Source: an uncultured Acidimicrobiia bacterium (GTDB taxonomy: Bacteria > Actinomycetota > Acidimicrobiia > Spongiisociales > UBA5794). From it: a DNA stretch of 64,000 nt. Below, in pieces: positions 1 to 64,000 of the stretch. The DNA is taken from contig CAWGLY010000008.1 of the NCBI GenBank assembly GCA_963823505.1, positions 373,924 through 437,923 on the forward strand, written 5' to 3'. The position numbers and the translations under genes are program-made. Each line of letters starts with the position of its first letter. Position 1 is the stretch's first letter. The notes beneath the pieces were generated by a model that had not been told where the DNA came from, did not search any database, and saw only the letters and a list, made by a program, of their open reading frames with translations.

Positions 1-356
1 CGCCAATCCGTACCGATCTCTGCCATGCCCGGCACAGTAGTGACCACTCCGAACGATCTCCTTCCGGCGAGTGGTGATGTCCCGGCCGGGGCATTGAGGT
101 ACGCCGTTGATCATCCCCGGGGGTGGGTGGACGCTCGCATGAGCCCCGCGTCGAGATGCGGCGCCGAGGCCGCCACGCTTCGGCTACGGCAGGTAGCGGC
201 GACGCAGCACCGCACCAGCCTTGGGTGCCAGCACCTTGGCCGGGAGCAGGTCCTCGATCGTTGCCGACCTGAATGTCGCGTCGGCCAGCAGACCCCGGTA
301 CTGGTCGTTGGCCCGGGCGATGTCCGTGTTGCCCTCTCGGCATGAAGGTGTGTGGC

Positions 357-632
357 CTACCGTGGCCGGTAGATGTCTGCCCGATGGTCGATGTAGCTGA
401 CTCGAACCGTGTGGCTGTCGTGGTTGATCTCGTAGACGATGCGGTAGGCCCCGACTCTTGATGAGTGAAGTCCGGCGAGATCACCTCGTAGCGCTTTGCC
501 TACCCGGTGTGGGTTCTCGAGCAGAGGACCGACGAGGTAGTCGAGGACGGCAAGGGTGGTCTTGTCGGGAAGTCGATCTAGGGCTCGCCTTGCAGGGGCG
601 GCGACCACCAGTTCCCAAGGCGTTTCGGTCAC
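357..632 (-). CDS. RelE/ParE-family type II toxin
   Basis: 91-aa ORF with the RelE/ParE hallmark C-terminus (RIVYEI..HTVRVSYIDHR). GTG start at 632 overlaps the stop of the upstream antitoxin gene by 4 nt (GTGA). Confidence 0.8.
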   Translation of the reverse strand: MTETPWELVVAAPARRALDRLPDKTTLAVLDYLVGPLLENPHRVGKALRGDLAGLHSSRVGAYRIVYEINHDSHTVRVSYIDHRADIYRPR

Positions 633-922
633 GCTGTCTTGGAGCGGAGCCGGGTACGTAGCGCCTCGATCTCGTCCTTGGTGGCAACGTCACCGCTGGC
701 TATTGCTGCCCGACCTTGCTCGATCTCACGCATCGCTGCTGGGTCAGAGAGGATTGCCAACGTCTCTTCGATGGCCTCCAAATCGTCTGTGCTGAGCAGT
801 ACAGCAACAGGACGCCCGTTTCGGGTAACGGTGACTCGCTCTTGAGTGGCGACGATCTCGTCGACGACTTCCGACAGCTTGGCCTTGACTTCAGTCAGCG
901 GAAGCGTTCTTGACATGACCAT
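629..922 (-). CDS. Phd/YefM-family antitoxin
   Basis: The in-frame ATG at 922 (MVMSRTLPLTEVKAKLSEVVDEI...) gives a 97-aa product typical of Phd/YefM. The supplied 186-aa ORF extends upstream through non-protein-like sequence. Overlaps the toxin start. Confidence 0.8.
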   Translation of the reverse strand: MVMSRTLPLTEVKAKLSEVVDEIVATQERVTVTRNGRPVAVLLSTDDLEAIEETLAILSDPAAMREIEQGRAAIASGDVATKDEIEALRTRLRSKTA

Positions 923-1400
923 AATTGTAGTCTGAACGCGGCCATGGTCAATGGCACTCAGACACGTCGGTGGCGTCCTCGTCGATCTCGTCGGGGAGCG
1001 TGTGGATGGTCTCGGAGGGGTCGATCCGGTGCAATAGGCCAGATCCAGGACGCACCGGTGATCGGCGGATCGGTGAGGAACTCGCGGAGGGCCAGGACGA
1101 GGTTCCCGGGATAGGCGACGGTTGCCCGGTTGAACCGTCTCGGGCTGGTGAAGATCAAACCGGTGTGTGCCCTGCCCGTGCCGGCCCACAGCGCGGCGAG
1201 CGGCATGACGTCCGCCACGTTCTCGGTGACGGGGGCACGTTCGTGCCTTGTGGCGTAGGTCAGAAGATCGTCATCCGACATGCCGCGAAGTCCCGCCTCA
1301 GCGGCGACCGCAGGTCCCGGCCCCATCCCCATCTGTTGCGTGAAGCGCTCCCTTCCGCGGAATGTGCGATATCCTCTGCGCACCGCCTCATGGGAGCTTC

Positions 1401-2429
1401 ATGGCCGACGGCCGCGATCTTGGAACCATCATCAACGAACGGCGTCTTGCGCTCGGCTACTCGCTCGGCCAGCTCGCCAACCGTGTCGGGACAACCGCAA
1501 GCAAGGTGCGCTCATGGGAGCGTGGCGCCGCAACGCCCGACGAGGAGACGGTGGCGAGACTTGCTGCCGAGCTGAATCTCGACGCCGGGGACTTGAAGGC
1601 CGCGCTGCCATCTCCACCCGCCGCCAAGGCCGCGCCCGAGGAAGAGGATGACGACGCCACGGCCGCCGTCGCCGCACCGGTCTTCTCTGACGCCGGAGAC
1701 ACGATGGCCGCCGCCGTGGACGACGAGTCCACGCCACCACCCGCCTCCGCATCGAGCGGCGAGAGTCAACCGGAACCGGCACCGGAGCTCGAACCCGAGC
1801 CGGTGAAGGCGCAAGACCCGGCCGTGCCCGAAAGCCAGGCCGACCCGGTCGAAGACCCCGCCGATCACGCCGCAGCGGCCGACACCACCGCCGATCCCCG
1901 CCGGCAGGCGGAGGAGCCGACGGCAGTCGTTGCCGCATTCGACCCGGTCGAGGACGTCGACGCAGGTGACGCCGGCGAAGCGCAGGCAGCTGATCTCGAC
2001 GAACCCGAGGCAGAAACCCGAGCAGCGGAACCCGCCGCTGCGCCGCGGATGGCCGATCTCCCCACGGAGGCCGTACCGGTGATCGTCGCCGCCGGGGCCG
2101 CTCCGGCCGGTGTCGGCACGGCACTCGCCGCACCACCGCCTCCCGCCCGCTCGCCCGCACCCGTGGCTGCTGCAACCGCCATGGCGGCGCCGAACGGCGG
2201 ATTCCTGGCTCCGGTCGAGCAGTTCTTCAACACGGTGTTCGACCCGAAGAAGCGCTATCTCTTCTGGATTCGCACTGCGCTCACCGTGATCGTGTTCCTG
2301 GTGTTCCTGCGAGTGCTCGCCTGGGCCGTACCGGCGTTCTTCGATGCGCTCAAGCAGATCCTGGACACCATCGAGTCCACGCCGGCGGAGGTCGAGCCCG
2401 GCACCGTCATCGAGGGCCTCACCGGCTGA
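1401..2429 (+). CDS. HTH XRE-family DNA-binding protein with long acidic Ala/Pro/Glu/Asp-rich disordered linker and C-terminal transmembrane anchor
   Basis: ATG at 1401 (MADGRDLGTIINERRLALGYSLGQLANRVG = Cro/C1-type HTH). About 200 aa of low-complexity acidic linker. The C-terminus RYLFWIRTALTVIVFLVFLRVLAWAV is a predicted TM helix. Confidence 0.65.
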   Translation: MADGRDLGTIINERRLALGYSLGQLANRVGTTASKVRSWERGAATPDEETVARLAAELNLDAGDLKAALPSPPAAKAAPEEEDDDATAAVAAPVFSDAGDTMAAAVDDESTPPPASASSGESQPEPAPELEPEPVKAQDPAVPESQADPVEDPADHAAAADTTADPRRQAEEPTAVVAAFDPVEDVDAGDAGEAQAADLDEPEAETRAAEPAAAPRMADLPTEAVPVIVAAGAAPAGVGTALAAPPPPARSPAPVAAATAMAAPNGGFLAPVEQFFNTVFDPKKRYLFWIRTALTVIVFLVFLRVLAWAVPAFFDALKQILDTIESTPAEVEPGTVIEGLTG

Positions 2430-3149
2430 TCACAGCGCCTTGACGAGGAGCCCTACGGCCGCAGTCGTGGAGACGACGAGGATGCTGCGCCTGACGAACG
2501 TCGCCCCGATCTTGCTCGACAAGGGGACGCTGACCGCATAACCCAGTGCCAGCGCCGGGAAGATGATGGCGGCTACCTTCACATCGTCTGCGGTGATCAG
2601 CCCGGCGAGCAGGCGCACAGAGATCGTCAAGACCAGGCCGACGGTGAACACAAATGCGAGGCTGGCGCGGATGGTGGCTGGACCGCGGTCGTGGAACAAG
2701 AGCGCCATCGGTGGCCCGCCCATCGACGCCACCATGCTCGAGACGCCTGCGAACGTTCCCACGAGGAGGTCGGTGGTACGGCCGCGGGTGACGGTGACAT
2801 CACGGGCACGGATCGCCACGCCCGCCAGCACGAGTGCGGCGATGAGCACATCCAGCGACCTTTGCGTGGCCACGAGCACCAGCGTCACACCGATGGCTGC
2901 TCCGGGCAGTCGACCGATGAGGACCCACGTGACCCCGGCGAGGTCGGCATGACGCCGTTCCCTGAGTCCCATGAACAAGGTCAGGGGAAGCACCACCAAG
3001 AGTTGGGGAACCGGCGCCAGCGTCGGATTGATGAGCGACAGCAGCGGCACAGATACCACCGCAAAACCGATCCCAACCATTCCCTGGGCGAGCGCCGCAG
3101 CGAACGTGACGACGAGCGCGGCGATCACGTCGAGCGTAGAGAGGTCCAC
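2430..3149 (-). CDS. TauE/SafE-family sulfite/anion exporter (DUF81) membrane protein
   Basis: 239-aa polytopic membrane protein with the typical TauE/SafE glycine-rich helices. Convergent with the HTH gene; the two stop codons are adjacent. Confidence 0.8.
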   Translation of the reverse strand: MDLSTLDVIAALVVTFAAALAQGMVGIGFAVVSVPLLSLINPTLAPVPQLLVVLPLTLFMGLRERRHADLAGVTWVLIGRLPGAAIGVTLVLVATQRSLDVLIAALVLAGVAIRARDVTVTRGRTTDLLVGTFAGVSSMVASMGGPPMALLFHDRGPATIRASLAFVFTVGLVLTISVRLLAGLITADDVKVAAIIFPALALGYAVSVPLSSKIGATFVRRSILVVSTTAAVGLLVKAL

Positions 3150-3416
3150 GGGTCTTCAGCTCGCCATCGCTGGAGGCGTCGTCGCCGGGACACCCGCTGC
3201 AGAGCAAGCCAGGCCGTGCCGTCTGCGAGCGCGACTGCGCGGCCGGCGCAGCGCACAATCCTGCCTTGGCGTTTCCGTGGTGGACACTGGTGCCGGCCTT
3301 CCTGCGACGAGTCCACGAGTATGGCAGTGCGGCGCTGTGCGCCTGCACGAAACAGGCACCGTCCGGAGCGGCCGACTGATGCGGACTACGGGAGCCGTGC
3401 AGCTAGCGTCTCGGCT

Positions 3417-4256
3417 ATGGCACGAGTACTCGGCATCTTCGTCGCGGCTGCGCTCGCCCTCGCTGCCTGCGGCAGCTCCGATGCCACGTTCCCCGACGAA
3501 GCCTTTGCGATCCGTGCCTCTTCGGACCTCGGCGTCGGTCCCGACCGTCTCTTGTTGGGTATAGGGGACGACACCGGCGCCAGGCTCGGATCGCCGGATG
3601 ACAACGTCACGATTGCGGTCCACCCGGAATCTGATCCCGCTGCGGTTCAAGAGGCGCCCGGAGTGTGGACGTGGATCGTCCCAGACGGTGTTGGGTTGTA
3701 CCGCGCCGCATTCGACTTCGACAGTGCCGGCATCTGGGTGGCCACGGTTTCCCCTGCGGCCGGGGACCCGCTCGAGCCTGTCCTGTTCCAGGTGCAAGAC
3801 GACCCCTTTGCCCCGGGGATCGGCGAGACGGCACCCGTCGCTCCGACCCCGACGCTGTCCGACATGACGATCGAGGAGCTGACCACGGACCCGGAGCCCG
3901 AGCTTTCGTTCTATGAGATGTCGCTCGAGGAGGCTGTGGCGTCAGGCCGGCCGACGGTCTTGGTGTTCTCAACGCCGGCCTATTGCCAGACGGCGGCGTG
4001 CGGTCCGTTGCTCGAGACGGTGAAGGACGTCGCTCCTCTCCACCCCGACGTCAACTTCATCCACGTCGAGGTGTACACCGGTCTGACCGACCAGGACTTT
4101 GCGCCTGACGCCGCCCACGTCGCACCCGCTGCCGGAGAGGAGTGGTACTCGTTGCCTTCGGAGCCGTGGGTTTTCGTCATCAACGAGGCCGGGATGGTCA
4201 CCGGGCGTTTTGAAGGTGTGATGGACGCAAGCGAACTCGAGGCGATCCTGCCATGA
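3417..4256 (+). CDS. secreted lipoprotein with thioredoxin-like C-terminal region (Cys-X4-Cys), immediately upstream of ctaC
   Basis: ATG at 3417, in frame inside the supplied 2691..4256 ORF. Signal peptide plus lipobox (LALAACGSS). C-terminal PTVLVFSTPAYCQTAACGP resembles Sco/TlpA-type thioredoxin folds. The upstream part of the supplied ORF is non-protein-like. Confidence 0.5.
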   Translation: MARVLGIFVAAALALAACGSSDATFPDEAFAIRASSDLGVGPDRLLLGIGDDTGARLGSPDDNVTIAVHPESDPAAVQEAPGVWTWIVPDGVGLYRAAFDFDSAGIWVATVSPAAGDPLEPVLFQVQDDPFAPGIGETAPVAPTPTLSDMTIEELTTDPEPELSFYEMSLEEAVASGRPTVLVFSTPAYCQTAACGPLLETVKDVAPLHPDVNFIHVEVYTGLTDQDFAPDAAHVAPAAGEEWYSLPSEPWVFVINEAGMVTGRFEGVMDASELEAILP

Positions 4257-4269
4257 TTTCACCTGCCGG

Positions 4270-5529
4270 ATGTCGCTCGGTACGATGCCGCTCGCATACG
4301 GAACTGTCCGGACGGACGTGGGAGTCGACGGCAACGTGACACGGAAACCCGAGGGGTCGGAGCTGCGGCAGCGCCGCAATCGCCGGGTGCTCAGACGCCC
4401 CTTTGTGGCCGTTGCGCTCATCGTGCTTGCGCTGTCCGCCTGCTCCGGATCGGGACCGCAGTCGTCGCTCGAGCCGCAGGGGCCGATTGCCCAGGACATC
4501 GATGGCCTCTGGGAGCTCGTGCTCATCCTGGCGACGATCGTGTTCGTTCTCGTCATGATCGCTTTTGTGGCAAGCATCATTCGCTTCAGGGAACGGAAGA
4601 ACGACACCCACGAGCCGGTACAGGTGCACGGCAACACCCGGCTCGAGATCGTGTGGACCATCATTCCTGCAGTGATCCTCGCCGTGCTGGCCGTGCCGTC
4701 GGTCGAGGGCATCTTCGACCTGCGCACCGCTCCCGAAGGTCCTGAAGTCGTCAATGTCGAAGTGACGGGACATCAATGGTGGTGGGAATTCGTCTATCCC
4801 GACATCATCGGCGAAGACGGCCGCCCCCTCATCACCGCCAACGAACTCCATGTCCCGGCGGGAACACCGGTCAGCCTCACCATGACGTCATCGGACGTCA
4901 TCCACAGCTTCTGGGTGCCGCCGCTCAACGGCAAGCGTGACGTCGTGCCCGGCCGTATCACGCGGCTGACGCTGAACGCCGATCCCGATGCGGTGAACCA
5001 AGACACGGGATTCGGGCCCGGTGTCATTCTCGGCCAGTGCGCAGAGTTCTGCGGCCTCGCCCATGCGGACATGCGGCTGCGTGTGTTTGTCGAGACCCCC
5101 AGCGGCTTCGACGAATGGGCGGCCGGCCAGTTGGCGCCCTCTGCCGTGCCTGCGGCCGGTGCAGCCGCCGCCGGGTACGAGACCTTCAATCAGGTCTGCA
5201 CCGCATGCCATCAGGCAACCGTGATGCAACCAGACGGCACCGTCGAGACCATCGGTCTCGAGAACACGCTCACTGCAAGGGGCGAAGAGTTCCGCGACTC
5301 GTTTGGTCCGAACCTCACCCACTTCGGGAGTCGGACCACGTTCGGCGGGGCCAGTTTTGCCAACGATCCGGCGCACCTCGCCGTGTGGCTGAACAACCCG
5401 TCCGACCTGAAGCCCATGCTGCCTGACCGTAACGACGTGGCGAACAAAGTGATTCTCGGCATGCCAAACTTCGGCCTGTCCGAAGAAGAGGTTGCCAATC
5501 TGCTCGAGTTGCTCCAGGGGTGGGACTGA
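4270..5529 (+). CDS. ctaC: cytochrome c oxidase subunit II with fused C-terminal cytochrome c domain (caa3-type)
   Basis: CuA motifs (HSFWVP, CAEFCGLAHADM). C-terminal CTACH heme c site. Signal/lipobox LALSACSG. Start may lie a few codons downstream. Confidence 0.9.
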   Translation: MSLGTMPLAYGTVRTDVGVDGNVTRKPEGSELRQRRNRRVLRRPFVAVALIVLALSACSGSGPQSSLEPQGPIAQDIDGLWELVLILATIVFVLVMIAFVASIIRFRERKNDTHEPVQVHGNTRLEIVWTIIPAVILAVLAVPSVEGIFDLRTAPEGPEVVNVEVTGHQWWWEFVYPDIIGEDGRPLITANELHVPAGTPVSLTMTSSDVIHSFWVPPLNGKRDVVPGRITRLTLNADPDAVNQDTGFGPGVILGQCAEFCGLAHADMRLRVFVETPSGFDEWAAGQLAPSAVPAAGAAAAGYETFNQVCTACHQATVMQPDGTVETIGLENTLTARGEEFRDSFGPNLTHFGSRTTFGGASFANDPAHLAVWLNNPSDLKPMLPDRNDVANKVILGMPNFGLSEEEVANLLELLQGWD

Positions 5530-5569
5530 TGGTTGTCGTGAACGCTGAATCCCCGGGAGGTGGGCCCAC

Positions 5570-7486
5570 ATGGCAGTGACGACAGAGCGCGCCGAGCTGA
5601 CCTACACCGGAGAACGTGGCGCCTGGGCGTGGATCACGACTGCGGACCACAAGCGCATCGGTTTGTTGTATGGCGTCACCGCGTTCGTCTTCTTCTTCGT
5701 CGGTGGCCTCGAGGCACTGTTCGTGCGTCTCCAGCTCGCCGGCCCCAACGGCGAGGTACTGAGCGCAAACGCGTACAACCAGTTGTTCACCATGCACGGT
5801 CTCACGATGGTCTTCCTCGTGGTCATGCCGATTGCGGCTGCCTTCACGAACTACTTCCTGCCGATCATGATCGGGGCCCGTGACGTCGCCTTTCCCCGGC
5901 TCAATGCGTTCTCCTACTGGCTCTTCCTGCTCAGCGGGATCATGATCTACACCTCTTTCCTCGTGGGTGGAGCCCCCGACGGAGCCTGGGTGGGGTACGC
6001 CCCACTGTCCACTCAGCTCACCGAGGTGGTTCGCATGGACTACTGGGCAATCGGGCTCAACCTCCTGGGCGTGGCCTCCATCGCTTCTTCTGCCAACTTC
6101 ATCGCCACGATCTTCACCATGCGTGCGCCCGGCATGACCCTGTTGCGGATGCCTGTCTTCGTGTGGATGTCCCTCGTGGTGGCTTTCCTGCTGATCTTCT
6201 CGCTGCCTGCCGTCAGCATCGGCCTGTTCCAGCTCTTCCTCGACCGCAACTTCGGGGCGCTGTTCTACGCCGGCGCTGCGGGAGGTGATCCGTTGCTGTG
6301 GCAGCACCTCTTCTGGCTGTTCGGCCACCCGGAGGTCTACGTGTTGATCCTGCCGGCGATGGGCATCGTCTCCGAGATCCTGCCGGTCTTCAGCCGCAAG
6401 CCCCTGTTTGGCTACGAGTTCGTCGTGTTCTCCGGCGCCGCGATCGGCTTCGTTGGGTTCGGCGTCTGGTCGCACCACATGTTCACGTCGGGCATGGGCC
6501 CCATCGCAGAGGCTGGCTTCAGCGTCGCCACCATGATCATCGCCGTCCCGACAGGAGTGAAGATCTTCAACTGGATCGGCACGACATGGGGCGGCAGGTT
6601 ACGGATGGCCACGCCCATGTTGTTCTCGCTCGGCTTCATTGCGATGTTCGTCATCGGTGGTCTTTCCGGGGTGACCCACGCAGTGGTGCCCGCCGACACG
6701 CAGCAACACGACAGCTACTACGTCGTCGCCCACTTCCATTACGTGCTGTTCGGGGGTGCGATCTTCGGCTACGTCGCAGGCGTCTACTACTGGTTCGGCA
6801 AGTGGACCGGGCGGATGCTCGACGAGACCATCGGAAAATGGCACTTCTGGCTCATGCTGATCGGCTTCAACCTGACTTTCGCCCCGATGCACATCCTCGG
6901 TCTCAACGGGATGCCGAGGCGTACCTACCGCTACGCCGAGGGGCTCGGCTGGGACATGTGGAACCTCATGTCAACCGTGGGCTCCGTGATCATCGGGATC
7001 TCGATGTTGCTCTTCCTCTACAACATCATCAAGTCCCGCAAGAGCGGGGCAATTGCCGGCGACGACCCTTGGGACGGCCGCACGCTCGAGTGGACCATCA
7101 CGTCTCCTCCACCGGTACACAATTTCGATGAGGTGCCGCACGTCGAATCCCTCGACGACTTCTGGCACAAGAAGTACGCCGAGGACGAGGAAGGGCGCGC
7201 CGTCAAGATGCCGGCCGTGTCGGGCGGCACGCTGCTCGAGACGGGCGGGCCGGGCGACGAGGACGAGCACCACGAAGAGATCCACATGCCCTCACCGTCG
7301 TTCTATCCCGCGCTGTCCTCGCTCGGTCTGGTCATCACCGGATACGGGCTGATCTACTTGTCGTGGGGCTGGGCGGCTATCGCCGTCGGTGGGATGATCA
7401 CGCTGTGGGGTCTGTTCGGCTGGTCGCTCGAGCCGATCACCAGAGAGCACTACGTACCCGTGAAGACGGCGGGAGGCGAACACTGA
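5570..7486 (+). CDS. ctaD: cytochrome c oxidase subunit I (heme-copper oxidase catalytic subunit) with about 80-aa C-terminal extension carrying two extra TM helices
   Basis: Canonical COX1 helices and His ligands (WFGHPEVY, HHMFT, FHYVLFGG). SD GGGAGGTG upstream of ATG 5570. The stop overlaps the ctaE start (ATGA). Confidence 0.95.
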   Translation: MAVTTERAELTYTGERGAWAWITTADHKRIGLLYGVTAFVFFFVGGLEALFVRLQLAGPNGEVLSANAYNQLFTMHGLTMVFLVVMPIAAAFTNYFLPIMIGARDVAFPRLNAFSYWLFLLSGIMIYTSFLVGGAPDGAWVGYAPLSTQLTEVVRMDYWAIGLNLLGVASIASSANFIATIFTMRAPGMTLLRMPVFVWMSLVVAFLLIFSLPAVSIGLFQLFLDRNFGALFYAGAAGGDPLLWQHLFWLFGHPEVYVLILPAMGIVSEILPVFSRKPLFGYEFVVFSGAAIGFVGFGVWSHHMFTSGMGPIAEAGFSVATMIIAVPTGVKIFNWIGTTWGGRLRMATPMLFSLGFIAMFVIGGLSGVTHAVVPADTQQHDSYYVVAHFHYVLFGGAIFGYVAGVYYWFGKWTGRMLDETIGKWHFWLMLIGFNLTFAPMHILGLNGMPRRTYRYAEGLGWDMWNLMSTVGSVIIGISMLLFLYNIIKSRKSGAIAGDDPWDGRTLEWTITSPPPVHNFDEVPHVESLDDFWHKKYAEDEEGRAVKMPAVSGGTLLETGGPGDEDEHHEEIHMPSPSFYPALSSLGLVITGYGLIYLSWGWAAIAVGGMITLWGLFGWSLEPITREHYVPVKTAGGEH

Positions 7487-8097
7487 TGTCCGCCAACCCT
7501 GTCGCCGAAACGGTGCCGTCCCTCCCGCACGACGGCGAGCCCGACCTCCAGGTGGTGCGCAAGACGGCCATGTGGGTGTTCCTCGGCTCTGAGTGCATCT
7601 TCTTCGGCTCGATGATTGCCACCTTCCTGCTGTACCGCACGACGACCCTGGACGGGCCTGGAGCCGAGCTCTTCAACGTCCCTTTCACGTCCGCCTCGTC
7701 ATTTGTGCTGCTCATGAGTTCGCTCACGATGGTGCTTGCCCACAATTCCTTCGACCAAGGGGATAGCCGGCAGGCTCGGGTGTGGCTCGGCGCCACCGCG
7801 CTCCTCGGATCGACGTTCCTGGCCGGCCAGATCTTCGAGTTCACCGAATTCGTCCACGAGGGGCTGACGATGAGCTCCAGCCCGTTCGGCTCGTCGTTCT
7901 ACATGCTCACCGGTTTCCACGGTGTACACGTGGCCGTCGGGGTCATGCTGCTGACCGCCATGTTCATCCTGTCGCTCAACGGCAGGCTTCACAGAGACCG
8001 CGGCCTGAACGTCGAGCTGATCGCCCTCTACTGGCACTTCGTCGACATCGTCTGGATCGTGATCTTCACGGTTGTCTATCTCCTCCAGGTTCTCTGA
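7486..8097 (+). CDS. ctaE: cytochrome c oxidase subunit III
   Basis: ATG at 7486 (MSANPVAET...). COX3 family helices (FFGSMIATFLLYR, MLTGFHGVHV, WHFVDIVWIV). Confidence 0.9.
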   Translation: MSANPVAETVPSLPHDGEPDLQVVRKTAMWVFLGSECIFFGSMIATFLLYRTTTLDGPGAELFNVPFTSASSFVLLMSSLTMVLAHNSFDQGDSRQARVWLGATALLGSTFLAGQIFEFTEFVHEGLTMSSSPFGSSFYMLTGFHGVHVAVGVMLLTAMFILSLNGRLHRDRGLNVELIALYWHFVDIVWIVIFTVVYLLQVL

Positions 8098-8100
8098 ACG

Positions 8101-8385
8101 ATGTCTGAAACCGCTGCTCACCCAACTCCAAAGACCTACTGGATCATTGCGCTCGCCCTGGCGATCGTCACGGCCGTCGAGATCGGGATCGCCTACATCG
8201 AGCAGGCGAAAGGGTTCGTGGCTCCGATGCTCATCGTCCTCGGCGCGATCAAATTTGGAGTGGTAGTCGCATTCTTCATGCATCTGAAGTTCGAGAAACC
8301 CCTCACCCGCAGCCTGTTCCTCGTCGGCGTGTTCGGCGCCATCGTGCTGTTCGTGGTGGTGCTGGCGACGTTCCGGGCGCTGTGA
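8101..8385 (+). CDS. ctaF: cytochrome c oxidase subunit IV (small 3-TM subunit of caa3-type oxidases)
   Basis: 94-aa protein with three hydrophobic helices, immediately after ctaE. Typical position and size for bacterial CoxIV/CtaF. Confidence 0.7.
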   Translation: MSETAAHPTPKTYWIIALALAIVTAVEIGIAYIEQAKGFVAPMLIVLGAIKFGVVVAFFMHLKFEKPLTRSLFLVGVFGAIVLFVVVLATFRAL

Positions 8386-8392
8386 AGCCACG

Positions 8393-9244
8393 ATGACGAT
8401 GCTGGCGGTGTCTGAGGGGGCTGTAGCAACTTCCTTCAGCGACGTCGCCGCGTTTCACGTTCATCTTGATGTGCTCGGCATCGTGGTCGCCCTTGCCGTT
8501 GGCTACGAATACGCGGTGCGGCGACTGGCGGCCGACTACGCACCTCGGGGTGAGCCCGCCGTCACGACGCGGCAGCGGATCCTCTTCTATTCCGGTCTGG
8601 CGACGCTTCTGATCGTGTCGACGTGGCCGCTGCACGACATCGGCGAGTCGAGCCTCTTCATCTTCCACATGATCGAGCATCTCGGGATCTCGCTGATCGT
8701 GCCGCCACTCCTGCTGTACGGCACGCCGTGGTGGGTGACGCGGATGCTCGTCCTGCCGATTCTCCCTGTGATGCGGATCCTGACGAAGCCGCTCGTCGCC
8801 CTGTTTCTCTTCAACGCCACGCTGGGCCTCATCCACGTTCCCGGCATCCTGACGCTGATGCTGGAATCCGAGCTGTTCCACTTCGCCGCCCACTTGGTTC
8901 TCTTCCTCACCGCCATCCTCATGTGGTGGCCGGTCGTGGGCCCCATCCCCGATCTGCCGAGGCTGCAGCCATTCCAGAGGATGGGCTATTTGTTCCTCCA
9001 GTCGCTGGTTCCCACGGTCCCGGCATCCTTCCTCACGCTGGGAGAGAACCCGCTCTATCCGATCTACGAGACCTTTCCCCGGCTGTGGGGGCTCAGTGCC
9101 TACAACGACCAGGTGATCGCTGGTCTCGTCATGAAACTCGGCGGCGGGTTGTTGCTGTGGGGGTTCATCGCCGGTGTGTTCTTCAGCTGGTGGGCCGAGG
9201 AGCAGCGGTACGCCAACCCAGTCCGCACCGTCACCAAGATCTGA
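8393..9244 (+). CDS. ctaG: Bacillus-type cytochrome c oxidase assembly factor CtaG (Caa3_CtaG family)
   Basis: 283-aa polytopic membrane protein with the conserved HMIEHLGISLIVPPLLLYGTPWW region characteristic of Caa3_CtaG. Directly downstream of ctaCDEF. Confidence 0.75.
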   Translation: MTMLAVSEGAVATSFSDVAAFHVHLDVLGIVVALAVGYEYAVRRLAADYAPRGEPAVTTRQRILFYSGLATLLIVSTWPLHDIGESSLFIFHMIEHLGISLIVPPLLLYGTPWWVTRMLVLPILPVMRILTKPLVALFLFNATLGLIHVPGILTLMLESELFHFAAHLVLFLTAILMWWPVVGPIPDLPRLQPFQRMGYLFLQSLVPTVPASFLTLGENPLYPIYETFPRLWGLSAYNDQVIAGLVMKLGGGLLLWGFIAGVFFSWWAEEQRYANPVRTVTKI

Positions 9245-9582
9245 TGCCACGGACGCGACGGCGCCTGTGGGCCGTCGTGGTCGTAGGCGTCGCAATCCTG
9301 AGTGGATGTGGTGGTGCAGGCGAAACAGGGATCGCAACGGGCGTCGTGATCGATCTCGAAGGGGATCTGACCACCGTGTCGTCGTTTGTGCTTCGTCTCC
9401 CAGACGGCTCAGACCAGGAGGTCGTGCCTGCCCCGGGAATCCGCTTCCACGGCAACTCGGCAATCAGCCATCTCCGAGATCACTTGCGAAGTGGGGAACC
9501 AGTGCGCATCGAGTACGAGGTGCTGGACGATGGTTCCTGGGTCGCAGGGGTCGTCGAAGATGCGTCAGCCAGCGAGGGATGA
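9244..9582 (+). CDS. small lipoprotein (hypothetical) at end of cta operon
   Basis: ATG at 9244, in frame inside the supplied 8623..9582 ORF. MPRTRRRLWAVVVVGVAILSGCGG is a signal peptide with lipobox. 112 aa. Confidence 0.45.
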   Translation: MPRTRRRLWAVVVVGVAILSGCGGAGETGIATGVVIDLEGDLTTVSSFVLRLPDGSDQEVVPAPGIRFHGNSAISHLRDHLRSGEPVRIEYEVLDDGSWVAGVVEDASASEG

Positions 9583-9583
9583 T

Positions 9584-10327
9584 TCAGCCGGCCGAGACGT
9601 CCCGGTCCCGATCCCATGGCCGGTAGGCGAGCAGCGCCGCTCCACCGAGCACCAAGGCGCCCGCCGCGCTGAAGATGACCACGGCCATGGTGGCCGTTGC
9701 CTCCAGCAGGATCTGAGCGAGCCCAACGGCGAACACGCCCCCGATCACGACGGCCATGATGGGGAGCCCGACCGCACGTGTCATCGCTCCCATCAGGTCG
9801 CGGACGCCGCTCGGCCAGGCAATGCCGCCAAGTCCCAGCATGTCGGGTCGGGCCAAGCGATCGACGATGAAGGCGGTCACAGCTCCTGCCACGGCCCCGG
9901 AGCACAGTGCGATCAGGACGAGTTGGGACACCGATACGACAACGATCCCAGCCGTGATGTCGGCGAACAACCCCAGCCCGGCACGAAACGCCGAATACGC
10001 CGCGATGCCGGAGACAAACCCGGCTATGGGCAAAAGCCAGCGGAGCGGGAACTTCGGCGCGTCGGGCTCGCTTTCCCTGCCGACCGCGTAGGTGATGCCT
10101 GCGATAGCGAGGCCACCAAGAACGCCTGCGAGGAGCACCAGCATGTACATCCCGCCGCTCGATGCGACAAAATCGATCGACGCTCGCGGGCTGCCCTCGG
10201 CGACCGGTGTGGCTACGGCGGAGGCAAGAGCGAACCGCCCGCCCAGCAGGGCGACAGCGATCAGACCGAGGAACCCTCCGGCGACGGCACCGTACAGCAC
10301 GGCTCGAAAGCGGCTCTTTGTCGACAC
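9584..10327 (-). CDS. hypothetical polytopic membrane protein
   Basis: 247 aa with 6-7 predicted TM helices (Gly/Ala-rich). No recognisable family. Confidence 0.45.
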   Translation of the reverse strand: MSTKSRFRAVLYGAVAGGFLGLIAVALLGGRFALASAVATPVAEGSPRASIDFVASSGGMYMLVLLAGVLGGLAIAGITYAVGRESEPDAPKFPLRWLLPIAGFVSGIAAYSAFRAGLGLFADITAGIVVVSVSQLVLIALCSGAVAGAVTAFIVDRLARPDMLGLGGIAWPSGVRDLMGAMTRAVGLPIMAVVIGGVFAVGLAQILLEATATMAVVIFSAAGALVLGGAALLAYRPWDRDRDVSAG

Positions 10328-10453
10328 ACAACGCTCCTCGTCCAGCCTGACGAACCCGGATCATAGCGAGCGCAGCCGAGATCAGGTCCCTCGTAGGGCC
10401 GAGGTCGAAGCGGGGGTACCAACTACCAAGCACCAAGTACCAAGTACCTCGTC

Positions 10454-11356
10454 TCAGAACCGTCCGCAGGCGTCTGGGGCGTAGATCCCCTGGACGGTGT
10501 CGTCGGTCGTGAGGGGCCCCCACAGGAGCAACGCCCCCGTGTTGGTGCTGTAGAGCTCCCAGAGCGCTCCCTTGTCGGGGTCCTCGACCTGGCGGATGTC
10601 AAACCCGTCGTACACCTGTTCCAGTTGCCGGTACGACGCACCTGCCTGCAGCCCGCTGAGCGTCTGCAGATTGGCTGCTTCACTCGAGAACCCGCCAAAT
10701 GCAAAGTCGAGCCGGTACCCGGCAAACGTCTCGGTCCCGTCTGGATCGACGACGACGATCGCCGCAAAAGGTCCCCACGCCGCAACACGTTCGGTGTCCC
10801 CCTCGCAGACACCCCACTCGCCAACCGAGAGCTGTGGCCCCGTGTCGGAGTCGGGGTCTCCCAAACTCGATACCAGCCGGCCGAGGGCATCGGCGGCGGG
10901 TTCACCGAACTTGATGTCACCAACGCCGTCAACGGCGAGCGTCAGATCCTCGATGGCGATCGGGGCGCCGACGGGGAGATATGGGGCCGCCACGATGCCC
11001 GGGTCGCCACCGGTTCCCGCATCCGTGCCCGACGTGTCACCCGTGTCATCGGTCGGTGCGGCTGTGCTGCTCTCCGTCGCACCGTCACTCGTCTCCGCAG
11101 TGGCCGACGATGCTTCTTCGCTGCCAGCCACGACGGGGTCATCCGAATCGTTCCCGAGCAGCTGGAACAACGCGATGCTCACTACTACGAGCAGAAGGCC
11201 AAGGACGAGCCCGGTGAGGAGCGGAGAACGTGGTGCGATGGCAGGGGGAGTCCTCGGATCCTCGAGTGACGGCAGCGGCTCGCTACCCGTGAGCCCTGCG
11301 AGTTCCTCGTACGGCTGGATCCCAGAGAAAGGGTCATTGTCGCTTCGGTCGGTCAC
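10454..11356 (-). CDS. membrane-anchored hypothetical protein with Ser/Thr-rich linker and C-terminal domain paralogous to C-terminus of 13529..15391
   Basis: GTG start at 11356 preceded by AGGAG. TM helix LLTGLVLGLLLVVVSIALF. C-terminal about 160 aa share LGRLV...LWGP...GIYxPxxC with the C-terminus of the 620-aa protein upstream. Confidence 0.5.
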   Translation of the reverse strand: MTDRSDNDPFSGIQPYEELAGLTGSEPLPSLEDPRTPPAIAPRSPLLTGLVLGLLLVVVSIALFQLLGNDSDDPVVAGSEEASSATAETSDGATESSTAAPTDDTGDTSGTDAGTGGDPGIVAAPYLPVGAPIAIEDLTLAVDGVGDIKFGEPAADALGRLVSSLGDPDSDTGPQLSVGEWGVCEGDTERVAAWGPFAAIVVVDPDGTETFAGYRLDFAFGGFSSEAANLQTLSGLQAGASYRQLEQVYDGFDIRQVEDPDKGALWELYSTNTGALLLWGPLTTDDTVQGIYAPDACGRF

Positions 11357-11485
11357 CTTCACTCCTGGCTGTGCGGCTCTTGGCGCCGGGCCGCACGATG
11401 ATCGCGTATCTTACGAGGCCCGGGGGATAGGCGGCGGTTTCTCGGCGTGGGACCGCACGTGCGTTTGGCGAGGTTCGTCGATCGA

Positions 11486-13444
11486 TCAACTCTGAGGAGC
11501 GCCCTGCCCAGTTCGGTCTGTGGATGCACTTTCACGGTCGGCGGCGAGGTCGGGGTACCCGTCCGCGAGAACCTGATCGAACGACGCGGTGGGGACCAGG
11601 ATCGAGGCCCCCGACGAGGTGCGATCGCTGGCGACCGGGATGCTCAGGCTGACCACGGTCGTCGGATCGATGTCGCGAAGGCCCCAGGCGAGGCTGATGG
11701 CGTCGGTGAGCCCGAGTTGATTGTCCAGCGTGAATGCGTCCGTGAGCGAGCGGACGGTGCCCGTCAGGTCGCTCGGGGAATCGAAGGTCCTCAGCTTCGA
11801 GAACATCTCGAGCAGCACTTCCTGTTGCCGCTCGTTGCGGGTGATGTCGCTGACGTTGGCCATCGTTCGCCACCGCCCGTCGACCAGCTCCTGGGTACGA
11901 CGCGACCGGACCCAGGACAGCGCCTGCGCTCCGGTTGCCTGGGTGCAACCGGCAGGCAAATCGAGATCGGACTTGCTGTCGCGCACGGCATGTTCGACGC
12001 AGATTTGGATGCCGCCCACTTCGTCGATGATCTGTTCGAAGCCGTCGAAGGTGAAGAGTGCGAAGTGGTCGATGGGGATCCCGGTGAAGTCGGTGACGGC
12101 CAACGCCAGCAGTGTCGGCCCGTTGACGTCGTCGCCGCAGCCGTTCAAGTTTGCGTTGAGCTTCGTGTAACTCTGGGTGCACCGATTCGGCAGGTACAGG
12201 TCACGGGGAAGGGAAACCAGCATCGGCTCCGAGCCGTCTCCCGGCAGGACGGCGAGCATGATCACATCCGCCAAGCCGCCGGACAGGTCGCTTCCGATGA
12301 TCAGCATTGACAGGTAGTCGCCTTCGGCGGCAGGAACGGCCGTGACCACAGATGCCGTCTCCGGATCAACCTCGGCGTCGACGATGCCCTCGGTGGGAAG
12401 CAACAGGAGGTCGTTGGCGTCTGCAGTGTCGAAACCCTCCCGTCCGACGCCTGCCCACGAGTCCCACAGCTGCAGGCCGTTCCACCCTGTGTAGGCGAGC
12501 AGTACGAGCACTGCCGTCGCCACGCCGCGCTTGAGGCTGCGGAGGATCGGGTGTTGATCGATCGACTTCGGGCTCGGCGCGGCTTCATTGATGAGGAACC
12601 CAACGGCCGGCGCACCGACCCGATCGGCGCGGTCGCACGCCGATTCGAGTGCCACGCGGTCGGCGGCTTTGGGGAGCACCAGGAGCGTGCCGTCGGCAAC
12701 GGCTCCGAGGGCGCTGGTTGCGGCTCCGTTGGTGGGTGCCGTGTCGATCAGTACGAGGTCCGCCGCCGTCGTGACGTCCTCGATGGCGCCGGCCAGCGCA
12801 ATCCGGTCGATGCTGCCGTTGATGGTGGCGCCACCCGAGGGGACGAAGGGGAGGCGGCTCGTGCCGTCGATGGACCACAAGCGAGCTGCGTCGCGCAGAG
12901 TGGCGTCGCCTGACGCGATGTCGGACAGGCCCGGACTGGTGCCGGTTCGGCCAAACCGGCTCAGGTTGCCGCGGCCCACATCACCGTCGATGAGCAGGGT
13001 GCGCCGCCCCGCCTTGGTTGCGGCGACGGCGAGGTTCAGTGCAGCAGAAGTCGCGCCTTGGCCGGCCTCGATCCCTGCCACGAGCAGGACCCGTCCAGGG
13101 GTGGCGGCCTCGAGCCGGCTCGCCGCTCGCTGGTAGGCGGCTGCGGCGGAGCTCGACGGGTGGGTGAGCGTTGGCGCCGGGCCATCGATCGAGTCCGGGA
13201 TGGATCCGACCTGGGGCAGGTCGACCAGCTTCTCGACAGGGCGCAGGCCGGCGAACTGGTTCCATATCAGCCACACGATCGCCGAGACGAGGCCCCCGAC
13301 CGCAGCTGCGATCACGGCGCCCCGGTTGCTGTCCCACACCTGGAGCGCCAGCGCGAACGCCACCAGGCCGGCGGCGACGGCGGCGATGTTTTGGGGTGCG
13401 AAGAAACGGCGAAAGAAGCCGTTCTTGTGGGACTGATCCCTCAC
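11486..13444 (-). CDS. fusion protein: N-terminal 2-TM anchor + BY-kinase/MinD-like P-loop domain with degenerate Walker A + TM + C-terminal LytR-CpsA-Psr (LCP) domain
   Basis: BY-kinase-like motifs: LLIDGDVGRGNL (Walker A'), LPFVPSGG, DLVLIDTAP (Walker B). The Walker A is GIEAGQGATS, with no Lys. LCP motifs: LSMLIIGSDLSGGLADVIMLAVL, VSLPRDLYL, IPIDHFALFTFDGFEQIIDEVGGI. Confidence 0.75.
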   Translation of the reverse strand: MRDQSHKNGFFRRFFAPQNIAAVAAGLVAFALALQVWDSNRGAVIAAAVGGLVSAIVWLIWNQFAGLRPVEKLVDLPQVGSIPDSIDGPAPTLTHPSSSAAAAYQRAASRLEAATPGRVLLVAGIEAGQGATSAALNLAVAATKAGRRTLLIDGDVGRGNLSRFGRTGTSPGLSDIASGDATLRDAARLWSIDGTSRLPFVPSGGATINGSIDRIALAGAIEDVTTAADLVLIDTAPTNGAATSALGAVADGTLLVLPKAADRVALESACDRADRVGAPAVGFLINEAAPSPKSIDQHPILRSLKRGVATAVLVLLAYTGWNGLQLWDSWAGVGREGFDTADANDLLLLPTEGIVDAEVDPETASVVTAVPAAEGDYLSMLIIGSDLSGGLADVIMLAVLPGDGSEPMLVSLPRDLYLPNRCTQSYTKLNANLNGCGDDVNGPTLLALAVTDFTGIPIDHFALFTFDGFEQIIDEVGGIQICVEHAVRDSKSDLDLPAGCTQATGAQALSWVRSRRTQELVDGRWRTMANVSDITRNERQQEVLLEMFSKLRTFDSPSDLTGTVRSLTDAFTLDNQLGLTDAISLAWGLRDIDPTTVVSLSIPVASDRTSSGASILVPTASFDQVLADGYPDLAADRESASTDRTGQGAPQS

Positions 13445-13528
13445 TACGTCATCCTCGGGGGTTGCGGCGATGACCGGGCTGGGCTCATGTTACGGTGCCC
13501 TGGCCTGAGCCATGTTACGGCGTGCGCA

Positions 13529-15391
13529 TCAGCCCGTTGGTGTCGGGCCTGAATCGCACGGTTGGGGAGAATAGATCCCCTCGATGATCCCTTCCGGGTC
13601 GGTCGAGGATACCGGGCCCCACAGCAGCGTCGCGTTGTCTGACGTCCGCTGCAGGATGAAGTGTGTGGTGCCGTCGATCTCCTCGTACGACACGAGGAAG
13701 GTGGCATAGGTCGTCTCCAGGTCCTCGACCGTGTCCCCTACCTGAAGTCCCGACAGCGTCTCCAGGCCGGTCGCGGGGTGAGCTTCGCTCCCTGAGTCGA
13801 CCCTGTAGCCCTCGAACACCGAGAGATCTTCGACCCCGAGGAAGATGCCTGTGAGGGGTCCCCACGACGCAAAGAAGCCCGCATCACCATCGCACAGGCC
13901 GAGTGATGTATCCGCCGGGCCCCGCTCGTCCGGTTGCCCGAACGTGGCCACCAGCCGGCCGAGGGCGTCATCGTCACCAAAGTCGAGCGGTCCGAGCGCA
14001 AAGCCGCCAAGACCCAGATCCCCGATCGGGATCGGGTCTCCGATCGGCTCGATCGGGGCAAGGCTGGTTGTCGTCGTTGTCGAGGTGGTTGTCGACGTGC
14101 TGGTCGTCGGGCCGGCGGTGGTGGCGGTCGAGTCGTCGACCACGGTGGTCGACACGTCCGTGCCAGCAGGTGCGGCAACGTCGGCGGGGGTTCCGTCGTC
14201 GCGAGTGATCCATGCCAGCACCACGAACCACGCCGCGATGATGCCCACGATGATCAACCCAACGATCAGTCGCTGTGACATGTTGCTGCCGCTTCCTGAG
14301 CCACCTCCTGGTTCTTCAGGGGCTGCGAAGAAGTCCGACTCGTCCGGGTGCTCGCCGGGGAAGGAGCCCGATGGGCTTGGGCTCACCGGAGTTGTCACCG
14401 CCGGTGCTGCCGTGGCGGCCGCGATGTCGGCGGCTGCGTCGGGATCGGAGCCGGCAAAAGCCGACCACGCATCCTCATCGTCGAGCATGTCATCAGATGC
14501 GGCGCTTGGATCCACGTCGCCGATGCCGGCGTCGTCGAAGATGTTGTCGATCTCGTCCTGTGGGCCGCTGTCGCGAGCAACGGCTGCCGCGCCGGCGAGC
14601 GCCCCTCCGGCGAAAACATCGTCGTGGTCCACATCGGGCACCTCTGCCATGGGGTCGGTCATCGGTGGTTCGGCGATCGGCGGTGTGACGGGCGGCACGA
14701 TGGGGTCGGGATCGGCGGCCACGATGGCGGGGATCTCGATCGAATCGGCATGATCGATCGCATCGGCATTGTCTACGGGGCCGGCATTGTCTACGGGGCC
14801 GGCATCGTCTACTGCTTCGGCAGGAGGGGCCGGCTCGTCGGCCGGGTGCTCGCCGGGGTCGGCGAAGGTCTCGTCCACGGGCGTCTCGGGAGGTGGAGGA
14901 GCTGCTGGGATCGGCGCCGGATCGGCGTCGACCCAGGTCATCGGGGGTGGTGCGGCGGCGGTGGGGGCGGCAGCCTCCGCAACGGTCTCTTCGGCCGTTG
15001 CGGTTTCCTCACCGGACGCAACGTCCACCAGGTCACGGTCGCCGGTCCCGTCTGCCTCTTCGCCATCGGTGACGCCCTCCTCTTCGAACGTCGACGAGAC
15101 GATCGCAGCCATCGCAGCGCTGCCGACCTCCCAGCCGGTTGCGGTGTCACCCGCGTCGGTGCGAGACGGCTGTGCAGTCGGGGGCGGCGGTCCGGTGGGA
15201 GGTTGATCATTCGGCTCGGTGTCGGCACCTGCCTCCACGGTCGGCTCGGCCGCTGCGGCGGTGTCGTCCTGCGGGACCGCAGGGGTGGCGGCATGCGCAT
15301 CGATCCAGCCTCTCCCGCAGGAGGGGCAGGTTTCGGCGGCGAGGGGTCGGTCTTTCCCGCAGAAGATGCACGGCGTAGAGAAGGTATCCAT
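13529..15391 (-). CDS. zinc-ribbon / disordered acidic-proline-rich / single-TM / Thr-rich protein with C-terminal domain paralogous to 10454..11356
   Basis: ATG at 15391. N-terminal CIFCGKDRPLAAETCPSCGRG zinc ribbon. About 350 aa of low complexity. TM IVGLIIVGIIAAWFVVLAWI. Poly-Thr/Ser stretch. C-terminal domain homologous to the gene at 10454. Confidence 0.55.
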   Translation of the reverse strand: MDTFSTPCIFCGKDRPLAAETCPSCGRGWIDAHAATPAVPQDDTAAAAEPTVEAGADTEPNDQPPTGPPPPTAQPSRTDAGDTATGWEVGSAAMAAIVSSTFEEEGVTDGEEADGTGDRDLVDVASGEETATAEETVAEAAAPTAAAPPPMTWVDADPAPIPAAPPPPETPVDETFADPGEHPADEPAPPAEAVDDAGPVDNAGPVDNADAIDHADSIEIPAIVAADPDPIVPPVTPPIAEPPMTDPMAEVPDVDHDDVFAGGALAGAAAVARDSGPQDEIDNIFDDAGIGDVDPSAASDDMLDDEDAWSAFAGSDPDAAADIAAATAAPAVTTPVSPSPSGSFPGEHPDESDFFAAPEEPGGGSGSGSNMSQRLIVGLIIVGIIAAWFVVLAWITRDDGTPADVAAPAGTDVSTTVVDDSTATTAGPTTSTSTTTSTTTTTSLAPIEPIGDPIPIGDLGLGGFALGPLDFGDDDALGRLVATFGQPDERGPADTSLGLCDGDAGFFASWGPLTGIFLGVEDLSVFEGYRVDSGSEAHPATGLETLSGLQVGDTVEDLETTYATFLVSYEEIDGTTHFILQRTSDNATLLWGPVSSTDPEGIIEGIYSPQPCDSGPTPTG

Positions 15392-15449
15392 GGAGCTGTC
15401 GTAGCTTACGTCCGCTCAGGGACAACTCATGCTCTTTCCCCGCGGGCTC

Positions 15450-17480
15450 TCAGAGCAGCGGGCGAAGTTCGGCAGGCGAATCGACGGGAAGTGCGCAAAC
15501 GAAGTCCCTGCACACATACGCCGTGGCCCCGGCTTCGCCTGAGGGGCGGCCCGACAACAAGGGGACGGCGGTGGCCGTTCCCTCGCCGACGGCGAGGACG
15601 CAACCGGGTCGAAAGCGTTCCCAGACGACCTCTACCAGTTCACGCCTGGCTTCTGGCCGACCGACAATGGCGACTTCTTTGGGGCCTACCAGGCCGGCGG
15701 CCAGCACTGCTGCGAGGTACCCCACGGCGGACGGGTGCTGTTCGAGCAGGCGGCCGGCGGCGATGTAGACCCCGTCGAGGAGGCCACGGAACGAGGCATC
15801 TCCTGTGTACGCGGCTGCCATCTGAAGCGCTTCCGCCATGAGGGTGTTGTCCGAAGGCGTGGGATTGTCCATCAGGTTCTTCGGTCGCGTGATGAGCTCT
15901 TCTGCGTCTTGCCCTGTTGCGAAGAACCCGCCGGCGGGATCGGAGAAGAGGTCGATGGCCTCGCCGACCAGACGGTGTGCCTCCGAGAACCACCGTTGGT
16001 CGCCCGTGACCGCAAACAGCGTGAAGAGGCCTACCGCGAGGGCGCCGTAGTCGTCGCAGAACGCGGCGGGCCCGAGGACGCCCCTGCGCCAGGTCCGGAC
16101 AAGGCGCCCGTCGTCTCTGCGGAGCCGGGTGGTGGCGAACTGGGCGAGCTGCTCAGCCACTTCGACATACTCGGCCGATCCCAGCACCGCTCCGGCCTCG
16201 GCGAAGGCTCTGAGTGCCAGACCGTTCCACGCGGTGACGATCTTGTCGTCCGTGGCAGGCCTGATCCGGTCCGACCTGGCCTTGCGCAGCGTCCCGGCAG
16301 CGGCGTTCAACCGCTCCTCGACGTCGCCGGGCGTCATGCCGAAGCGTTGTGCCAGCACCTCCACGGTCTCGGCACGTCTCAGCACCGTTCTTGCGCCGTC
16401 GAAGTTGCCCTCTGGGCTCGCTCCGAACGCCGCCGCCACCAACGGCAGGTCGGGGCCGAGCAGCGCATTCAGCTCGTCCCAGGTCCACACGTAGTAGGTG
16501 CCCTCTTCGCCCTCCGAGTCGGCGTCCTCCCCGCTGTAGAAGCCGCCCGCCGGGTCCCTCGAGTCGTGCAGCAGGTACGCAAGGGTTTCCTCGGCAACTT
16601 CGCGGTACCGCTCGATGCCGGTCTCCTGCCACCCCCTCAGGTAGAGCCGTGCGAGTAAGGCATTGTCGTAGAGCATCTTCTCGAAATGCGGAACGAGCCA
16701 TTGCCGATCGACGCTGTAGCGGCTGAAGCCACCGCCGAGCTGGTCGTAGATCCCTCCGGCAGCCATGCGATCCAGGGTCGTGGTGATCATTCCCCTCACC
16801 TGATCCTCATGGTCGGGAGTCAGCTCGAGCGACCAGGCTCTGAGAAGCAACTCGAGGTTCGGCGCTTGCGGGAACTTGGGGGCCCCGCCGAAGCCACCGT
16901 GATCCCAGTCGAATTGCCCGATGAGGTCGACAACGGCTTTCCGTATCACCTCCGCTCCCGGGGCCGTGTCGCCTGGAGGTATCCCGGAGCGAACCGCCGC
17001 CACGAGACGTGAAGCCTGACTCTCCAGCTCGGCTCGCTGCGTTGCCCATGCGTCGACGACGCTCTGCATGATGCGGCCAAACGATGGGTGGTGACCCTGC
17101 GACTCCTTCGGGAAGTACGTCCCCGCAAAGAACGGCTCGCCTGCGGGAGTCAGGAAGACGGTCATCGGCCAGCCTCCTCGGCCCGACATGGCTTGCACGG
17201 CATCCATGTAGATCCGGTCGACGTCCGGCCGCTCTTCACGATCGACCTTCACGTTGACGAAGTGCTCGTTCATGTAGGCCGCGGTGCTGTCGTCCTCGAA
17301 CGACTCGTGGGCCATCACATGGCACCAATGGCACGTGGCGTAGCCGACGGAGAGCAGGATTGGGCGGTCGAGTGTCTGGGCGGCGGCGAAGGCGTCTTCC
17401 CCCCACTCGTACCAGTCGACCGGGTTGTCCTGATGCTGCAACAGATACGGGCTGGCCGAGGAGGCGAGACGATTGGGCAT
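15450..17480 (-). CDS. thioredoxin-domain protein YyaL family (DUF255 + six-hairpin glycosidase-like domain)
   Basis: ATG at 17480 ([27 protein letters not shown]...). CHWCHVM thioredoxin-like motif. The long C-terminal alpha/alpha-toroid region is typical of YyaL/SSP411. Confidence 0.85.
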
Positions 17481-17710
17481 CGCCGCACCGTAGCGTGTGT
17501 CGATTGGCTGGGAGACCGCCGCACGACCGGGAATACCGGCGCCAGACCCGCGGTTGACCAAGGGTTGCGGCGATTCCCACGAGAAAAGGGCTTCACAAAG
17601 CTCTCGTTGTATGTGATATTGAGGCAGGTCCGACCTTGTGATTTCGTTCACATTCTCCCCCTTCGGGCCAGACCAGGGACTGTTCTAGGGGTTTCGGAGG
17701 ACTTCTTTTT

Positions 17711-18757
17711 ATGGCGGCGAGCAAAGCGCGTGACAAGGTCATGGACCGAGCGGTCCGTGAGCGTCAGGAAGCGAAAGAGCGAATCGAACGAGACACCCTG
17801 TCTCGGTCCCGACGCGATCGCGACCGCAACAAGCTCACCGACGAGCGTGGCCGGCTGACCACCGATCTCGTCAGCCAGTATCTCACCGCCATCGGCGAGT
17901 ATGAGCTGCTCACTGCTGAGAAGGAAGTCGACTACGCCCAGAAGATCGAAGCGGGTCAGGACGCCGGCGAGAAGCTCGAGAAGAAGCAGTTCAAGGGCAA
18001 GGCCGAAGAGATGGCGCTGCGCCGTCGGGTCCGTCACGGCCGTGAGGCCAAAGATGCGTTCCTCACTGCCAACCTCCGCCTCGTCGTCGCCAACGCTCGG
18101 CGCTACGCCAACACGTCCGGCATCGACTTTCTCGACCTGATCCAAGAGGGCAACCTGGGCCTCATCCGTGCCGTCGAGAAGTTCGACTGGCGCAAGGGCT
18201 TCAAGTTCTCCACCTACGCAACATGGTGGATCCGGCAGGCCATCACGCGCGCCATCGCCGACAAGTCTCGGACGGTGCGGATACCTGTACATCTCCACGA
18301 CACCCTTGCGGCCGTTCGTGCCGCCCAGGCCAGCCTCAAGGCCGAGCTCGGTCGCGAGCCCAAGCCCGAAGAGATCGCCGAGGAGGCCGGTGTCAACGTC
18401 GACAAGGTCGAGCTCGCCCTCGGTGTCGCCGACACCGTCTCGCTCGAGCAGCCGGTCGGGGAAGACGGCGCCCAACTGGGTGACTTCATCGAGGACGAAG
18501 ATGCCATCGACCCCGTGAGGGTCACCGAAGAACTCGACATTGCGAACAGCCTGCGCAAGTCCATCGAGCGTCTACCGGTCCGCGAAGGCCGCATCCTGGC
18601 GCTGCGCTACGGCTTCTACGACGGCGTGCCCCGTACTCTCGAAGAGATCGGCGAGGAGTTCAACCTCACCCGAGAGCGCATCCGCCAGCTCGAAAAGCTG
18701 GCGCTGTGCCGCCTTCGCCACCCTTCCTTTGGGATTCGGGAGCAAGACCTGCTCTGA
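17711..18757 (+). CDS. RNA polymerase sigma-70 factor, principal-like (group 1/2), compact with basic N-terminal extension
   Basis: Regions 1.2-4 are conserved ([50 protein letters not shown], region 4 [10 protein letters not shown]). 348 aa. Confidence 0.9.
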
Positions 18758-18865
18758 GGCCGGATCCGCAACGGTCCTTGTGGCCCGTTTGCCGAGTCCG
18801 TCCTGCCAGCGACGAAGGCCGAGCAGCGTTGTAGGCTCGACGCTGAACATGGAGGATGGTTCGCC

Positions 18866-19234
18866 ATGCAACTGTCGGCATTGGTCAGCGGCGCCGCCGA
18901 GGTCATTGGTTCGGAGGTCAGTCTCATAGAGGCTGCTGAACGTATGGTCGAGCAATCCGTTGACGCCTTGGCCGTTGTCTCGGGTCGCAACGTTGTGGGC
19001 CTCTTCACCCAGCACGACCTCACCGAGGCGGTTGCCGACGGTGCGGATCTCGAGGACCCGGTCATCGACTGGATGACGGAGGCTCCCGACGTCTTTCCTC
19101 CCGACATGGCAGTCAACGAGGCGGTCGCATGGCTGCTCGAAACCGGCTACCGGCACCTGCCCGTCATGGGCGACGGCGAACTCCTCGGCATCGTCGGCAT
19201 TCGCGATCTCATGTGGTCCCTCGCCCAAGACTGA
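18866..19234 (+). CDS. CBS-domain pair protein
   Basis: 122 aa. Two CBS motifs (VDALAVVSGRNVVGLFTQHD and HLPVMGDGELLGIVGIRDL). Confidence 0.7.
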   Translation: MQLSALVSGAAEVIGSEVSLIEAAERMVEQSVDALAVVSGRNVVGLFTQHDLTEAVADGADLEDPVIDWMTEAPDVFPPDMAVNEAVAWLLETGYRHLPVMGDGELLGIVGIRDLMWSLAQD

Positions 19235-19246
19235 GGAACGACCAAC

Positions 19247-21637
19247 TCAGGCCGTGGGGATCCACACCAAGGTCAGGTCCTCGATGTGGATGTCGGTCTT
19301 CTCGAGTGGCACCTCGATGGTTTCGATGTCGGCGCCGACTTCTTCCCACTCGTCGTTGATCGCCTCGAGTTCCTCGACCATCTCGGCCTCGAGCGCAGCC
19401 ATCTCCTCCCACTCGGTGACCGCCTTGTCCTGAGCACTGCGGAGACGCTGTTCCTTGTTTCGCGTCTGCTGACGGCGGCGAGCCGATCCGGTGACGGACC
19501 GGGTCGACTTCTTCCCCGTGAGGATTCCAATGAGCGCACCGGCGCCTTCGAGCAGCTCGCTCTGTTGTGCTCCGCCCACGTCGACCTCGAGTTCTGCGAC
19601 CCGCCGCTCGGCTGCTTCGTACTGCTTCTTGGCGGTACGGATCCGAGCCTCGTACTTGGTGCGGAGCTTGGCGACCTGCTCGTCGGCACGGTCCTCAGCT
19701 GCGGCATCGCACCGGGCGGCGAAGTCTTCCTGACTCTCGCCGGCTCGCGAGTAGAGCTCGAGCTTGGTGTTCTTCTGGATGGCGAGCTTCCTGGTTCGGT
19801 ACAGGTGCTCCTTGAGCGAGGTTGCCGCCGAGGCGAAGAAGGTCTTGGTGTCGATGGGTTCTGTCGGGAGCTCGTACACCGCACCCTCAGGGCCGGCAGG
19901 ACCGAAGTCACGGTCGTCGTAGTCGACGTGCACGAGCGCATCCGTGTCGAACCCGTCGCCAATGGGCGCGATCGCTTCCCATTCCTCGGCGTGGTCGAGG
20001 CCGGCAGCACGATCGTCGTAGATCAACTGGACTCTCGCCGCCAGCGCTGCCACGAGGCGGGCGCCGTCCTCGTCGCCGCCAGCGTCATTCAGCCAAGGGG
20101 CACCTGGTTGAACGTGCAGGACCGCCACGCCTTCGGCGACATGCGGCATCACGGGGGTCTCATCGGCGGCGAGATCTGGCGCCGGCGCCTTGGGTGCGGA
20201 CACGGCGTCCCCCTGAGTGGGCTGTGGCGGGGCATCGGGCGCCGCACCGGGGCGGCCACCCTGAAGCTCTGCAACCTGATCTCTGGTGAGCGGGCCCGCC
20301 AGGTACGAAAGTGCCCAGCGGGTGGTGAACTGCACAGGCTCGGCGTCACGGGTGTTGTGCAGGAGAAACTGGCGCTTGCCCAGTCCGGAGATGGTGGCGT
20401 CGAGGGCGCTGACATCCGTGTCACCTCTCGCCGATTGCAGGGCCTCGAGGATGCGCGCCTTGTCACGCTCGGTCTGGAGCCGCCCTACACACCAGGTCCC
20501 GGCGTTGGACATCGCCTTGTAATCGAGATCGACAGGGTTCTGCGTCGACAGGAGCATTCCCACACCAAAGGCACGCGCCTGCTTGAGGATCGTGAGGATG
20601 GGCTTTTTTGCCGGCGGCTCTGCGGTGGGCGGCACAAAGCCGAACACCTCGTCCATGTAGACCATCGCCCGCAGATCCCCGCTCCCCGGCTGGGTGCGCA
20701 TCCACGTGACGACCTTGGAGAGGATCAGCGTGACGATGAACTGGCGCTCCTCGTCGGAGAGATGGGCCAGGTAGATGATGGCGGCCTGCGGCTTGCCCTG
20801 CTCGTCCCAGAGCAGTTTGCCGGCGTCGAGGGGGGCACCGCTCACCCACTCGGCAAACGATGGCGACGCCAGCAACCCGTTGAGCTGCATCGCCAGCGCC
20901 ATCCTCTCCTTCTCCGGGTAGAACGCATCGAGCTCGAAGACGCCCAGCTTGCGCAGCGGAGGGCGCTGGATGTGGGCAAGGAGCGTCGCCAGATCCAGGT
21001 CCTTGCCTTGGCGCCACGCATGCTCGATCAGGCTGGCGATGAGGATGTGCTCCTTGGAGGAGATGGGGTCGGCATCGAGGCCGAGCAGGCCGAGCAGGCC
21101 GGAGGCAAAACCTTCGATCTCGTCCCGCAGGTGCTCCGCGTCGGTGTCCCAGTCCATGCCGGGGTTGCGCAGCGAGCCGACGATGTTGATCGGAACTCCC
21201 GCACTGGAGCCTGGGGTGTAGATCGTAAATCCTGTTCGCTCGTGCAACTCAGCGATCCGGGAGCCGTCCTGGCCCCATGAAGCCAGCCCGCTCTTCCACA
21301 GCTCGGCCTTTTCGCCTGCCAGCTCTGCAGTGGTCTTACCCGCCTTCCGGGCCTCGGCGGGGTCGACCCACGGCTCAAAGTCTGCAGGTAGCAAATCGGG
21401 GAAGGTGAGGAGCAGGTTCGTCATGTCCCCTTTGGGATCGAGGATCAATGTGGGAATCCCCTGGAGGAGCGCCTCCTCCAGGTAGATGATGCCGAGGCCG
21501 GTCTTGCCCGAGCCCGTCATACCCACGATCACCCCGTGGGTCGTGAGGTCGCTGGGGTCGTAGTCGACGAGGTGGTCGGTTCGGTCGCCGCTCGACGGGT
21601 CGACTGCGGCTCCGAGAAACAGACCTTCCGTGGTCAC
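19247..21637 (-). CDS. HerA/FtsK-superfamily (DUF87-like) P-loop ATPase with long C-terminal Pro/Ala linker and coiled-coil region
   Basis: GTG start at 21637 with AGGAGGA SD 5 nt upstream. N-terminal Walker A GMTGSGKTG followed by LILDPKGD (HerA-like). Walker B MVYMDEVFGF. The LSTQNPVDLD motif is present. The last about 370 aa are Glu/Arg/Ala-rich heptad-like coiled coil. Confidence 0.7.
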   Translation of the reverse strand: MTTEGLFLGAAVDPSSGDRTDHLVDYDPSDLTTHGVIVGMTGSGKTGLGIIYLEEALLQGIPTLILDPKGDMTNLLLTFPDLLPADFEPWVDPAEARKAGKTTAELAGEKAELWKSGLASWGQDGSRIAELHERTGFTIYTPGSSAGVPINIVGSLRNPGMDWDTDAEHLRDEIEGFASGLLGLLGLDADPISSKEHILIASLIEHAWRQGKDLDLATLLAHIQRPPLRKLGVFELDAFYPEKERMALAMQLNGLLASPSFAEWVSGAPLDAGKLLWDEQGKPQAAIIYLAHLSDEERQFIVTLILSKVVTWMRTQPGSGDLRAMVYMDEVFGFVPPTAEPPAKKPILTILKQARAFGVGMLLSTQNPVDLDYKAMSNAGTWCVGRLQTERDKARILEALQSARGDTDVSALDATISGLGKRQFLLHNTRDAEPVQFTTRWALSYLAGPLTRDQVAELQGGRPGAAPDAPPQPTQGDAVSAPKAPAPDLAADETPVMPHVAEGVAVLHVQPGAPWLNDAGGDEDGARLVAALAARVQLIYDDRAAGLDHAEEWEAIAPIGDGFDTDALVHVDYDDRDFGPAGPEGAVYELPTEPIDTKTFFASAATSLKEHLYRTRKLAIQKNTKLELYSRAGESQEDFAARCDAAAEDRADEQVAKLRTKYEARIRTAKKQYEAAERRVAELEVDVGGAQQSELLEGAGALIGILTGKKSTRSVTGSARRRQQTRNKEQRLRSAQDKAVTEWEEMAALEAEMVEELEAINDEWEEVGADIETIEVPLEKTDIHIEDLTLVWIPTA

Positions 21638-21787
21638 ATTTCCTCCTGGCTGGGACTCCGGAGAGTGTAGGGAACGCTTCAAAGGACACGCCGTGGCCCG
21701 GCATGCGCCGGTCGTCCCAAGTCTCACGACACTTCGGTGAGCAGTGTCTAGGCTCCGCACATGGAAGCGATACCCAGCCCGCAGCAC

Positions 21788-22210
21788 ATGAGGGCGTGGC
21801 GGTCCAGCCTGACGGCGCATTCTCGGATCGTGGCCCGTATGTCTGACGACCTCGTGCGCGAGGCGCGGCTTCCCTTGCCCTGGTACGAGGTGCTGCTGTT
21901 GGTGAAGGAGAGCGCAACAGGGCAGCTACGGATGCACGAGCTCGCCGACTCCCGGTTGTTGAGCCGAAGCGCGGCGACACGGCTCGTCGATCGGATCGAG
22001 CGGGCGGGGCTCGTCACGAGGATCGCCGCAGAAGAGGATCGGCGGGGAACCTTCGTGGAGCTGACCGACGACGGTCTCGCTACATTGCGGGCCGCGGCAC
22101 CCATCCACCTGCGCGGCATCCAGGACTACTTCGCCGCCCAACTCAGCGACGACGAGGCCGTCATGGTGGACGGCGTGATGCGTCGCATGGTCGAGGCACT
22201 CGCCAACTGA
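21788..22210 (+). CDS. MarR-family transcriptional regulator
   Basis: Winged-HTH pattern (LPLPWYEVLLLVKESATGQLRMHELADSRLLSRSAATRLVDRIERAGLVTR). Divergent from the HerA-like gene. Start may be 21761 or 21788. Confidence 0.7.
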   Translation: MRAWRSSLTAHSRIVARMSDDLVREARLPLPWYEVLLLVKESATGQLRMHELADSRLLSRSAATRLVDRIERAGLVTRIAAEEDRRGTFVELTDDGLATLRAAAPIHLRGIQDYFAAQLSDDEAVMVDGVMRRMVEALAN

Positions 22211-22247
22211 ACTTCAGGCGCCCGTTGCGCGTCCGGCCATCACGACG

Positions 22248-22805
22248 TCAGCGTGCGCGCCCGAATCCAAGTCTCTCGATCACGAGAGCGGCGGCCTCGT
22301 CAACCGTCTCGACGCACGTCACGAGCGACCCGTCGGTGTCGAGGCGGCTCGTCACCATCGCCACGAGCTCGCGCCACGTAGCGCCAACGGCGACGATGGG
22401 CGCTGGCACCGATCGGTTGTATCGGGCCACGAACGCGACGTTCCACGCGACGAGCAACTCGGTGAAGGTCCCGATGCTCCCGGGAAGTGCGATTGCGCCG
22501 TCGGCGATGTCCACCATGTGGCGGATACGGTCGGTGAGTGATTGCGCGCGGTGCTCGGTCGAGATGTACGGGTTGGGGCCGGCTCGGTCGGGAAAGACCA
22601 ATGGAGCGGTAATACCCACGACGTGCCCTGAGGCTGCCGCTGCGCCCTCGGCCGCGGCCTCCATCACTCCACCGTATCCACCGGTTGCGACCACGAGACC
22701 TGCAGCGGCCAGCAGACCGCCGCACCGTTCTGCTGCCACCCAGTTCGGCGATCCCGCAACGGTGCTCGAATCTCCGAAGATCGCCACGGTTGTCCGGGTC
22801 GCCAC
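22248..22805 (-). CDS. LOG-family protein (TIGR00730 Rossmann-fold nucleotide-binding / cytokinin riboside 5'-monophosphate phosphoribohydrolase-like)
   Basis: VAIFGDSS N-terminus, GGYGGVMEA and PGSIGTFTEL motifs. 185 aa. Confidence 0.8.
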   Translation of the reverse strand: MATRTTVAIFGDSSTVAGSPNWVAAERCGGLLAAAGLVVATGGYGGVMEAAAEGAAAASGHVVGITAPLVFPDRAGPNPYISTEHRAQSLTDRIRHMVDIADGAIALPGSIGTFTELLVAWNVAFVARYNRSVPAPIVAVGATWRELVAMVTSRLDTDGSLVTCVETVDEAAALVIERLGFGRAR

Positions 22806-22944
22806 CCAAGCCCTCCGTTGTTGTTCGCGGTCACGACGCTACCGGAGCGGCCCGTGAGTGGAGCCACAGACGCGTTTCGCCCCCTCCACGAGGTGGAGGG
22901 GGCGAAACATAGGGTGGGTCATTGCGGCTTGTCTGTCCACCCGT

Positions 22945-23370
22945 TCAAACGCTGCCGGGCTCGGATTCGTTCCAGGCCTCACTCGGGTCGGTGCACGTCA
23001 GTCGCACATCTTCTGCGGTGGCGTCCACGGCCCTGACGTGGCCGGCGATTTCATAGCGGAGCTGATCGTCCGGGCAGTCCTCGAGCTCCGGCCTATCTCG
23101 TTTCCACACGCGCAGCCGCACGTGAAGGGGCACCAGGTCGGCCCCGCCGATCTTGTCGACCCCGAGTTCTGCAGCCTCTTCGCGCACCAGATCTTCAATG
23201 GTCGGCAGCTCAGGATCGGGCGGCAAGGTGGCGAGGATCTGCCGCTGCCGCTTGTTCGGCCGGAAGCCTCGCGCGGAGTCGGGCTCATCGGTTCTCCGCG
23301 TCGAGCGGGCGGCCCACCCGAGCAGGAAACCGACGGTGAGGCCGATCGCGAGCGGGACCAGGAGCTCCAC
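22945..23370 (-). CDS. hypothetical N-terminally anchored protein
   Basis: 141 aa. N-terminal TM helix LLVPLAIGLTVGFLLGWAA. No family match; protein-like composition. Confidence 0.35.
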   Translation of the reverse strand: MELLVPLAIGLTVGFLLGWAARSTRRTDEPDSARGFRPNKRQRQILATLPPDPELPTIEDLVREEAAELGVDKIGGADLVPLHVRLRVWKRDRPELEDCPDDQLRYEIAGHVRAVDATAEDVRLTCTDPSEAWNESEPGSV

Positions 23371-23373
23371 GGT

Positions 23374-24708
23374 TCAGGCCTTCGCGCTGCGCACCACGAC
23401 GGCAACCAACATTTCGTCGCCAACGTTGTGGATGGCGAGGGCTCGTTCGGCCGGTACCTCGATGACGTCGCCGGTAGCCATCCGGGTGGCGCCGGTCGAT
23501 CCTTCACCGCTCACGACGACCCAGGTCCCAGGATCGAGGTCGACGGAAGCTCCTGGGGCCACGTCGAACCGGTCGACGGCCGCGGAGCCGTACGCAATCA
23601 GACGGGACGATGACCCCCAGGTGTGGCGGTGCGACGGAGATGATGTCGCTTGGGGGTGGCCTCGTTTGGCCAGCTTCTCCACCAGCTTTTTGAGATCGTC
23701 ACTCCCGCCGCGGCCCGTGACGAGGACGGCATCCTCTGTGGCAACGATCACGACGTCGCCGATCCCCGTCGCCGCAACCAATGGGCCCTCGGATCGCACG
23801 TAGCTGTTGGTGACACGCTCGATGACGACGTTTCCCGCGGTGACGTTGCCGTCCCCGTCTGCCACGCCTGCGGCGTGGAGCGAGTCCCACGTGCCGAGGT
23901 CGCTCCACCCCGCATCGAGCGGTACAACGACCGCATGATCCGTGTGCTCCATGACGGCGTAGTCGATCGAGATCGCCGGCGCCTCGCCGAATGCCGCGGC
24001 GTCGAGCAGCAGGCTGCCATCCGGAGCCGTGACTGCGTTGGTGACCGCACGGCGGGTCGCCGCCAGGACTTCGGGCGTATAGCGGTCCAGCTCATCGCAG
24101 AACTGTGACGCGGTGAACATGAACATGCCGCTGTTCCAGAGGTACTCGCCCGAAGCGAGAAACGTCTCTGCCGTGGTGCGATCCGGCTTCTCCACAAAGC
24201 GCTCGACGGGGCGCACATCGCCCCCTCTGGCTGCCTTGATGTAGCCGTAGCCGGTAGCCGGGTACGTGGCGACGATGCCGAAGGTGACGAGCTTGCCATC
24301 CTTCGCCGAAGCGGCACCGACCAGCACGGCTCTGCGGAACGCTTCCTCGTCGAGAATCAGATGATCGGCGGGCATGACGAGGAGGAGGGGATCGGCGCCC
24401 TGGTACGTCAGCGCCCCCGCCGCCACCGCAGGTGCAGTGTTGCGCCCTACCGGTTCAACGACCACCCGACCGTCGGTGTGGCCTGCGGCGATGAGATCGC
24501 GTTGGACGTCTTGGACATGAGCCGCGTTGCACACGACGATCGGTGGGGTCGATCCTTCAATGCCGTCGAGGCGCGCGATGGTCGACAGCAACATGGTGCG
24601 TTCGTCGACGAGTGGAATGAGCTGTTTGGGTGTGTCCGGCCGCGAGAGCGGCCAGAGCCGCACCCCGACCCCCCCGGAGAGAATCAATGGAACAAGCGCT
24701 GGTGTCGT
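23374..24708 (-). CDS. manC: mannose-1-phosphate guanylyltransferase / mannose-6-phosphate isomerase (type II PMI with cupin C-terminus)
   Basis: Nucleotidyltransferase motif LILSGGVGVRLWPLS, then a central GMP region and a C-terminal cupin (GSAAVDRFDVAPGASVD...HNVGDEML). The start is ambiguous; GTG at 24708 was chosen so that it does not overlap the divergent neighbour. Confidence 0.8.
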   Translation of the reverse strand, partial: TTPALVPLILSGGVGVRLWPLSRPDTPKQLIPLVDERTMLLSTIARLDGIEGSTPPIVVCNAAHVQDVQRDLIAAGHTDGRVVVEPVGRNTAPAVAAGALTYQGADPLLLVMPADHLILDEEAFRRAVLVGAASAKDGKLVTFGIVATYPATGYGYIKAARGGDVRPVERFVEKPDRTTAETFLASGEYLWNSGMFMFTASQFCDELDRYTPEVLAATRRAVTNAVTAPDGSLLLDAAAFGEAPAISIDYAVMEHTDHAVVVPLDAGWSDLGTWDSLHAAGVADGDGNVTAGNVVIERVTNSYVRSEGPLVAATGIGDVVIVATEDAVLVTGRGGSDDLKKLVEKLAKRGHPQATSSPSHRHTWGSSSRLIAYGSAAVDRFDVAPGASVDLDPGTWVVVSGEGSTGATRMATGDVIEVPAERALAIHNVGDEMLVAVVVRSAKA

Positions 24709-24772
24709 CACGCCGAGCAATGTAACCGAAGCGCGTGGGGCTCCATCTCGCTCGTGGCTACGCTCCGGTCCC

Positions 24773-25993
24773 ATGTTGGACATCTCCACTGTTCGCAGCC
24801 GGTTTCCTGCCCTGTCCCGAACCCTCGGCGATCGGCCCGTCATCTACGCAGATGGTCCCGGCGGCACCCAAGTCCCCGACTCGGTCATCGCCGCGATGAC
24901 GGACTTCCTCGCTCGGGGCGGCTCCAACCTCGGTGGGCCCTTTGTCACGAGCGAAGAAACCGATGCAACGGTCCATGCCGCCAGAACGGCGATCGCCGAT
25001 CTGTTCAATGCATCACGGCCGGAAGAGATCTCGTTCGGTCAGAACATGACATCGATCACTTTGTCGCTCGGCAGGGCCCTTGCGCACACGTGGCAGCCGG
25101 GCGACGAGATCCTGTGCACGCGGCTCGACCACGATGCCAACGTCTCGTCGTGGATGGCGGCAGCATCGGAGGCGGGCGCGGTCGTCGGGCTCGTCGACTT
25201 CGATGTCCGCGACGGGACCCTGGACCCGCAGCGTGTCGCCGCAGCCATCACACCGCGGACTCGTCTGGTTGCAATCACGCACGCGTCAAACGCGATCGGG
25301 ACGGTGGTGGACGTGGCCGCGATCACGAAGATCGCCCACGACTTCGGGGCGCTGGTGTTCGTTGATGCAGTCCACTACACGCCGCATCGGGCCGTGGATG
25401 TCCAAGCGCTCGGCTGCGATTTCTTGGCGGCGTCGGCGTACAAGTTTTTTGGTCCCCACACGGGTGCGCTGTACGCGCGTCTCGATCTTTCTGCCCACTT
25501 GGATGCGGTGAAGATCCGGCCGGCGCCTGAGGAGCCCCCGGGGAAGTGGGAGTCCGGCACGCAGAGCTTCGAGAGTCTTGCCGGTGTGACGGCGGCGGTC
25601 GACTACATCGCCGAGCTTGGCCACGGGTCGACGCGACGTGCTCGCGTGGTCGGCGCCATGGAAGAGATCGCCGAGCATGAACGGGCGCTCTCCGCCCAGT
25701 TCCTCGGAGCGGTCACGGCGTTGGACCGCGTGCGGGTATACGGCCTGCCGACACCCGACGGCCGCACCCCCACCTTTGCCGTGGCAGTCGATGGCCTGAC
25801 GCCGCGGGAAGTGGCGACGGCGTTGGGGAGGCAGGGCATCTTCGTCTGGGACGGCCACTACTACGCACTCGAAGTCATGCGGCACCTCGGCGTCTTGGAC
25901 AGCGGTGGCCTCGTCCGTATCGGCTTTGTGCACTACAACACGATGGATGAGGTCGGGCAGACGGTTGCGGCCCTGGCAGAGCTCGTCTCGTAA
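24773..25993 (+). CDS. aminotransferase class V / cysteine desulfurase-like PLP enzyme (SufS/CsdA-like)
   Basis: ATG at 24773, in frame inside the supplied 24527..25993 ORF. PLP-lysine motif SAYKFFGPHTGALY. Class V fold signatures (ITHASNAIGTV, FVDAVH). Confidence 0.8.
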   Translation: MLDISTVRSRFPALSRTLGDRPVIYADGPGGTQVPDSVIAAMTDFLARGGSNLGGPFVTSEETDATVHAARTAIADLFNASRPEEISFGQNMTSITLSLGRALAHTWQPGDEILCTRLDHDANVSSWMAAASEAGAVVGLVDFDVRDGTLDPQRVAAAITPRTRLVAITHASNAIGTVVDVAAITKIAHDFGALVFVDAVHYTPHRAVDVQALGCDFLAASAYKFFGPHTGALYARLDLSAHLDAVKIRPAPEEPPGKWESGTQSFESLAGVTAAVDYIAELGHGSTRRARVVGAMEEIAEHERALSAQFLGAVTALDRVRVYGLPTPDGRTPTFAVAVDGLTPREVATALGRQGIFVWDGHYYALEVMRHLGVLDSGGLVRIGFVHYNTMDEVGQTVAALAELVS

Positions 25994-26007
25994 CGCTGCG
26001 GTGTCCG

Positions 26008-28083
26008 TCAGGCGTTCTCCGCCGCCGGTTCGAGCAGGTAGGCGAGCTCGACCCGTGCGTCGTGGGAGCCGAACGCCGTGATGGTATCGCCGGTGCGGAT
26101 CACGGTCTCGCCATGGGGAATGAGGACCGACCCTCCTCTGCGGACGGACACGAGGGTCGCTCCCTTGGGCCAGGCGATCTCCCTCACCTTGTGCCCGTGC
26201 GCTCCCGACGACGCCGGTACGGGCAACTCGAAGAAGGCGGCGTCCGGCTGGATGCGGGTTTTCAGCCGCTCCCGATACAGCGACCGGTCGGTTGTCTCGC
26301 CCAGCGCCAGGTGATAGCCCCGAACCACGCTCTCGCGGCGGAACATCCCCAGGTACTTTCCTGCGGATTCGTCGGAGACGACTGGGAGTCGCCCTATCCC
26401 GAGGGAGGCCATCCGCGCCAGGGCGGCAGACACCGGCATCTTCGGCGACACGGTCGCTGGGTTGCGGGTCATGGCGTCCGCGAGGGGCGTGTCGGGATCG
26501 AGGCCCTCGAGGTCCGTGACCGTTGCGATGCCGACGAGACGCTGGTGATCAACTACAGGCAAGCCGTGATGGTGGCCTTCGTCGAGGGTTTCGACGGCTT
26601 CGCCGACGGTCATCGTGCGGCTCAGGACCAAGCGGGGCAAGGTCATGACCTGTGCGACCGTGACGGTATCGAGGAGATCGATGTCCTCGGTTTGGGCGAG
26701 ATGGATGCCCTTCCTCCGCAGCGGGATGGTGTAGACGCTGTCGGGGTAGAAGCGTTCGCTGAGGAAGGTCGCAAGCGCAGCCGTCAGCATCAGCGGCAAT
26801 ACGAGGTTGTAGTCGCCTGTGATCTCGAACACGATGAGGATCGCGGTGAGGGGTGCCCGTCCCGTGGCTGCGAAGGTGGCTGCCGTGCCGACGACCGCAA
26901 ACGCACCGATGTTCAGCACCGAGACGCCCCAAACCGGCTGCAGTGCCATCGCAAAGGCCGCCCCGAGGCTGCCACCGATCACGAGGCTCGGCATCATCGT
27001 GCCCCCAGAGCCGCCGCCCGCTCTGGTGAATGCCGTGGCAAACATCTTGAGGAACGCTATGGCAATCAACGTGCCCCAGATGTCTGGAGCCTCCGTGCCG
27101 AGTCGGAGCACCGTCGTCAAGTAGGCCTGGCCGGAGCCGAAGAGCGCCGGCCGGAGGACGATGAGCGTTGCGACGCCGATGCCGGACAGAAGCGCAAACG
27201 GCCAGCCGGGGTATCGCTCACCCATCGTTTCGGTCTTCTCGATGATCTGAAGGAACAAGACGGCCGCCCCTGCCGCCAGCAACCCCAGCACGGCATACAG
27301 GACGAGTTCGGCAGGGTGGGCGACTTGGTGCGAAGGGGCGGACAGGATTCGCTCTGCGCCGACGAGCTCGCTCGTGGTCACGGCGGCCGCGACCGAGGCG
27401 ACGACGACTGCGTTCAGGTGGCGGATCGCGAAGTTGCCGAGGATCACCTCGAGGGCGAACAACATCCCGGCAATTGGGGCGTTGAAAGAGGCTCCGATCC
27501 CGGCGGCGGCACCGGCCGCCACGAGCCCTCGGATCTGGTCTTCGCCAAATCGGGTGTACCGGGCGAGCGAGGAGCCAATCGTTGCACCGATCTGGACCGA
27601 CGGGCCTTCTCGCCCGGCAGAGCCTCCTGAACCCAGGGTCACCGCAGTGGCGACGATCTTTGCGCCGATGGTCCGGGTCGCGAGATAGCCGCTGCGAAGG
27701 GAGAGTCCGACCATCGTTTCGGTCACACCACCGCTGGCGACTCCGGGGCCCCATACGCGGTTGATACCCCAGGCGACGAGGATGCCGATCGGGACGGTGA
27801 CCATGGGAATCCACCGGCCCAGCCCGCCGGGCGTGTCGAGCCGCGCCACGAGCCATGCGACGCCGCTGATACCCCACACGAGCAGGGCGGCTGCGATCCC
27901 GACGAGGACGCCGACGAAGAGTGCCGCGGTCATGAACGCGGCTGCCCCGCGAGATTCAACGATCCTGATCAGGAATCTGCGAATAGCGGCCCACATCTGC
28001 CGGAAGTTAGCGCTGGAGACGCCCTCGCCGGTGCGCAGCGGTGGTTGAGACCGGGGGAGGGAGATCCGGCAACCTCCAGCCAA
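26008..28083 (-). CDS. ClC-family chloride channel/transporter with C-terminal CBS pair and TrkA-C domain
   Basis: ClC selectivity motifs GSGGSAGREGP, GIGASFNAPIAGMLFALE and GTMMPSL. Two CBS domains. TrkA_C-like tail (IAWPKGATLVSVRRGGSVLIPHGETVIRTGDTITAFG). TTG start at 28083 preceded by GGGAGGGAG; an alternative ATG lies at 27996. Confidence 0.85.
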   Translation of the reverse strand: MAGGCRISLPRSQPPLRTGEGVSSANFRQMWAAIRRFLIRIVESRGAAAFMTAALFVGVLVGIAAALLVWGISGVAWLVARLDTPGGLGRWIPMVTVPIGILVAWGINRVWGPGVASGGVTETMVGLSLRSGYLATRTIGAKIVATAVTLGSGGSAGREGPSVQIGATIGSSLARYTRFGEDQIRGLVAAGAAAGIGASFNAPIAGMLFALEVILGNFAIRHLNAVVVASVAAAVTTSELVGAERILSAPSHQVAHPAELVLYAVLGLLAAGAAVLFLQIIEKTETMGERYPGWPFALLSGIGVATLIVLRPALFGSGQAYLTTVLRLGTEAPDIWGTLIAIAFLKMFATAFTRAGGGSGGTMMPSLVIGGSLGAAFAMALQPVWGVSVLNIGAFAVVGTAATFAATGRAPLTAILIVFEITGDYNLVLPLMLTAALATFLSERFYPDSVYTIPLRRKGIHLAQTEDIDLLDTVTVAQVMTLPRLVLSRTMTVGEAVETLDEGHHHGLPVVDHQRLVGIATVTDLEGLDPDTPLADAMTRNPATVSPKMPVSAALARMASLGIGRLPVVSDESAGKYLGMFRRESVVRGYHLALGETTDRSLYRERLKTRIQPDAAFFELPVPASSGAHGHKVREIAWPKGATLVSVRRGGSVLIPHGETVIRTGDTITAFGSHDARVELAYLLEPAAENA

Positions 28084-28553
28084 GGAGCTCCCTCCCCACG
28101 GTCACCTTGCGATCAGGTCACGGCCCCGACCCGATCGACACGATCGTGCGGCGCGCACGGAGGCGGCTGCGCTCCTGAGTCGACGTGACGAACTCGCGGG
28201 CGACCAATCTCTGGTCGTTGCGTGGGTCCACCAATCCACCGTGGTTCCTCCCGTCCTAGGAACACAGCCATACCGGGCTGCTCGAGCCCTTCAGTTCCAC
28301 CATAACCGGCGTCGGAGGCCGGATACCAGCATTTCTGCCGCGATCCCCAATGTCGTCCCGGACGGTGTCTTCTACGAGGAGGGAGCGGAGCGACCGTACG
28401 GAGTGCGGGGCCGCCAGGCCGAGGCGGCACGGAGTACGTCCCGAAACCCAGAACCGAATGAGGGATCTCAGGTCAGCCGGCGTGCTGGCTTCAGCCCGCA
28501 CGGTGCCTGCAGGCCCACGCTCGCGCTGGACGACATACCACTACCGTCGTCCC

Positions 28554-29969
28554 ATGGACGGGACCTACACCGTGAGCCAGCTCAGCGACGCGGTTGCGCG
28601 CCTCGTAGCCCGCGCCTTTCCCGACGAGCTGTGGGTCGAGGGCGAGATCAGGAACCTATCCCGGTCGCGTAACGGCCACGTGTACTTCACTCTTGTTGAC
28701 CCTGGCGTCGACCTCGATGTGGCTCCGTCGCTGCCGGTGACGCTCTTTGCCTCTGATCGTGACGCGGTCAACCGGGTGCTGATGAGGAGCGGTGCGATGC
28801 GCATGACCGACGGGGTGCATGTGCGCATCCGGGGCCGCCTCAACCACTACGCCGCACGGGGCTCGATCCAGCTGCGCATGACGTGGATCGACACCGACTT
28901 CACGGTGGGCAGGTTGGCCGCGGAACGACGGGAGTTGCTGAACAAGCTCGGCGCTGCGGGTCTCCTGGACCGCAACTCATCCCGGCCGGTCCCGACGGTC
29001 CCGCTACGGATTGGGCTGATCACCAGCATCGGCAGCGCGGCCCACGCCGACTTCGTGACGGAGCTGGAGCGAACGGGTCACGCCTACCGGCTGCTGGTAG
29101 TAGACACCCCGGTGCAAGGCATTGACGCACCGGAGCTGATCGCAGCCGCTTTGCGTCGATTGGCTTCCACTGGGGCGGAGGTCGTGGCTGTCGTCAGGGG
29201 CGGCGGTGCGCAAACGGATCTTGCAGCGTTTGACGCCGAGGTGGTCGCCACGGCCATCGCACATGCCCCGTTTCCGGTCTTCACGGGCATCGGGCACGAG
29301 ATCGACATGACGGTTGCCGATCACGTTGCGGCGCAGAACTTCAAGACCCCCACGGCTTGCGCTCACGCCGTCGCCGCGATCGTGCATACCTTCGATCGGC
29401 GGCTCAGCGAGATGGAACGGTCCGTGGCGACCGCCGGGCTCACCGGCGCCCACCAGGCGCAACGCAGGCTTGAACGTACCCATGTGCGGCTTGCGGCAAC
29501 GACTCGCATCCAGCTCATGCGCCACGGGGAGGGCCTGGGTCGGCGGACGGCCCAGCTCGAACAGCAGGCGGGACGCGCCGTGGTCTTCGCCGAGCGCCGT
29601 ATCGGTCGGTTGCGCGACCGGAGCCGGTCGGCCGTTGCGGCGGTCATTGCGGGCCACGGGCAGGCAGTTGAGGACACTGTGCGGCGGCTGCGGGCTTCCG
29701 TACCCCGGGCGGTGGCCGAACAAGAACGTGTCGTCAATGGGCTGGACGCACTGCGGCGCGTTCACGAACCCGAGCGGATGCTGGCACGCGGCTGGTCCGT
29801 CACCTATGGCGGACATGCGAGACTGGTGCGGAGCCCGCTGGACGTCGCCACAGGGGAAACCCTCCGCACCCAGACCGCAGGCGGCGCCATCTGGAGCACG
29901 GTTGGTGACACGACGGTTGTGGACGAAGGCACGGTTGCCGACGAAACAGAAACGAGGGAGTCCGAGTGA
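28554..29969 (+). CDS. xseA: exodeoxyribonuclease VII large subunit
   Basis: ATG at 28554, in frame inside the supplied 28350..29969 ORF. OB-fold N-terminus (GEIRNLSRSRNGHVYFTLVD). Catalytic region (GLITSIGSAAHADF, VVAVVRGGGAQTDLAAFD, FTGIGHEID). Confidence 0.9.
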   Translation: MDGTYTVSQLSDAVARLVARAFPDELWVEGEIRNLSRSRNGHVYFTLVDPGVDLDVAPSLPVTLFASDRDAVNRVLMRSGAMRMTDGVHVRIRGRLNHYAARGSIQLRMTWIDTDFTVGRLAAERRELLNKLGAAGLLDRNSSRPVPTVPLRIGLITSIGSAAHADFVTELERTGHAYRLLVVDTPVQGIDAPELIAAALRRLASTGAEVVAVVRGGGAQTDLAAFDAEVVATAIAHAPFPVFTGIGHEIDMTVADHVAAQNFKTPTACAHAVAAIVHTFDRRLSEMERSVATAGLTGAHQAQRRLERTHVRLAATTRIQLMRHGEGLGRRTAQLEQQAGRAVVFAERRIGRLRDRSRSAVAAVIAGHGQAVEDTVRRLRASVPRAVAEQERVVNGLDALRRVHEPERMLARGWSVTYGGHARLVRSPLDVATGETLRTQTAGGAIWSTVGDTTVVDEGTVADETETRESE

Positions 29970-30199
29970 CGGAGACCATTGGTTACGGCGACGCCATGCG
30001 TGAGCTCGAGGTCATCCTCGACGAGATCGAACGCGAGGACGTCGACGTTGACCTGCTCTCGAAGAAGGTCAAGCGTGCGGCCGAGCTGATCCGGGTGTGT
30101 CGCAGCAAGATCCACGCCACTCGCATCGAAGTCGAGGAGATCGTCGCCGGTCTCGATCCTGCCGAAACCGAAGCTGACGAGGAGGTCCAGGATGACTGA
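29966..30199 (+). CDS. xseB: exodeoxyribonuclease VII small subunit
   Basis: 77-aa acidic helical protein (GYGDAMRELEVILDEIE). GTG start overlaps the xseA stop. Confidence 0.8.
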   Translation: MTETIGYGDAMRELEVILDEIEREDVDVDLLSKKVKRAAELIRVCRSKIHATRIEVEEIVAGLDPAETEADEEVQDD

Positions 30200-30599
30200 G
30201 CACACGACGGCCCGCACGGGCTTCTTCCCCATCGTGGCCGGCGACGAGATCACGATGACGCAAGCAGGGAGCTCGGCGTTGTTCGCCGGCGGGGACGTCC
30301 GGATGGCACAAGCAGGCGCCAACTTCTTGATCGCTGGTGGGGGTGCCTCGATCGAGGAAGGCGGCGCAGTCGGGCTCGCCGCATTTGGTGACGTTGACAT
30401 CCATCGAGGCGGCGCCGCAGTGCTGGCTGCGACGGGCTCGGTGAAGGTAACGGACGGGTTCGTCGGCCTTGCCATCGGGCGTCGGGTCGCGCTGGAGAAC
30501 TCCAAGGTGGTCCTTGGGCCGCTACAGGCGGCCATGGCGGGTGCGGGGTTCGGCCTCGTGGTGGCAGCCGTCCGATTGCTCACGGGACGGCGGGGGTGA
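30192..30599 (+). CDS. glycine/alanine-rich beta-helix-like repeat protein (bactofilin-like periodicity) with C-terminal hydrophobic segment
   Basis: Five to six repeats of about 17 aa of the form xxxxGGxxxLxAxGxVx (ITMTQAGSSALFAGGDV / RMAQAGANFLIAGGGAS / IEEGGAVGLAAFGDVD / IHRGGAAVLAATGSVKV...). ATG overlaps the xseB stop (ATGACTGA). Confidence 0.45.
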   Translation: MTEHTTARTGFFPIVAGDEITMTQAGSSALFAGGDVRMAQAGANFLIAGGGASIEEGGAVGLAAFGDVDIHRGGAAVLAATGSVKVTDGFVGLAIGRRVALENSKVVLGPLQAAMAGAGFGLVVAAVRLLTGRRG

Positions 30600-31114
30600 T
30601 CTCGCAGCCCGCATCGCCCCCGTTGCCGACGCCGCGGCGCGGAGTGGAGCTGCGTCCGTGGCGAGCGGACGATGCGGCCTGGTACATCGCGGCGCGGGAC
30701 GATGCGGTGTTCGCCATGACCCGAGAACAACGTGATCTCAGCGTCGAGGCCTTCCAAGCCGCGATCGGCCCATCGCCGGAACGAACCACAGCGCTGGCCA
30801 TCGAGTCGGATGGCGAGACGGCAGGGAGCCTTCGTGTCGCCCGGTCCGGTGAGGCGGCAGAGATTTCGTACTGGGTCGCCGCCCCAGTCAGGGGGCGGGG
30901 CGTGGCGACGACGGCATTGATGATGGGCTCGGATTGGGCCGCCGCGCTCCCGGGCGTGCGCAGGCTCGAACTCGTCATCCATCCCGACAACATCCCGTCG
31001 CAACGGGTGGCGGTCAAGGCAGGCTATGCGTCTGCCGGCAGAGTGCCGGCTCCCCACGCCTGCTGCTCCGACGATGGCTTGGTCGATCTCTACGTGCGGC
31101 TGGTTGTCGCATGA
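30596..31114 (+). CDS. GNAT-family N-acetyltransferase (RimJ/RimL-like)
   Basis: Acetyl-CoA binding motif VRGRGVATTAL and the RimL-like ELVIHPDNIPSQRVAVKAGY. GTG start overlaps the previous stop. Confidence 0.7.
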   Translation: MISQPASPPLPTPRRGVELRPWRADDAAWYIAARDDAVFAMTREQRDLSVEAFQAAIGPSPERTTALAIESDGETAGSLRVARSGEAAEISYWVAAPVRGRGVATTALMMGSDWAAALPGVRRLELVIHPDNIPSQRVAVKAGYASAGRVPAPHACCSDDGLVDLYVRLVVA

Positions 31115-32508
31115 GCCGGCCCGAGCGGGGCATCTTCGTCAACCGGACGCTGAACCTTCGGTCCATCAAGGCCATCGGGTACGACATGGACTACACGCTC
31201 GTGCACTACCGGGTCGAGGAATGGGAGCAGCTCGCCTACGACCACGCCAAGGCGATTCTCAGTGCCATGGGATGGCCGGTGGCACACCTCGTTTTTGATC
31301 CCACGTCGGTGATCCGGGGGCTCGCATTGGATCTCGCCAACGGGAACCTCCTCAAGGCGACGCGCTTTGGCTACGTCATCCGTGCCGCCCATGGCACCCA
31401 GCTCCTGGAATACGACGAGATGCGACGCGCCTACGCAGGCATCACGGTCGATCTGAGCGATCCGCGCTTCGTCTTCCTGAACACGCTCTTCTCGCTCTCG
31501 GAAGCCGCCCTGTTCGGTCAACTCGTCGATCTCTTCGACGAGGGTCTGGTCCCGTCGGCGACGGGCTACGCCGGGCTCTATCGGGTGGTGCGCGACTCCG
31601 TCGATGAGGCGCACTCGGTTGGCGTGCTGAAACGTGAGATCGCCGCCGACCCCGATCGTTTTGTCGAACCTGATCCCGAGTTGGTGCCGACGCTCCTCGA
31701 CCAGATGCATGCGGGAAAGCGGCTCATGCTGATCACGAACTCCGAATGGGCCTACACGCAACAGATGATGGCGCACGCTGTGGACCCGTACCTGCCATCG
31801 GGCATGACATGGCGTGACGTCTTTGACGCCGTGATCGTCTCTGCGGTGAAGCCGGCGTTCTTCACGCTGCGCAAGCCGCTGTACAAAGTCGTGCACGAGG
31901 ACGTGGGTTTGCTGCAACCGCACGTCGGTGCCATCGAGCGAGGGAACGCCTTCTACGGCGGCTGCGCCCTCCAGGTCGAGGAGAGCCTTGGCCTGACCGG
32001 CGACGAGATCCTCTATGTGGGCGATCACCTGTTCGGGGATGTGCACGTATCGAAGGACGAGCTGCGGTGGCGCACGGCGTTGATCCTGCGGGAGATGGAG
32101 AGCGAGGTCGCCGCACAGCGAGAGTTCGCCTCGAGGCAACGGGAGTTGGAGACGTTGATGGCGCAGAAGTCGGCGCTGGAGGATGAGCTTGCCCTGCGCC
32201 GCCTCGACGATCAGCGGTCGCGGGTCGGGTACGCCGAGCCGCTCTCGGGCGACAGCGTTCGGTCGTCCGAGGTGATCCGGAGCGCACTCACCGGACTGGA
32301 TGACCGCATCTCGCCGCTGGCCGTTGCCGCAGGGCGGCTGCGCAACGACCGGTGGGGCCCGCTGCTCCGGGCCGGCATCGACAAGAGCCTGTTCGCCCGC
32401 CAAGTAGAGCGGTACGCCGACGTCTACACGTCGCGAGTCTCCAACTTCCTCGAACCGGGGCCGTTTGCGATCCTCCGAGCCGGCCGGCTCTCGCTGCCGC
32501 ACGATTGA
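31111..32508 (+). CDS. HAD-IG cytosolic-type 5'-nucleotidase family protein (PF05761)
   Basis: ATG at 31111, in frame inside the supplied 30934..32508 ORF, overlapping the GNAT stop (ATGA). cN-II-type motifs DMDYTLVHY, LMLITNSEWAYT, YVGDHLFGDV. Confidence 0.8.
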   Translation: MSRPERGIFVNRTLNLRSIKAIGYDMDYTLVHYRVEEWEQLAYDHAKAILSAMGWPVAHLVFDPTSVIRGLALDLANGNLLKATRFGYVIRAAHGTQLLEYDEMRRAYAGITVDLSDPRFVFLNTLFSLSEAALFGQLVDLFDEGLVPSATGYAGLYRVVRDSVDEAHSVGVLKREIAADPDRFVEPDPELVPTLLDQMHAGKRLMLITNSEWAYTQQMMAHAVDPYLPSGMTWRDVFDAVIVSAVKPAFFTLRKPLYKVVHEDVGLLQPHVGAIERGNAFYGGCALQVEESLGLTGDEILYVGDHLFGDVHVSKDELRWRTALILREMESEVAAQREFASRQRELETLMAQKSALEDELALRRLDDQRSRVGYAEPLSGDSVRSSEVIRSALTGLDDRISPLAVAAGRLRNDRWGPLLRAGIDKSLFARQVERYADVYTSRVSNFLEPGPFAILRAGRLSLPHD

Positions 32509-32587
32509 TCAGGGACCCAGCGGGACACTTGGCGGGAACCAACGCGGCCGCTGCGGTGTAAGACTCCTGACCGCACGTCTCGAGAGG

Positions 32588-33115
32588 ATGAAGCTGGACG
32601 AGAGCGCCTTGATCGTCAGCGCCCAGGCCGGGGATGTTGCCGCCTTTGGTGAGCTTGTCCGGCTGCATCGCGACGTCGCCTTCCGCGTGGCGTGGAGCAT
32701 CGCACCCGATCAGGCTGAGGAGGCGCTTCAGGATGGCTGCATCAAGGCGTTCAGGGCGCTCGACCGATTCCGGCCTGGGGCACCGTGGCGACCGTGGTTC
32801 ATCCGCATCGTCGCCAACGAGGCCAAGAACCGCGCCCGCGCTGCATCGCGCCGCTTGCGCCTTGCCAGACGATCGTGGGATCCGACGCTCGCCGGGTCGG
32901 CAGCATCTGCAGAAGACGAGGTCGTTGGGCACGCCGAGGCGGAGCGGGCGATCGCGGCGTTTCGCGAACTCGACGAACTGCACCGTGCGGTCGTCGTCTG
33001 CCGCATCTTCCTCGAGCTGTCTGTGGCAGAGACGGCGAGTGCGCTCGACATCCCTGAGGGAACCGTGAAGTCGCGCCTGGCGAGGGCGCTGGATCGTTTG
33101 GAGGCCATGTTGTGA
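32588..33115 (+). CDS. ECF-subfamily RNA polymerase sigma factor
   Basis: ATG at 32588, in frame inside the supplied 32465..33115 ORF. Sigma-70 region 2 (FGELVRLHRDVAFRVAWSI, FRPWFIRIVANEAKN) and region 4 (LSVAETASALDIPEGTVKSRLARA). Confidence 0.8.
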   Translation: MKLDESALIVSAQAGDVAAFGELVRLHRDVAFRVAWSIAPDQAEEALQDGCIKAFRALDRFRPGAPWRPWFIRIVANEAKNRARAASRRLRLARRSWDPTLAGSAASAEDEVVGHAEAERAIAAFRELDELHRAVVVCRIFLELSVAETASALDIPEGTVKSRLARALDRLEAML

Positions 33116-33804
33116 GCAGGATCGAGTCCACCCTGGCGGCGCTCGAAGTCGATTGGCCGGAGACCCCGGACGTGTGGCCGCAGATCGAGTCGCGGCTCGT
33201 CGCCCCGCAGAAGCCGTGGTGGCGACCCGTCGCGGTGGCGGTCGCTGTGACGATCGCCGCGGTATCGCTCGGCGCCGCCCTGCTCGCTGCCGTGCCCGCC
33301 ATCGCCGATCGGCTGGGGATCGGTGCGGTCGAGATCGAGGCAGCTCCGGTCGACGCAGCGACAAGCAGGCTGCAGCTCGGCGAACAGGTGGAAGGGACGG
33401 CAGGGGTGCCGGTGCCTGCTGAGCTGGGCACTCCTGATGCCGCGTTCGTCGCCGACGGGATCGGGTGGCTGGTCTATGCCCCTCGCCGCGACCTACCGGA
33501 GGTGCTCGAGAGCGGCGTCGGTGCTCTGGTGGCCCGGATCGACGGCGAGGCGGCGCTGGAGAAGGTCATCGACACCGCAACGACGGAGCGTCGCGACGTC
33601 ACGGTTGGCGGGGCATCCGGGATCTGGCTCGAGGGTGGCGCCCACGAGGTGTATGTCTTCGGACGAGACGGCGACGCCGGGATCGTCGAGGGCCGGCTGG
33701 CGGGCAACACGCTCATCTGGGTCGAGGGTGACGTCACCTATCGCCTGGAACTGGCATTGCCGCTGGACGACGCGCTGCGGATCGCCGAGTCGATGGAACC
33801 CTGA
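33112..33804 (+). CDS. putative membrane-anchored anti-sigma factor (single TM)
   Basis: GTG start overlaps the ECF sigma stop. Short cytoplasmic N-terminus, then TM WWRPVAVAVAVTIAAVSLGAALLAAV and an extracytoplasmic domain. Classic co-transcribed position. Confidence 0.55.
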   Translation: MSRIESTLAALEVDWPETPDVWPQIESRLVAPQKPWWRPVAVAVAVTIAAVSLGAALLAAVPAIADRLGIGAVEIEAAPVDAATSRLQLGEQVEGTAGVPVPAELGTPDAAFVADGIGWLVYAPRRDLPEVLESGVGALVARIDGEAALEKVIDTATTERRDVTVGGASGIWLEGGAHEVYVFGRDGDAGIVEGRLAGNTLIWVEGDVTYRLELALPLDDALRIAESMEP

Positions 33805-33846
33805 GCCCGTCTGCGGTGTAGGGCGGGCAACGGAAGGAGGTCCGTC

Positions 33847-34329
33847 ATGCGTCGCATCCTGCTCGCAATGGTGACCCTGATCTTTGTTGTTGCTTCCGCC
33901 CTACCCGCCGCTGCCGGCGGGTGGGCTGTCACCACGATCGTCGAGATGCCGGAGCGGTTTGTCCCCGGGCAGAATCACGACGTCGTGTTCGAGATCCGTC
34001 AGCACGGTACGACCCTGGTCACCGACATGGACGGCGTGGCGATCGTCCTCAGCCGGCTCGGTGGCGAGGAGCTTCTGACCTTTGAGGCGGTCAACCGTGG
34101 CACGCAGTGGGTCGCCAAGGTGCGTTCGCCTGCCGAGGGCTCATGGACATGGGCGGTGCAGCCCGGCTGGTTCGCCACATACGATCTCGGCACATTCCCC
34201 CTGGCCACCCCGCCGGGTGGCATTGTGCCGGACGCCGCCAGGCTCGGTGCCGGTGCTGCCGTCGCAGCACTGGGGATGCTCCTGCTCCTGCTTCTGCGCC
34301 GTCGCAGCCCCCAGCTCGCGGCCGTATGA
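33847..34329 (+). CDS. secreted hypothetical protein with signal peptide and C-terminal membrane anchor
   Basis: Signal peptide MRRILLAMVTLIFVVASALPAAAG. C-terminal hydrophobic stretch AVAALGMLLLLLL followed by RRRS. Confidence 0.45.
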   Translation: MRRILLAMVTLIFVVASALPAAAGGWAVTTIVEMPERFVPGQNHDVVFEIRQHGTTLVTDMDGVAIVLSRLGGEELLTFEAVNRGTQWVAKVRSPAEGSWTWAVQPGWFATYDLGTFPLATPPGGIVPDAARLGAGAAVAALGMLLLLLLRRRSPQLAAV

Positions 34330-34682
34330 CCCGCGTCTTCGCCATCGTCCTCGTCGTCCTGGGCGCCGTCGTCATGGCGACGGCGTTCGGTGCCGGCCCG
34401 GCAGGCGCTGTCCGGGCGGCTGACGGTGCAGCGCTCTTCGTGACCAAGGGATGTGCGGCGTGCCATTCCGCCCCTGGAATCGTCGCCATGATCGAGATCG
34501 GCCCCAACCTCTCGTCCGCTCCACCGTCGCGTGAATACCTGCGCAGGAGCATCATCGATCCGGCAGCAGACGTTGCGCCCCGATACCGCCAAGACGGCGG
34601 CGCCTACGCCGGAATGCCCGACCTCGGGCTGTCGGAGCCGGAGGTCGACGAACTGGTGGAGCTCTTGCTCGGCGAGGCGTGA
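34326..34682 (+). CDS. small class I c-type cytochrome
   Basis: ATG at 34326, in frame inside the supplied 34107..34682 ORF. Signal peptide. CAACH heme-binding motif. Distal Met candidate in GMPDLG. 118 aa. Confidence 0.65.
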   Translation: MTRVFAIVLVVLGAVVMATAFGAGPAGAVRAADGAALFVTKGCAACHSAPGIVAMIEIGPNLSSAPPSREYLRRSIIDPAADVAPRYRQDGGAYAGMPDLGLSEPEVDELVELLLGEA

Positions 34683-34715
34683 ATCCAGCAAGGGGCAGGT
34701 GACTAGCCTCGCTTT

Positions 34716-35606
34716 GTGATTCCCAGCACCCTCGAAGAAGTGGAGGCGGCGCTCGCCGCCCAGCACTACGTGGCGGACAGGTCGCTCGTTGTGGCCGTCC
34801 ACCTGGCGCTTCAGCTTGGCCGGCCGCTCTTCCTCGAGGGAGAAGCGGGTGTCGGCAAGACCGAGGTCGCCAAGGCGCTGGCCGCGATCCTCGGCGAAGA
34901 CCTCATCCGTCTGCAGTGCTACGAAGGCCTGGACGTGTCCCACGCGCTGTACGAGTGGGACTATGCCCGCCAGATGCTCGCCATCCGACTCATCGAGGCG
35001 AAAGGCGACGGCAGTCATCCCGACGTGCAGGACATCATGTCTCGGGACTACTTGGTGGCGCGTCCGCTGTTGCAGGCGATCGAACGTGGCGCAAGGGGCG
35101 AGCACACGGTGCTGTTGATCGACGAGCTGGATCGCGCCGACGAGGAGTTCGAGGCGTACCTGTTGGAGCTGCTGTCGGACTTTCAGGTCACCATCCCTGA
35201 GGTCGAAACGGTCAGAGCGACCACCCCCCCTGTCGTGATCATCACCTCGAATCGGACCCGGGAGATCCACGACGCCCTGAAGCGGCGCTGCATCTACCAC
35301 TGGATCGACTACCCGGACTACGCGCGCGAGGTGGCGATTCTGCGCGAGAGGACCCCGGACCTGCCCGATCGGCTTGCGGCGCAGCTCGCCGCCACGATGG
35401 GACGGTTGCGGGATCTCGACCTGTTCAAACCGCCCGGCGTCGCCGAGACTCTGGACTGGGCGGCGGCGTTGACGGTGTTGGGGAAAGAGGAGCTGACCGC
35501 CCCGGACATGGATGACACGCTCGGCGTCGTGCTGAAGTACCAAGAAGACATCGCACGGGTGCGCCACCTCGGTGTCGAGGGGTTACTCGGCTCGGCAGCG
35601 AGCTGA
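34716..35606 (+). CDS. MoxR-family AAA+ ATPase (CoxD-like)
   Basis: AAA_5 motifs: Walker A LEGEAGVGKT, Walker B VLLIDELDRAD, sensor VIITSNRT. Confidence 0.85.
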   Translation: MIPSTLEEVEAALAAQHYVADRSLVVAVHLALQLGRPLFLEGEAGVGKTEVAKALAAILGEDLIRLQCYEGLDVSHALYEWDYARQMLAIRLIEAKGDGSHPDVQDIMSRDYLVARPLLQAIERGARGEHTVLLIDELDRADEEFEAYLLELLSDFQVTIPEVETVRATTPPVVIITSNRTREIHDALKRRCIYHWIDYPDYAREVAILRERTPDLPDRLAAQLAATMGRLRDLDLFKPPGVAETLDWAAALTVLGKEELTAPDMDDTLGVVLKYQEDIARVRHLGVEGLLGSAAS

Positions 35607-35607
35607 C

Positions 35608-36780
35608 ATGGCGGCCGCCACGGCAGGCGGGCATGCCTTTGCGGTCAACCTGGTCCATTTCGTCCGCTACCTGAGGCGCCTCGGGGTTCCGGTCGGTCCT
35701 GGCGCATCACAGGAGCTCGCGGCGGCGATCCAGGCAGTGGGTCTCGACGACCGCACCGATCTGTACCTTGCGCTGCGGGCATGCGTCATCACCCGGCCCA
35801 GCCAGGGGACCCTGTTCGACGAGGCGTTCGATCTGTTCTTTGGCTCAGGGCGCGGCGGTTCATCCGAGCTCCAACTCGCCAGCGAGAACCGCAGCCCGGA
35901 TCGCACGACCGCCCGTGCCCAGGCCCCTGTTCTCTCTCACGAGACCGGCGCCGGCCCCGAGAGCGAGGTCGAGCAGATGAACGAAATCGCAGGTGGCTCG
36001 TATGCAGAGCGGCTCAGCCACCGCGACTTCGGGGATCTGAGTCAGGCCGAGCTGGAGCAGGTGCGACGGCTGATCGACAAGATGAACTGGAAGCCGGCCG
36101 ACACGGCTTCACGGCGGTGGGGACCGAGCAGCGCCGGCAGCCGGCCCGACCTGCGTCGCACCCTTCGTCACCTGACGGGTCCCCGAGGCGATCTTGTCCC
36201 CCTGGCTCTTGCGGAGCGGAAGACGCGCAAGCGCCCGCTTGCGGTCATCGCCGACATCAGCGGCTCGATGGAGCGGTACACGGAGCTGTTCCTGTACTTC
36301 ATCCACGCCGCACAAGGCAGGCTCGGCAGGGTCGAGTCCTTCGTGTTCGCCACCCGGCTGAGCCGGATCACCCGCGAGATGCGGCTGCGGCAGCCCGACC
36401 AGGCGCTCAAACACGTGGGCAGGGTCGTTGCGGACTGGTCCGGCGGAACCCGGATCGGCGAGGCGTTGGGCGAGTTCAATGAGCAGTGGAGCCGCCGGGT
36501 CACGCGGGGCGGTTCGATTGCGCTCATCATCTCGGACGGGTGGGACACCGGCGATCCGGAATTGCTCGACCGTGAGATGAGCCGCCTGGCGCGCTCGGTG
36601 CATCGCGTGATCTGGCTCAACCCGCTTGCGGGCCGGGCGGGGTTCGCTCCTGAAACGCGGGGGATGCGGACCGTGCTTCCCTACGTCGACGACTTTCTCG
36701 CCGCAGGCAACGTCTCCGATCTCAGAGCCGTCATCCGCCTTCTAGAGTCCATCCCGTCGAGAAGAGGCGCACGACTATGA
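35608..36780 (+). CDS. VWA-domain protein (CoxE-like), partner of MoxR ATPase
   Basis: ATG at 35608, immediately after the MoxR stop. VWA MIDAS-like DISGSM motif. Typical CoxE architecture. Confidence 0.8.
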
Positions 36781-37085
36781 CCAATGAGCTCGAGATCTAC
36801 GACAAGTGGACGTCCGAGGGCAAGGACGTGGCCGTTGCCACCGTGGTGCGCGTCAAAGGCTCTGCCCCCCGCGCGGAAGGGGCCAAGTTCCTCGTGTCGT
36901 CTGCAGGCGACATGGAGGGCAGCGTCAGCGGCGGGTGTGTCGAGAACGATGTTGCACTCCACGCGCAGCGAGTCATGGAGACCGGGGAGCCGGCCCTCGT
37001 GACGTACGGCATCGCCGACGAGGATGCGTTCGAGGTCGGCCTCACGTGTGGCGGCACGATCCAGGTCTTCATCGAGAAGTGGTGA
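36777..37085 (+). CDS. XdhC/CoxI-family N-terminal-domain-only protein (stand-alone)
   Basis: 102 aa. Matches the XdhC_CoxI N-domain ([20 protein letters not shown]...GSVSGGCVE). Confidence 0.6.
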
Positions 37086-37867
37086 AAGAGATCCTGACCG
37101 CCATCCGCCGGCTCCAAGACGGGGAGCGGCTTGGAGCCGTCACCACGGTGGTCGCCGGCCCGGATGTGGGGACCAAGGCCGTCATCGCCGCAAACGCAGG
37201 CTACGTCGCAGGGATCCTGCCGGACGCCCTTGCCGCGGACGTTCTCGCCGATGCCGGCCAGCTCATGGAGCACGAGCAGAGCCGGACGCTGGAATATGGC
37301 GAACGTGAGGTCTTCATCGAGACGCTGGCGCCGCAACCGCAGCTGCTCGTGTTCGGTGCCGGGCACATCGGCCAGTCGCTCGCCCGCATGGCTCCCGAGC
37401 TGGGCTTCAGGGTGATCGTCGCCGATGCTCGCAAGGCCTGGGCGACGCCGGAGCGGTTCCCTACGGTCGACCGGCTCGTGGTTGCGTGGCCTGACGCAGT
37501 GTTCGAAGAGGTCGAGCTCGACCAGCGAACGTACGTTGTGTTGCTGAGCCACGACGCCCGCTTCGAGGATCCGGTGCTCGGCGCGGTGCGCCGGGCCCCC
37601 GTCCGATACCTCGGCGCGCTCGGCAGCCGCCGCACCTCGCGAAACCGGGCCGAGCGGCTCGCAGCCGAAGGCTGGACCGAGGCTGAGATCGGCCGCATCC
37701 ATGCCCCCATCGGTATTGACATCGGCGCCGAGCAGCCGTCTGAAGTGGCGGTTTCGATCCTCGCCGAGATGGTGCAGGTGCGGTACGGGGTCGGCACCGG
37801 TCTTTCCCTCCACGGCGTGGAGGGACGCATTCACGCCCAGCGCGGCGCCGAAGACGGCACTGTCTAG
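37082..37867 (+). CDS. XdhC-family molybdenum cofactor insertion/sulfurase accessory protein (N-domain + Rossmann-like C-domain)
   Basis: GTG at 37082, in frame inside the supplied 36806..37867 ORF, overlapping the previous stop. Own N-domain ([23 protein letters not shown]) plus XdhC_C Rossmann ([28 protein letters not shown]). Confidence 0.75.
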
Positions 37868-37959
37868 CTCGCGCCTTCCCGCCCGTCGGGTGCAGCGGTC
37901 CGCACGTGTCGCATTGCGTCTGTAGGTTGTGGAGGAGTCTGCGATCAAGGGAGAGAGTG

Positions 37960-39057
37960 ATGCGACGGGCGTTTGTACTGCTCGCCACGCTTGTGATGAT
38001 GGTGGGTCTTGCGGTGCCGGCCGGTGCCGATGACTCCGAGGGGATCGAGTTCATCGGGGAGACCACTTTCCCGACCGGGTACCTGTTCGAGGGCGTCGAG
38101 GTCGGCGGGCTCTCCGGTCTCGCATGGGATCAGCCCAAGGGGGTGTACTACGCCTTGTCAGATGACCGCAGCCAGATCGCACCTGCCCGCTTCTACACCG
38201 TTGCGATCGACGTGAGCGACGGGTCGCTCGATGACGGTGACGTGACCTTCCTCGCCCAGACGTCGCTTCTCGACCGCTCTGGCCAGCCCTATGCGGAGCT
38301 CTCGCTCGACCCTGAAGGCATTGCGCTGTCCCGGACCCGCACGCTCTATGTCTCCTCGGAGGGTGACACCGCGGTTCTGCAAGCTCCGTTCGTCAACGAG
38401 TATTCGATCGACGGCGCTCTGCTGGACGAGCTGTTCGTCCCGCCTGCGTACGTGCCCACGGCCGACGGGTCGGCCGGCATCCGTCAGAATGCGGCCTTCG
38501 AGTCGCTGACGGTCTCGCCGGACGGGCTTCGGCTCACCACGGCGACGGAGGCGGCGCTGTTCCAGGATGGCCCGGCAGCCGACCTGGTGACAGGCAGCCC
38601 GTCCAGGGTCGTCGTGTACGACACCCGCACCGGACGGCCCACCTCCGAGTACATCTACGAGAACGAGCGGGTCACCGACGAGCCGATCCCTGCGGATTCC
38701 TTCAAGGTGAACGGTCTCGTCGAGCTGCTGGCCCTCGACAACCGCGGGTCCTACCTCGCCCTGGAGCGATCATTCTCCGTCGGCGTCGGGAACAACGTTC
38801 GGCTCTATCACATCACCACGCGGCGAGCGGACAGCGTGTGGCGGCTCTTCTCCATCGAGGGGCTGGACCCGCGGCCGGTAACCAAGGATCTGGTGCTCGA
38901 TCTGACGGACCTCGGCATCACGCTCGACAACCTCGAGGGCATGGCCCTTGCCCCGCCGCTGGCCGACGGGCGCACCCCGTTGATCATCGTTTCCGACAAC
39001 AATTTCAACCCCAGCGGGGCGTTCACCCAATTCCTGGCCTTCGCCTTGAATCTGTAG
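37960..39057 (+). CDS. secreted 'esterase-like activity of phytase' family protein (PF13449-like)
   Basis: ATG at 37960 with SD AAGGGAGAG. Signal peptide MRRAFVLLATLVMMVGLAVPAGA. GGLSGL motif and YYALSDDR typical of the family. Confidence 0.65.
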   Translation: MRRAFVLLATLVMMVGLAVPAGADDSEGIEFIGETTFPTGYLFEGVEVGGLSGLAWDQPKGVYYALSDDRSQIAPARFYTVAIDVSDGSLDDGDVTFLAQTSLLDRSGQPYAELSLDPEGIALSRTRTLYVSSEGDTAVLQAPFVNEYSIDGALLDELFVPPAYVPTADGSAGIRQNAAFESLTVSPDGLRLTTATEAALFQDGPAADLVTGSPSRVVVYDTRTGRPTSEYIYENERVTDEPIPADSFKVNGLVELLALDNRGSYLALERSFSVGVGNNVRLYHITTRRADSVWRLFSIEGLDPRPVTKDLVLDLTDLGITLDNLEGMALAPPLADGRTPLIIVSDNNFNPSGAFTQFLAFALNL

Positions 39058-39070
39058 CCGCCTCCGCGTT

Positions 39071-39388
39071 TCAGAACGCGGCTTGGATGAGCCACAGGGC
39101 CGCCATGCCGACGACGATCGTCCATGCCACGGACTTGGTGCGCAGCGCGACGAGGAGCGCTACGGCGCCTGCGGCGAACTTCGGGTTGGCGGTCGTCACA
39201 TCCACGACGCCGCCTGGGCTGATGACCGCAGGGGCAACGATGGCGGCGAGTACCGCAGGCGCGACGTAGCGAAGCGGCGACTGGAGCCACTCGGGCACGC
39301 CGGACCGCCCGAACGCGGCCACGAACGACAGCCGGGTGAGATACGTGCCGACGCCGATGGCCATGATGATCAGCAGGTAGGTGCTCAC
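39071..39388 (-). CDS. azlD: AzlD-family branched-chain amino acid transport protein
   Basis: GTG at 39388 overlapping the azlC stop (GTGA). 105-aa small membrane protein (LLIIMAIGVGTYLTRLSF...). Confidence 0.7.
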   Translation of the reverse strand: MSTYLLIIMAIGVGTYLTRLSFVAAFGRSGVPEWLQSPLRYVAPAVLAAIVAPAVISPGGVVDVTTANPKFAAGAVALLVALRTKSVAWTIVVGMAALWLIQAAF

Positions 39389-40095
39389 TTCGTGTCCATC
39401 CGCTCCACGAGGACACCCGCAGCGACACCGAGGAGAGCCGCCACGATGAGGCCGAGGCGGTACGGGATGTTGCGACCGAGCACTGCGGCAACCGCCCCAA
39501 CCGTCGCTGCCGCCACGCCGGGACGTTTCGCCAGGGACGGGATCATCAAGACCATGAAAACGAGGGGAATGGCGAACTCGAGCGACCAGGATTCGGGTAT
39601 CTGCGCCCCGAGGATGGTTCCGGCAGCCGTCGTGATCTGCCAGGGGAGCCACAGACCGATTGCCGCACCGAAGTAGAACCACCGCTTGTAGATCGGATCG
39701 TCCACGGTGTCGTACCGCACGATGGACACGGCGAAAGCTTGATCGGTCATCAGGTAGGGCATTCCAAAGCGCCATGGCGTCGGGAACTCGCGGAAGTGGT
39801 TCGCAAGCGCCGCGGAGTACATCAGGTGCCGGGCGTTGACTACGAGTGCGGTTGCGATGATGACCGCTGACGCTGTTCCCGCATTGGCGAGCTCGATCGT
39901 GACCAGTTGAGCGGCGCCGGCGAAGATGATGAAAGAGGTCGACCAGGCCAACCCGGCACCCATGACGGAGGCCCCCGCCGCAACCCCGAGGATGAGACCG
40001 AACGGGACAACACCGACGAGCAAGGGGGCAATCCCGCGCATCCCGTCCACGAAGGCGGCACGCGAGACGGCGTCGCTCGGTTGTGTCGATCCCAA
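39385..40095 (-). CDS. azlC: AzlC-family branched-chain amino acid permease
   Basis: TTG at 40095 preceded by GGAGGA. The N-terminus FVDGMRGIAPLLVGVVPFGLILG is typical of AzlC. The supplied ORF extends upstream through non-protein-like sequence. Confidence 0.8.
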   Translation of the reverse strand: MGSTQPSDAVSRAAFVDGMRGIAPLLVGVVPFGLILGVAAGASVMGAGLAWSTSFIIFAGAAQLVTIELANAGTASAVIIATALVVNARHLMYSAALANHFREFPTPWRFGMPYLMTDQAFAVSIVRYDTVDDPIYKRWFYFGAAIGLWLPWQITTAAGTILGAQIPESWSLEFAIPLVFMVLMIPSLAKRPGVAAATVGAVAAVLGRNIPYRLGLIVAALLGVAAGVLVERMDTK

Positions 40096-40291
40096 GTCAT
40101 CCTCCGGACGGCGGGTCAGGCTACCGAGTCGGGTAGAGGCCAAGACCGGTCGCCCGTAGCATGGGTTGGAAGGGCAACATTGGATGGCGCATGACCAAGC
40201 CCGCAGACACCGCTGCCATGAGATCATCCGAGCGCAAGACTGCGGAAATGCCGCGGCGGCGTTCCGGCATGACGATCCCGCCACCGGGGGA

Positions 40292-41146
40292 TCAGTCCCA
40301 GGCAAAATCGCGGCCTACCAGCGTTGCCAGCCGCTCGTTGTGGGGCGCAAAGTGGGTGCGGAGGCGCGCCAAGACCTCCTCGTCCTCTCCGCGAGATGCC
40401 GTGCCGTGCACCTTGCTGAAGTTGCCGGGCGACCAGTCCGAGATGCCGATGAACCGTGTGATCCGACGCCACGCCTCCGCAGGCTCGGCGTAGTAGTCCT
40501 CGGACCGAACGATGAGGAACCGGTTGCGGTCGATCGCCTCGAACCACCTCCCGAGTTGGTCGGCGTAGTGCCCCCGGGCCGCATACGAGTAGCGGAACCA
40601 GTCCACAGCGGCGTAGTTGGGTTCCTCGAGCATCCGCTCCCATTCGGGAGCGAGACGGCGCTCCTCGGCATCGAGGGCATCGGCGAATGACAGCGTCTCG
40701 TGGTCGAGGCGTCGCATGAGCTTCCAGTGGCTGTGGGCTCGCTCGACGGGGTTGCGGAGAAGCACGATGAACCGCGTTTCGGGCAGCTCTGCCGCGGCCC
40801 ACCCGGCGGCGTGGGGGTGAGCGAGGTAGTTCGGAGTCGCCTCTCCGCTCACCGTCACCCTGCTGCCGTCACCTCCGGCAGACCGCTCCCGTGCGGTGGG
40901 GAAGTGGGCCCGATACCAACGTTCTCCTGACCCATGGTGATAGTCGAAGTAGTGAATCTCCTTCGTCACCGGCGGCAGCACTTGGGGATGGGCCCTGAGA
41001 TCGCGGAACAGGCTCGTGGTTCCCGCTCGCATCGTGCCGATCAGCACGAAGTCCGGCGCGGGCCTGCTCCCGGCAGTCCACCGTCCCCACGCCAGCCGGG
41101 CGTCCGTCGTCCCGCGGTCGAGTATGCGTTTCGGCAGCGATGTCAT
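40292..41146 (-). CDS. sulfotransferase-family protein (PAPS-dependent, cytosolic type)
   Basis: ATG at 41146. 5'-PSB motif GTMRAGTTSLF. 3'-PB motif LLRNPVERAHSHW. Confidence 0.75.
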   Translation of the reverse strand: MTSLPKRILDRGTTDARLAWGRWTAGSRPAPDFVLIGTMRAGTTSLFRDLRAHPQVLPPVTKEIHYFDYHHGSGERWYRAHFPTARERSAGGDGSRVTVSGEATPNYLAHPHAAGWAAAELPETRFIVLLRNPVERAHSHWKLMRRLDHETLSFADALDAEERRLAPEWERMLEEPNYAAVDWFRYSYAARGHYADQLGRWFEAIDRNRFLIVRSEDYYAEPAEAWRRITRFIGISDWSPGNFSKVHGTASRGEDEEVLARLRTHFAPHNERLATLVGRDFAWD

Positions 41147-41241
41147 CACCGCCACCGTAGCGCCGCCACCGCCGCGCACGGCCTCCGGTGTGAGCGGCTC
41201 CCGAGGGGTAGAGTCGTCGTCTCACGGTGTCGGGAGGACGG

Positions 41242-41817
41242 GTGAAGATCACAGAAGTCATCGAGGTCGGTCGCAACATCGATCAGGTGTGGGCGCTCTT
41301 CGAGGACGTGCCCGAGCTCGCCCGATGCCTCCCTGGGGCAGAGCTGACGGAGGACAAGGGCGGCGGGGTGTATGCGGGCAGCGTGGGCACCAAGCTCGGC
41401 CCCATGACCGCAACCTTCGAGGGCGAGGCGACCGTCACCTCCGACGAGACGACGCGTACCGGCAGCGTCAAGGGCAAGGGCATGGACAAGCGCGGCGGCA
41501 GCGTCGGCCAGGTCAAGATGGATTACTCCATGGAGCCCACAGACGTCGGTACCCGAATCACCGTGGACGCCGACGTGATCCTCTCAGGAGCGGCAGCTCA
41601 ATTCGGCCGCACAGGTTTGATCAAGGAGATGTCGAGCCGGCTCATCGCCGAGTTCGTGGCGTGCGTCGAGGCAAAGCTCGCCGCGGAGACCCAGGAGGAA
41701 GCCGCCGAGGTGCAGGCCGCCGAGGTCAAAGGTGTGTCGCTGTTCTTCTCCAGCCTGATCGCGATGATCGTCGGGTTCTTCAAGAAGCTCGTCGGGCGCG
41801 GCTCGCCGACTGAGTGA
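41242..41817 (+). CDS. SRPBCC-fold protein CoxG-like (carbon monoxide dehydrogenase subunit G family)
   Basis: GTG at 41242 preceded by GGGAGGA gives MKITEVIEVGRN, the typical CoxG start. C-terminal amphipathic/hydrophobic tail. Confidence 0.7.
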   Translation: MKITEVIEVGRNIDQVWALFEDVPELARCLPGAELTEDKGGGVYAGSVGTKLGPMTATFEGEATVTSDETTRTGSVKGKGMDKRGGSVGQVKMDYSMEPTDVGTRITVDADVILSGAAAQFGRTGLIKEMSSRLIAEFVACVEAKLAAETQEEAAEVQAAEVKGVSLFFSSLIAMIVGFFKKLVGRGSPTE

Positions 41818-42479
41818 AATCCCTCGCGACGCGGGCCTTCATCTGGATCGGTTGCGTCGCCTTGGCCGCAAGTCTTGGAGCATGCGGCGCCGGCTCGGCC
41901 AACGTCGAGACGACTACCACTTCGCCTCCCGCAGCGGAGACGTCACGGCCGGCGCCGACCGGCGAACCTGGACCGGACGCTGCCTCTATGGCTGCTGCAG
42001 CAGCAGCCCTGTGCCCCATCATGTGGGAGTGGGTGCAGCAGGTCGGGGCGGCGTTCAATGACGCGGCGGCGGACGTTGCGGAGCTGCCTGAACCGGAGCA
42101 ACGGCGGAGTCGATGGTTCGAGGGTCTGGACAGAATGGTGGCGCTCGACGAACAGCTCCTCGCCGACGTCCGCCCGCTTGCAGACGATGAGGTGCTCGCT
42201 CCGCTGGTGGTCGACATCGATGGAGGGGTGGAAGCCTCGCTGCGTGAGATCGACGACATCCGGGCGTTGTTCATGGAAGCCCCCGAGATCGACGAGCAGC
42301 GCCACCAGGCCCGAACTTCGCAGATCATCGTCCGCGTCGAGAAGGTCATCGATGTGGCCAAACCCGAGCTTGCCGACCACGACACCGACGGCACCCTGAT
42401 CGCCGCGTTTGCCCAGGTACCGAGCTGCAGACATTCGTTGAAGGACGTTCCCGACTTGGACGCCCAATCGGGCGATTGA
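41814..42479 (+). CDS. hypothetical lipoprotein embedded between coxG and coxS
   Basis: GTG overlaps the coxG stop. Signal peptide plus lipobox (LAASLGACGAGS). Acidic. No family match. Confidence 0.45.
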   Translation: MKSLATRAFIWIGCVALAASLGACGAGSANVETTTTSPPAAETSRPAPTGEPGPDAASMAAAAAALCPIMWEWVQQVGAAFNDAAADVAELPEPEQRRSRWFEGLDRMVALDEQLLADVRPLADDEVLAPLVVDIDGGVEASLREIDDIRALFMEAPEIDEQRHQARTSQIIVRVEKVIDVAKPELADHDTDGTLIAAFAQVPSCRHSLKDVPDLDAQSGD

Positions 42480-42579
42480 ACGCTGCTCTCCGGCATCCTG
42501 CGTCCCACTTTCCCCGACATCGGCTGCCGCGGCTTGCTAGCTTCACGGGAGGTCCCGTTCCCAAGCGAAAAGGGGTGTG

Positions 42580-43080
42580 ATGGAGCTCTCGATGACCGTC
42601 AACGGGAAAGCGGTGTCGGGCGATGTGGAACCACGCACGTTGCTCGTCCACTTCCTCAGGGAGGATCTCCTCCTCACCGGCACGCACATCGGGTGCGAAT
42701 CCGGCTACTGCGGGGCCTGTACGGTCCACGTCGACGGTGTGCCGACGAAGTCGTGCATGGTGCTGGCCGTCCAAGCCGACGGCGCAGACGTCACCACGAT
42801 CGAAGGGCTCTCGACCGGCGATGACCTCCACCCGGTCCAGGAAGGCTTCTGGGAGCGCCATGGCTTGCAGTGCGGCTACTGCACCCCGGGCATGATCATG
42901 AGTGCCGCAAGCATCCTCGCCGAGAACGACAGCCCATCCGAGGCGGAGATACGGCACGGGCTCGAAGGCAATCTCTGCCGGTGCACCGGATACCACAACA
43001 TCGTCAAGTCCGTCGAGTACGCCGCCGCCAAGATGCGTGGCGAGACACCACCGGCGGCCGAGTGGGAGGCGCAGTCATGA
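42580..43080 (+). CDS. coxS: (2Fe-2S)-binding small subunit of xanthine dehydrogenase/CODH-family molybdoenzyme
   Basis: Two [2Fe-2S] cysteine clusters ([11 protein letters not shown] and CGYCTPGMI...CRCTGY). ATG at 42580 after AAAAGGGG. Confidence 0.9.
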
Positions 43081-45464
43081 CCTCGACCACCAGCGCACTC
43101 GGCGGGGTCGTCCGCCGCAAGGAAGATCCCGCGCTGATTCGCGGTCGCGGCAAGTACGTCGACGACATCAAGCGTGCAGGCGAGCTGAGTGTCGTTTTTG
43201 TCCGCAGCCCCTTCGCCCACGCCCGCATCAACTCGGTCGATGCGGCTGCGGCCACGGCAATGCCCGGGGTGCGTGCGGTCTACACCTTCGACGACGTGCG
43301 ACACATCAGCCCGCTGCTGGCCCAGGCGCCGATCGGGAAGCTGCGGCCACTGCTCGCCGACGGTGTCGTCAAGCATGCCGGTGAGGCGGTGGCGATGGTC
43401 GTCGCCGACAACCGCTACCTGGCGCAAGACGCCGCCGATGCGGTGATCGTCGACTACGACCCGTTGCCCGCAGTGATCGACGTCAAGGAGTCTCGAGCAG
43501 ACGCCGTCAAGGTCCACGACGATCTGGACTCCAACGTCCTCGTCACCTGGACCGGTCCCTTCGGTGCGGAACCCGAGCAGCAAGCCGAGATCAAGGCCGG
43601 CATCGAGGCCGCCAAGCAACGTGATGACACCGTCGTGGTCTCGATGGAGATGACCAATCAGCGCTTGATCCCCGTGGCCATCGAGGCAAGGGCAATCGTC
43701 GCCGAATACGGTGCCGGGTACGACCGGCTGACCGTGTGGAGCTCAACGCAGATCCCGCACGCTTTGGCGGGGGCGCTCGCCAAGGTCTTCGGGCTCGCTT
43801 CGAACCAGGTGCGCGTGATCGCCCCTGAGGTTGGAGGCGGGTTTGGGCTCAAGCTGAGCGTGTACGCCGAGGACTTCCTCGTTGCGTTTGCGTCGCAACA
43901 GCTCGAACGGCCGGTTCGCTGGACCGAGACCCGCCGCGAGGCGGCAACCGCCAGTATCCAGGGCCGCGGGTGGATCGGCACCGCCACGATGGTCGGCACC
44001 GCTGACGGTGAGATTCTCGGGTACGAGTTCGACGGCATCGCCGACATGGGGGCCTACACGCAGAACTACACGGTGGCCATCCCGCTGCTGGGGCTGTTCG
44101 TGGGCTCCGGTCAGTACAAGATGCCGACGCATTGGAGCATCGACTGCGTCGTGACCCATACGGCCACGACGGATGCCTACCGGGGCGCTGGACGTCCCGA
44201 GGCGGTGTACTACATCGAGCGCATCATGGATGCGTTTGCGCGGGAGATCGGCATGGACCCTGCCGAGGTACGCAAGAAGAACTTCATCCCCAAGGACGCC
44301 TTCCCTGGCGCCGTCTCGCCCGCAGGGTTTGCGATGGACACGGGTGACTACGAGATGAACCTCGATGCTCTGCTCGAAATGGCGCACTACGCCGATATGC
44401 GAGCGGAGCAGGAAGCGGCCAGGGCTGAGGGACGCCTTGTCGGGATCGGGCTCTCCACGTACGTCGAAGCATGCGGCTTTGCCCCCGCGGCCCTCGCCGA
44501 CCTCGGCTTCTCGTGGTCCGAATACGGTCTGCCATCTGCGTTCAACGGTTCAGGCCTGGTTCGAGTGAATCCCGACGGCACGGCCACGGTGTCGATAGGC
44601 ACCGGCCCTTCAGGGCAGGGGCATCAGACAACGTGGGCCCAGATCGTCAGCGAGCGTCTCGGCATCCCCATCGACAAGATCCAGGTGCACCACGGTGACA
44701 CGCGCGAGTCACCGATGGGGGTGGGGACGTTCGGCTCCCGGTCCCTCGCAGTGGACGGGACGGCCACCTACGACGCAGCTGAACGGGTCAGGGTCAAGGC
44801 CGCCAAGCTGGCAGCCCACTTGCTCGAGGCGAATCCCGAGGACATCGTGTTCGCCGATGGCGGGGCGCGGGTCAAAGGATCCCCTGGCTACGAGAGCCAC
44901 GTCGAGTGGCCCGAGATCGCCAAGCTGGCGTACATGCCGCACATCGCACCCGAAGGCGTCGAACCTGCGCTGGAGGCCCACGTGATCTTCAGCCCGGGCA
45001 ACGCCACATGGCCGTTTGGGTCGCACTTGGCCTTGGTCGAGGTCGAGCGGGACACCGGCGACGTCACGATCCTTCGCTATCTGGCGATGGACGACTGTGG
45101 CAACGTGATCAACCCGATGATCGTTGACGGCCAGCTCCACGGAGGACTGGCACAGGGCATCGGGCAAGCCATGTTCGAGGAGGCGATCTACGACGAAACG
45201 GGCAATCTGCTGACCGGGTCGCTGGTGGACTACCCGCTGCCGACGGCAGGCGATCTTCCATCATTCGAGCTTGGCCGTACCGTGACACCCACCGATGTGA
45301 ACCCTATGGGTGTCAAGGGGATCGGCGAGGCCGGCACCATCGGATCGGCGCAGACGATCGTCAACGCCGTTGTCGACGCCCTTGCCCCGTTGGGGGTCAG
45401 GAACGTCGACATGCCCTTACGCCCACGGAAAGTGTGGCAGGCCATTCAGGACGCACAGGCGTAA
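43077..45464 (+). CDS. coxL: molybdopterin-binding large subunit, xanthine dehydrogenase family, form-II CoxL-like (active-site loop AYRGAGR)
   Basis: ATG at 43077, in frame inside the supplied 42870..45464 ORF, overlapping the coxS stop. 795 aa. Mo-pterin dehydrogenase motifs ([15 protein letters not shown]). The active-site loop is AYRGAGRPE, not the AYRCSFR of bona fide form-I CO dehydrogenases. Confidence 0.9.
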
Positions 45465-45475
45465 AGGAGGTAACG

Positions 45476-46333
45476 ATGTATCCACGTGAGTTCGACTACG
45501 TTGCCCCCGCATCGCTCGACGAGGCGCTCGACGCGCTTGCGGCCAATCCCGGCGCCAAAGTGATGGCCGGCGGTATGAGCCTGATGCCCATGATGAAGAT
45601 GCGGCTGTTCTCGCCCGAGATGGTGGTCGACATCGGCCGCATCCCAGGATTGAGCGAGATCGCCGACAAGGGCGATCATCTGTCCATCGGTGCGCTGGTG
45701 CGGCACGGCCAGACGGCCGCACACGCGCTGGTCAACGAGCACGCCGCCGCCTTGGCGGAGGCGGCCAGCTACACCGGAGACATGCAGGTGCGGCACCGGG
45801 GGACGACGTGCGGCTCGTTGGCGCACGCCGACATCGCCGCCGATCAGCCCGCTGCCGCGCTCGCCCTAGGTGCCACGATGGTGGCGGCATCGAAGAACGG
45901 TACGCGCGAGATCGCAGCGGCCGATTTCTTCGTCGACACGCTGACGTCGGCCCTCAACGGTGATGAGATCCTCGTCGAAGTGCGCATCCCGAAGGCCGGA
46001 GGCGGCTCTGTCTACGACAAGTTGGGCCGTCGCGGCGGTCACAGCGACTACGCCGTGGCTGGTGCCGCCGCGTGGGTCAAGAAGTCCAACGGCACGGTCG
46101 AGGACGCTCGGGTCGCCCTCACCGGTGTCGGCACGAAGCCGACCCTCGCCGCCGGGGCCGCAGAGGCGATCATCGGTACCGACGGGGGCGCATCTGCGAT
46201 CGCAACGGCCTCAGTGCGGGCTACGGAAGGCGTCACGGTGCTCGAGGACCTCTACGGGTCTGAGGAGTACAAGGCGCACCTCGCCAAGGTCTATGTGGCA
46301 CGAGCGTTGGAGGAGGCCATCGCTCGGGCCTGA
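45476..46333 (+). CDS. coxM: FAD-binding medium subunit of molybdoenzyme (CoxM-like)
   Basis: ATG at 45476 after AAAGGAGG. FAD-binding PCMH-type motifs (AGGMSLMP, GTTCGSLAHAD). Confidence 0.85.
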   Translation: MYPREFDYVAPASLDEALDALAANPGAKVMAGGMSLMPMMKMRLFSPEMVVDIGRIPGLSEIADKGDHLSIGALVRHGQTAAHALVNEHAAALAEAASYTGDMQVRHRGTTCGSLAHADIAADQPAAALALGATMVAASKNGTREIAAADFFVDTLTSALNGDEILVEVRIPKAGGGSVYDKLGRRGGHSDYAVAGAAAWVKKSNGTVEDARVALTGVGTKPTLAAGAAEAIIGTDGGASAIATASVRATEGVTVLEDLYGSEEYKAHLAKVYVARALEEAIARA

Positions 46334-46575
46334 CCGCGGAGGGGAGGGAGACGATGCAGCGCCACCGCCTCGTGGCGCTGCATCCGCGTTGGTGAGATTG
46401 CGGCATAGGCGTGGTGGGCTCGCCCGCCGCGATGCGCCTGTCTCCCCACACGGCGAGCCAGCGTGATGTCGGCTGCAGACTGCACAGCACTTCACCGTGG
46501 CTTAGCGTTCGGCGGCAGTTCCGTTGAGGGTGGTTCCCGCACAGTGTGGATGTACACAAGAGGAGGTACATCCCG

Positions 46576-47388
<813 letters not shown>

Positions 47389-47430
47389 CGCACGGTCAGT
47401 CGAATGAGCCCTCGGGGTGAGGGGAGCCGG

Positions 47431-48717
47431 CTAACCCCGGAACTCGATCACCACACGGGCTCCACCGAGGGGGCTCGCTCCAATGGAGAGCGAGCCCCCC
47501 GTTGATTCTGCGGTGCGGCGTGCGATGTCGAGGCCGAGGCCCGTGGAACCGCCGCCGCTCCGCCCCCGCTCCACCGCATCGCCACCGAAGCCGGGCCCGC
47601 CATCATCAACGATCAGCCGGGCACCCTCAGGCGACGCCTCGCAGATCACCGCATAGGCCACGCCTTCCTCGGTGTGCGCAAACACGTTGCCGACCAGGGC
47701 ATCGATCACCGCTTCGAGGTCGTGTTTCGAGACCTTCACTGCCGGGCCGCCGTTCGGTGGGGTGCCTACCGAGGTCTCGCGAGCCTGCTCCTCGGCAAGC
47801 GCGTCCCAGAAGTCCATCCGCTCGGCGACAACCGCGGTCAGATCCGTGACCTCGCCGAGGTCGGGACGGCCAGGCCTGCGCACCGTGTGGATGACGAAGT
47901 CGATCGATCGCTGCAGCTCGGCAACGTCATCCAGCAGGCGTTCCTGATCCGGTCCAGGGGGCAGCCGCTCAACGTCGAGGCCGATGGCGGCGAGTGGTGT
48001 CCGGAGCCGGTGCGACAAATCCGCGGCGGTCTCCCGCTCGGTTTCCAGGAGGGTCGACACCTGCTCGGCGAGGCGGTTGAACTCGGCGCCCACTTCCCGG
48101 ATCTCTGGCGGACCGGCAGGCTCGACCCGCGTGCTCAGATCACCCCGCCCGAGCCGTTCCGCGGCGTTCGACAGGTCTTCGACGGGTCGGACGATGCTCC
48201 GCGCCAGACCTGCCGCGATGACCGCGGAGATGCCGATCAGCACCACCGCGAGGACCCCAAGCAGCAGCCAGGCGCGGTCGACACCTCTCGTGAGATTCTC
48301 CGACTCCACGAGGATCCGCACGACCGCAATGTCGTTGTCGGCGAACGCAGGCACGTACACGGCTTCGCCACCGTCGAGGGCCACTCGGCCGGCGGTTCCT
48401 GAGAAGAAGCGGGTGAGATCCTCCCCGTCCGGTACCGGCGACCCGATCACGGTCAGCGGTCCGCTGGGGCCCTCCTGGCGGAGGATGACCGAAAGATCGT
48501 TGCTGTTGATCTCGCCCGAGTCGGCGATGAGGCGGATCGCATCCGGGTCACCTCGGTTGGCCGCAACGAACACGGCGATCAGTTGAGCGTCGCGTTCGGC
48601 GCCGGCGAGTGCGCGGTCCCGAGCCAGCTCACGCACGAGCACGCCGAGGGGGACGACGAAAGCAATGACGATCAGGCTCGCAACGGCGAGCGCGACGAGG
48701 CCCAGTCGACGTCTCAC
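47431..48717 (-). CDS. sensor histidine kinase (TM-sensor-TM-HAMP-HisKA-HATPase_c)
   Basis: GTG at 48717 overlapping the response regulator stop (GTGA). H-box SHRLRTPLAAI. N/G boxes (NVFAHT, DDGGPGF, GLGLDIARR). Confidence 0.85.
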   Translation of the reverse strand: MRRRLGLVALAVASLIVIAFVVPLGVLVRELARDRALAGAERDAQLIAVFVAANRGDPDAIRLIADSGEINSNDLSVILRQEGPSGPLTVIGSPVPDGEDLTRFFSGTAGRVALDGGEAVYVPAFADNDIAVVRILVESENLTRGVDRAWLLLGVLAVVLIGISAVIAAGLARSIVRPVEDLSNAAERLGRGDLSTRVEPAGPPEIREVGAEFNRLAEQVSTLLETERETAADLSHRLRTPLAAIGLDVERLPPGPDQERLLDDVAELQRSIDFVIHTVRRPGRPDLGEVTDLTAVVAERMDFWDALAEEQARETSVGTPPNGGPAVKVSKHDLEAVIDALVGNVFAHTEEGVAYAVICEASPEGARLIVDDGGPGFGGDAVERGRSGGGSTGLGLDIARRTAESTGGSLSIGASPLGGARVVIEFRG

Positions 48718-49397
48718 GCGCTGGGATCGACCAGCTTGACCCCGACCCCTCGCTTGGTGTGGATGTACACGGGCTCGGCAGCTGACTCGCCGAGCTTGCG
48801 ACGCAGCCACGAGAGGTGGACATCCACCGTCTTGTCGGCGCCGCCGTACGGCTGGCGCCAGACCTCCGCCATCAGCGTCCGCTTGGGGACCATGACGCCC
48901 GGTCGTGCCGCCAGGAACGCCAGTAGCTCGAACTCCTTCGATGTCAGATCGAGCGGTGCCCCTGCGAGCCGGGCGTCGTGGGCGGCCAGGTCGATTTCGA
49001 GGGCGCCGACCACCAACTCGTTCGGCTCGTCCGAGGCCCCACCGCGGCGCAACACGGCACGGATGCGGGCGCCCAGATGCGCAGCAGAGAACGGTTTGAT
49101 CACGTAGTCGTCCGCACCGAGGTCGAGGAGCTTCACGATCCCCGCCTCGTCATCCTGCGCCGTGGCGATGATGACCGGCACGGCGCTGACCGCACGGATC
49201 ATCTTCAGTACCTCCCCTCCGGGTAGATCGGGAAGCCCCAGATCCAGCACCACGACATCCGGGGAGGCCTCCACCGCTTCCTGGACGCCGGCCATGCCGG
49301 TCGGGGCAGAACGCAGCTCGTGGCCCATGTCCGCCAGCGACGCCGCCAGCGACTGCCTGATTCTCTGGTCGTCCTCGATGAGGAGCACGGATGCCAT
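48714..49397 (-). CDS. OmpR/PhoB-family response regulator
   Basis: Receiver domain (VLLIEDD, VVLDLGLPD, phospho-Asp context). Winged-helix trans_reg_C (VHLSWLRRKLG). Confidence 0.9.
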   Translation of the reverse strand: MASVLLIEDDQRIRQSLAASLADMGHELRSAPTGMAGVQEAVEASPDVVVLDLGLPDLPGGEVLKMIRAVSAVPVIIATAQDDEAGIVKLLDLGADDYVIKPFSAAHLGARIRAVLRRGGASDEPNELVVGALEIDLAAHDARLAGAPLDLTSKEFELLAFLAARPGVMVPKRTLMAEVWRQPYGGADKTVDVHLSWLRRKLGESAAEPVYIHTKRGVGVKLVDPSA

Positions 49398-49508
49398 GCC
49401 GCGACGTTACTGCGACTTGGCGATGATCGAGCGCGACATACGACTGGCTTGGCGCTCATTTATCCGTTGGTTAGCTCAGGCAGCGAGCAGTCGTGGCAGG
49501 CTGTTGCC

Positions 49509-50174
49509 ATGGTCAGGCGGATCTCCGTGATTGTCGTATGGGTGCTCGCCACGATGGTGGCGACTGCCGTCGCGCTCGCCGCGGTCGGGAGCGTTGCGGG
49601 ACAGGTCATCGATTCGCCTGCTTCGCCGCTGCTGGAGGCGACGACCACATCTCTTGTGGCTGCTGCCGCGTCGTCGACCTCCACGAGCGGCGTGCCCATC
49701 GAGATCGAAGCCGTGGACCCGATCTCCATTCCCACGACCTCTTCGCCTGCCGTCGATGACACGTCCACGAGTGCAGCGCCGTCGACGACGTCTGCTCCGG
49801 TATCGACCACGCAGGCTCCCGGTGGCGGCGGCACGTCAACGACGGTGCCGCCCGACGACGGCACGACGACGACCACGGTCCCCGACGATGACGATGACCA
49901 TGAGTCATCGACGTCCACGACGCAGGCCCCTGCTGCCTCGCAGACGGCCACCTATCAGCTCATCGGCGGTTGGGTCAGGATCACGTACGGCTCGGGTTCG
50001 GTCACGCTCGACGGAGCCGGGCCGAATTCAGGGTTCACGATGAGCATCGACAGCTCCGGCCCTGGGGAGGTCGACGTGGACTTCCGCAACGATGACCACC
50101 GCTCCGAATTCAAGGCGGAGTGGGAGGGCGGCGAGCTGAAGGTCGACATCGACGAGGAGGCCGAGGACGACTGA
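49509..50174 (+). CDS. secreted Ser/Thr/Pro-rich protein with acidic stretch; C-terminal domain paralogous to N-domain of 46576..47388
   Basis: ATG at 49509. Signal/TM VIVVWVLATMVATAVALAAV. Mucin-like STP region with DDDDDHE. C-terminal about 80 aa align with the N-domain of the poly-Asp protein (TYxxxGG...V.F.). Confidence 0.5.
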   Translation: MVRRISVIVVWVLATMVATAVALAAVGSVAGQVIDSPASPLLEATTTSLVAAAASSTSTSGVPIEIEAVDPISIPTTSSPAVDDTSTSAAPSTTSAPVSTTQAPGGGGTSTTVPPDDGTTTTTVPDDDDDHESSTSTTQAPAASQTATYQLIGGWVRITYGSGSVTLDGAGPNSGFTMSIDSSGPGEVDVDFRNDDHRSEFKAEWEGGELKVDIDEEAEDD

Positions 50175-50374
50175 CGGCGGCGTTGCGTTGGATCCACCGA
50201 TTCAGGGAGGCGGTCGCCCGGTCGTGGTTCCCGGTTCAAGTGATGCGCCATTTCGCGTTCACTGCGCGTGACGGTATTGACCGGGTGTGACGGTTGTGAT
50301 GCGGCTGCAGCCTGCGCCGGCACCGGTTGCCGGTCGACCCAGCCGCGAACGGTGGATTCAGGCCTTGCGGTCGG

Positions 50375-51232
50375 TCAGTTCCAGTCCGGGATGGTCATGC
50401 CCGTCAACACGCTGAGCCCTGCGTTGGCCTTTTCGAACTCCGAGGCGAGCTGCTCACGGATGGCAGGCGGCATCTCCGGGTACGCCCTCTTCGGTTCCTG
50501 GTTGAGCCTTCCGATGAGGTTGCGGAGGCGGCGGGGGAGCGGCTTGGTGAGTTCGCGTACCTTCGGTGAGCGAAACGCCGTGTAGGCGTTCACCGGTTCA
50601 CCGAGGTTCAACGGCCGGAAGGCGTCGTCGATACCCAGGAAGAGACACGTCCTGGCGAAGACTTCGGAAGGGTGCCGGTTCAGATCGTCAAACGTTGCGA
50701 TCTGCACCCGATCCGGGTCGATGTGCGAGAAGAGCCGCTCGATCTGTTCGGTGTACCGCCCACGATCGACGTACGAGAACCGCCGCCGCTGCTCCGCGCC
50801 CGCAACGATTCGTTCCGGCTCGGCATTGACGGCGCCGGCAAAACTCAGCTCTTCGATCCCCCTGCTCTGGTTGTGCCAGTAGTGGGAGTAGGCCCTGTCG
50901 ATGGGATTGCGAAGCGTGATGAGGATCTTCACGTCCGGCAAGGTCGCCGCGATCCGTCCGATCGCCTCGGGGTGGTAGAGGTAGTCCGGCGTGGCTTCGC
51001 CGATGGCCATTTCACGGTTGACGTGGTCGAAGTGCCGGCCGTACCAGTCCAAGCCCTTGTCGAAGTGCATGTCGAAGAAGTGCACCTCTTTGGGCGTCGA
51101 AACGGCGACCTCAGGATGCTCGCGCAAATACGCGTTCAAGGATGTCGTCCCTGAACGCATCGCGCCGGCGATGATGAAGGTTGGTAGATGCACGTGCGGC
51201 CATTCCCCGAGTCCGCCGCCATCGTATGTCAC
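50375..51232 (-). CDS. sulfotransferase-family protein (second copy)
   Basis: 5'-PSB motif GAMRSGTTSL. 3'-PB motif TLRNPIDRAYSHYW. About 30% identity to the copy at 40292. Confidence 0.75.
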   Translation of the reverse strand: MTYDGGGLGEWPHVHLPTFIIAGAMRSGTTSLNAYLREHPEVAVSTPKEVHFFDMHFDKGLDWYGRHFDHVNREMAIGEATPDYLYHPEAIGRIAATLPDVKILITLRNPIDRAYSHYWHNQSRGIEELSFAGAVNAEPERIVAGAEQRRRFSYVDRGRYTEQIERLFSHIDPDRVQIATFDDLNRHPSEVFARTCLFLGIDDAFRPLNLGEPVNAYTAFRSPKVRELTKPLPRRLRNLIGRLNQEPKRAYPEMPPAIREQLASEFEKANAGLSVLTGMTIPDWN

Positions 51233-51314
51233 CCGCTGCCGTCACGGAGTAGGTCGCCCGGACCTTTGTCGCGACATCCCTTCAGGGGTCGCGAGAAAAG
51301 TCCGGGCGATACGC

Positions 51315-53612
51315 TCATGCCAGGGCGATGTCGAGGACCTCGCGGACGTCGGCGGGAGTGTGGAAGGTCATGTCCGCACGGATCTCGTCCGGCACGTCGT
51401 CGAGATCGTTGGCGTTCTTTGCCGGCACGATCACCTCGCGCAGACCTGCCCGGTGGGCGGCAAGCACCTTCTGTTTCACGCCGCCGATCGGAAGCACCCG
51501 ACCCTGGAGTGTCACCTCACCGGTCATCCCGATCGGGTCCCGCACCGTCCTCCCGGTGAGGAGGCTGACGAGAGCCGTCGTCATCGTCACCCCGGCCGAA
51601 GGACCGTCCTTCGGGATCGCCCCTGCGGGGACGTGGAGATGGAACCGCCGCTGCAGCTGCTCCGCATCGACGTCGAGCTCGGCTGCGTGGGCACGGACGT
51701 ACGACAGCGCAATCTGTGCCGACTCTTTCATGACGTCACCAAGTTGACCGGTGATCGTGAGGCCTGGTTCACCGTCCATCACCGAGGCCTCGATGAACAG
51801 GACATCGCCGCCTGCGCCGGTCACGGCGAGCCCGGTGGCGACGCCGGGAACCGCGGTGCGATCCTTGGCCTCATCGTGGTGGACCGTGGGCTTGCCGAGA
51901 AGGCTCGAGAGGTCGTCGACGTCAACGGTGATGGGAGGAGCCTCGTCCTCGGTGGCGATCTTGGTCACCACCTTGCGGACTGCCTTACCGAGCTGGCGTT
52001 CGAGGCCGCGGACCCCCGCTTCCCTGGTGTAGCCGTCGATGACCGCGGCGAGGGCTTCGTCGGTGATGACGACTTCCTCGGCGGTGAGCCCCGACTGCTC
52101 GATCTGGCGCGACAGGAGATGATCCCGGGCGATGGCCAGCTTCTCGTTGTCCGTGTAGCCGTCGATGCGGATGAGTTCGGTCCGGTCCAGCAGCGGCGCG
52201 GGGATCGTGTCGATGAGGTTGGCCGTTGCGACGAACATCACGTCCGACAGGTCGAGATCGACCTCGAGATAGTTGTCACGGAACGTGTGGTTCTGCTCGG
52301 GGTCGAGTACTTCGAGAAGGGCCGAGGACGGATCGCCCCTCCAGTCGCTGCCCACCTTGTCCATCTCGTCGAGCAGGAAGACGGGGTTCATGGTCTCCGC
52401 CTCGATGAGGGCGCGGGCGATCCGGCCTGGCCTGGCACCCACGTAGGTGCGGCGATGGCCGCGTATCTCCGCCTCATCCCGCAGCCCGCCCAGCGCAACG
52501 CGGACGAACTTGCGGCCAAGCGCCCGGGCGACCGACTCGCCAAGGGAGGTCTTGCCGACCCCCGGCGGGCCCACCAGCAACAAGATGGCTCCACCGCGGC
52601 GCCCCCCGTCGGTGGCGGTGAGGCCGCGCTCGGTGCGGAGCTTCCGCACTGCAAGGTGTTCGATGATGCGGTCTTTGACGTCTTCGAGGCCCGTGTGATC
52701 CGCATCGAGGACCTGGCGGGCCGGGGCGAGCTCGAGCATGTCCTCGGTGCGCACGTTCCACGGGATGTCGAAGATCGTGTCGAGCCAGGTGCGGATCCAG
52801 CTGTGCTCGGGGCTCTGCTCGTTCATGCGCTCCAGCCGGTCGATCTCGCGCTCCACGGCTTCGGTCACATGTTCCGGCATCTCGGCGTCGGCGAGCTTGT
52901 GCCGGTACTCACTGATGAGGTCGCCGTCGGAGTCGCCCAGCTCAGACCTGATCGATTCCATCTGCTGGCGGAGCAAGTACTCCCGCTGGCTCTTGTCGAT
53001 GCGCTCGGTAGCGTCGTCGCGAATCTTCTGACGAAGGCTCACGTCTGCGAGGGTCTCGTTCATCCACGCCAGGACCTTCTCCAGGCGCTCGCGGACGTCG
53101 ATGGTCTCCAGCACTTCGATCTTCTGGGTGAGACTGAGGTCGGGGGAGTACACGGCGAGATCGGCGAGTTGGCCAGGGTCGTCGATGTCGAGGATCCGGT
53201 CGGCGACCCGGCCGATCCCGCGGAGCTGCATGATCTCTGAGACGACGGCGCGAAACTCGGTCTTCAGGTCCTCCAGACCGGATGTCTCTTCGTCGACCGG
53301 TTCGGCGTCGACCCAGAGCACGTCGTCGTCGGCCGGACGCCCCGCCCCGATCCTGGCGCGGCTGATCCCGGCGATGAGCGCAGCGGTCCCCCCGTCCTGC
53401 GTGACCTCCTGGATCGAGGCGATGGTGCCGACGGACGCATAGCCCTCGTCGGTCTTGGGAACGAGGAGCAGGCGCCCTCCTGTGCTTTCGGCTGCCGCCA
53501 CCGCTCTGCGGGCTTCGGCGGATTCGACGGCGACGGTGACGACCATGTGGGGGAAGACCACCCCATTTCGCAGGGGGAGCACCGGCAAGCTGAGTGTGCT
53601 GAGTTCGGCCAC
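51315..53612 (-). CDS. lon: ATP-dependent Lon protease (endopeptidase La)
   Basis: Lon N-terminus LPVLPLRNGVVFPHMVV. AAA+ Walker A GPPGVGKTS. Protease Ser-Lys dyad region (PKDGPSAGVTMTTALVS). GTG start with AAGGA SD. Confidence 0.95.
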   Translation of the reverse strand: MAELSTLSLPVLPLRNGVVFPHMVVTVAVESAEARRAVAAAESTGGRLLLVPKTDEGYASVGTIASIQEVTQDGGTAALIAGISRARIGAGRPADDDVLWVDAEPVDEETSGLEDLKTEFRAVVSEIMQLRGIGRVADRILDIDDPGQLADLAVYSPDLSLTQKIEVLETIDVRERLEKVLAWMNETLADVSLRQKIRDDATERIDKSQREYLLRQQMESIRSELGDSDGDLISEYRHKLADAEMPEHVTEAVEREIDRLERMNEQSPEHSWIRTWLDTIFDIPWNVRTEDMLELAPARQVLDADHTGLEDVKDRIIEHLAVRKLRTERGLTATDGGRRGGAILLLVGPPGVGKTSLGESVARALGRKFVRVALGGLRDEAEIRGHRRTYVGARPGRIARALIEAETMNPVFLLDEMDKVGSDWRGDPSSALLEVLDPEQNHTFRDNYLEVDLDLSDVMFVATANLIDTIPAPLLDRTELIRIDGYTDNEKLAIARDHLLSRQIEQSGLTAEEVVITDEALAAVIDGYTREAGVRGLERQLGKAVRKVVTKIATEDEAPPITVDVDDLSSLLGKPTVHHDEAKDRTAVPGVATGLAVTGAGGDVLFIEASVMDGEPGLTITGQLGDVMKESAQIALSYVRAHAAELDVDAEQLQRRFHLHVPAGAIPKDGPSAGVTMTTALVSLLTGRTVRDPIGMTGEVTLQGRVLPIGGVKQKVLAAHRAGLREVIVPAKNANDLDDVPDEIRADMTFHTPADVREVLDIALA

Positions 53613-53688
53613 GTGGGTCCTTTCAGAACGGAAATCTGGTGATGTAATGCTGTAATACTAGCGAGGTATTCCCGGTAGCTGGTCAAAT

Positions 53689-53709
53689 CTGAGTATTCGA
53701 TGCTCAAGT
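53689..53709 (-). promoter_or_regulatory. HAIR-like inverted repeat (HspR-type operator candidate) upstream of lon
   Basis: The minus strand reads CTTGAGC-ATCGAAT-ACTCAGA. This matches the HAIR consensus CTTGAGT-N7-ACTCAAG at 11/14 positions with the exact 7-nt spacer, 77-97 nt upstream of the lon start, in an AT-richer stretch. Confidence 0.4.
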
Positions 53710-53909
53710 TATACGATGGCTGTGGCGGCATATCGTTGGGGGACGGCCGAGCCTCCACCGGCCGCCACCTCACCCTCCGGTTCCTCGGCGGAGGCTCGGA
53801 GGGGGCACAACCGTGACCGCACCGCCACGACCCGTCAGGGAGGCTCGCCGCCGGTGTCCCCCCGCCGGGCTACGATTTCCGTCTGCACCCACTGCCCGCG
53901 GAGGCCCTC

Positions 53910-54500
53910 ATGACCCGTTCGTTCGCCATCACCTACGACTATCTGTGCCCGTTCGCCCGCATCGCAAACGAAGCCGTGGTGGAGGCGTTGGCCGACGGCG
54001 CCGCATGGGACGTCGACTTCCGGCCCTTCTCGCTCGCCCAGTCGCACGTCGAGGAAGGTGAGGCCGCCGTTTGGGATCGACCTGCGGGAGACCCGGGCAG
54101 CAGAGGCGTCGTCGCACTTCAATGGTCGGTGGCGATCAAAGAGCTCTTCCCCGAGCAGTTCCTCGCTTTCCACGTTGCACTGTTCGACGCCCGTCACAGT
54201 CGGGCGGCAGATGTCGACGACGATGCGTTGCTTCGCGAGCTCGCAGCGGGAGCGGGCATCGATGCCGAAACGGTGGCGCGGCGGGTTGCGGAGGGTGCTC
54301 CGATGAAGCAGCTGGCTGCAGAGCACGACGAGTTGGTCGACCGCTGGGAAGTGTTCGGCGTTCCCACGTTCATCGACGGCGACGAGGCCGTCTTCGTCCG
54401 GCTGATGGAGCGGTATCGGCGCAGCGACGTCGAGAAGGTGCTGGACATGCTCGAGTGGACTCGGCTCAACGAGTTCAAGCGGACCCGCATCCCCCGCTGA
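53910..54500 (+). CDS. DsbA-like thioredoxin-fold protein (HCCA isomerase / GST-kappa-like)
   Basis: N-terminal ITYDYLCPFA thioredoxin-fold active-site region. 196 aa. Typical DSBA-domain length. Confidence 0.6.
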   Translation: MTRSFAITYDYLCPFARIANEAVVEALADGAAWDVDFRPFSLAQSHVEEGEAAVWDRPAGDPGSRGVVALQWSVAIKELFPEQFLAFHVALFDARHSRAADVDDDALLRELAAGAGIDAETVARRVAEGAPMKQLAAEHDELVDRWEVFGVPTFIDGDEAVFVRLMERYRRSDVEKVLDMLEWTRLNEFKRTRIPR

Positions 54501-54521
54501 CCACCGGGCCGGTACGCTGGT

Positions 54522-55304
54522 TTGGTGCGCAACGACCCGGTGCTTGCGGCGTCTGAGATGCGCAGGCTGACCATAGGGAAACGCAATTCCCAGGATCCCT
54601 CGTGGTTTGAGTTTGGCGACGTCACGCTGGAGCCGGATGGGGTGGTGCGCCGCCTCGCTCCGCTGCTCACCGCCGAGCGCATCGCCCGCATCGAGGAAGT
54701 CCTCGACGCCCGCACCCGGTCGCTGACGGTCGTCGTGGAAGGCATGGTGGACACGGGCAACGTCGCCGCCGTGTTGCGCACGGCCGAGGGTTTTGGCGTC
54801 CAAGAGGTCCACACCATCGACACGGCCGCCGGCTACAAGCATTCGAAGCGGACGAGCCGGGGTGCCGAGAAGTGGCTGGATCGCTGGCGGTGGAAGTCGC
54901 CGGATGAGTGTGTCGCGTGGTTGCGCCACAACGGCTTCAGGATCGTGGCGGGCCACCTCGACCCGGCAGCGGTACCCATCTCCGAAGTCGACTTCTCGCT
55001 CCCCACCGCGCTCGTCTTCGGCAACGAGTTCAGTGGGCTCTCCGACGGCATGGTCGCTCTTGCGGATACCACGGCGATGATCCCCATCGACGGATTCATC
55101 CAGAGCTACAACATCTCCGTGGCTGCCGCCCTGTGTCTCTCCCACGCCCGCCGGGATCGGATCGCGCGCTTGGGATCTGCAGGCGATCTCTCGAGCACCG
55201 ACCGACGCACCCTGCGTGCGGTGTGGTACCTCAAGACCGTGCCGCACTCGGCCAAGGTCATCGAGCGCATCCTTGCCGACGAGGCCAACGCTGCGGACCG
55301 GTAG
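54522..55304 (+). CDS. trmH: SpoU/TrmH-family RNA 2'-O-methyltransferase (tRNA Gm18-like)
   Basis: SPOUT motifs (LTVVVEGMVDTGNVAAVLRTAEGFGV, ALVFGNEFSGLS, IPIDGFIQSYNISVAAAL). The start is uncertain; the range runs from TTG at 54522 to ATG at 54558. Confidence 0.75.
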   Translation: MVRNDPVLAASEMRRLTIGKRNSQDPSWFEFGDVTLEPDGVVRRLAPLLTAERIARIEEVLDARTRSLTVVVEGMVDTGNVAAVLRTAEGFGVQEVHTIDTAAGYKHSKRTSRGAEKWLDRWRWKSPDECVAWLRHNGFRIVAGHLDPAAVPISEVDFSLPTALVFGNEFSGLSDGMVALADTTAMIPIDGFIQSYNISVAAALCLSHARRDRIARLGSAGDLSSTDRRTLRAVWYLKTVPHSAKVIERILADEANAADR

Positions 55305-55310
55305 CCTCGG

Positions 55311-57827
55311 TTGCCCATGACACGCACCATCCCCGACACGCCGTCGATCGATGGGCTCGAAGCCAAGTGGCGTGACGCCTGGGAGCGCGACGGCATCTAT
55401 CGCTTCCGGCCGGACGTCGTGCGCAACAGCGTGTACTCGATCGACACTCCGCCACCGACGGTCAGCGGTTCGCTCCACATCGGCCACGTGTTCTCCTACA
55501 CCCACACCGACACCGTTGCCCGCTACAAACGGATGGCAGGCCACGAGGTGTTCTATCCGATGGGCTGGGACGACAACGGCCTTCCGACCGAGCGGCGCGT
55601 GCAGAACTACTACGGCGTCCGCTGCGATCCGGCCCTGCCCCATGACCCGGGTTTTGTGGCTCCCGCAACGCCCTTTGATCCACCGCGGCCGATCAGCCGG
55701 CGCAACTTCGTCGATCTGTGTCTTGGGCTGACCGCCGTCGACGAGCAGGCATTCGAGAATCTGTGGAAGCAACTCGGTCTGTCGATCGACTGGTCCATGA
55801 CCTACACCACCATCGGCGAAGAATCGCGGCGCATCTCCCAGCTCGCCTTCTTGCGCAATCTGGGGCGCGGGGAGGCGTACGTCGCCGATGCGCCGGTGCT
55901 GTGGGACATCGACTTCAGGACCGCCGTTGCCCAGGCTGAGCTCGAAGACCGGGAACGCGCCGGGGCGTATCACCGTATCGCCTTTCACCGCCGCGACGGG
56001 GAGGCGATCTACGTGGAGACCACCCGGCCGGAGTTGATCCCGTCGTGCGTGGCGCTCGTCCATCACCCCGACGACGAGCGGTATGCGGAGATGACCGGCA
56101 CGACGGCCCGGACTCCGCTGTTCGGCGTCGAGGTCCCGGTGCTGTCGCACGAGCTCGCCGAACCGGACAAGGGCACCGGCATCGCAATGATCTGCACCTT
56201 CGGTGACACCACAGACGTCACGTGGTGGCGCGAGCTGGAGCTGCCGTCCCGGGCGGTGATCCAACGGAACGGGCGATTTGTAGAGGACACGCCGGCGTGG
56301 ATCCCCGACGGAACGGCATTCGGGGAACTCGCCGGCAAGACGGTGAACCAGGCGCGGCGCCGTATCGTCGACATGCTGACCGAGAGCGGCGACCTCGACG
56401 GCGAGCCCCGAGTCATCACCCACGCCGTGAAGTTCTATGAGAAGGGCGAGCGGCCCCTCGAAATCGTCTCGAGCCGGCAGTGGTACATCCGCAACGGTGG
56501 CAGAGACGAGCAGCTGCGTGCCCAGCTGCTGGAGCGGGGCTTGGAGCTCGAATGGATTCCCGAGTTCATGCGGGTGCGCTACGAGCACTGGGTGGAGGGG
56601 TTGGCCGGCGACTGGCTGATCTCGCGGCAGCGATACTTCGGGGTGCCGATCCCGCTCTGGTATCCCCTGGATCAGCAGGGCGAGCCGGACTATGCAGCGC
56701 CGATCCCGGCCGATGAGGCGGCCCTCCCCGTGGACCCGGCGAGTGAGCCGGCCCCCGGCTACCGCAACGAGCAGCGTGGGCAGCCCGGCGGGTTTGTTGC
56801 CGATCCCGACGTGATGGACACGTGGGCAACCTCGTCGTTGTCGCCGCTCATCGTCACCGGCTGGGAACGCGATGCTGATCTGTTTGCGCGCACCTACCCG
56901 ATGGATCTGCGACCGCAGTCTCACGACATCATCCGCACCTGGCTCTTCGCCACGCTGACGCGAGCTCACCTCGAGTTGGATGGGCTGCCCTGGTCTCACG
57001 TCGCGATCTCTGGCTGGATCATGGACCCAGACCGCAAGAAGATGTCGAAGTCCAAAGGCAACGCAGTCACCCCGATGGACCTCTTGGACGAGTACGGCTC
57101 CGACGGCGTCCGCTACTGGGCGGCGAGCGGCCGGCCCGGCACCGACACGCTGTTCGACCCGGCTCAGATGAAGGTCGGTCGCCGGCTCGCCATCAAGCTG
57201 CTCAACGCATCCCGGTTCGTGCTCGGGTTCGGCGAGAGTGCCGGGGAGATCACCGAACCGCTGGACCTCTCGATGCTTGCGTCATTGCGCCGGGTGGTGA
57301 CGGAGGCTACTGCGGCCTTCGAGGCCTACGACTACGCCAGGGCGCTCGAGCGCACAGAGGCATCGTTCTGGTCGTGGACCGACGACTACCTCGAGCTGGT
57401 GAAGGTGCGGGCCTACGGCGAAAGCCCCGGAGCGAACTCGGCCCGGTCGGCGCTGGAGCTCTCGCTGTCGGTCTACCTCCGCCTTTTTGCTCCGGTCCTT
57501 CCTTTCGTCACCGAGGAAGTCTGGTCGTGGTGGCGCGACGGTTCGATCCATCGCAGCGCATGGCCAACCGTGGAGGAGCTGCCGGGGATCGGCGATCCGG
57601 GTGTCCTCGAGGCCGTGGCGGAGGTGCTCGGAGAGGTCCGCCGCGCCAAGTCGGAAGCCAAGCGGTCTATGAGGTCGGAGGTCACGGCTGTGTCGATCGC
57701 CGGCAGTGCCGAGCGGCTGGCGGCAGTCCGAGCCGGGGCCGAAGACCTCACGGCCGCCGCAAATGCCGGATCGCTGGAGTTCGTGGACGCGGCCCCTGCG
57801 ATTGTCGTAGAGCTTGCTTCCGAGTGA
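55311..57827 (+). CDS. valS: valine--tRNA ligase (short form lacking C-terminal coiled coil)
   Basis: HIGH (SLHIGHV) and KMSKS motifs. ValS-specific TTRPEL...DERY...KGTG editing region. KLLNASRFVL anticodon-binding region. WLISRQRYFGVPIP. Confidence 0.85.
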   Translation: MPMTRTIPDTPSIDGLEAKWRDAWERDGIYRFRPDVVRNSVYSIDTPPPTVSGSLHIGHVFSYTHTDTVARYKRMAGHEVFYPMGWDDNGLPTERRVQNYYGVRCDPALPHDPGFVAPATPFDPPRPISRRNFVDLCLGLTAVDEQAFENLWKQLGLSIDWSMTYTTIGEESRRISQLAFLRNLGRGEAYVADAPVLWDIDFRTAVAQAELEDRERAGAYHRIAFHRRDGEAIYVETTRPELIPSCVALVHHPDDERYAEMTGTTARTPLFGVEVPVLSHELAEPDKGTGIAMICTFGDTTDVTWWRELELPSRAVIQRNGRFVEDTPAWIPDGTAFGELAGKTVNQARRRIVDMLTESGDLDGEPRVITHAVKFYEKGERPLEIVSSRQWYIRNGGRDEQLRAQLLERGLELEWIPEFMRVRYEHWVEGLAGDWLISRQRYFGVPIPLWYPLDQQGEPDYAAPIPADEAALPVDPASEPAPGYRNEQRGQPGGFVADPDVMDTWATSSLSPLIVTGWERDADLFARTYPMDLRPQSHDIIRTWLFATLTRAHLELDGLPWSHVAISGWIMDPDRKKMSKSKGNAVTPMDLLDEYGSDGVRYWAASGRPGTDTLFDPAQMKVGRRLAIKLLNASRFVLGFGESAGEITEPLDLSMLASLRRVVTEATAAFEAYDYARALERTEASFWSWTDDYLELVKVRAYGESPGANSARSALELSLSVYLRLFAPVLPFVTEEVWSWWRDGSIHRSAWPTVEELPGIGDPGVLEAVAEVLGEVRRAKSEAKRSMRSEVTAVSIAGSAERLAAVRAGAEDLTAAANAGSLEFVDAAPAIVVELASE

Positions 57828-57921
57828 GGTGTTGTGGCGGGGTGCGGGTCGATGGACTTCGCCCCCCAACGCACGGCGTTGCTTCCATCGCGACCCTGAT
57901 CCGCGCATCGCGGCCCAACTA

Positions 57922-58127
57922 GGACACTGCTGGTCAACGTCAGTTCGAGCTCGTGACCGAGGTCGTGACCAGGCACCGTGGCGGACCCGCGAGCCCTCGC
58001 GACGATTTGATCAGCAGTCTCCTGGGACACTGCTGATCAACGTCAGTTCGAGCTCGTGACCGAGGTCGTGACCAGGCACCGTGGCGGACCCGCGAGCCCT
58101 CACGACGATTTGATCAGCAGTCTCCTA
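57922..58127. repeat. two tandem copies of a 103-bp element with 15-bp terminal inverted repeats (MITE/REP-like)
   Basis: Copy 1 at 57922..58024 and copy 2 at 58025..58127 differ at 3 positions. Each copy begins GACACTGCTG(G/A)TCAA and ends TTGATCAGCAGTCTC (revcomp GAGACTGCTGATCAA), giving 14/15 TIR identity. CTAG is present at both outer flanks. Confidence 0.8.
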
Positions 58128-58131
58128 GGGT

Positions 58132-59199
58132 GTGGCGATGACTGAGAGCCCGGCGAACACGCCAGCGCAGGCGACACCGCCCAGCCGGAAGAAGCAGGTG
58201 ATCGCCGGCCTCGTGACGTTGGTCACGCTTGTGATTGTCTTCGGGAGGATCCTGCCGCAGCTCGCCGACTACGGGTCGGCTTGGGAGGCCATCCAGGACA
58301 TGCCGGCGCTTGCGCTCGTCCTGCTGGTCGTGGCGACGATTGGCAACATCATCGTGTACGTCTGGCCATATCAAGCTGCCTTGCCCGGTATCAGCTACGG
58401 CCCGGCATTCGTCGTGCGGCAGACATCGTTCGCCATCAGCAATGGCGTTCCGGCCGGCGGGGCGTTCGGGATCGGCGTGCAATACACCATGCTCGGCGAT
58501 TACGGCTTTGGGGCAGGCCCTGCTGCGGCTGCGATCGGGATCACAAGTGTGTGGAACTCACTGGTCACGTTGGCGCTCCCCGTGCTGGCAGTCATCGGCT
58601 TGGTGATCACAGGCGACCCTCAGGGATGGGTCATCTCGGCCGCAGCGATTGGGCTCGTTGTCGTCGGCGTGATTGTCGGTCTCCTCGTTGTCGTCTTCAG
58701 GAGTGAATCTGCCGCGATTCGCCTTGGGGACTTTGGCGATCGGCTCGTGACGCGGACCGGACGGCTCTTCAAGAAGGACCTGACGCTCAACATCGGCAAC
58801 GCCCTGCTGGATTTCCGGCGGTCGACCATCGACGTTGTGGAGCAACGTGCAGTGGCTATCACCCTGACCAACGTGTTCCAGCAACTCGTCCAGTTCTTCA
58901 TCCTGTTCCTGGCGTTGCGAGGGATCCAGTCGGACGCCGCGATGCAGACGACGCTGGTCGAGACGTTGGTGGCGTACTCCGTTGGTCGGTTGGGGAGTTT
59001 CATCCCGTTGACCCCCGGCGGTCTCGGCACCGTCGATGCGCTGATCACGGCCATCCTCGTCGGATTCGGCGCCGTAGAGTCCGACGCGCTTGCCGCAACC
59101 CTTCTGTGGCGAGCATCCACCTTCTTCCCCCAGATCTTCCTCGGGATCGGAACCTTCCTCTACTGGCGCCACCGCAAGACAAAGTCGCTGGCCGCCTGA
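58132..59199 (+). CDS. UPF0104 / lysylphosphatidylglycerol-synthase-TM-region-like (flippase-like) membrane protein
   Basis: 355 aa with about 8 TM helices. The architecture and conserved Gly/Pro pattern (FIPLTPGGLGTVDA) are typical of PF03706. GTG 58132 or ATG 58138. Confidence 0.7.
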   Translation: MAMTESPANTPAQATPPSRKKQVIAGLVTLVTLVIVFGRILPQLADYGSAWEAIQDMPALALVLLVVATIGNIIVYVWPYQAALPGISYGPAFVVRQTSFAISNGVPAGGAFGIGVQYTMLGDYGFGAGPAAAAIGITSVWNSLVTLALPVLAVIGLVITGDPQGWVISAAAIGLVVVGVIVGLLVVVFRSESAAIRLGDFGDRLVTRTGRLFKKDLTLNIGNALLDFRRSTIDVVEQRAVAITLTNVFQQLVQFFILFLALRGIQSDAAMQTTLVETLVAYSVGRLGSFIPLTPGGLGTVDALITAILVGFGAVESDALAATLLWRASTFFPQIFLGIGTFLYWRHRKTKSLAA

Positions 59200-59309
59200 G
59201 GAGTTGTTCCCCAATCCGTGGACGCCGTCGTCGGCCTTGCGGCGTTCAGGCCGTTCGGGTCGCAGCGAGCTGCAGCGGGCTTGCAGTCGCCGAGTGGCAC
59301 AATGCTGCC

Positions 59310-60008
59310 GTGTTTCCTTTCCTGCCCGGTCCTCTGCTGTTCGACCAGATCGGCGAGACCGATTGTGAGGCGATCGGTGACGGCTGGCTCGCCCAGCCTG
59401 CCAACGCGATCTCGAGCGGCGCCTACGTCCTGTTTGGTGCCTGGATCCTGGTCCACGCGTTCCGCAACCCCGCTGGAGAGCGCGCCACCCAGCTGACCTA
59501 CGGGGCCGTCCTGGCTGCCGTCGGGATCGGGAGCATTGCGTTCCACGGGCCGATGCCTGCGGGGGCACGTCTGCTTCACGACCTGACCATCGCCGCGGTC
59601 TTTGCGCTGATTGCAGCCAGGGGCGTCGGCACTCTGCGGCGGTGGGGGGAGACGAAGGTCCTTGGGCTGTTCGCCGGCATGACGACACTGATCGGTGTTG
59701 CGATGGCCATCAGCCCAGAAGGCGGAATCGCCGTCGCTGCGATCGTCGGTGTAGCTGCGTTGGGACTCGAAATCTACTTGTACCGGTCGGGTCGCCGCCA
59801 GCGTTTCTCCTCCACCCTGGTGCGCTGGCTGGCTGGAATCGTGGCCCTGCTCCTGGCGGGTGCCTTGATCAACGTGCTGGGTCGGACGGGTGGTCCACTC
59901 TGCGACCCGGACAGCGTGTGGCAGGGCCACGCTGCCTGGCACGTACTCACCGCCGCCGCCTTCGGGCTCTACGGCTACCGATCGTTTCTCACCGAGCGGT
60001 CCGTCTGA
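59310..60008 (+). CDS. 7-TM ceramidase-like / PAQR-like putative membrane hydrolase
   Basis: GTG at 59310, in frame inside the supplied 59106..60008 ORF. Candidate metal-site residues are spaced as in alkaline ceramidases: DCE...N.ISS, FHGPMP, HD, GHAAWHVLTAAA (HxxxH). Family assignment is low confidence. Confidence 0.45.
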   Translation: MFPFLPGPLLFDQIGETDCEAIGDGWLAQPANAISSGAYVLFGAWILVHAFRNPAGERATQLTYGAVLAAVGIGSIAFHGPMPAGARLLHDLTIAAVFALIAARGVGTLRRWGETKVLGLFAGMTTLIGVAMAISPEGGIAVAAIVGVAALGLEIYLYRSGRRQRFSSTLVRWLAGIVALLLAGALINVLGRTGGPLCDPDSVWQGHAAWHVLTAAAFGLYGYRSFLTERSV

Positions 60009-60086
60009 TCGGAGCGCCGTGGACGTCCGCACTCGCGCGCTCGGTATGCGACCATGCCAGCTCCTGAGCGTGGTCGAGTGGAGCGC

Positions 60087-61412
60087 ATGACCCAACCGAC
60101 GTCCCATTCTTCGCCACGTCCGCGAGCTTTCCAGCGGCTCATTGCGAGAGGCGCTCGCCTGCTGGCACGCGGCATCTACCGGTCCGTCGAGGTCGACAAT
60201 CCCGAGTCCGGGTGGAGCTGGCACAGCGCCATCCTCGTCGCCAATCACCCAACCGGCTTCTCCGATCCTGCCCTTCTCCTCGGGTTGCTGGAGCGCAGCC
60301 CGCGGTTTCTGGCCAAAGCGACGCTGTGGAACAACGGGGCCGCCGGATGGTTCCTCGATCACCTCGGTGCCATCCCGGTGTATCGCGCCGAGGACGGTTC
60401 GACGGACCGCAACGCCGAGATGTTTCGTGCTGCCTTTGAAGCGCTGCGACAAGGCCATTTGATCGCTCTGTTCCCCGAAGGGGGAGTGAGCGACACTCCC
60501 GCCATCCGCCCGATCAAGACGGGTGCCGCCCGCCTCGCCCTCGGCGCCCAGGCAGCCGGTGTCACGGGCCTACGGGTCGTACCGGTCGGCATCCATTTCG
60601 AGGACAAAGCGGCACTGCGCAGCCGGGCGTTCGTGCAAGTAGGTGACGTGCTCGATCTCGACACGGAGGTGCCGCCGCCTGCGGTTGGTGCCGACTCGAG
60701 AGACCCGGTGGATCGACTGACCGACGAGATCGAGGTGCGGCTGCGGGCGGCTGCTCCCGACTACGACACCGACGAGGAAGCGCGCGATCTTGCATACGCT
60801 GCGGAGATTGCCCTGGGCGAGCCTGGACCAAACCGGGTGTCATTTGCAGACCGGCAGCAGGCGGCCGCCCGGCTGGCACGAGCCGAGCCCGCGGTGCGTT
60901 CGGGCGCTCTCGATGCTGCATATCGCTACCGCGCCGCTGCGCAGCGTGTTGGTGTCGATGACCGTGACGTCTTGCTGGCCCAAGGCGGGGCGAAGCTCCG
61001 TCGCAGGCTGGCCGGGCTGCTGGTGATGCTGATCGTCCTGGCGCCGTTTGCCCTCGTGGGCGTCGTGATGAACATCGTTCCCGTCGGAGGGCTGCTGGTC
61101 GCCATGCGGCACAGCCACGACGCAATGACCGCAGCCACGGTGCGGATGGTGGCAGCCGTGGGTGCGTTCCTGATCGTGTGGCTGGTCTGGGCCGGATTGG
61201 CGTGGAGCGTTTGGGACTGGAGGATGGGTCTGGTGGCGATCATCGCAGCGCCCGTCTACGGCGCCGTCGCCCTCTTCACCATCGACCGAGCCGTCAGCTG
61301 GTGGCGCGACTGGACAGGGCTGCGCAGAGCCGGTCAGGTCGGCGGCAGGCTCGATGCGTTGCTTGCCGAGCGCGCCACGCTGGTCTCGACCCTCGAGGCG
61401 GCGATGGTATGA
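60087..61412 (+). CDS. 1-acyl-sn-glycerol-3-phosphate acyltransferase-family protein (PlsC-like) with extra C-terminal 4-TM domain
   Basis: Acyltransferase motif I NHPTGFSDP (HX4D). Motif III FPEGG. The C-terminal about 150 aa are hydrophobic. Confidence 0.75.
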   Translation: MTQPTSHSSPRPRAFQRLIARGARLLARGIYRSVEVDNPESGWSWHSAILVANHPTGFSDPALLLGLLERSPRFLAKATLWNNGAAGWFLDHLGAIPVYRAEDGSTDRNAEMFRAAFEALRQGHLIALFPEGGVSDTPAIRPIKTGAARLALGAQAAGVTGLRVVPVGIHFEDKAALRSRAFVQVGDVLDLDTEVPPPAVGADSRDPVDRLTDEIEVRLRAAAPDYDTDEEARDLAYAAEIALGEPGPNRVSFADRQQAAARLARAEPAVRSGALDAAYRYRAAAQRVGVDDRDVLLAQGGAKLRRRLAGLLVMLIVLAPFALVGVVMNIVPVGGLLVAMRHSHDAMTAATVRMVAAVGAFLIVWLVWAGLAWSVWDWRMGLVAIIAAPVYGAVALFTIDRAVSWWRDWTGLRRAGQVGGRLDALLAERATLVSTLEAAMV

Positions 61413-61657
61413 CCGGACCGTGGGCATGGATCGTGCTCGTGCTTGCCCTTGTCCCCGTAGTGGCGATCATGATCTGGGCGCTTGCCGACTTGGCGCGCCG
61501 CCCGGATGTCGCCGCTCGCCGCAAGGCCCTGTGGATGATTGTGGTTGTGGCGCTCCCGTTGGTGGGTGCCGTCCTCTACCTGGTATTCCGCCCGGCCCGC
61601 CGCGCCGACCTTCGCGGTTTTGGAGGCCCGAACCGCCCGCCCGGCGGTCGGGGGTGA
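61409..61657 (+). CDS. PLDc_N-domain small membrane protein (PF13396-like)
   Basis: ATG overlaps the PlsC stop (ATGA). 82 aa with two TM helices and a WALADLARRPDV...KALWMIVVVALPLVGAVLYLVF pattern. Confidence 0.6.
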   Translation: MTGPWAWIVLVLALVPVVAIMIWALADLARRPDVAARRKALWMIVVVALPLVGAVLYLVFRPARRADLRGFGGPNRPPGGRG

Positions 61658-61853
61658 CGGGGTAGACCCATCAACGGTGCAATCCAATGACGATGGTCGT
61701 AGGTGTGTTCGGTGTGGCGGAGTGGCCGGAGTGAGCCGGCGGGGGTGGTCCAAGTGGTAGTCCTCCCAACCTTCGACGACGGCAGAGAGGTAGTAGCCGG
61801 CCGAGTCTCGGAAGCGGAGGCCCCCCGATCGACAGCATCACCGAGAGCGGTGT

Positions 61854-62264
61854 TCATCTGAGGTTGAGACGCTCTGTCGGTTGGCCTGTGAGTCCGGCGA
61901 TGAGCTCGAAGTCCTTGTCGTGGTGTATCACGGTGAGTTGGGCCAGCTCTGCGGTGGCGGCGATGAGCAGATCTGGAATCGATGGGGCTCGATGCTCACC
62001 GCGATTGGCAAGGGCATGCTGCACTTGCACGGCCCGGTCTTCGATCCGTGGTGTCAGGTACTCGACCGGCATCGACGCCAAGGGGGGTTCCGAGAAACTG
62101 TTGTGCAGGTCTTGGGCTGAGCGTGCCGAGAAGCCGATCTCGAGGCGGGTCAGGGTCGAGATGCGCACCAAGCCTCGTTCGATACGAGCCGCCCAATGGG
62201 CAGCGTCGGAGCTCGTGGCGAGACGGACCAGGGCCGACTTGTCGATCAGCCAGCCGTCGGTCAC
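61854..62264 (-). CDS. vapC: PIN-domain ribonuclease toxin VapC
   Basis: 136 aa. PIN acidic residues (LIDKSAL, conserved D near the C-terminus in HHDKDFE). Confidence 0.8.
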
Positions 62265-62494
62265 GACCAGGCTCGACCCATCACGTCGGGATCGTCGAGG
62301 TCGCCGAAACGCTCCGCAAGGAGTTGCAGCGACCGCACGGTCACCTCACCGGTGTCCGATTGGCTCTCGCGGGTCAATGCTCGCCTGAGATACTCGGTCC
62401 GGGACAGACCGGCCCGTTGCGCTTTGGAATCGATCGCTGCGACGACATCGTCAGGGACTTCTCGTATCAGGATGTCAGCCATCCATACCTCCAT
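62261..62494 (-). CDS. vapB: VapB-type antitoxin (ribbon-helix-helix / FitA-like)
   Basis: 77 aa with [36 protein letters not shown], an RHH motif. Overlaps the vapC start by 4 nt. Confidence 0.65.
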
Positions 62495-62773
62495 GATATC
62501 TCATGATATCACATGAGGGTCCAAGAAGTGAGCGGCATGGCTGTCGTCGCTGGTTGATAGGCAGTCTTGATGCGCCGGGAACAACGCCGACACCAATGTA
62601 CCTGGCTCTACCGACAGCAGGAGAGCGGTGCATATTCGAAGTTGTGCACCACAGAGCTCCCCGCGGGGCTGCTCGACGTGAGCTTGACGGATGGTGCTGG
62701 TGGTGGGGGGGGGCATCACTGGAGCGGGTCCTTGGTCGGAACGGAGCGGGCTGTCCGCGGGTAGTCTGATCGC

Positions 62774-63004
62774 GTGACGTTCAACAGGATCAGTGTCGAC
62801 CCAGATCGGATGGGAGGAGTGCCGTGTGTGCGCGACCTCCGCTTTCCCGTCGCCACCGTTGTTGCCATGGTCGCCGACGGAATGAGCGTTGACGAGATCC
62901 TCGCCGAGCACCCTGACCTCGAGGCTGAGGATATCGCCGAGTGCTTGCGCTATGCGGCACTCGCTGTCCAAGAGCGTGAGCTTCCGCTTCGTCAGCCGGC
63001 GTGA
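62774..63004 (+). CDS. DUF433-domain protein (antitoxin-like partner of DUF5615)
   Basis: 76 aa. DUF433 core (GGVPCVRDLRFPVATVVAMVADGMSVDEILAEHPDLEAEDIAECLRYA). Confidence 0.65.
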   Translation: MTFNRISVDPDRMGGVPCVRDLRFPVATVVAMVADGMSVDEILAEHPDLEAEDIAECLRYAALAVQERELPLRQPA

Positions 63005-63377
63005 GGTTCCTGCTCGACGAGAACCAGTCGCCGCGTCTTGCAGATCACCTGGTGGAGGCAGGGCACGACGTCATCCATGTCCGGGACCTGCGACATGCGG
63101 ACGTCGCCCGATGCCAACATCCTCGGAGGTGGCTCGGGAGGATGATCGGGTTGTCGTGTCCGCAGACGTCGACTTCGGGGAACTGTTGGCGCGATCGAAT
63201 GCGGACCGACCGTCGATCCTGCTGTTTCGACGGCAGCAGCAACGACGAGCCCGCCAGCTCGCTGCATTGATCCTCGCCAACCTCGATGACGTGGCTGAGG
63301 ATCTGGAGTCCGGGGCAGTGGTGGTCTTCGACGCCGACCGCATCCGGGTTCGACGACTCCCGTTCCAGCCGGACTGA
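63001..63377 (+). pseudogene. DUF5615-family (PIN-like) toxin partner, apparently frameshifted
   Basis: The N-terminal half (MRFLLDENQSPRLADHLVEAGHDVIHVRDLRHADVA) is in the frame of ORF 63001..63270. The C-terminal half (EVAREDDRVVVSADVDFGELL...) is in the -1 frame, that of ORF 62889..63377. The switch lies near 63100-63120. The GTG start overlaps the DUF433 stop. Confidence 0.55.
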
Positions 63378-63587
63378 GCCGCTGAGCACGGTCGGTTGGC
63401 CGCTAGCGCTCGAATACCGGAGCGCTGGTGGATCGACGAGTACTGATCAATGGTGAACGGTTGACGCAGGCTTGGGCCAGCGTCGCCAACAATGCGGGAC
63501 GTGAACCCCGAGCACCCGTCAACGGGCACACACGCATACTCACAGTTGGGTCTTGCACCGTTGCTGGCGCTACCCGGTGACGCGGCG

Positions 63588-64000
63588 CTATTCGGCGAGA
63601 AGGCTGAGGGCGATGGCTTCCGCCAAGACGCCACAACGGAAGTCGTTGAGGTCCAGGCTCTCGTTGGGGCCATGCGGACGGCTGGTGGGGTCGGCGACTC
63701 CGGTGAGGAGGATTGCCGCTTCGGGGAACGCTTCCTGGAACGCGGCGACAAACGGGATGGAACCCCCGACGCCCATCTCCACCGTGTCCGTGCCCCAAGC
63801 CTCGCGGAACGCAGCCCGATAGGCGTCGTAGGCGCGCCCGTCGGTGTCGAGGGCGATCGGGTCGCCTGCCGCTCCTGGGGTGACGGTCACTTCGGCGCCC
63901 CAGGGAACGTTTGCTTCGAGATGTGCGACGAGGGCGTCCATCGCGCGGGCCGGATCGTCGCCGGGAGCCAGCCGGACGCTCACCTTGGCGCGGGCGGACG
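63588..64000 (-). CDS. M20-family peptidase/dipeptidase (C-terminal part; gene continues beyond window end)
   Basis: The C-terminal M20 region (GVGGSIPFVAAF...ILLTGVADPTSRPHGPNESLDLNDF) ends at stop 63588. The N-terminus lies beyond 64000. Confidence 0.6.
   Translation of the reverse strand, partial: SARAKVSVRLAPGDDPARAMDALVAHLEANVPWGAEVTVTPGAAGDPIALDTDGRAYDAYRAAFREAWGTDTVEMGVGGSIPFVAAFQEAFPEAAILLTGVADPTSRPHGPNESLDLNDFRCGVLAEAIALSLLAE

Follow-up and report, generated by a model that had tools for sequence, protein, structure and literature searches.

Fusion of an LCP domain to a degenerate BY-kinase-fold domain in a conserved three-gene module of uncultured Acidimicrobiia

Introduction

Described LytR-CpsA-Psr (LCP) proteins have a short cytoplasmic tail and one transmembrane (TM) helix, and some carry an extracellular accessory or LytR_C domain (PMC7831098). 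Cei and VirR of M. tuberculosis are bitopic, LytR_C-only proteins that are tied to the LCP pathway (PMC7831098). In A. oris LcpA, roles have been assigned to the active-site residues, including R149, the R266 region, and the Mg-binding Asp (PMC6381275). As to how the synthesis of capsule and wall polymers in the cytoplasm of Gram-positive bacteria is coupled to their LCP-mediated attachment outside, genetics and in vitro stimulation have led to the proposal that a BY-kinase/activator pair cooperates with an LCP ligase (PMC6441080). CapA1 boosts ligation by LcpC in vitro, and the state of CpsC/CpsD has been proposed to modulate LCP attachment (PMC6441080). In streptococci and staphylococci, direct contact between BY-kinases and LCP proteins is so far known by inference only. 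In the machinery for surface polysaccharides, two BY pseudokinases, EcpK (Myxococcus xanthus) and HfsB (Caulobacter crescentus), are proposed to serve as scaffolds independently of phosphorylation (PMC12004946).

Here we describe three genes in a 64,000-nucleotide stretch of DNA from an uncultured Acidimicrobiia bacterium (GCA_963823505.1 CAWGLY010000008.1:373924-437923), which we will call the window; positions are counted from its first letter. The locus offers a first look at how the envelope is assembled in this uncultured lineage, drawn from sequence and predicted structure. It probably encodes an active LCP phosphotransferase built on a Wzc-derived pseudokinase scaffold together with two accessory bitopic proteins, a reading that we hold with modest confidence.

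Organization and Conservation of the Locus

The locus consists of gene A (10454..11362), gene B (11486..13444), and gene C (13529..15391), all on the minus strand. ORF calling found these three co-directional genes exactly where the original prediction had placed them, with intergenic gaps of 84 and 123 bp. The product of gene A (302 aa) is predicted to be bitopic. Its short N-terminus would lie in the cytoplasm, and its TM helix is followed by a stalk rich in Ser, Thr, and Asp and by a domain that is shared with the product of gene C. Gene B encodes a 652-aa protein with a predicted TM hairpin, a BY-pseudokinase domain, a third TM helix (TM3), and an LCP domain. The product of gene C (620 aa), also predicted to be bitopic, has a putative C4 zinc ribbon and a disordered region on the cytoplasmic side of its TM helix, and a Ser/Thr stalk and the shared domain on the extracytoplasmic side. 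We will use A, B, and C for the proteins as well.

Genes for cytochrome oxidase, a sigma factor, and DUF255 surround the trio, and the syntenic gene order is sigma70, DUF255, C, B, A, a membrane protein, and ctaGFE. No glycopolymer synthesis genes are adjacent to the trio, and the description of the module as self-contained is not supported. There is also no PCP gene in the conserved neighbourhood. The membrane protein is a polytopic protein of 247 aa encoded at 9584..10327 on the minus strand, co-directional with the trio and 126 bp downstream of A. It has several hydrophobic segments and no Pfam match. This protein is syntenic in 45 loci, and the synteny makes it a possible fourth member of the module.

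A, B, and C form a conserved three-gene module with near-obligate synteny, as had been predicted. The trio is kept in about 70 Acidimicrobiia MAG species. Of the loci, 69/70 have a C-type gene upstream of B and 59-61/62 have an A-type gene on its downstream side, and the synteny spans 41-79% identity. The carriers of B are all uncultured MAGs and amount to 74 species-level genomes, with many independent assemblies and closed chromosomes among them. The whole region is syntenic, and the conserved neighbourhood could therefore partly reflect general collinearity. In that case A and C might be unrelated envelope proteins that lie near B through conserved core-genome gene order, and the N-terminal module of B might be a mere anchor or localisation tag (septal or polar, ParA/MinD-like) with no tie to glycopolymer synthesis. 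This alternative is improbable. C and A adjoin B more consistently than the outer neighbours, which were detected in fewer loci (DUF255 in 32, ctaG in 40, and the sigma factor in 50 of 74), partly as a result of contig ends. Also, the occurrence of paralogs on either side of B argues for local duplication within a functional unit.

Domain Architecture of B

Gene B is one uninterrupted ORF, and Pfam and NCBIfam models locate both the P-loop and the LCP domain within it, with no frameshift or stop, as the original prediction had it. A frameshift artefact is ruled out because B has >120 full-length homolog clusters (47-100% identity, ~640 aa). More generally, the idea that assembly or annotation joined two genes through a sequencing error can hardly be true. 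Nothing speaks for it except the prior probability that attaches to a MAG-derived sequence, and it is refuted by the recurrence of the ~640-aa ORF across these clusters and the 74 species-level genomes, closed chromosomes included. B is named in databases only as an "LCP family protein". No published description of a fusion between an LCP domain and a BY-kinase fold was found, which agrees with the original impression that this architecture had not been described before.

The AF2 model of B (pLDDT 80.8) contains TM1 (residues 17-36), TM2 (40-65), a Rossmann-type domain (78-296), TM3 (299-331), and the LCP domain (377-630). When the halves of the model were searched with Foldseek, one matched crystal structures of LCP proteins (4e-18) and the other matched Wzc at full length (2e-13). 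The N-terminal TM hairpin (13250..13396, minus strand) is formed by helices 17-36 and 40-65 joined by a loop of ~3 residues, and is supported by AF2, hydropathy, and positive-inside residues. With this hairpin, overlooked in the original prediction, the N-terminal half of B is Wzc-like but has no periplasmic PCP domain. TM3 and its juxtamembrane helix (12452..12550, minus strand; residues 299-331) correspond to an AF2 helix, and the conserved motif RSLKR precedes TM3. Among 121 homologs, R302 is present in 116, K305 in 110, and R306 in all. Sequence profiles and the AlphaFold model thus support the architecture that had been proposed, in which a TM helix is predicted to link the cytoplasmic BY-kinase-type P-loop domain of B to an LCP domain outside the membrane.

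The LCP Domain

The predicted extracytoplasmic LCP domain spans residues 376-630 of B (11555..12319, minus strand). The Pfam model LytR_cpsA_psr (PF03816) matches residues 392-551 (E 7e-29, 101.3 bits vs 24.6), and TIGR00350 also exceeds its cut-off (81 bits vs 62.3). The closest solved LCP is A. oris LcpA (5v8c), with 6e-17 by sequence and 4e-18 by structure. The Foldseek comparison with 5v8c gives a TM-score of 0.74 on the target, and TagV, Cps2A, TagT, and S. aureus LcpA match too.

The catalytic residues are intact. D393, R414, D415, R513, R515, D533, R536, and Q540 are each present in 121/121 homologs, and R539 in 109/121. R414 is the equivalent of R149 in LcpA, as mapped via the 5v8c alignment. 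The equivalent of LcpA R128 is Arg in 70 homologs, Leu in 42, and Ala in 7, and it is Leu in the lineage of the window; in A. oris LcpA the R128A mutation is tolerated (PMC6381275). The best reading of this conservation is that the LCP domain is catalytically competent and would act as a ligase. The domain also contains four Cys residues, each found in 121/121 homologs, which together with the RSLKR motif before TM3 point to its predicted extracytoplasmic location.

The P-loop Domain

The predicted cytoplasmic P-loop domain of B spans residues 75-296 (12557..13222, minus strand) and was assigned to a degenerate BY-kinase fold from a PDB sequence search, Foldseek, and motifs. Pfam AAA_31 matches residues 119-256 with 27.5 bits against a cut-off of 27. 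The best NCBIfam P-loop models are those of BY-kinases, namely TIGR01007 (6e-15), EpsG (2e-13), and Wzc (2e-11), with scores that lie below their cut-offs (55.3 bits vs 108, 50 vs 314, and 43 vs 1068, respectively). The leading PDB sequence matches include BceF (1e-14), Wzc (6e-11), CapB (2e-9), VpsO, and Etk, and the search also returned FleN (6e-10) and MinD (5e-9). The CapB and Etk alignments reach into the helix before the P-loop. The sequence matches and the model suggest BY-kinase ancestry, not MinD/ParA. The MinD/FleN-type proteins as secondary matches would suit the alternative of an anchor or localisation tag. A MinD/ParA identity was rejected, as BY-kinases outscore MinD/ParA, both with the models and in the search, and the deviant Walker A motif KGGxxGK[ST] is absent, with neither of its lysines present.

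The BY-kinase motifs checked were Walker A (GxxxxGK[ST]), Walker A' (hhhDxDxR), Walker B (hhhhDxxP), the Tyr cluster, and ExxRxxR. The degenerate Walker A motif of B, GIEAGQGATS (residues 124-133; 13046..13075, minus strand), aligns to GIGKS of BceF in the PDB sequence search and has Ala131 where the canonical Lys is expected. Position 131 is Ala in 105 homologs, Ser in 9, Thr in 7, and Lys in none of the 121, and Lys is absent from the whole P-loop window in 121/121. The Walker B residue is Asp in 85 homologs and Asn in 36. The DxD motif is kept (D153 in 121/121, D155 in 120/121), and the Walker A' Arg is not conserved. B also retains Ser/Thr at positions 132-133, and G130 is found in 121/121. 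The C-terminal Tyr cluster is absent, with 0-1 Tyr in the 30 residues between the domain and TM3. At the positions of ExxRxxR (~101-110, an approximate equivalence to CapB made by eye), B reads A/x/Y/x/x/A/A with no conserved Glu or Arg. Since this motif is not conserved, a Wzc-like octamerisation is not supported.

The loss of the Walker A Lys, the Walker A' Arg, and the Tyr cluster, together with the Walker B Asn in 36/121 homologs, suggests that the P-loop domain is a pseudokinase. Its retention of G130, N137, D153, and D155 as invariant or nearly invariant residues, in an ORF that is full-length in 74 species, indicates that the domain is under constraint. Mean identity across the homologs is 49% for the P-loop domain and 65% for the LCP domain. 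The original prediction had assigned two activities to B. The invariant LCP residues agree with one of them, and the missing Walker A Lys speaks against the other; regulation by tyrosine phosphorylation is likewise not supported. The P-loop domain might nevertheless be an active, non-canonical NTPase or kinase, for example with a Lys or Arg that C or an adjacent protomer supplies in trans, and B would then be the true kinase-regulated ligase that was originally implied. The residues that bind Mg2+ and phosphate (G130, Ser/Thr 132-133, D153, and D155) are retained, and the domain is full-length across the 74 species. We regard such activity as quite improbable, given a P-loop without Lys, the substitution at Walker B, the lack of a conserved Walker A' Arg, a chain that runs straight into TM3 with no Tyr cluster, and NCBIfam BY-kinase models far under their cut-offs (55 vs 108 bits).

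The Bitopic Proteins A and C

The putative zinc ribbon of C (CIFCGKDRPLAAETCPSC, residues 8-25; 15317..15370, minus strand) has the pattern C-x2-C-x10-C-x2-C. This pattern, expected from the original prediction, is found in 63/70 orthologs, the remaining 7 being truncated or frameshifted, and the Pfam model Zn_Ribbon_1 (PF13240 / DZR) scores below its cut-off (E 0.27, 11.5 bits vs 25). The ribbon is followed by an acidic, Ala/Pro-rich region (about residues 31-370; 14282..15301, minus strand), which its composition predicts to be disordered and which is placed in the cytoplasm. Residues 31-385 of C are rich in A, P, D, G, and E (A 20%, P 14.6%, D 13.5%), with a net charge of -72. The ~350 aa of acidic/proline-rich disorder noted originally are thus seen here and are not general, as ortholog lengths range from 303 to 715 aa and most are about 320 aa. 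The sequences identify this region as a lineage-specific expansion.

The TM helix of C is predicted at about residues 375-397 (14201..14269, minus strand; hydropathy peak 3.0) and that of A at about residues 48-69 (11156..11221, minus strand; hydropathy peak 2.84). In both proteins a Ser/Thr-rich stalk follows the TM helix, as originally predicted. The shared domain lies at residues 441-620 of C (13532..14071, minus strand; in alignment A2) and at residues 121-302 of A (10457..11002, minus strand). As predicted, the flanking genes are paralogous; the two C-terminal domains share 39% identity over 180 aa (BLASTP, E 8e-27). The domain is unassigned, as had been stated, and it measures about 175 aa instead of the 150 first given. 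A Pfam search yielded nothing for it even at E<=10, nor did a sequence search of the PDB, and the A orthologs (100 clusters) are all annotated as "hypothetical" with no Pfam match. The family comprises 491 representatives among 1.84 billion proteins and its predicted structure is confident. Two conserved Cys are taken as a sign of its extracytoplasmic location. By these sequence criteria, the shared domain is a previously unclassified extracytoplasmic domain family. Because distant members sit in an unrelated gene context, the link to LCP enzymes is not an intrinsic property of the domain. E. coli YfeY (DUF1131, 2qzb), B. subtilis YjgB (DUF4309, 4ygt), TsiN (9j9w), and BLIP-like tandem alpha/beta repeats were considered as relatives. 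Their identity to the A/C domain is only 10-14%, Foldseek gave no significant hit, the domain falls outside their profiles, and homology is not established.

The long Ser/Thr-rich extracytoplasmic stalks and the near-obligate linkage of A and C to B allow another role for these proteins, as substrates. In this case B would glycosylate the stalks or the domain, in the manner of A. oris LcpA, which is the nearest solved LCP by sequence and structure and glycosylates the adjacently encoded surface protein GspA (PMC6381275). The likeness to LcpA may, however, reflect actinobacterial ancestry, because the identity is 26% and TagV, TagT, and Cps2A score nearly equally. GspA is also sortase-anchored (PMC6381275), whereas A and C are held by an N-terminal TM helix, and the pseudokinase and the zinc ribbon would be left without a role. 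We consider it unlikely that A and C are substrates.

Proposed Function

In the preferred reading, with A and C as accessory proteins, B would transfer a glycopolymer from its undecaprenyl-pyrophosphate linkage to peptidoglycan or perhaps to a protein. The usual single-helix anchor of an LCP appears to have been swapped for a Wzc-derived module made of a TM hairpin without the periplasmic PCP domain and a BY-kinase-fold domain. The latter would have lost the ability to hydrolyse ATP or phosphorylate tyrosine, and may have kept that of binding a nucleotide or some other phosphate ligand. Its most likely role is that of a scaffold or a platform for oligomerisation in the cytoplasm, in line with the proposals for EcpK and HfsB, and it would connect the extracellular ligase with partners in the cytoplasm. 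The paralogs A and C would be N-in/C-out accessory subunits, possibly in physical contact with B and with each other. Their disulfide-containing extracytoplasmic domain would be a non-enzymatic binding fold, which a long Ser/Thr-rich stalk would place next to the LCP domain, and the zinc ribbon of C, on the cytoplasmic side, could contact the pseudokinase.

We also put forward, as a tentative and rather doubtful extension, that the locus encodes a trans-membrane machine of a new kind for wall-polymer ligation, in which a Wzc-derived pseudokinase ring or dimer in the cytoplasm gates or positions the extracellular LCP domain of its own polypeptide. The machine would have two obligatory subunits that carry a new extracytoplasmic binding domain, one of them connected to the cytoplasm by a zinc ribbon. 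The fusion would then be "Rosetta stone" gene-fusion evidence that BY-kinase modules and LCP ligases are in direct contact. The retention of the fusion across about 70 species supports direct physical coupling of the two families. The loss of kinase motifs from a domain that is itself retained suggests that scaffold function matters in B, not phosphorylation, in keeping with the concept of BY pseudokinases put forward recently (PMC12004946). A and C further define a small new family of extracytoplasmic domains.

Comparison with Known Systems

Compared with A. oris LcpA, B. subtilis TagV and TagT, and S. pneumoniae Cps2A, the C-terminal half of B has the same fold and the same active-site Asp, Arg, and Gln residues. 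On the other hand, B has ~330 additional N-terminal residues (the TM hairpin, the BY-kinase fold, and TM3) and no LytR_C domain. Stabilising Cys pairs occur both in actinobacterial LCPs (PMC6381275) and in B, at other positions in the latter. The closest non-fused relatives are ordinary ~405-aa single-TM LCPs of Acidimicrobiales, found in other contexts.

The N-terminal half of B resembles the Wzc-type (PCP-2a) BY-kinases, such as E. coli Wzc/Etk, B. cepacia BceF, and S. aureus CapA/CapB, in having two TM helices and a BY-kinase-fold domain. Unlike these kinases, B lacks the periplasmic PCP domain, with ~3 residues between TM1 and TM2, and it lacks the Walker A Lys, the Walker A' Arg, ExxRxxR, and the Tyr cluster, ending instead in a TM helix and an LCP domain. 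Like EcpK and HfsB (PMC12004946), B has a BY-kinase fold without a Tyr tail, and its loss of motifs is partial, with DxD retained. EcpK is a stand-alone cytoplasmic protein of Gram-negative Wzx/Wzy pathways that partners with the PCP-2 protein EpsV and has lost all Walker motifs (PMC12004946). In contrast, B keeps DxD and mostly the Walker B Asp, and is predicted to be membrane-integral, with a fused ligase in place of a partner co-polymerase.

A and C resemble Cei and VirR (PMC7831098) in their single TM helix, their extracytoplasmic accessory domain, and their proposed role in an LCP pathway, but they have no LytR_C match and are encoded beside an LCP gene. The CpsA-CpsC-CpsD and LcpC-CapA1-CapB1 systems of streptococci and S. 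aureus (PMC6441080) likewise have an LCP protein and a BY-kinase module that are genetically linked and proposed to cooperate. There, the partners are encoded as separate polypeptides with an active kinase, whereas B joins both in one polypeptide and its kinase is predicted to be dead.

Gene content and coding evidence

Three co-directional genes occupy the minus strand of the window, with exactly the boundaries of the original prediction: gene A (10454..11362, 302 aa), gene B (11486..13444, 652 aa), and gene C (13529..15391, 620 aa). The spacings within the trio are 84 and 123 bp. Long spurious ORFs overlap this region on other frames, as is expected because the G+C content of the window is ~66%, while homologs and profile matches support A, B, and C. 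A database search with B returned 335 matches in all; among them are a 652-aa protein of 100% identity and >120 full-length homolog clusters at 47–79% identity. A has 100 ortholog clusters of ~300 aa each. In the source databases, B is named just “LCP family protein” and A “hypothetical protein”. A scan for promoters and terminators gave no informative result.

Architecture of the fusion protein

Pfam, NCBIfam, AlphaFold2, and Foldseek place both halves of the predicted single-ORF fusion, a P-loop domain joined through a TM helix to an LCP (LytR-CpsA-Psr) domain, in B. Pfam assigns AAA_31/CbiA to residues 119–256 and LytR_cpsA_psr to residues 392–551 (E 7e-29). For residues 118–289, the top NCBIfam matches are BY-kinase models, namely TIGR01007 (6e-15), EpsG, and Wzc, all scoring far under their curated cut-offs, and MinD, BcsQ, and CpaE-type models rank after them. 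The P-loop region has PDB sequence matches in BceF (1e-14), Wzc (6e-11), CapB (2e-9), VpsO, and Etk, with FleN and MinD interleaved among the BY-kinases. A MinD/ParA/CpaE identity has been rejected, as these families score below the BY-kinases and B lacks the deviant Walker A.

The AlphaFold2 model of full-length B (pLDDT 80.8) comprises TM1 (residues 17–36) and TM2 (residues 40–65) separated by a loop of ~3 residues, a Rossmann-type domain (residues 78–296), a long single helix bearing TM3 (residues 299–331), and the LCP domain (residues 377–630). In Foldseek, the N-terminal half matches full-length Wzc chains (~2e-13 over ~265 columns). The C-terminal half is closest to the crystal structure of Actinomyces oris LcpA (4e-18), followed by TagV, Cps2A, TagT, and S. 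aureus LcpA. Basic residues sit before TM1 and after TM2, a conserved RSLKR precedes TM3, and all 121 aligned full-length homologs keep the four Cys of the LCP domain; these features together predict a cytoplasmic P-loop domain and an external LCP domain. A PCP co-polymerase role of the N-terminal hairpin is ruled out, as it has no periplasmic domain. That the fusion might be an artefact, for example of a frameshift, is refuted by an ORF that is full-length in >120 clusters and 74 genomes.

Kinase motifs and the LCP active site

Motifs have been counted over the same 121 homologs. The Walker A Lys position is occupied by Ala in 105, Ser in 9, and Thr in 7 sequences, and by Lys in none; in the HMMER alignment, Ala131 of B lies opposite the Lys of the BceF GIGKS motif, and the P-loop window is free of Lys in every homolog. 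In 36 homologs, Asn replaces the Walker B Asp; a conserved Walker A' Arg is not found, and the stretch corresponding to the ExxRxxR ring motif shows no conservation. Each homolog has just 0–1 Tyr ahead of TM3 and therefore no Tyr cluster. The BY-kinase activity originally attributed to B is thus contradicted, with the Walker A Lys gone in all 121 homologs and the Tyr cluster missing, and an active kinase has been rejected as the main reading on these motif statistics.

Even so, Gly130, Asp153, and Asp155 are essentially invariant among the 121 homologs, and Asn137 is invariant in a 20-sequence alignment. Compared with the window protein, the homologs average 49% identity in the P-loop domain and 65% in the LCP domain. 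Despite the loss of kinase motifs, the alignments indicate that the P-loop domain is clearly under constraint. A rival reading of the domain is that it keeps a non-canonical NTPase activity.

In the LCP domain, Asp393, Arg414, Asp415, Arg513, Arg515, Asp533, Arg536, and Gln540 are each present in 121/121 homologs. By alignment to 5v8c, Arg414 corresponds to LcpA Arg149, and Arg536/Asn537 to LcpA Arg265/Arg266. In A. oris, Arg149 and Arg266 of LcpA are essential and Arg128 is dispensable (PMC6381275). The equivalent of Arg128, the first conserved LCP Arg, is residue 391 of B (12272..12274); it is Leu in the lineage of the window and, among the 121 homologs, Leu in 42 and Arg in 70. Judged from these motifs and residues, the kinase is dead and the ligase looks alive.

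Conservation and genomic neighbourhood

A scan of GTDB species representatives yielded 80 loci, each of them from a MAG and most with the label Acidimicrobiia; 74 carry the fused P-loop and LCP gene. The closed MAG chromosomes OY970200.1 and OY970227.1 are among the carriers of the locus. The recurrence of the C-B-A order bears out the proposal that the trio forms a module: where the contig leaves room, a C-type gene lies directly upstream of B in 69/70 loci (with a detectable zinc ribbon in 61), and an A-type gene lies ≤1.5 kb downstream in 59/62 loci, or anywhere downstream in 61/62. A rival reading is that the N-terminal module of B is only an anchor or localisation tag and that its neighbours are unrelated. 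Four loci of the Acidimicrobiia type (L026, L039, L053, and L069) are on contigs whose MAGs are deposited as Gemmatimonadales, Saprospiraceae, Kiloniellales, and Acidobacteria, labels that are probably binning errors. The nearest unfused LCP relatives of B are ordinary single-TM LCPs of ~405 aa in Acidimicrobiales MAGs, found in unrelated contexts; a separate P-loop partner in these sister lineages has been sought, and none adjoins them.

The common wider order is a divergent sigma70 gene, DUF255, C, B, A, a 247-aa membrane protein, and ctaG-ctaF-ctaE on the opposite strand, and there are no glycopolymer synthesis genes in the core-genome neighbourhood of the trio. The 247-aa protein (9584..10327, minus strand, 126 bp downstream of A) is Gly/Ala-rich and polytopic, has no Pfam match, and is syntenic in 45 related loci; it may belong to the module as a fourth member. 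The 733-aa DUF255/Thioredox_DsbH thioredoxin-like protein (15450..17651, minus strand) ends 58 bp upstream of C and has been detected in 32 related loci, and its gene may be co-transcribed with the trio. The sigma-70 gene (17711..18757, plus strand; regions 1.2–4), divergent from the DUF255-C-B-A block, is 87–96% identical in most related MAGs and far more conserved than its neighbours. Farther out are an 857-aa ORF (19247..21820, minus strand) that matches HerA/DUF87 ATPase only weakly (E 4e-6), and a 521-aa ORF (2691..4256, plus strand) without any Pfam match.

The flanking proteins and their shared domain

Both A and C are predicted to be bitopic (N-in/C-out): each has a single strong TM helix and, after it, a Ser/Thr-rich stalk. 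Their C-terminal regions, which had been expected to be related, are 39% identical over 180 aa (E 8e-27). At the N-terminus of C, the predicted C4 zinc ribbon (C-x2-C-x10-C-x2-C) does not reach the Pfam threshold in the window's copy, but its pattern is kept in 63/70 orthologs, the remaining 7 being truncated or frameshifted. The acidic, proline-rich region predicted at ~350 aa is also present, as an Ala/Pro/Asp-rich segment of 355 residues with a net charge of −72 (disordered cytoplasmic linker, 14282..15301, minus strand), but it is not a general feature: orthologs of C span 303–715 aa and most are ~320 aa in total, so that the segment is, from sequence comparison, a lineage-specific expansion. 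Among C orthologs in the database loci L001–L075, the linker is hugely variable, and the zinc ribbon, TM helix, and C-terminal domain are fixed.

The model of the shared domain (pLDDT 94.2, pTM 0.89) consists of two helix-plus-sheet repeats. The domain matches no Pfam family even at E≤10 and no PDB sequence, and Foldseek gave no significant structural neighbour among PDB entries. Cys66 is invariant and Cys179 is present in ≥90% of sequences, a pair that would fit an oxidised extracytoplasmic location. Scanning all 1.84 billion representative proteins with the HMM identified 491 members; the domain is C-terminal in every one, and most are bitopic proteins with the layout of A and C. Rare members are fusions, in which the domain ends a response-regulator-GGDEF-GT2 glycosyltransferase protein or CarboxypepD_reg-repeat proteins (P0344, 1114 aa; P0291; P0325), a hint that the domain has some general part in the biology of the envelope or of polysaccharides.

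More distantly related is a third subfamily, whose members have ~260–276 aa and end in GGFGCGE (loci L081, 6001–6807; L085, 6001–6792; L086, 1390–2220). It has its own conserved set of neighbours, adjoining an ACT-domain protein, DUF3048, and an amidase; a Peptidase_S26 (SodX-type) gene is near in L081–L083 and L086, and Ni-SOD in L081–L083. An LCP linkage of these distant members is ruled out by this context (SodX, the domain protein, ACT, DUF3048, amidase), and the linkage is therefore a trait of the A and C subfamilies rather than of the domain.

Proposed function and comparison with known systems

On computational grounds, the best-supported reading is that B is an active LCP phosphotransferase on a Wzc-derived pseudokinase anchor, with A and C as accessory proteins. 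The predicted phosphotransferase would be held by a TM hairpin lacking the PCP domain and a BY pseudokinase, and this Wzc-derived module would act as a scaffold on the cytoplasmic side. As accessory subunits, A and C would bring a binding domain beside the ligase, and C would additionally extend into the cytoplasm via its zinc ribbon. We infer the scaffold role, the substrate of B, and any contact between the three proteins. A rival explanation has B glycosylating A and C, in the way that LcpA glycosylates GspA.

Searches of the accessible literature found no description of an LCP-BY-kinase fusion, in line with the novelty claimed for B, and the word “kinase” is absent from both the 2008 LCP survey and the 2021 LCP review. 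Although the analysis is computational throughout and concerns uncultured hosts, the locus makes the long-suspected functional link between LCP proteins and BY-kinases a testable physical one. LcpC is stimulated by CapA1, and CpsC/CpsD have been proposed as modulators of LCP attachment (PMC6441080). The BY pseudokinases EcpK and HfsB have been proposed as phosphorylation-independent scaffolds (PMC12004946), and bitopic LytR_C-only proteins of M. tuberculosis have been linked to the LCP pathway (PMC7831098). By comparison, the locus described here combines known kinds of protein, an LCP ligase and a BY pseudokinase, with a new accessory domain family.

Follow-up and report, generated by a model that had tools for sequence, protein, structure and literature searches.

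Tandem MITE dimers, targeting of CTAG and insertions of hairpins between genes are all already known, and mycobacterial MIRUs are tandem direct repeats of ~50-100 bp that lie in intergenic spacers. Previous studies have reported that IS5 duplicates Py-T-A-Pu on insertion, most often CTAG, and that this under-represented tetranucleotide is the IS5 target (PMC5493358). According to Tenzen & Ohtsubo (1991), as cited in PMC2170065, IS630 prefers TA within 5'-CTAG-3'. The Correia elements of Neisseria and the RUP elements of Streptococcus pneumoniae, which are ~100-150 bp long, can be co-transcribed with neighbouring genes (PMC10969869 and general knowledge).

In the present study, we analyzed a tandem pair of 103-bp units in a 64,000-nucleotide stretch of DNA from an uncultured Acidimicrobiia bacterium (the window, 64 kb) and compared it with these systems. 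The pair resembles IS5 in its CTAG target and duplication and in having termini of the form GGA-NNN-TG-NN-GA-N-CAA; in addition, a related terminus from a sister strain (locus L001), GGAGGGTGTTGAACAATCC, resembles the IS5 right repeat GGAAGGTGCGAACAAGTCC. It differs from IS5 in that the element is 99 bp long and carries neither a transposase nor a recognisable IS5 interior, the window repeat is only weakly IS5-like, and the host is a high-GC member of the Acidimicrobiia and not an enterobacterium. With Correia and RUP it shares a short, non-coding, hairpin-forming body that is bounded by inverted repeats, lies between genes and is flanked by a short duplication (PMC10969869 and general knowledge), whereas the sequences, hosts and parent IS families are other ones, and those elements have tens to hundreds of copies compared with two loci here. 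MITEs of the IS630/Tc1-mariner type are similar in their insertion at TA inside CTAG, and a parse with 16-bp repeats and TA fits the pair; however, the related L001 terminus looks like IS5. The mycobacterial MIRU/VNTR repeats are likewise tandem direct repeats of ~50-100 bp in the intergenic spacer of an actinobacterial operon-like gene pair, but MIRUs have no terminal inverted repeats or target duplications, and the unit here also occurs singly at another locus.

Anatomy and gene context of the tandem pair

To describe the repeat, Tandem Repeats Finder was used, and it reported a period of 103, 2.0 copies and 98% matches at 57922-58126. The two 103-bp direct copies are arranged head-to-tail within 57922-58127 and are 97% identical. 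Only three positions distinguish the copies, 57933, 57999 and 58024, where copy 1 has G and copy 2 has A throughout, so that the position comparison and Tandem Repeats Finder both confirmed the two near-identical direct copies with three mismatches of the preliminary description. The same description had given an element of 103 bp, which holds for the period; if 4 bp are counted as duplication, 99 bp remain for the element itself. Copy 1 (GACACTGCTGGTCAA...TTGATCAGCAGTCTC) occupies 57923-58021 on the plus strand and has derived G's at 57933 and 57999, and copy 2 occupies 58026-58124 on the same strand and is nearest the family consensus according to the repeat anatomy and the comparison with the protein P0241 described below. 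The tetranucleotide CTGG at 58022-58025 joins the copies and is read as a shared middle CTAG with one A>G change. Along the DNA, the order is CCCAA-CTAG-(GACACTGCTGGTCAA...TTGATCAGCAGTCTC)-CTGG-(GACACTGCTGATCAA...TTGATCAGCAGTCTC)-CTAG-GGTGTGGCGATG, and a 5-bp CTAGG microhomology flanks the unit.

An inverted-repeat search located the left and right terminal inverted repeats at 57923-57937 and 58007-58021 in copy 1 and at 58026-58040 and 58110-58124 in copy 2, all on the plus strand. These repeats (GGACACTGCTGATCAA / TTGATCAGCAGTCTCC) have arms of 15-16 nt that are 94% complementary, with 14/15 or 15/16 matches, and the 16-nt arms confirmed the terminal inverted repeats that had been claimed earlier. 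The internal direct repeat and the GAGCTC palindrome of the unit were also found as described, TCGTGACC being present twice and GAGCTC once in each unit. The unit is shorter than ~500 bp and has no coding capacity. Open frames do occur in it, but the reading frame changes from one copy to the next owing to the 103-bp period. A coding role for the unit was rejected because no protein-family or homologue support was obtained except for the shadow ORF P0241. Neither a further copy of the unit nor other MITE-like inverted repeats were found within the 64-kb window.

CTAG is present at 57919-57922, flanking copy 1, and again at 58125-58128, to the right of copy 2. The CTAG at both outer borders (57919 and 58125) had been proposed as a possible target-site duplication, and its presence was confirmed and agrees with such a duplication. 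In the 64-kb window, we found 14 CTAG, compared with 61.8 +/- 7.6 expected from dinucleotide-preserving shuffles, which is a depletion of about fourfold. Two of the 14 form the exact outer borders of the pair, a coincidence far beyond chance, and since CTAG is scarce in the window, it represents a highly specific landing site. The CTAG sites of the window include 578, 3403, 17685 and 63403. The arrangement at the pair is CTAG...CTGG...CTAG, in which the junction reads CTGG and not CTAG. The flanking CTAG conforms to the 4-bp Py-T-A-Pu duplication of the IS5 group; a duplication of TA inside CTAG, as in the IS630 type, fits the sequence equally well and is indistinguishable from a duplication of CTAG.

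The pair lies between two genes on the plus strand. Upstream is valS, which encodes valine-tRNA ligase (55311-57827; PF00133/PF08264) and ends with its stop codon 94 nt before the pair, and downstream is the gene for an LPG_synthase_TM / YbhN-like membrane protein (58138-59199; PF03706). The preliminary description stated that the second copy ends 4 nt before the start codon of this gene. Our results gave 10 nt instead, because a 99%-identical JGI protein (P0001) begins at the ATG equivalent to 58138, which is the likely start; the right-hand CTAG itself is 9 nt upstream of the start codon. Downstream of the ybhN-like gene lie ceramidase-like and acyltransferase genes. They and the YbhN-like (LPG_synthase_TM) gene are grouped both in the window (58138-61412) and at L001, and all three families are also present within ~6 kb in a distant relative (L028:843-7065), which suggests a conserved membrane-lipid remodelling cluster. 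Among relatives of the ybhN-like gene at 63-79% identity, none adjoins valS, so that the relatives, lacking the valS/ybhN-like synteny, offer no conserved spacer for a dedicated regulatory RNA. The closest match to the ValS C-terminus among 5.8 billion proteins was 66-72% identical. This search, made for the left flank of the sister strain, returned no sister contig, and a best ValS match of ~70% indicates that the lineage is poorly sampled. The names carried by homologues assign the organism to the Acidimicrobiia.

Two other features were observed elsewhere in the window. At 47091-47373, a 45-bp tandem repeat of ~6.3 copies (88% matches) consists of GAT/GAC-rich triplets and lies inside long ORFs on both strands (46546-47388 on the plus strand and 46492-47382 on the minus strand); it may encode an Asp-rich repeat protein. 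At 18644-18728 on the minus strand, ARAGORN called an 85-nt tRNA-Glu(ttc) inside the ORF of a primary sigma factor (17711-18757, plus strand). Since Rfam gave no tRNA there at gathering score, this call is probably a false positive.

Further copies and the sister strain

To find the unit through its translations, the four stop-free frames were concatenated and searched against 5.8 billion proteins. One protein was matched, P0241 (192 aa, E = 1.4e-10), which is encoded on an NCBI/ENA contig of 2,371,360 bp. Residues 17-46 of P0241 (ETADQIVVRARGSATLPGHDLGHELELTLI) were identical to the minus-strand translation of the unit at 29/30 positions, this copy being known by translation only, and the flanks on both sides were unrelated to the window. 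At both internal positions that differ between the window copies (57933 and 57999), P0241 has the state of copy 2; these shared states indicate that copy 2 is the consensus and copy 1 is derived. Proteins of the window were present in this collection on an NCBI/ENA contig of 537,819 bp, and the results suggested that P0241 and the window may come from one assembly. The preliminary description had named uniqueness of the unit to this locus as a reason to give up its reading, and within the collections searched the reading survived through a single extra copy.

A profile search of 1.84 billion representative proteins revealed no further ORF bearing the element and returned two short ORFs homologous to the flank of P0241. 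One of them, P0258, lies on the strand opposite to the coding sequence of a ThiS-family protein (PF02597, E = 3e-6) whose last residues are ...VILQAVSGG. Residues 77-165 of P0241 correspond to the codon-aligned antisense of a ThiS-family gene, with 68/89 positions compatible compared with 19% by chance, and codon 76 of P0241 is compatible with the stop codon of the ThiS-like gene. By this antisense codon mapping, a ThiS/MoaD-like gene ends ~75 nt before the second copy, and the orientation of the copy towards its upstream gene agrees with that seen in the window. Both known copies are therefore located 75-94 nt past a stop codon, with one common orientation. The candidate reading of the P0241 flank as an rRNA shadow ORF was rejected, as the flank is antisense to the ThiS-family gene. 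At the far end of its copy of the unit, P0241 has the residues LINTLLA, which are compatible with TTGATCAACACCCTCCTAG, a form that stands between those of the window and L001 termini. At one flank of the P0241 copy, CTAG would be an in-frame stop codon and is therefore impossible; a CTNG duplication is compatible there. It was also observed that P0241, P0258 and P0259 are all shadow ORFs that are the codon-aligned antisense of ThiS/MoaD-family genes, and that at L154:2881-3300 the antisense ORF is among the called genes while the ThiS-like ORF itself is not called.

The sister-strain locus L001 (JGI 3300060480, contig Ga0589154_00142461) carries a ybhN-like gene with 99% protein identity, and its contig ends 62 bp upstream of this gene. 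From CTCCTAGGG onward, L001 and the window differ by 1 mismatch in ~135 nt. The identity starts at the right-hand CTAG or, strictly, 3 nt earlier, at CTC. Directly upstream of CTAG, the identity falls to ~67% over 30 nt with a 3-nt indel, and the sequences are unalignable farther up. In L001 (1-54), a different but related terminus, GGAGGGTGTTGAACAA (GGAGGGTGTTGAACAATCC...), abuts the same CTAG. Read inward, the L001 terminus is GGAGGGTGTTGAACAATCCGGG, and it matched the window right repeat GGAGACTGCTGATCAA at 12/16 positions, with 1/5000 shuffles as good. The occurrence of related termini at one CTAG indicates that the site holds two members of one terminus family in two near-identical strains. 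An empty site (CCCAACTAGGGTGTGG) was not recovered, as L001 carries another terminus in its place and its contig ends 62 bp upstream of the gene. The element within which the L001 contig ends is likely to be either a multi-copy IS or a member of a second MITE subfamily, and we infer that such an end is the expected effect of a multi-copy repeat on short-read assembly.

DNA collections were searched with patterns and by BLASTN. The inverted-repeat-pair pattern, ACTGCTGRTCAA N50-80 TTGAYCAGCAGT, in which 12-nt cores stand 50-80 nt apart, gave 0 matches in 185,579 species-representative genomes. Its 5 matches in JGI metagenome contigs were all unrelated long palindromes and were rejected. A degenerate single-terminus pattern gave 19 matches in the species genomes compared with ~17 expected by chance according to a hand estimate, and 0 matches in IMG/VR viral contigs. 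A shorter pattern of the L001-type terminus returned noise in the viral contigs, with no CTAG-flanked or paired sites. BLASTN of the pair gave no match in plasmids or phages, and BLASTN of the L001 terminus gave no match in plasmids. The genome of the window is itself absent from the DNA collections scanned, as judged from the scans missing the window, and the lack of copies across these collections indicates that the element is not widespread. Exact look-ups of the ybhN-like protein, with either start codon, and of another window protein gave no record, so that no independent assembly of the locus was obtained. In the literature searched, a string search for the terminal repeats found irrelevant primers only, and no MITE paper mentioning Acidimicrobiia was found.

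The matches of the degenerate single-terminus pattern included some in Ilumatobacteraceae, which were rejected because they are coding sequence for a GTLLINVSRG dehydrogenase-type motif and not the element. In two Ilumatobacteraceae MAGs (L018:6513-6534 and L019:593-614), a 20-23-nt exact match to the left end of the element is coding (...GTLLINVSRGELLDE...). As GTLLINVSRGELLDE resembles a 2-hydroxyacid-dehydrogenase-type motif, it was noted that a high-GC coding motif can mimic a terminal repeat.

Predicted folding and possible effects on expression

The preliminary description had named RNA folding of a single unit as a check, and such folding yielded a stable hairpin. The unit was predicted to form a long hairpin on either strand, with ~-48 kcal/mol and z = -3.3 as RNA and z = -5.2 as DNA. 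The predicted fold consists of a terminal stem of ~20 bp that carries two small internal hairpins. In a transcript reading through from valS, or in a long 5' UTR, the whole pair was predicted to reach -156 kcal/mol over 321 nt (z = -4.1), and an extended stem (inverted-repeat I1) takes in the first G's of a Shine-Dalgarno-like motif, GGGTG. In Rfam 15, the best scores for the pair region were 13-20 bits compared with gathering thresholds of 40-197 bits, and only noise was obtained even at E = 10; over the whole window, nothing was found at gathering score. Scans for sigma-70 promoters and intrinsic terminators likewise found nothing in the element. The spacer was also predicted to form a GC-rich stem-loop at 57835-57868, just past the valS stop. 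This stem-loop may be a native 3' structure of valS, and its lack of a T-run explains why the terminator scan missed it.

If a transcript started from valS or from a local promoter, it would carry two stable stem-loops directly 5' of the ybhN-like start. Judging from the predicted fold, these stem-loops could change termination, mRNA stability or translation. The TAG of the right-hand CTAG is part of a TAGGGT hexamer, which is -10-like and ends 7 nt before the ATG. From general knowledge of actinobacterial promoters, we speculate that TAGGGT could serve as the -10 box of a leaderless transcript and that the duplication would have preserved it. A broader proposal is that co-option has turned the element family into an exchangeable regulatory module, combining a terminator or insulator with promoter-proximal hairpins, for which CTAG would be a recurrent landing pad. 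We regard this proposal as quite improbable. If it were true, the expression of the membrane-lipid gene cluster would be rewired, and the element would not be neutral selfish DNA.

Possible parent transposon and proposed origin of the pair

To evaluate the relationship with IS5, we took the terminal sequences of IS5 in E. coli K-12 (GGAAGGTGCGAATAAG and GGAAGGTGCGAACAAG) and compared them with the repeats. The L001 terminus matched the IS5 right repeat at 16 positions over 22 nt, a score reached by 0/5000 shuffles, while the likeness of the window repeats to the IS5 right repeat was weak, ~1% of shuffles being as good. The IS5-group terminus form that was compared was GGAAGGTGCGAA(C/T)AAG. No IS5-like transposase was found in the window or in the fetched loci. 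On these results, we consider it probable that the pair is a lineage-restricted, CTAG-targeting MITE in a tandem dimer, most likely derived from, and mobilised in trans by, a DDE transposase of the IS5 group. The preliminary description had offered a MITE/REP-type element, and the two parts of that reading fared differently. The inverted repeats, the duplicated rare CTAG, the non-coding body, the second locus and the terminus of the sister strain support a MITE, whereas the target duplication, and arms that are not REP palindromes, argue against a REP.

Several other explanations were weighed against the IS5-derived MITE. A MITE with an IS630/Tc1-mariner parent would be 101-103 bp long, with 16-bp repeats (GGACACTG.../GGAGACTG...) and a duplication of TA only at CTAG. 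The sequence parses equally well as C-TA|GGAC...CTCC|TA-G, which makes IS630 a live alternative for the parent, and the preference of IS630 for TA in 5'-CTAG-3' is documented (Tenzen & Ohtsubo 1991, cited in PMC2170065). Under the TA parse, the junction reads TG and not TA; one and the same mutation is required by this parse and by the CTAG parse, so that the junction does not discriminate between the parents. Because the L001 terminus resembles the IS5 inverted repeat (0/5000 shuffles) and IS5 duplicates the whole CTAG, an IS630 parent was nevertheless judged unlikely. The REP/REPIN-type element, mobilised by a RAYT (IS200/IS605-like Y1) transposase, would account for a ~100-nt hairpin in extragenic space. 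Here, however, a direct duplication of a palindromic target flanks the pair, the arms are not REP palindromes, and the fold is a terminal stem with two small internal hairpins; neither a RAYT gene nor a high copy number was seen, there being no other copy in the 64-kb window. This explanation has almost no probability in our assessment.

The pair could also have arisen without any mobility, by local tandem duplication of a native intergenic hairpin, for example from the valS terminator region, as a minisatellite or MIRU-type VNTR produced through CTAGG slippage. This would agree with the presence of only two, adjacent copies in the window, with the 5-bp CTAGG microhomology that flanks the unit, and with the absence of the element from every large DNA collection scanned, among which the source genome is not included. 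It would not explain the near-identical unit that lies beside a ThiS-like gene with unrelated flanks, or the abrupt loss of identity at the same CTAG in the sister strain, where a different but related terminus is present, and a terminal inverted repeat together with a rare palindromic target is unexpected for a native terminator. Local duplication was therefore considered distinctly unlikely. The preliminary description had further suggested a structured regulatory RNA or attenuator. Such a cis-regulatory RNA would serve the valS/ybhN-like pair specifically, as an attenuator, a terminator or a 5'-UTR element. The stable predicted fold, the end of the pair 10 nt before the start with an extended stem reaching the GGGTG Shine-Dalgarno-like motif, and the shared orientation of both known copies, each of which lies 75-94 nt past a stop codon, are in its favour. 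On the other hand, there was no Rfam match beyond noise, even at E = 10, another sequence replaces the unit upstream of the 99%-identical sister gene, the valS/ybhN-like synteny is absent in relatives, and the unit also lies beside the unrelated ThiS-like gene. The results thus left this suggestion unsupported, and we regard such an RNA as very improbable.

For the IS5-derived MITE, the proposed history would begin with the insertion in trans of a single 99-bp element into a CTAG 9 nt upstream of the ybhN-like ATG, with duplication of CTAG. The dimer would then have been formed either through a second insertion into a regenerated CTAG or through slippage or unequal exchange involving the two direct repeats CTAGG. 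Insertion would leave a CTAG at either end of the element, where few other CTAG sites are available, and a further element entering such a flanking site would give a dimer that shares its middle tetranucleotide. Later, the middle CTAG would have mutated to CTGG, and copy 1 would have gained two further A>G changes.

As an example of well-known selfish DNA, the pair is new but ordinary and opens no new mechanism. It indicates that CTAG is a hot target in a genome that avoids CTAG. The repeat probably breaks short-read assemblies, since the sister-strain contig ends inside it, and the site that it marks, immediately before a membrane-lipid gene cluster, varies between strains. If the reading as an IS5-derived MITE is true, the pair would represent a new MITE family and would imply an IS5-like partner in a poorly sampled, uncultured lineage of the Acidimicrobiia.

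Follow-up and report, generated by a model that had tools for sequence, protein, structure and literature searches.

A recurrent actinobacterial hydrolase, flippase and acyltransferase gene set with a possible role in trans-bilayer editing of membrane-lipid acyl chains

A putative membrane hydrolase, a flippase-like protein and a glycerolipid-type acyltransferase recur as a set across Actinobacteria, encoded as an operon or as a fused protein. We describe the set from an uncultured Acidimicrobiia bacterium, where four co-directional plus-strand genes (g1–g4) occupy positions 58138–61657 of the 64,000-nt stretch of DNA that was analyzed (the window). Tentatively, and with somewhat less than even confidence, we propose that g1–g4 form one operon encoding a membrane-lipid acyl-chain editing module whose catalytic centers lie on opposite membrane faces. 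Our literature search found no earlier description of an operon of this type. The four genes are as follows.

g1, 58138..59199, + strand: UPF0104/MprF-flippase-like/PplT polytopic membrane protein, 353 aa, ATG start
g2, 59310..60008, + strand: seven-TM alkaline-ceramidase-family (CREST) putative Zn hydrolase, 232 aa, GTG start
g3, 60087..61412, + strand: GPAT/LPLAT-superfamily acyltransferase, 441 aa, ATG start at 60087
g4, 61409..61657, + strand: PLDc_N two-TM mini-protein, 82 aa, ATGA overlap with g3

An earlier note, made from the sequence alone, had reported four consecutive plus-strand genes for lipid-related membrane proteins here; all of the ORFs are present where it placed them, and the four-gene observation is confirmed. 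Other possible starts are GTG 58132 for g1 and ATG 60054 for g3. The 300-aa ORF from 59106 that contains g2 runs into g1, and its start was refined to GTG 59310. The refined starts of g1–g4 match those called independently in the public annotation of the 537,819-bp source contig, and valS lies immediately upstream of the cluster. The note had proposed HMM assignment as a check, and the matches to PF03706, PF05875, PF01553 and PF13396 (g1–g4, respectively) all exceed the Pfam cut-offs.

The ceramidase-like call for g2 was borne out. The protein belongs to PF05875 (2.4e-10, 40.7 bits, cut-off 32.5) and not to PF03006; it has a 7-TM CREST fold nearest to ACER, with ACER3 as its best structural match, and nearly all g2 homologues among the matches listed carry a precomputed PF05875 match. 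The description of g2 as His-rich did not survive, as it contains only five His residues, four of them at invariant metal-site positions. Across 30 homologues, S75, H79, H90, D91, H207, and H211 do not vary, and the metal-site positions correspond to S77, H81, D92, H217, and H221 of ACER3. By sequence, the Zn-site pattern is complete, with S-x3-H in TM2, (H)D in TM3 and H-x3-H in TM7. Cys19 and Cys198, also invariant, are equivalent in sequence position to the ACER-specific disulfide C21–C196 that joins the N-terminal loop to the end of TM6. With an invariant catalytic set and Cys pair, and ACER3 as the best structural match, g2 looks competent as a hydrolase.

The Ca2+ site is a different matter. 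In ACERs, D19-W-C-E-x-N24 and A-E33-F are strictly conserved; g2 keeps D18, C19, and E20, has no counterpart of W20 or N24, and carries an invariant Gln29 in place of E33, an alteration that would count against the editing model. ACER1–3 and yeast Ypc1/Ydc1 share with g2 their family (PF05875, CREST), fold, Zn-site pattern, and Cys pair, whereas g2 is bacterial, about 35 residues shorter, altered at the Ca2+ site, and equipped with an extra invariant His (H90). Its gene also differs in setting, lying beside or fused to those for a glycerolipid acyltransferase and a flippase, with no sphingolipid context found among recurrent neighbors.

These features bear on whether g2 could be a ceramidase, or a CoA-independent ceramide synthase working in reverse, in an operon that edits sphingolipids. 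The bona fide PF05875 membership and the ACER3 match would favor such a function, and some Actinobacteria are reported to have bacterial ceramide-synthesis genes, according to the passage of PMC12134224 that cites Stankeviciute et al. 2022. We nevertheless consider it quite improbable: g2 is altered at the Ca2+ site that ACERs need for activity, its fused or coupled partner is an O-acyltransferase of the glycerolipid type, and other CREST enzymes, such as PGAP3, hydrolyze glycerolipid esters. Moreover, the 25 commonest families listed at positions ±1 and ±2 across 80 loci include no Spt-like aminotransferase (PF00155), no ceramide synthase, and no reductase. The earlier suggestion of a sphingolipid-like product accordingly has no positive evidence behind it.

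The charge distribution of g2 is strongly biased, with a K+R value of 11.8 on loops 1–2, 3–4, and 5–6 plus the C-terminus, versus 3.1 on the opposite side. From the positive-inside rule, we predict an N-out/C-in topology, under which the active site would lie in the outer leaflet, with the Cys pair outside. The C-terminus would then be inside, where natural fusions attach the acyltransferase domain, which needs cytoplasmic acyl donors. Against an outward-facing g2, ACER3 is depicted as N-in and with the active site on its inner side. A precedent for the predicted arrangement is PGAP3, a CREST protein that acts as a lumen-facing GPI phospholipase A2 in fatty-acid remodeling (PMC13562381). GPI remodeling by PGAP3/Per1 combines a CREST hydrolase having an extracytoplasmic (lumenal) site and N-out/C-in topology with acyl removal followed by re-acylation. 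It differs from the g1–g4 system in being eukaryotic, with enzymes neither fused nor encoded in an operon, and the CREST branch closest to g2 is ACER, not Per1.

By its motifs and modeled fold, g3 belongs to the GPAT/AGPAT (LPLAT) superfamily. The PF01553 match (1.3e-19, 70.8 bits, cut-off 23) is limited to residues 45–180, and all four acyltransferase motifs are present: NHPTGFSD (I), IPVYRAED (II), FPEGG (III), and VVPVG (IV). In 37 homologues, no variation is seen at H54, D60, F129, P130, G132, P166, or G168. The earlier note had assigned an HX4D motif to this protein, which is wrong; motif I is H-X5-D, and a one-residue gap is required to align Thermotoga maritima PlsC. The catalytic domain is followed by a helical linker and a C-terminal membrane domain, and the AF2 model of the protein has a pLDDT of 89.7. 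Structure comparison matched the N-domain to PlsC (5kym) and GPAT1 (8e4y), and the C-domain gave no PDB match. The membrane C-domain itself had been correctly recognized, but its count of four TM helices is better given as three to four, because there are three hydrophobic segments (317–352, 357–387, and 389–411 in 452-aa numbering), one of them 36 aa long.

Several specific identities were considered for g3 and rejected. It is not PlsC (TIGR00530, 48.5 bits versus a cut-off of 102.95; HX5D instead of the canonical HX4D), it scores below the equivalog cut-off for OlsA, and it is not Aas (44.6, 17.7, and 12.8 bits versus cut-offs of 1221, 1349, and 886; no AMP-binding domain). Automated JGI names assign K13507 (GPAT/DHAPAT) to g3-type proteins. 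Among the opisthokont acyltransferases that have been compared, HX5D is reported as a variant specific to fungal GPATs, which acylate glycerol-3-phosphate de novo. Matched against the published consensus, g3 shows a motif pattern resembling that of the fungal enzymes Sct1/Gpt2 (K13507), with HX5D and Phe at +4, an IPVxRxxD-like motif II, FPEGG (consensus FPEGG(S)xD), (V/I)(V/I)PVG, and membrane helices after the catalytic domain. They differ in size, g3 being about half as large, and in motif II–III spacing (about 25 residues in g3 versus about 110). Since its motif set resembles that of de novo fungal GPATs, a lysolipid acyltransferase is not the only role open to g3, and this counts against the editing model.

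The overlap between g3 and g4 described earlier is present (ATG 61409–61411, TGA 61410–61412), and g4 is, to judge from this ATGA arrangement, translationally coupled to g3. The protein matches PF13396 (8e-10, 38.9 bits, cut-off 23.3). Cardiolipin synthase was rejected as an identity, as the PLDc_N hairpin is present without HKD catalytic domains; at 82 aa, with two hydrophobic segments and no HKD domain, g4 is a stand-alone PLDc_N protein. In at least 15 related loci, the acyltransferase gene is followed by one for a PLDc_N homologue, and PLDc_N is fused to the acyltransferase N-terminus in two proteins (P0167 and P0169). None of the four ceramidase-family::acyltransferase fusion loci examined has a PLDc_N gene, which points to an accessory rather than a core part for g4.

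The first gene of the cluster encodes a UPF0104 protein (PF03706, 7e-20, 72.1 bits, cut-off 33.4; TIGR00374, 61.7 bits, cut-off 43.2). MprF contains the only characterized UPF0104 flippase domain, and this domain transports lipid in the inner-to-outer direction; for stand-alone UPF0104/PplT "flippases", no substrate has yet been defined. The flippase domain is common to MprF and g1, and the C-terminal aminoacyl-PG synthase domain of MprF is missing from the 353-aa g1, which was rejected as MprF (NF033480, 50.6 bits versus the 600 needed). It also scores far below the model cut-off for the GlcN-PG flippase equivalog. Like g1, Escherichia coli YbhN (PplT, with clsB) and the Pseudomonas aeruginosa GlcN-PG flippase are encoded beside lipid enzymes. 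The partners differ from those of MprF and these two proteins, as g1 is accompanied by a CREST hydrolase and an HX5D acyltransferase.

Membership of g1 in the MprF flippase-domain family, together with the valS gene immediately upstream, could be read as an aminoacyl-phospholipid pathway, perhaps one using the adjacent valyl-tRNA synthetase, and the earlier note had raised an amino-acylated lipid. This idea is largely refuted and in our view very improbable. Besides the failure of g1 to qualify as MprF, an aminoacyl-PG synthase domain is found neither in the window cluster nor in any of the recurrent neighbor families listed, and valS is a neighbor in 0 of 80 related loci.

Evidence for a common function comes from gene linkage. 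The synteny search that the note had suggested was carried out on 80 species-level genomes having a g2 homologue, and both the acyltransferase type and the UPF0104 gene recur beside these homologues. A g3-type acyltransferase lies directly downstream and co-directional in 23 of the 80, adjoins the g2 homologue in any orientation in 25, and lies within 4 kb in 28; a UPF0104 gene adjoins in 10. PF01553 is by far the commonest +1 neighbor family (20/74), and PF03706 is the commonest at −1 (9/79). The exact four-gene order is kept in Ilumatobacteraceae (L022, L031, L040, and L067) at a ceramidase-family protein identity of only 35–39%. Fusions of PF05875 and PF01553 form more than 100 distinct clusters at 90% identity, 640–700 aa in length and from several independent assemblies. 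In P0236, the one fusion sequence that was read, the catalytic motifs of both enzymes are intact, and each of the four fusion contexts read has a UPF0104 gene overlapping the fusion gene at its start or stop. This gene arrangement is far beyond chance. A functional link among g1–g4, and with it the earlier idea of a single lipid pathway, is strongly backed by the conserved synteny together with the ceramidase-family::acyltransferase and PLDc_N::acyltransferase fusions.

At the family level, the g2–g3 partnership is facultative, since most homologues of either do not adjoin the other: approximately 65% of g2 homologues have no adjoining acyltransferase, and a g2-type gene is adjacent or fused to only 6 of 80 acyltransferase homologues sampled. 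This counts against the editing model. Seen from the acyltransferase, however, Abhydrolase_9, a different membrane hydrolase, is paired with the family in 11 of 80 loci, making hydrolase plus re-acylase a recurrent theme.

The large number of g3-family genes without g2 would fit a housekeeping glycerol-3-phosphate/lysophosphatidate acyltransferase of Acidimicrobiia that g2 tunes by sensing or regulating the state of the membrane in a PAQR/AdipoR-like way, any hydrolysis yielding a signal rather than bulk turnover. Both the g3 motifs and JGI's automated names agree with GPAT/DHAPAT, and AdipoR and bacterial PAQR homologues, which are CREST relatives, are tied to membrane homeostasis (PMC9017321; PMC13562381). 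We regard such a role as improbable. The invariance of the full catalytic set and the ACER-specific Cys pair in g2 would argue for real catalysis, the tight coupling with a flippase is left unexplained, and, as two g3 paralogues occur in related genomes (L003 and L004), the housekeeping role may belong to a copy other than the g2-linked one.

In the acyl-editing model that we favor, g2 would use its outer-leaflet active site to cleave a fatty acyl chain, through an ester or amide, from a membrane lipid. The lipid or lyso-lipid would then be moved between leaflets by g1 and re-acylated from an activated acyl donor by g3, whose catalytic domain would face the cytoplasm, with g4 as an accessory membrane subunit of g3. 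The net result would be trans-bilayer deacylation and re-acylation of glycerolipids, as in Lands-type remodeling or lysolipid repair. It is possible, though rather less probable than the module itself, that the set is a self-contained trans-bilayer machine, often a single polypeptide, in which an outward-facing ACER-type hydrolase and an inward-facing acyltransferase are connected through the membrane and assisted by a dedicated PplT flippase. A bolder variant, by analogy with PGAP3 and GPI, would have it remodel the acyl chains of phosphatidylinositol-anchored surface glycolipids or lipoproteins.

In Gram-negative bacteria, LplT flips lysophospholipids, and Aas then re-acylates them (PMC11416262). 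A lipid flippase is thus encoded and works with a PF01553 acyltransferase, the logic that we propose for g1 and g3, and outer-leaflet lysolipid is repaired on the cytoplasmic face, as we propose here. The components differ: LplT is an MFS transporter and g1 a UPF0104/PplT protein, and g3, which falls far below the Aas cut-offs, is of the HX5D type with its own membrane domain. Carrying its own hydrolase, the g1–g4 module could, unlike LplT-Aas, make the lysolipid itself. An AMP-binding acyl-activating enzyme is part of the LplT-Aas system; in loci related to g1–g4 it is a separate gene, with an AMP-binding long-chain ligase joining L002–L010 and L083. Related loci also hold a second operon (acyltransferase, PLDc_N, ligase) corresponding to a split version of E. 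coli Aas. Neither an acyl-activating ligase nor an MFS partner was found in the 64,000-nt window, and the lack of a ligase there counts against the editing model.

The same linkage, fusion, and topology evidence could also describe a biosynthetic route running from inner to outer leaflet, in which g3 builds a particular glycerolipid at the cytoplasmic face, g1 exports it in the way that MprF exports Lys-PG, and g2 trims one acyl chain on the outer side to leave a mature lyso- or mono-acyl surface lipid instead of a recycled one. The inner-to-outer direction of MprF may fit this route as well as salvage and to that extent counts against editing; in P. aeruginosa, a UPF0104 flippase is encoded with lipid-modifying enzymes that make the surface lipid GlcN-PG (PMC12713373), and the HX5D motifs of g3 resemble those of de novo GPATs. 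We judge the biosynthetic route unlikely. No head-group-modifying enzyme (glycosyltransferase or aminoacyl transferase) is conserved among the recurrent neighbor families listed, fatty-acid recycling is indicated by the recurrence of a ligase that activates fatty acids and by the Aas-like second operon, and release of a fatty acid outside the cell would be wasteful. The earlier note had left open whether the lipid is made or edited; editing fits the gene anatomy better than making.

Little is known about acyl-chain editing and repair of lipids already in the bacterial membrane, especially for the outer leaflet and for bacteria other than Gram-negatives that have LplT-Aas or PlaF. Bacterial alkaline-ceramidase relatives have likewise lacked a functional context ever since the definition of the CREST superfamily by authors who found gene association uninformative for them. 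The proposed operon and the abundant hydrolase/acyltransferase fusions with an overlapping flippase gene tie acyl editing, bacterial ACER relatives, and UPF0104 flippases into one testable hypothesis, for which the natural fusions offer compact constructs suited to biochemistry and cryo-EM. In the HX5D acyltransferases, the fungal-GPAT motif variant would have bacterial counterparts. If the self-contained machine is real, it would amount to the first Lands-type or lysolipid-repair cycle to be defined in Gram-positive bacteria, and bacterial ACER-like CREST proteins and a stand-alone UPF0104 flippase would each gain a first physiological role.

The plus-strand interval 58132-61657 of the window, which has a GC content of about 65% and whose nearest relatives are Acidimicrobiia MAGs, contains four ORFs, each with a public gene call on the 537,819-bp source contig:

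ATG 58138, plus strand: g1, UPF0104/PplT flippase-like protein, 353 aa
GTG 59310, plus strand: g2, alkaline-ceramidase-family (CREST) hydrolase, 232 aa
ATG 60087, plus strand: g3, acyltransferase, 441 aa
ATG 61409, plus strand: g4, PLDc_N mini-protein, 82 aa

The four family assignments proposed in the earlier note hold, as every ORF scores above its curated Pfam cut-off: g1 matches PF03706 (LPG_synthase_TM, 7e-20), g2 PF05875 (Ceramidase, 2.4e-10, 40.7 bits against a cut-off of 32.5), g3 PF01553 (Acyltransferase, 1.3e-19, over residues 45-180 of 452 only), and g4 PF13396 (PLDc_N, 8e-10). In NCBIfam, g1 scores above the cut-off of the generic flippase-like model TIGR00374 and falls far below the equivalog cut-offs for MprF and the GlcN-PG flippase. 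The earlier suggestion of an aminoacyl lipid is essentially refuted. The intergenic gaps are 110, 78, and -4 nt, the last being the previously claimed ATGA overlap between g3 and g4. Scans for promoters and terminators yielded no signal stronger than those in shuffled controls, so we infer the operon structure from spacing and synteny only. An Rfam search of 57700-62000 returned no RNA family.

The spacer between valS and g1 is filled by a 103-bp tandem duplication in perfect register (window 57922-58126; 2.0 copies, 98% identical). Each unit is delimited by inverted termini of approximately 16 bp (GGACACTGCTGATCAA ... TTGATCAGCAGTCTCC), and the predicted RNA fold of the region (-106.8 kcal/mol, z = -4.8) is much better than shuffles. 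This repeat, which has no Rfam match and no further copy within the window, may represent a palindromic element of the MITE/REP type or a regulatory structure ahead of the operon. Two toxin-antitoxin-like pairs follow immediately after the operon, a PIN (VapC) gene with a ribbon-helix-helix antitoxin (61854-62494, minus strand, 4-nt overlap) and a DUF433 gene with a short DUF5615/PIN_10-like ORF (62774-63270, plus strand). The latter ORF may be truncated because its Pfam match covers only profile positions 1-33 of 110. Neither pair recurs beside g2 homologues.

We examined gene neighborhoods by using one genome per GTDB species, which yielded more than 483 g2 relatives, and retained 80 loci, mostly from Acidimicrobiia but also from Micrococcales, Streptosporangiales, Frankiales, Nanopelagicales, and Nitriliruptoria. 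Neighbors were counted with tblastn and custom HMMs on stop-to-stop ORFs and were also taken from a fixed-anchor gene caller. In 23/80 loci, the gene directly downstream of the g2 homologue and co-directional with it encodes a g3-type acyltransferase complete with the C-terminal domain; the count rises to 25/80 for adjacency in any orientation and to 28/80 within 4 kb. UPF0104 genes adjoin the g2 homologue in 10/80 loci, PLDc_N follows the acyltransferase gene in at least 15 of 80, an AMP-binding ligase of about 600 aa occurs in 7-9 of 80, and Abhydrolase_9 occurs in 5/80. A Pfam scan of the called neighbors gave PF01553 as the commonest +1 family (20/74) and PF03706 as the commonest -1 family (9/79), with the remaining families nowhere near these counts. 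The gene order of the window is repeated exactly in four Ilumatobacteraceae loci (L022, L031, L040, and L067; g2 identity 35-39%). ValS and the remaining window neighbors show essentially no recurrence at the 80 loci, and we rejected valS, SpoU, DsbA, and Lon (upstream) and VapBC (downstream) as partners; the sole exception is a single weak SpoU match about 3 kb from the g2 homologue at L020.

Two other contexts were observed. In close relatives, an HX5D acyltransferase paralogue, PLDc_N, and the approximately 600-aa AMP-binding ligase form a second operon, which lies near the ceramidase-like gene or converges on it (L002 3442-6926, L003 6400-10040, L004 10381-13957, and L006 5409-10733; related set L002-L006). 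Its make-up resembles a split form of E. coli Aas. The 64-kb window lacks this operon and contains no ligase and no second acyltransferase paralogue. Another ceramidase-like subclade (L011, L012, L015, L025, L029, L030, L042, and L076) has a PQQ beta-propeller protein and a protein of about 390 aa without family assignment upstream, and ChsH2-type OB/zinc-ribbon proteins and thiolase-like genes downstream; an acyltransferase is absent. The ceramidase-like family has thus been drawn into two or more neighborhoods.

In a reciprocal set of 80 metagenome loci centered on g3 homologues (29-54% identity), a g2-type gene is present within 3 kb in only 6/80, one of them fused, indicating that the acyltransferase family is broader than its g2-linked subset. 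UPF0104 was found at 5/80 of these loci, PLDc_N at 6/80, and Abhydrolase_9 at 11/80. Abhydrolase_9 (PF10081/PF15420), a membrane-anchored alpha/beta hydrolase without assigned function, adjoins an HX5D acyltransferase at L088, L090-L092, L098, L100, L101, L109, L111, L112, and L129, mostly convergently and separated by about 11-120 nt. Further occurrences are at L001, L004, L024, L037, and L080, including several ceramidase-like loci. This constitutes a second hydrolase-acyltransferase pairing, so the membrane hydrolases that pair with the g3-type family are of two unrelated kinds.

Searches with g3 also retrieved fusion proteins, namely P0167 and P0169, in which PLDc_N is fused N-terminally to the acyltransferase, and P0236, a 677-aa protein with PF05875 followed by PF01553. 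With P0236 as the query, 343 matches were obtained at E ≤ 1e-20, and fusions of 640-700 aa made up more than 100 distinct clusters. The source assemblies are from NCBI, ENA, JGI, and Logan, and some of the contigs are 0.2-2.4 Mb long. The catalytic motifs are intact in P0236, the single fusion sequence inspected. In 4/4 contexts the fusion gene overlaps with a UPF0104 gene, which lies upstream in the P0236 contig and L082 and downstream in L081 and L083/L084; an AMP-binding ligase is close by in 2/4. On the synteny and fusion evidence, we rejected chance adjacency of g1-g4. In one fusion-locus clade, a TM7S3/TM198-like (PF13886) multi-pass protein is encoded directly upstream and co-directionally (L081 4244-4975, L083 4345-4989, and L084 363-1007). 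A sulfotransferase-family gene (PF13469/PF00685; 50375-51232, minus strand) adjoins lon in the window, and fusion loci L081 and L083 have sulfatase and FGE-sulfatase genes on their flanks; this is probably a coincidence.

The g2 family is sizeable, with 431 clusters (50% identity) at an E-value cut-off of 1e-30 and 1931 at a cut-off of 1e-10. Invariant residues in a 30-sequence alignment are D18, C19, E20, Q29, P30, N32, G74, S75, H79, G80, H90, D91, R192, C198, Q205, H207, W210, and H211. A single-sequence search of the PDB gave no match for g2; a profile search gave ACER3 weakly (E 0.032), with GS..FH and Q.H..WH aligned. The AF2 model is of high confidence, with a pLDDT of 89.5 and a pTM of 0.86. 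The ACER3 zinc ligands (H81, H217, and H221) and the residues bonded to the water (S77 and D92) (PMC6303388) each have an invariant counterpart in the g2 family, and C19 and C198 correspond to the ACER-specific C21-C196 disulfide (PMC6303388). With this complete predicted zinc site and these conserved counterparts, g2 is, by sequence, a true alkaline-ceramidase-family member of a divergent bacterial branch. The ACER Ca2+ site, D19-W-C-E-x-N24 / A-E33-F (PMC6303388), is only partly kept, as g2 lacks the Trp and the Asn and has an invariant Gln in place of E33. That the module serves ceramide metabolism proper appears very unlikely.

Across the g2 family, mean K+R is 11.8 on loops 1-2, 3-4, and 5-6 plus the C-terminus and 3.1 on the N-terminus plus loops 2-3, 4-5, and 6-7. 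This strong charge bias predicts an N-out/C-in topology, which would put the active-site residues together with C19 and C198 at the outer leaflet. Such a placement has been validated in the case of ACER2, and for PGAP3 it is a proposal (PMC13562381). Given this topology, a cytoplasmic acyltransferase domain would require the hydrolase to come first, as it does in the fusions. The Cys pair (Cys19, 59364-59366; Cys198, 59901-59903), invariant across the bacterial family, is predicted to be extracellular, where a disulfide is expected, unlike that of ACER3, which faces the cytoplasm and puzzled its authors (PMC6303388). A DsbA-like gene (53910-54500) lies 4.8 kb upstream and does not recur in related loci.

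The acyltransferase g3 is the ACYLTRANSFERASE of the gene set. Its motif I, described in the earlier note as HX4D, is in fact HX5D (NHPTGFSD): the HMMER alignment to T. maritima PlsC takes a one-residue gap there, and all 37 homologues aligned keep H54 and D60. Together with the remaining motifs (IPVYRAED, FPEGGVSD, and VVPVG), this pattern matches the published consensus of the fungal GPATs Sct1/Gpt2, the sole HX5D carriers among the opisthokont acyltransferases compared (PMC7613133; PMC4207751). Homologues often carry the automated JGI name 'glycerol-3-phosphate O-acyltransferase/dihydroxyacetone phosphate acyltransferase'. In NCBIfam, g3 misses the equivalog cut-offs for PlsC, Aas, and OlsA by a wide margin. 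In the AF2 model (pLDDT 89.7), the N-domain fold matches PlsC (5kym) and human GPAT1 (8e4y), and no PDB structure matches the helical linker and the three long C-terminal helices. Hydrophobic segments span residues 317-352, 357-387, and 389-411.

The catalytic motifs are intact in the window proteins, the hydrolase, acyltransferase, and flippase show conserved linkage and fusion, and the charge-bias topology predicts two catalytic centers on opposite leaflets. We tentatively propose that the module may function in a cycle in which a lipid would be deacylated at the outer leaflet, flipped across the membrane, and re-acylated on the cytoplasmic side. An inner-to-outer biosynthetic route is an unlikely alternative use of these components, and a housekeeping GPAT with a regulatory partner seems quite unlikely. 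Functional analogues of the proposed deacylation-reacylation cycle are LplT-Aas (PMC11416262) and PGAP3-dependent GPI remodeling (PMC13562381). Within the literature library searched, queries by Pfam accession and by CREST terms turned up no published description of the module, and those by Pfam accession no UPF0104-ceramidase-acyltransferase partnership. The CREST paper describes bacterial ACER-like groups for which no functional association was found, and the many UPF0104 architectures in the portion of the PplT preprint examined do not include a partnership with g2/g3-type genes. Every part belongs to a known family and the proposed logic has precedents, and the natural fusions make the module directly testable.
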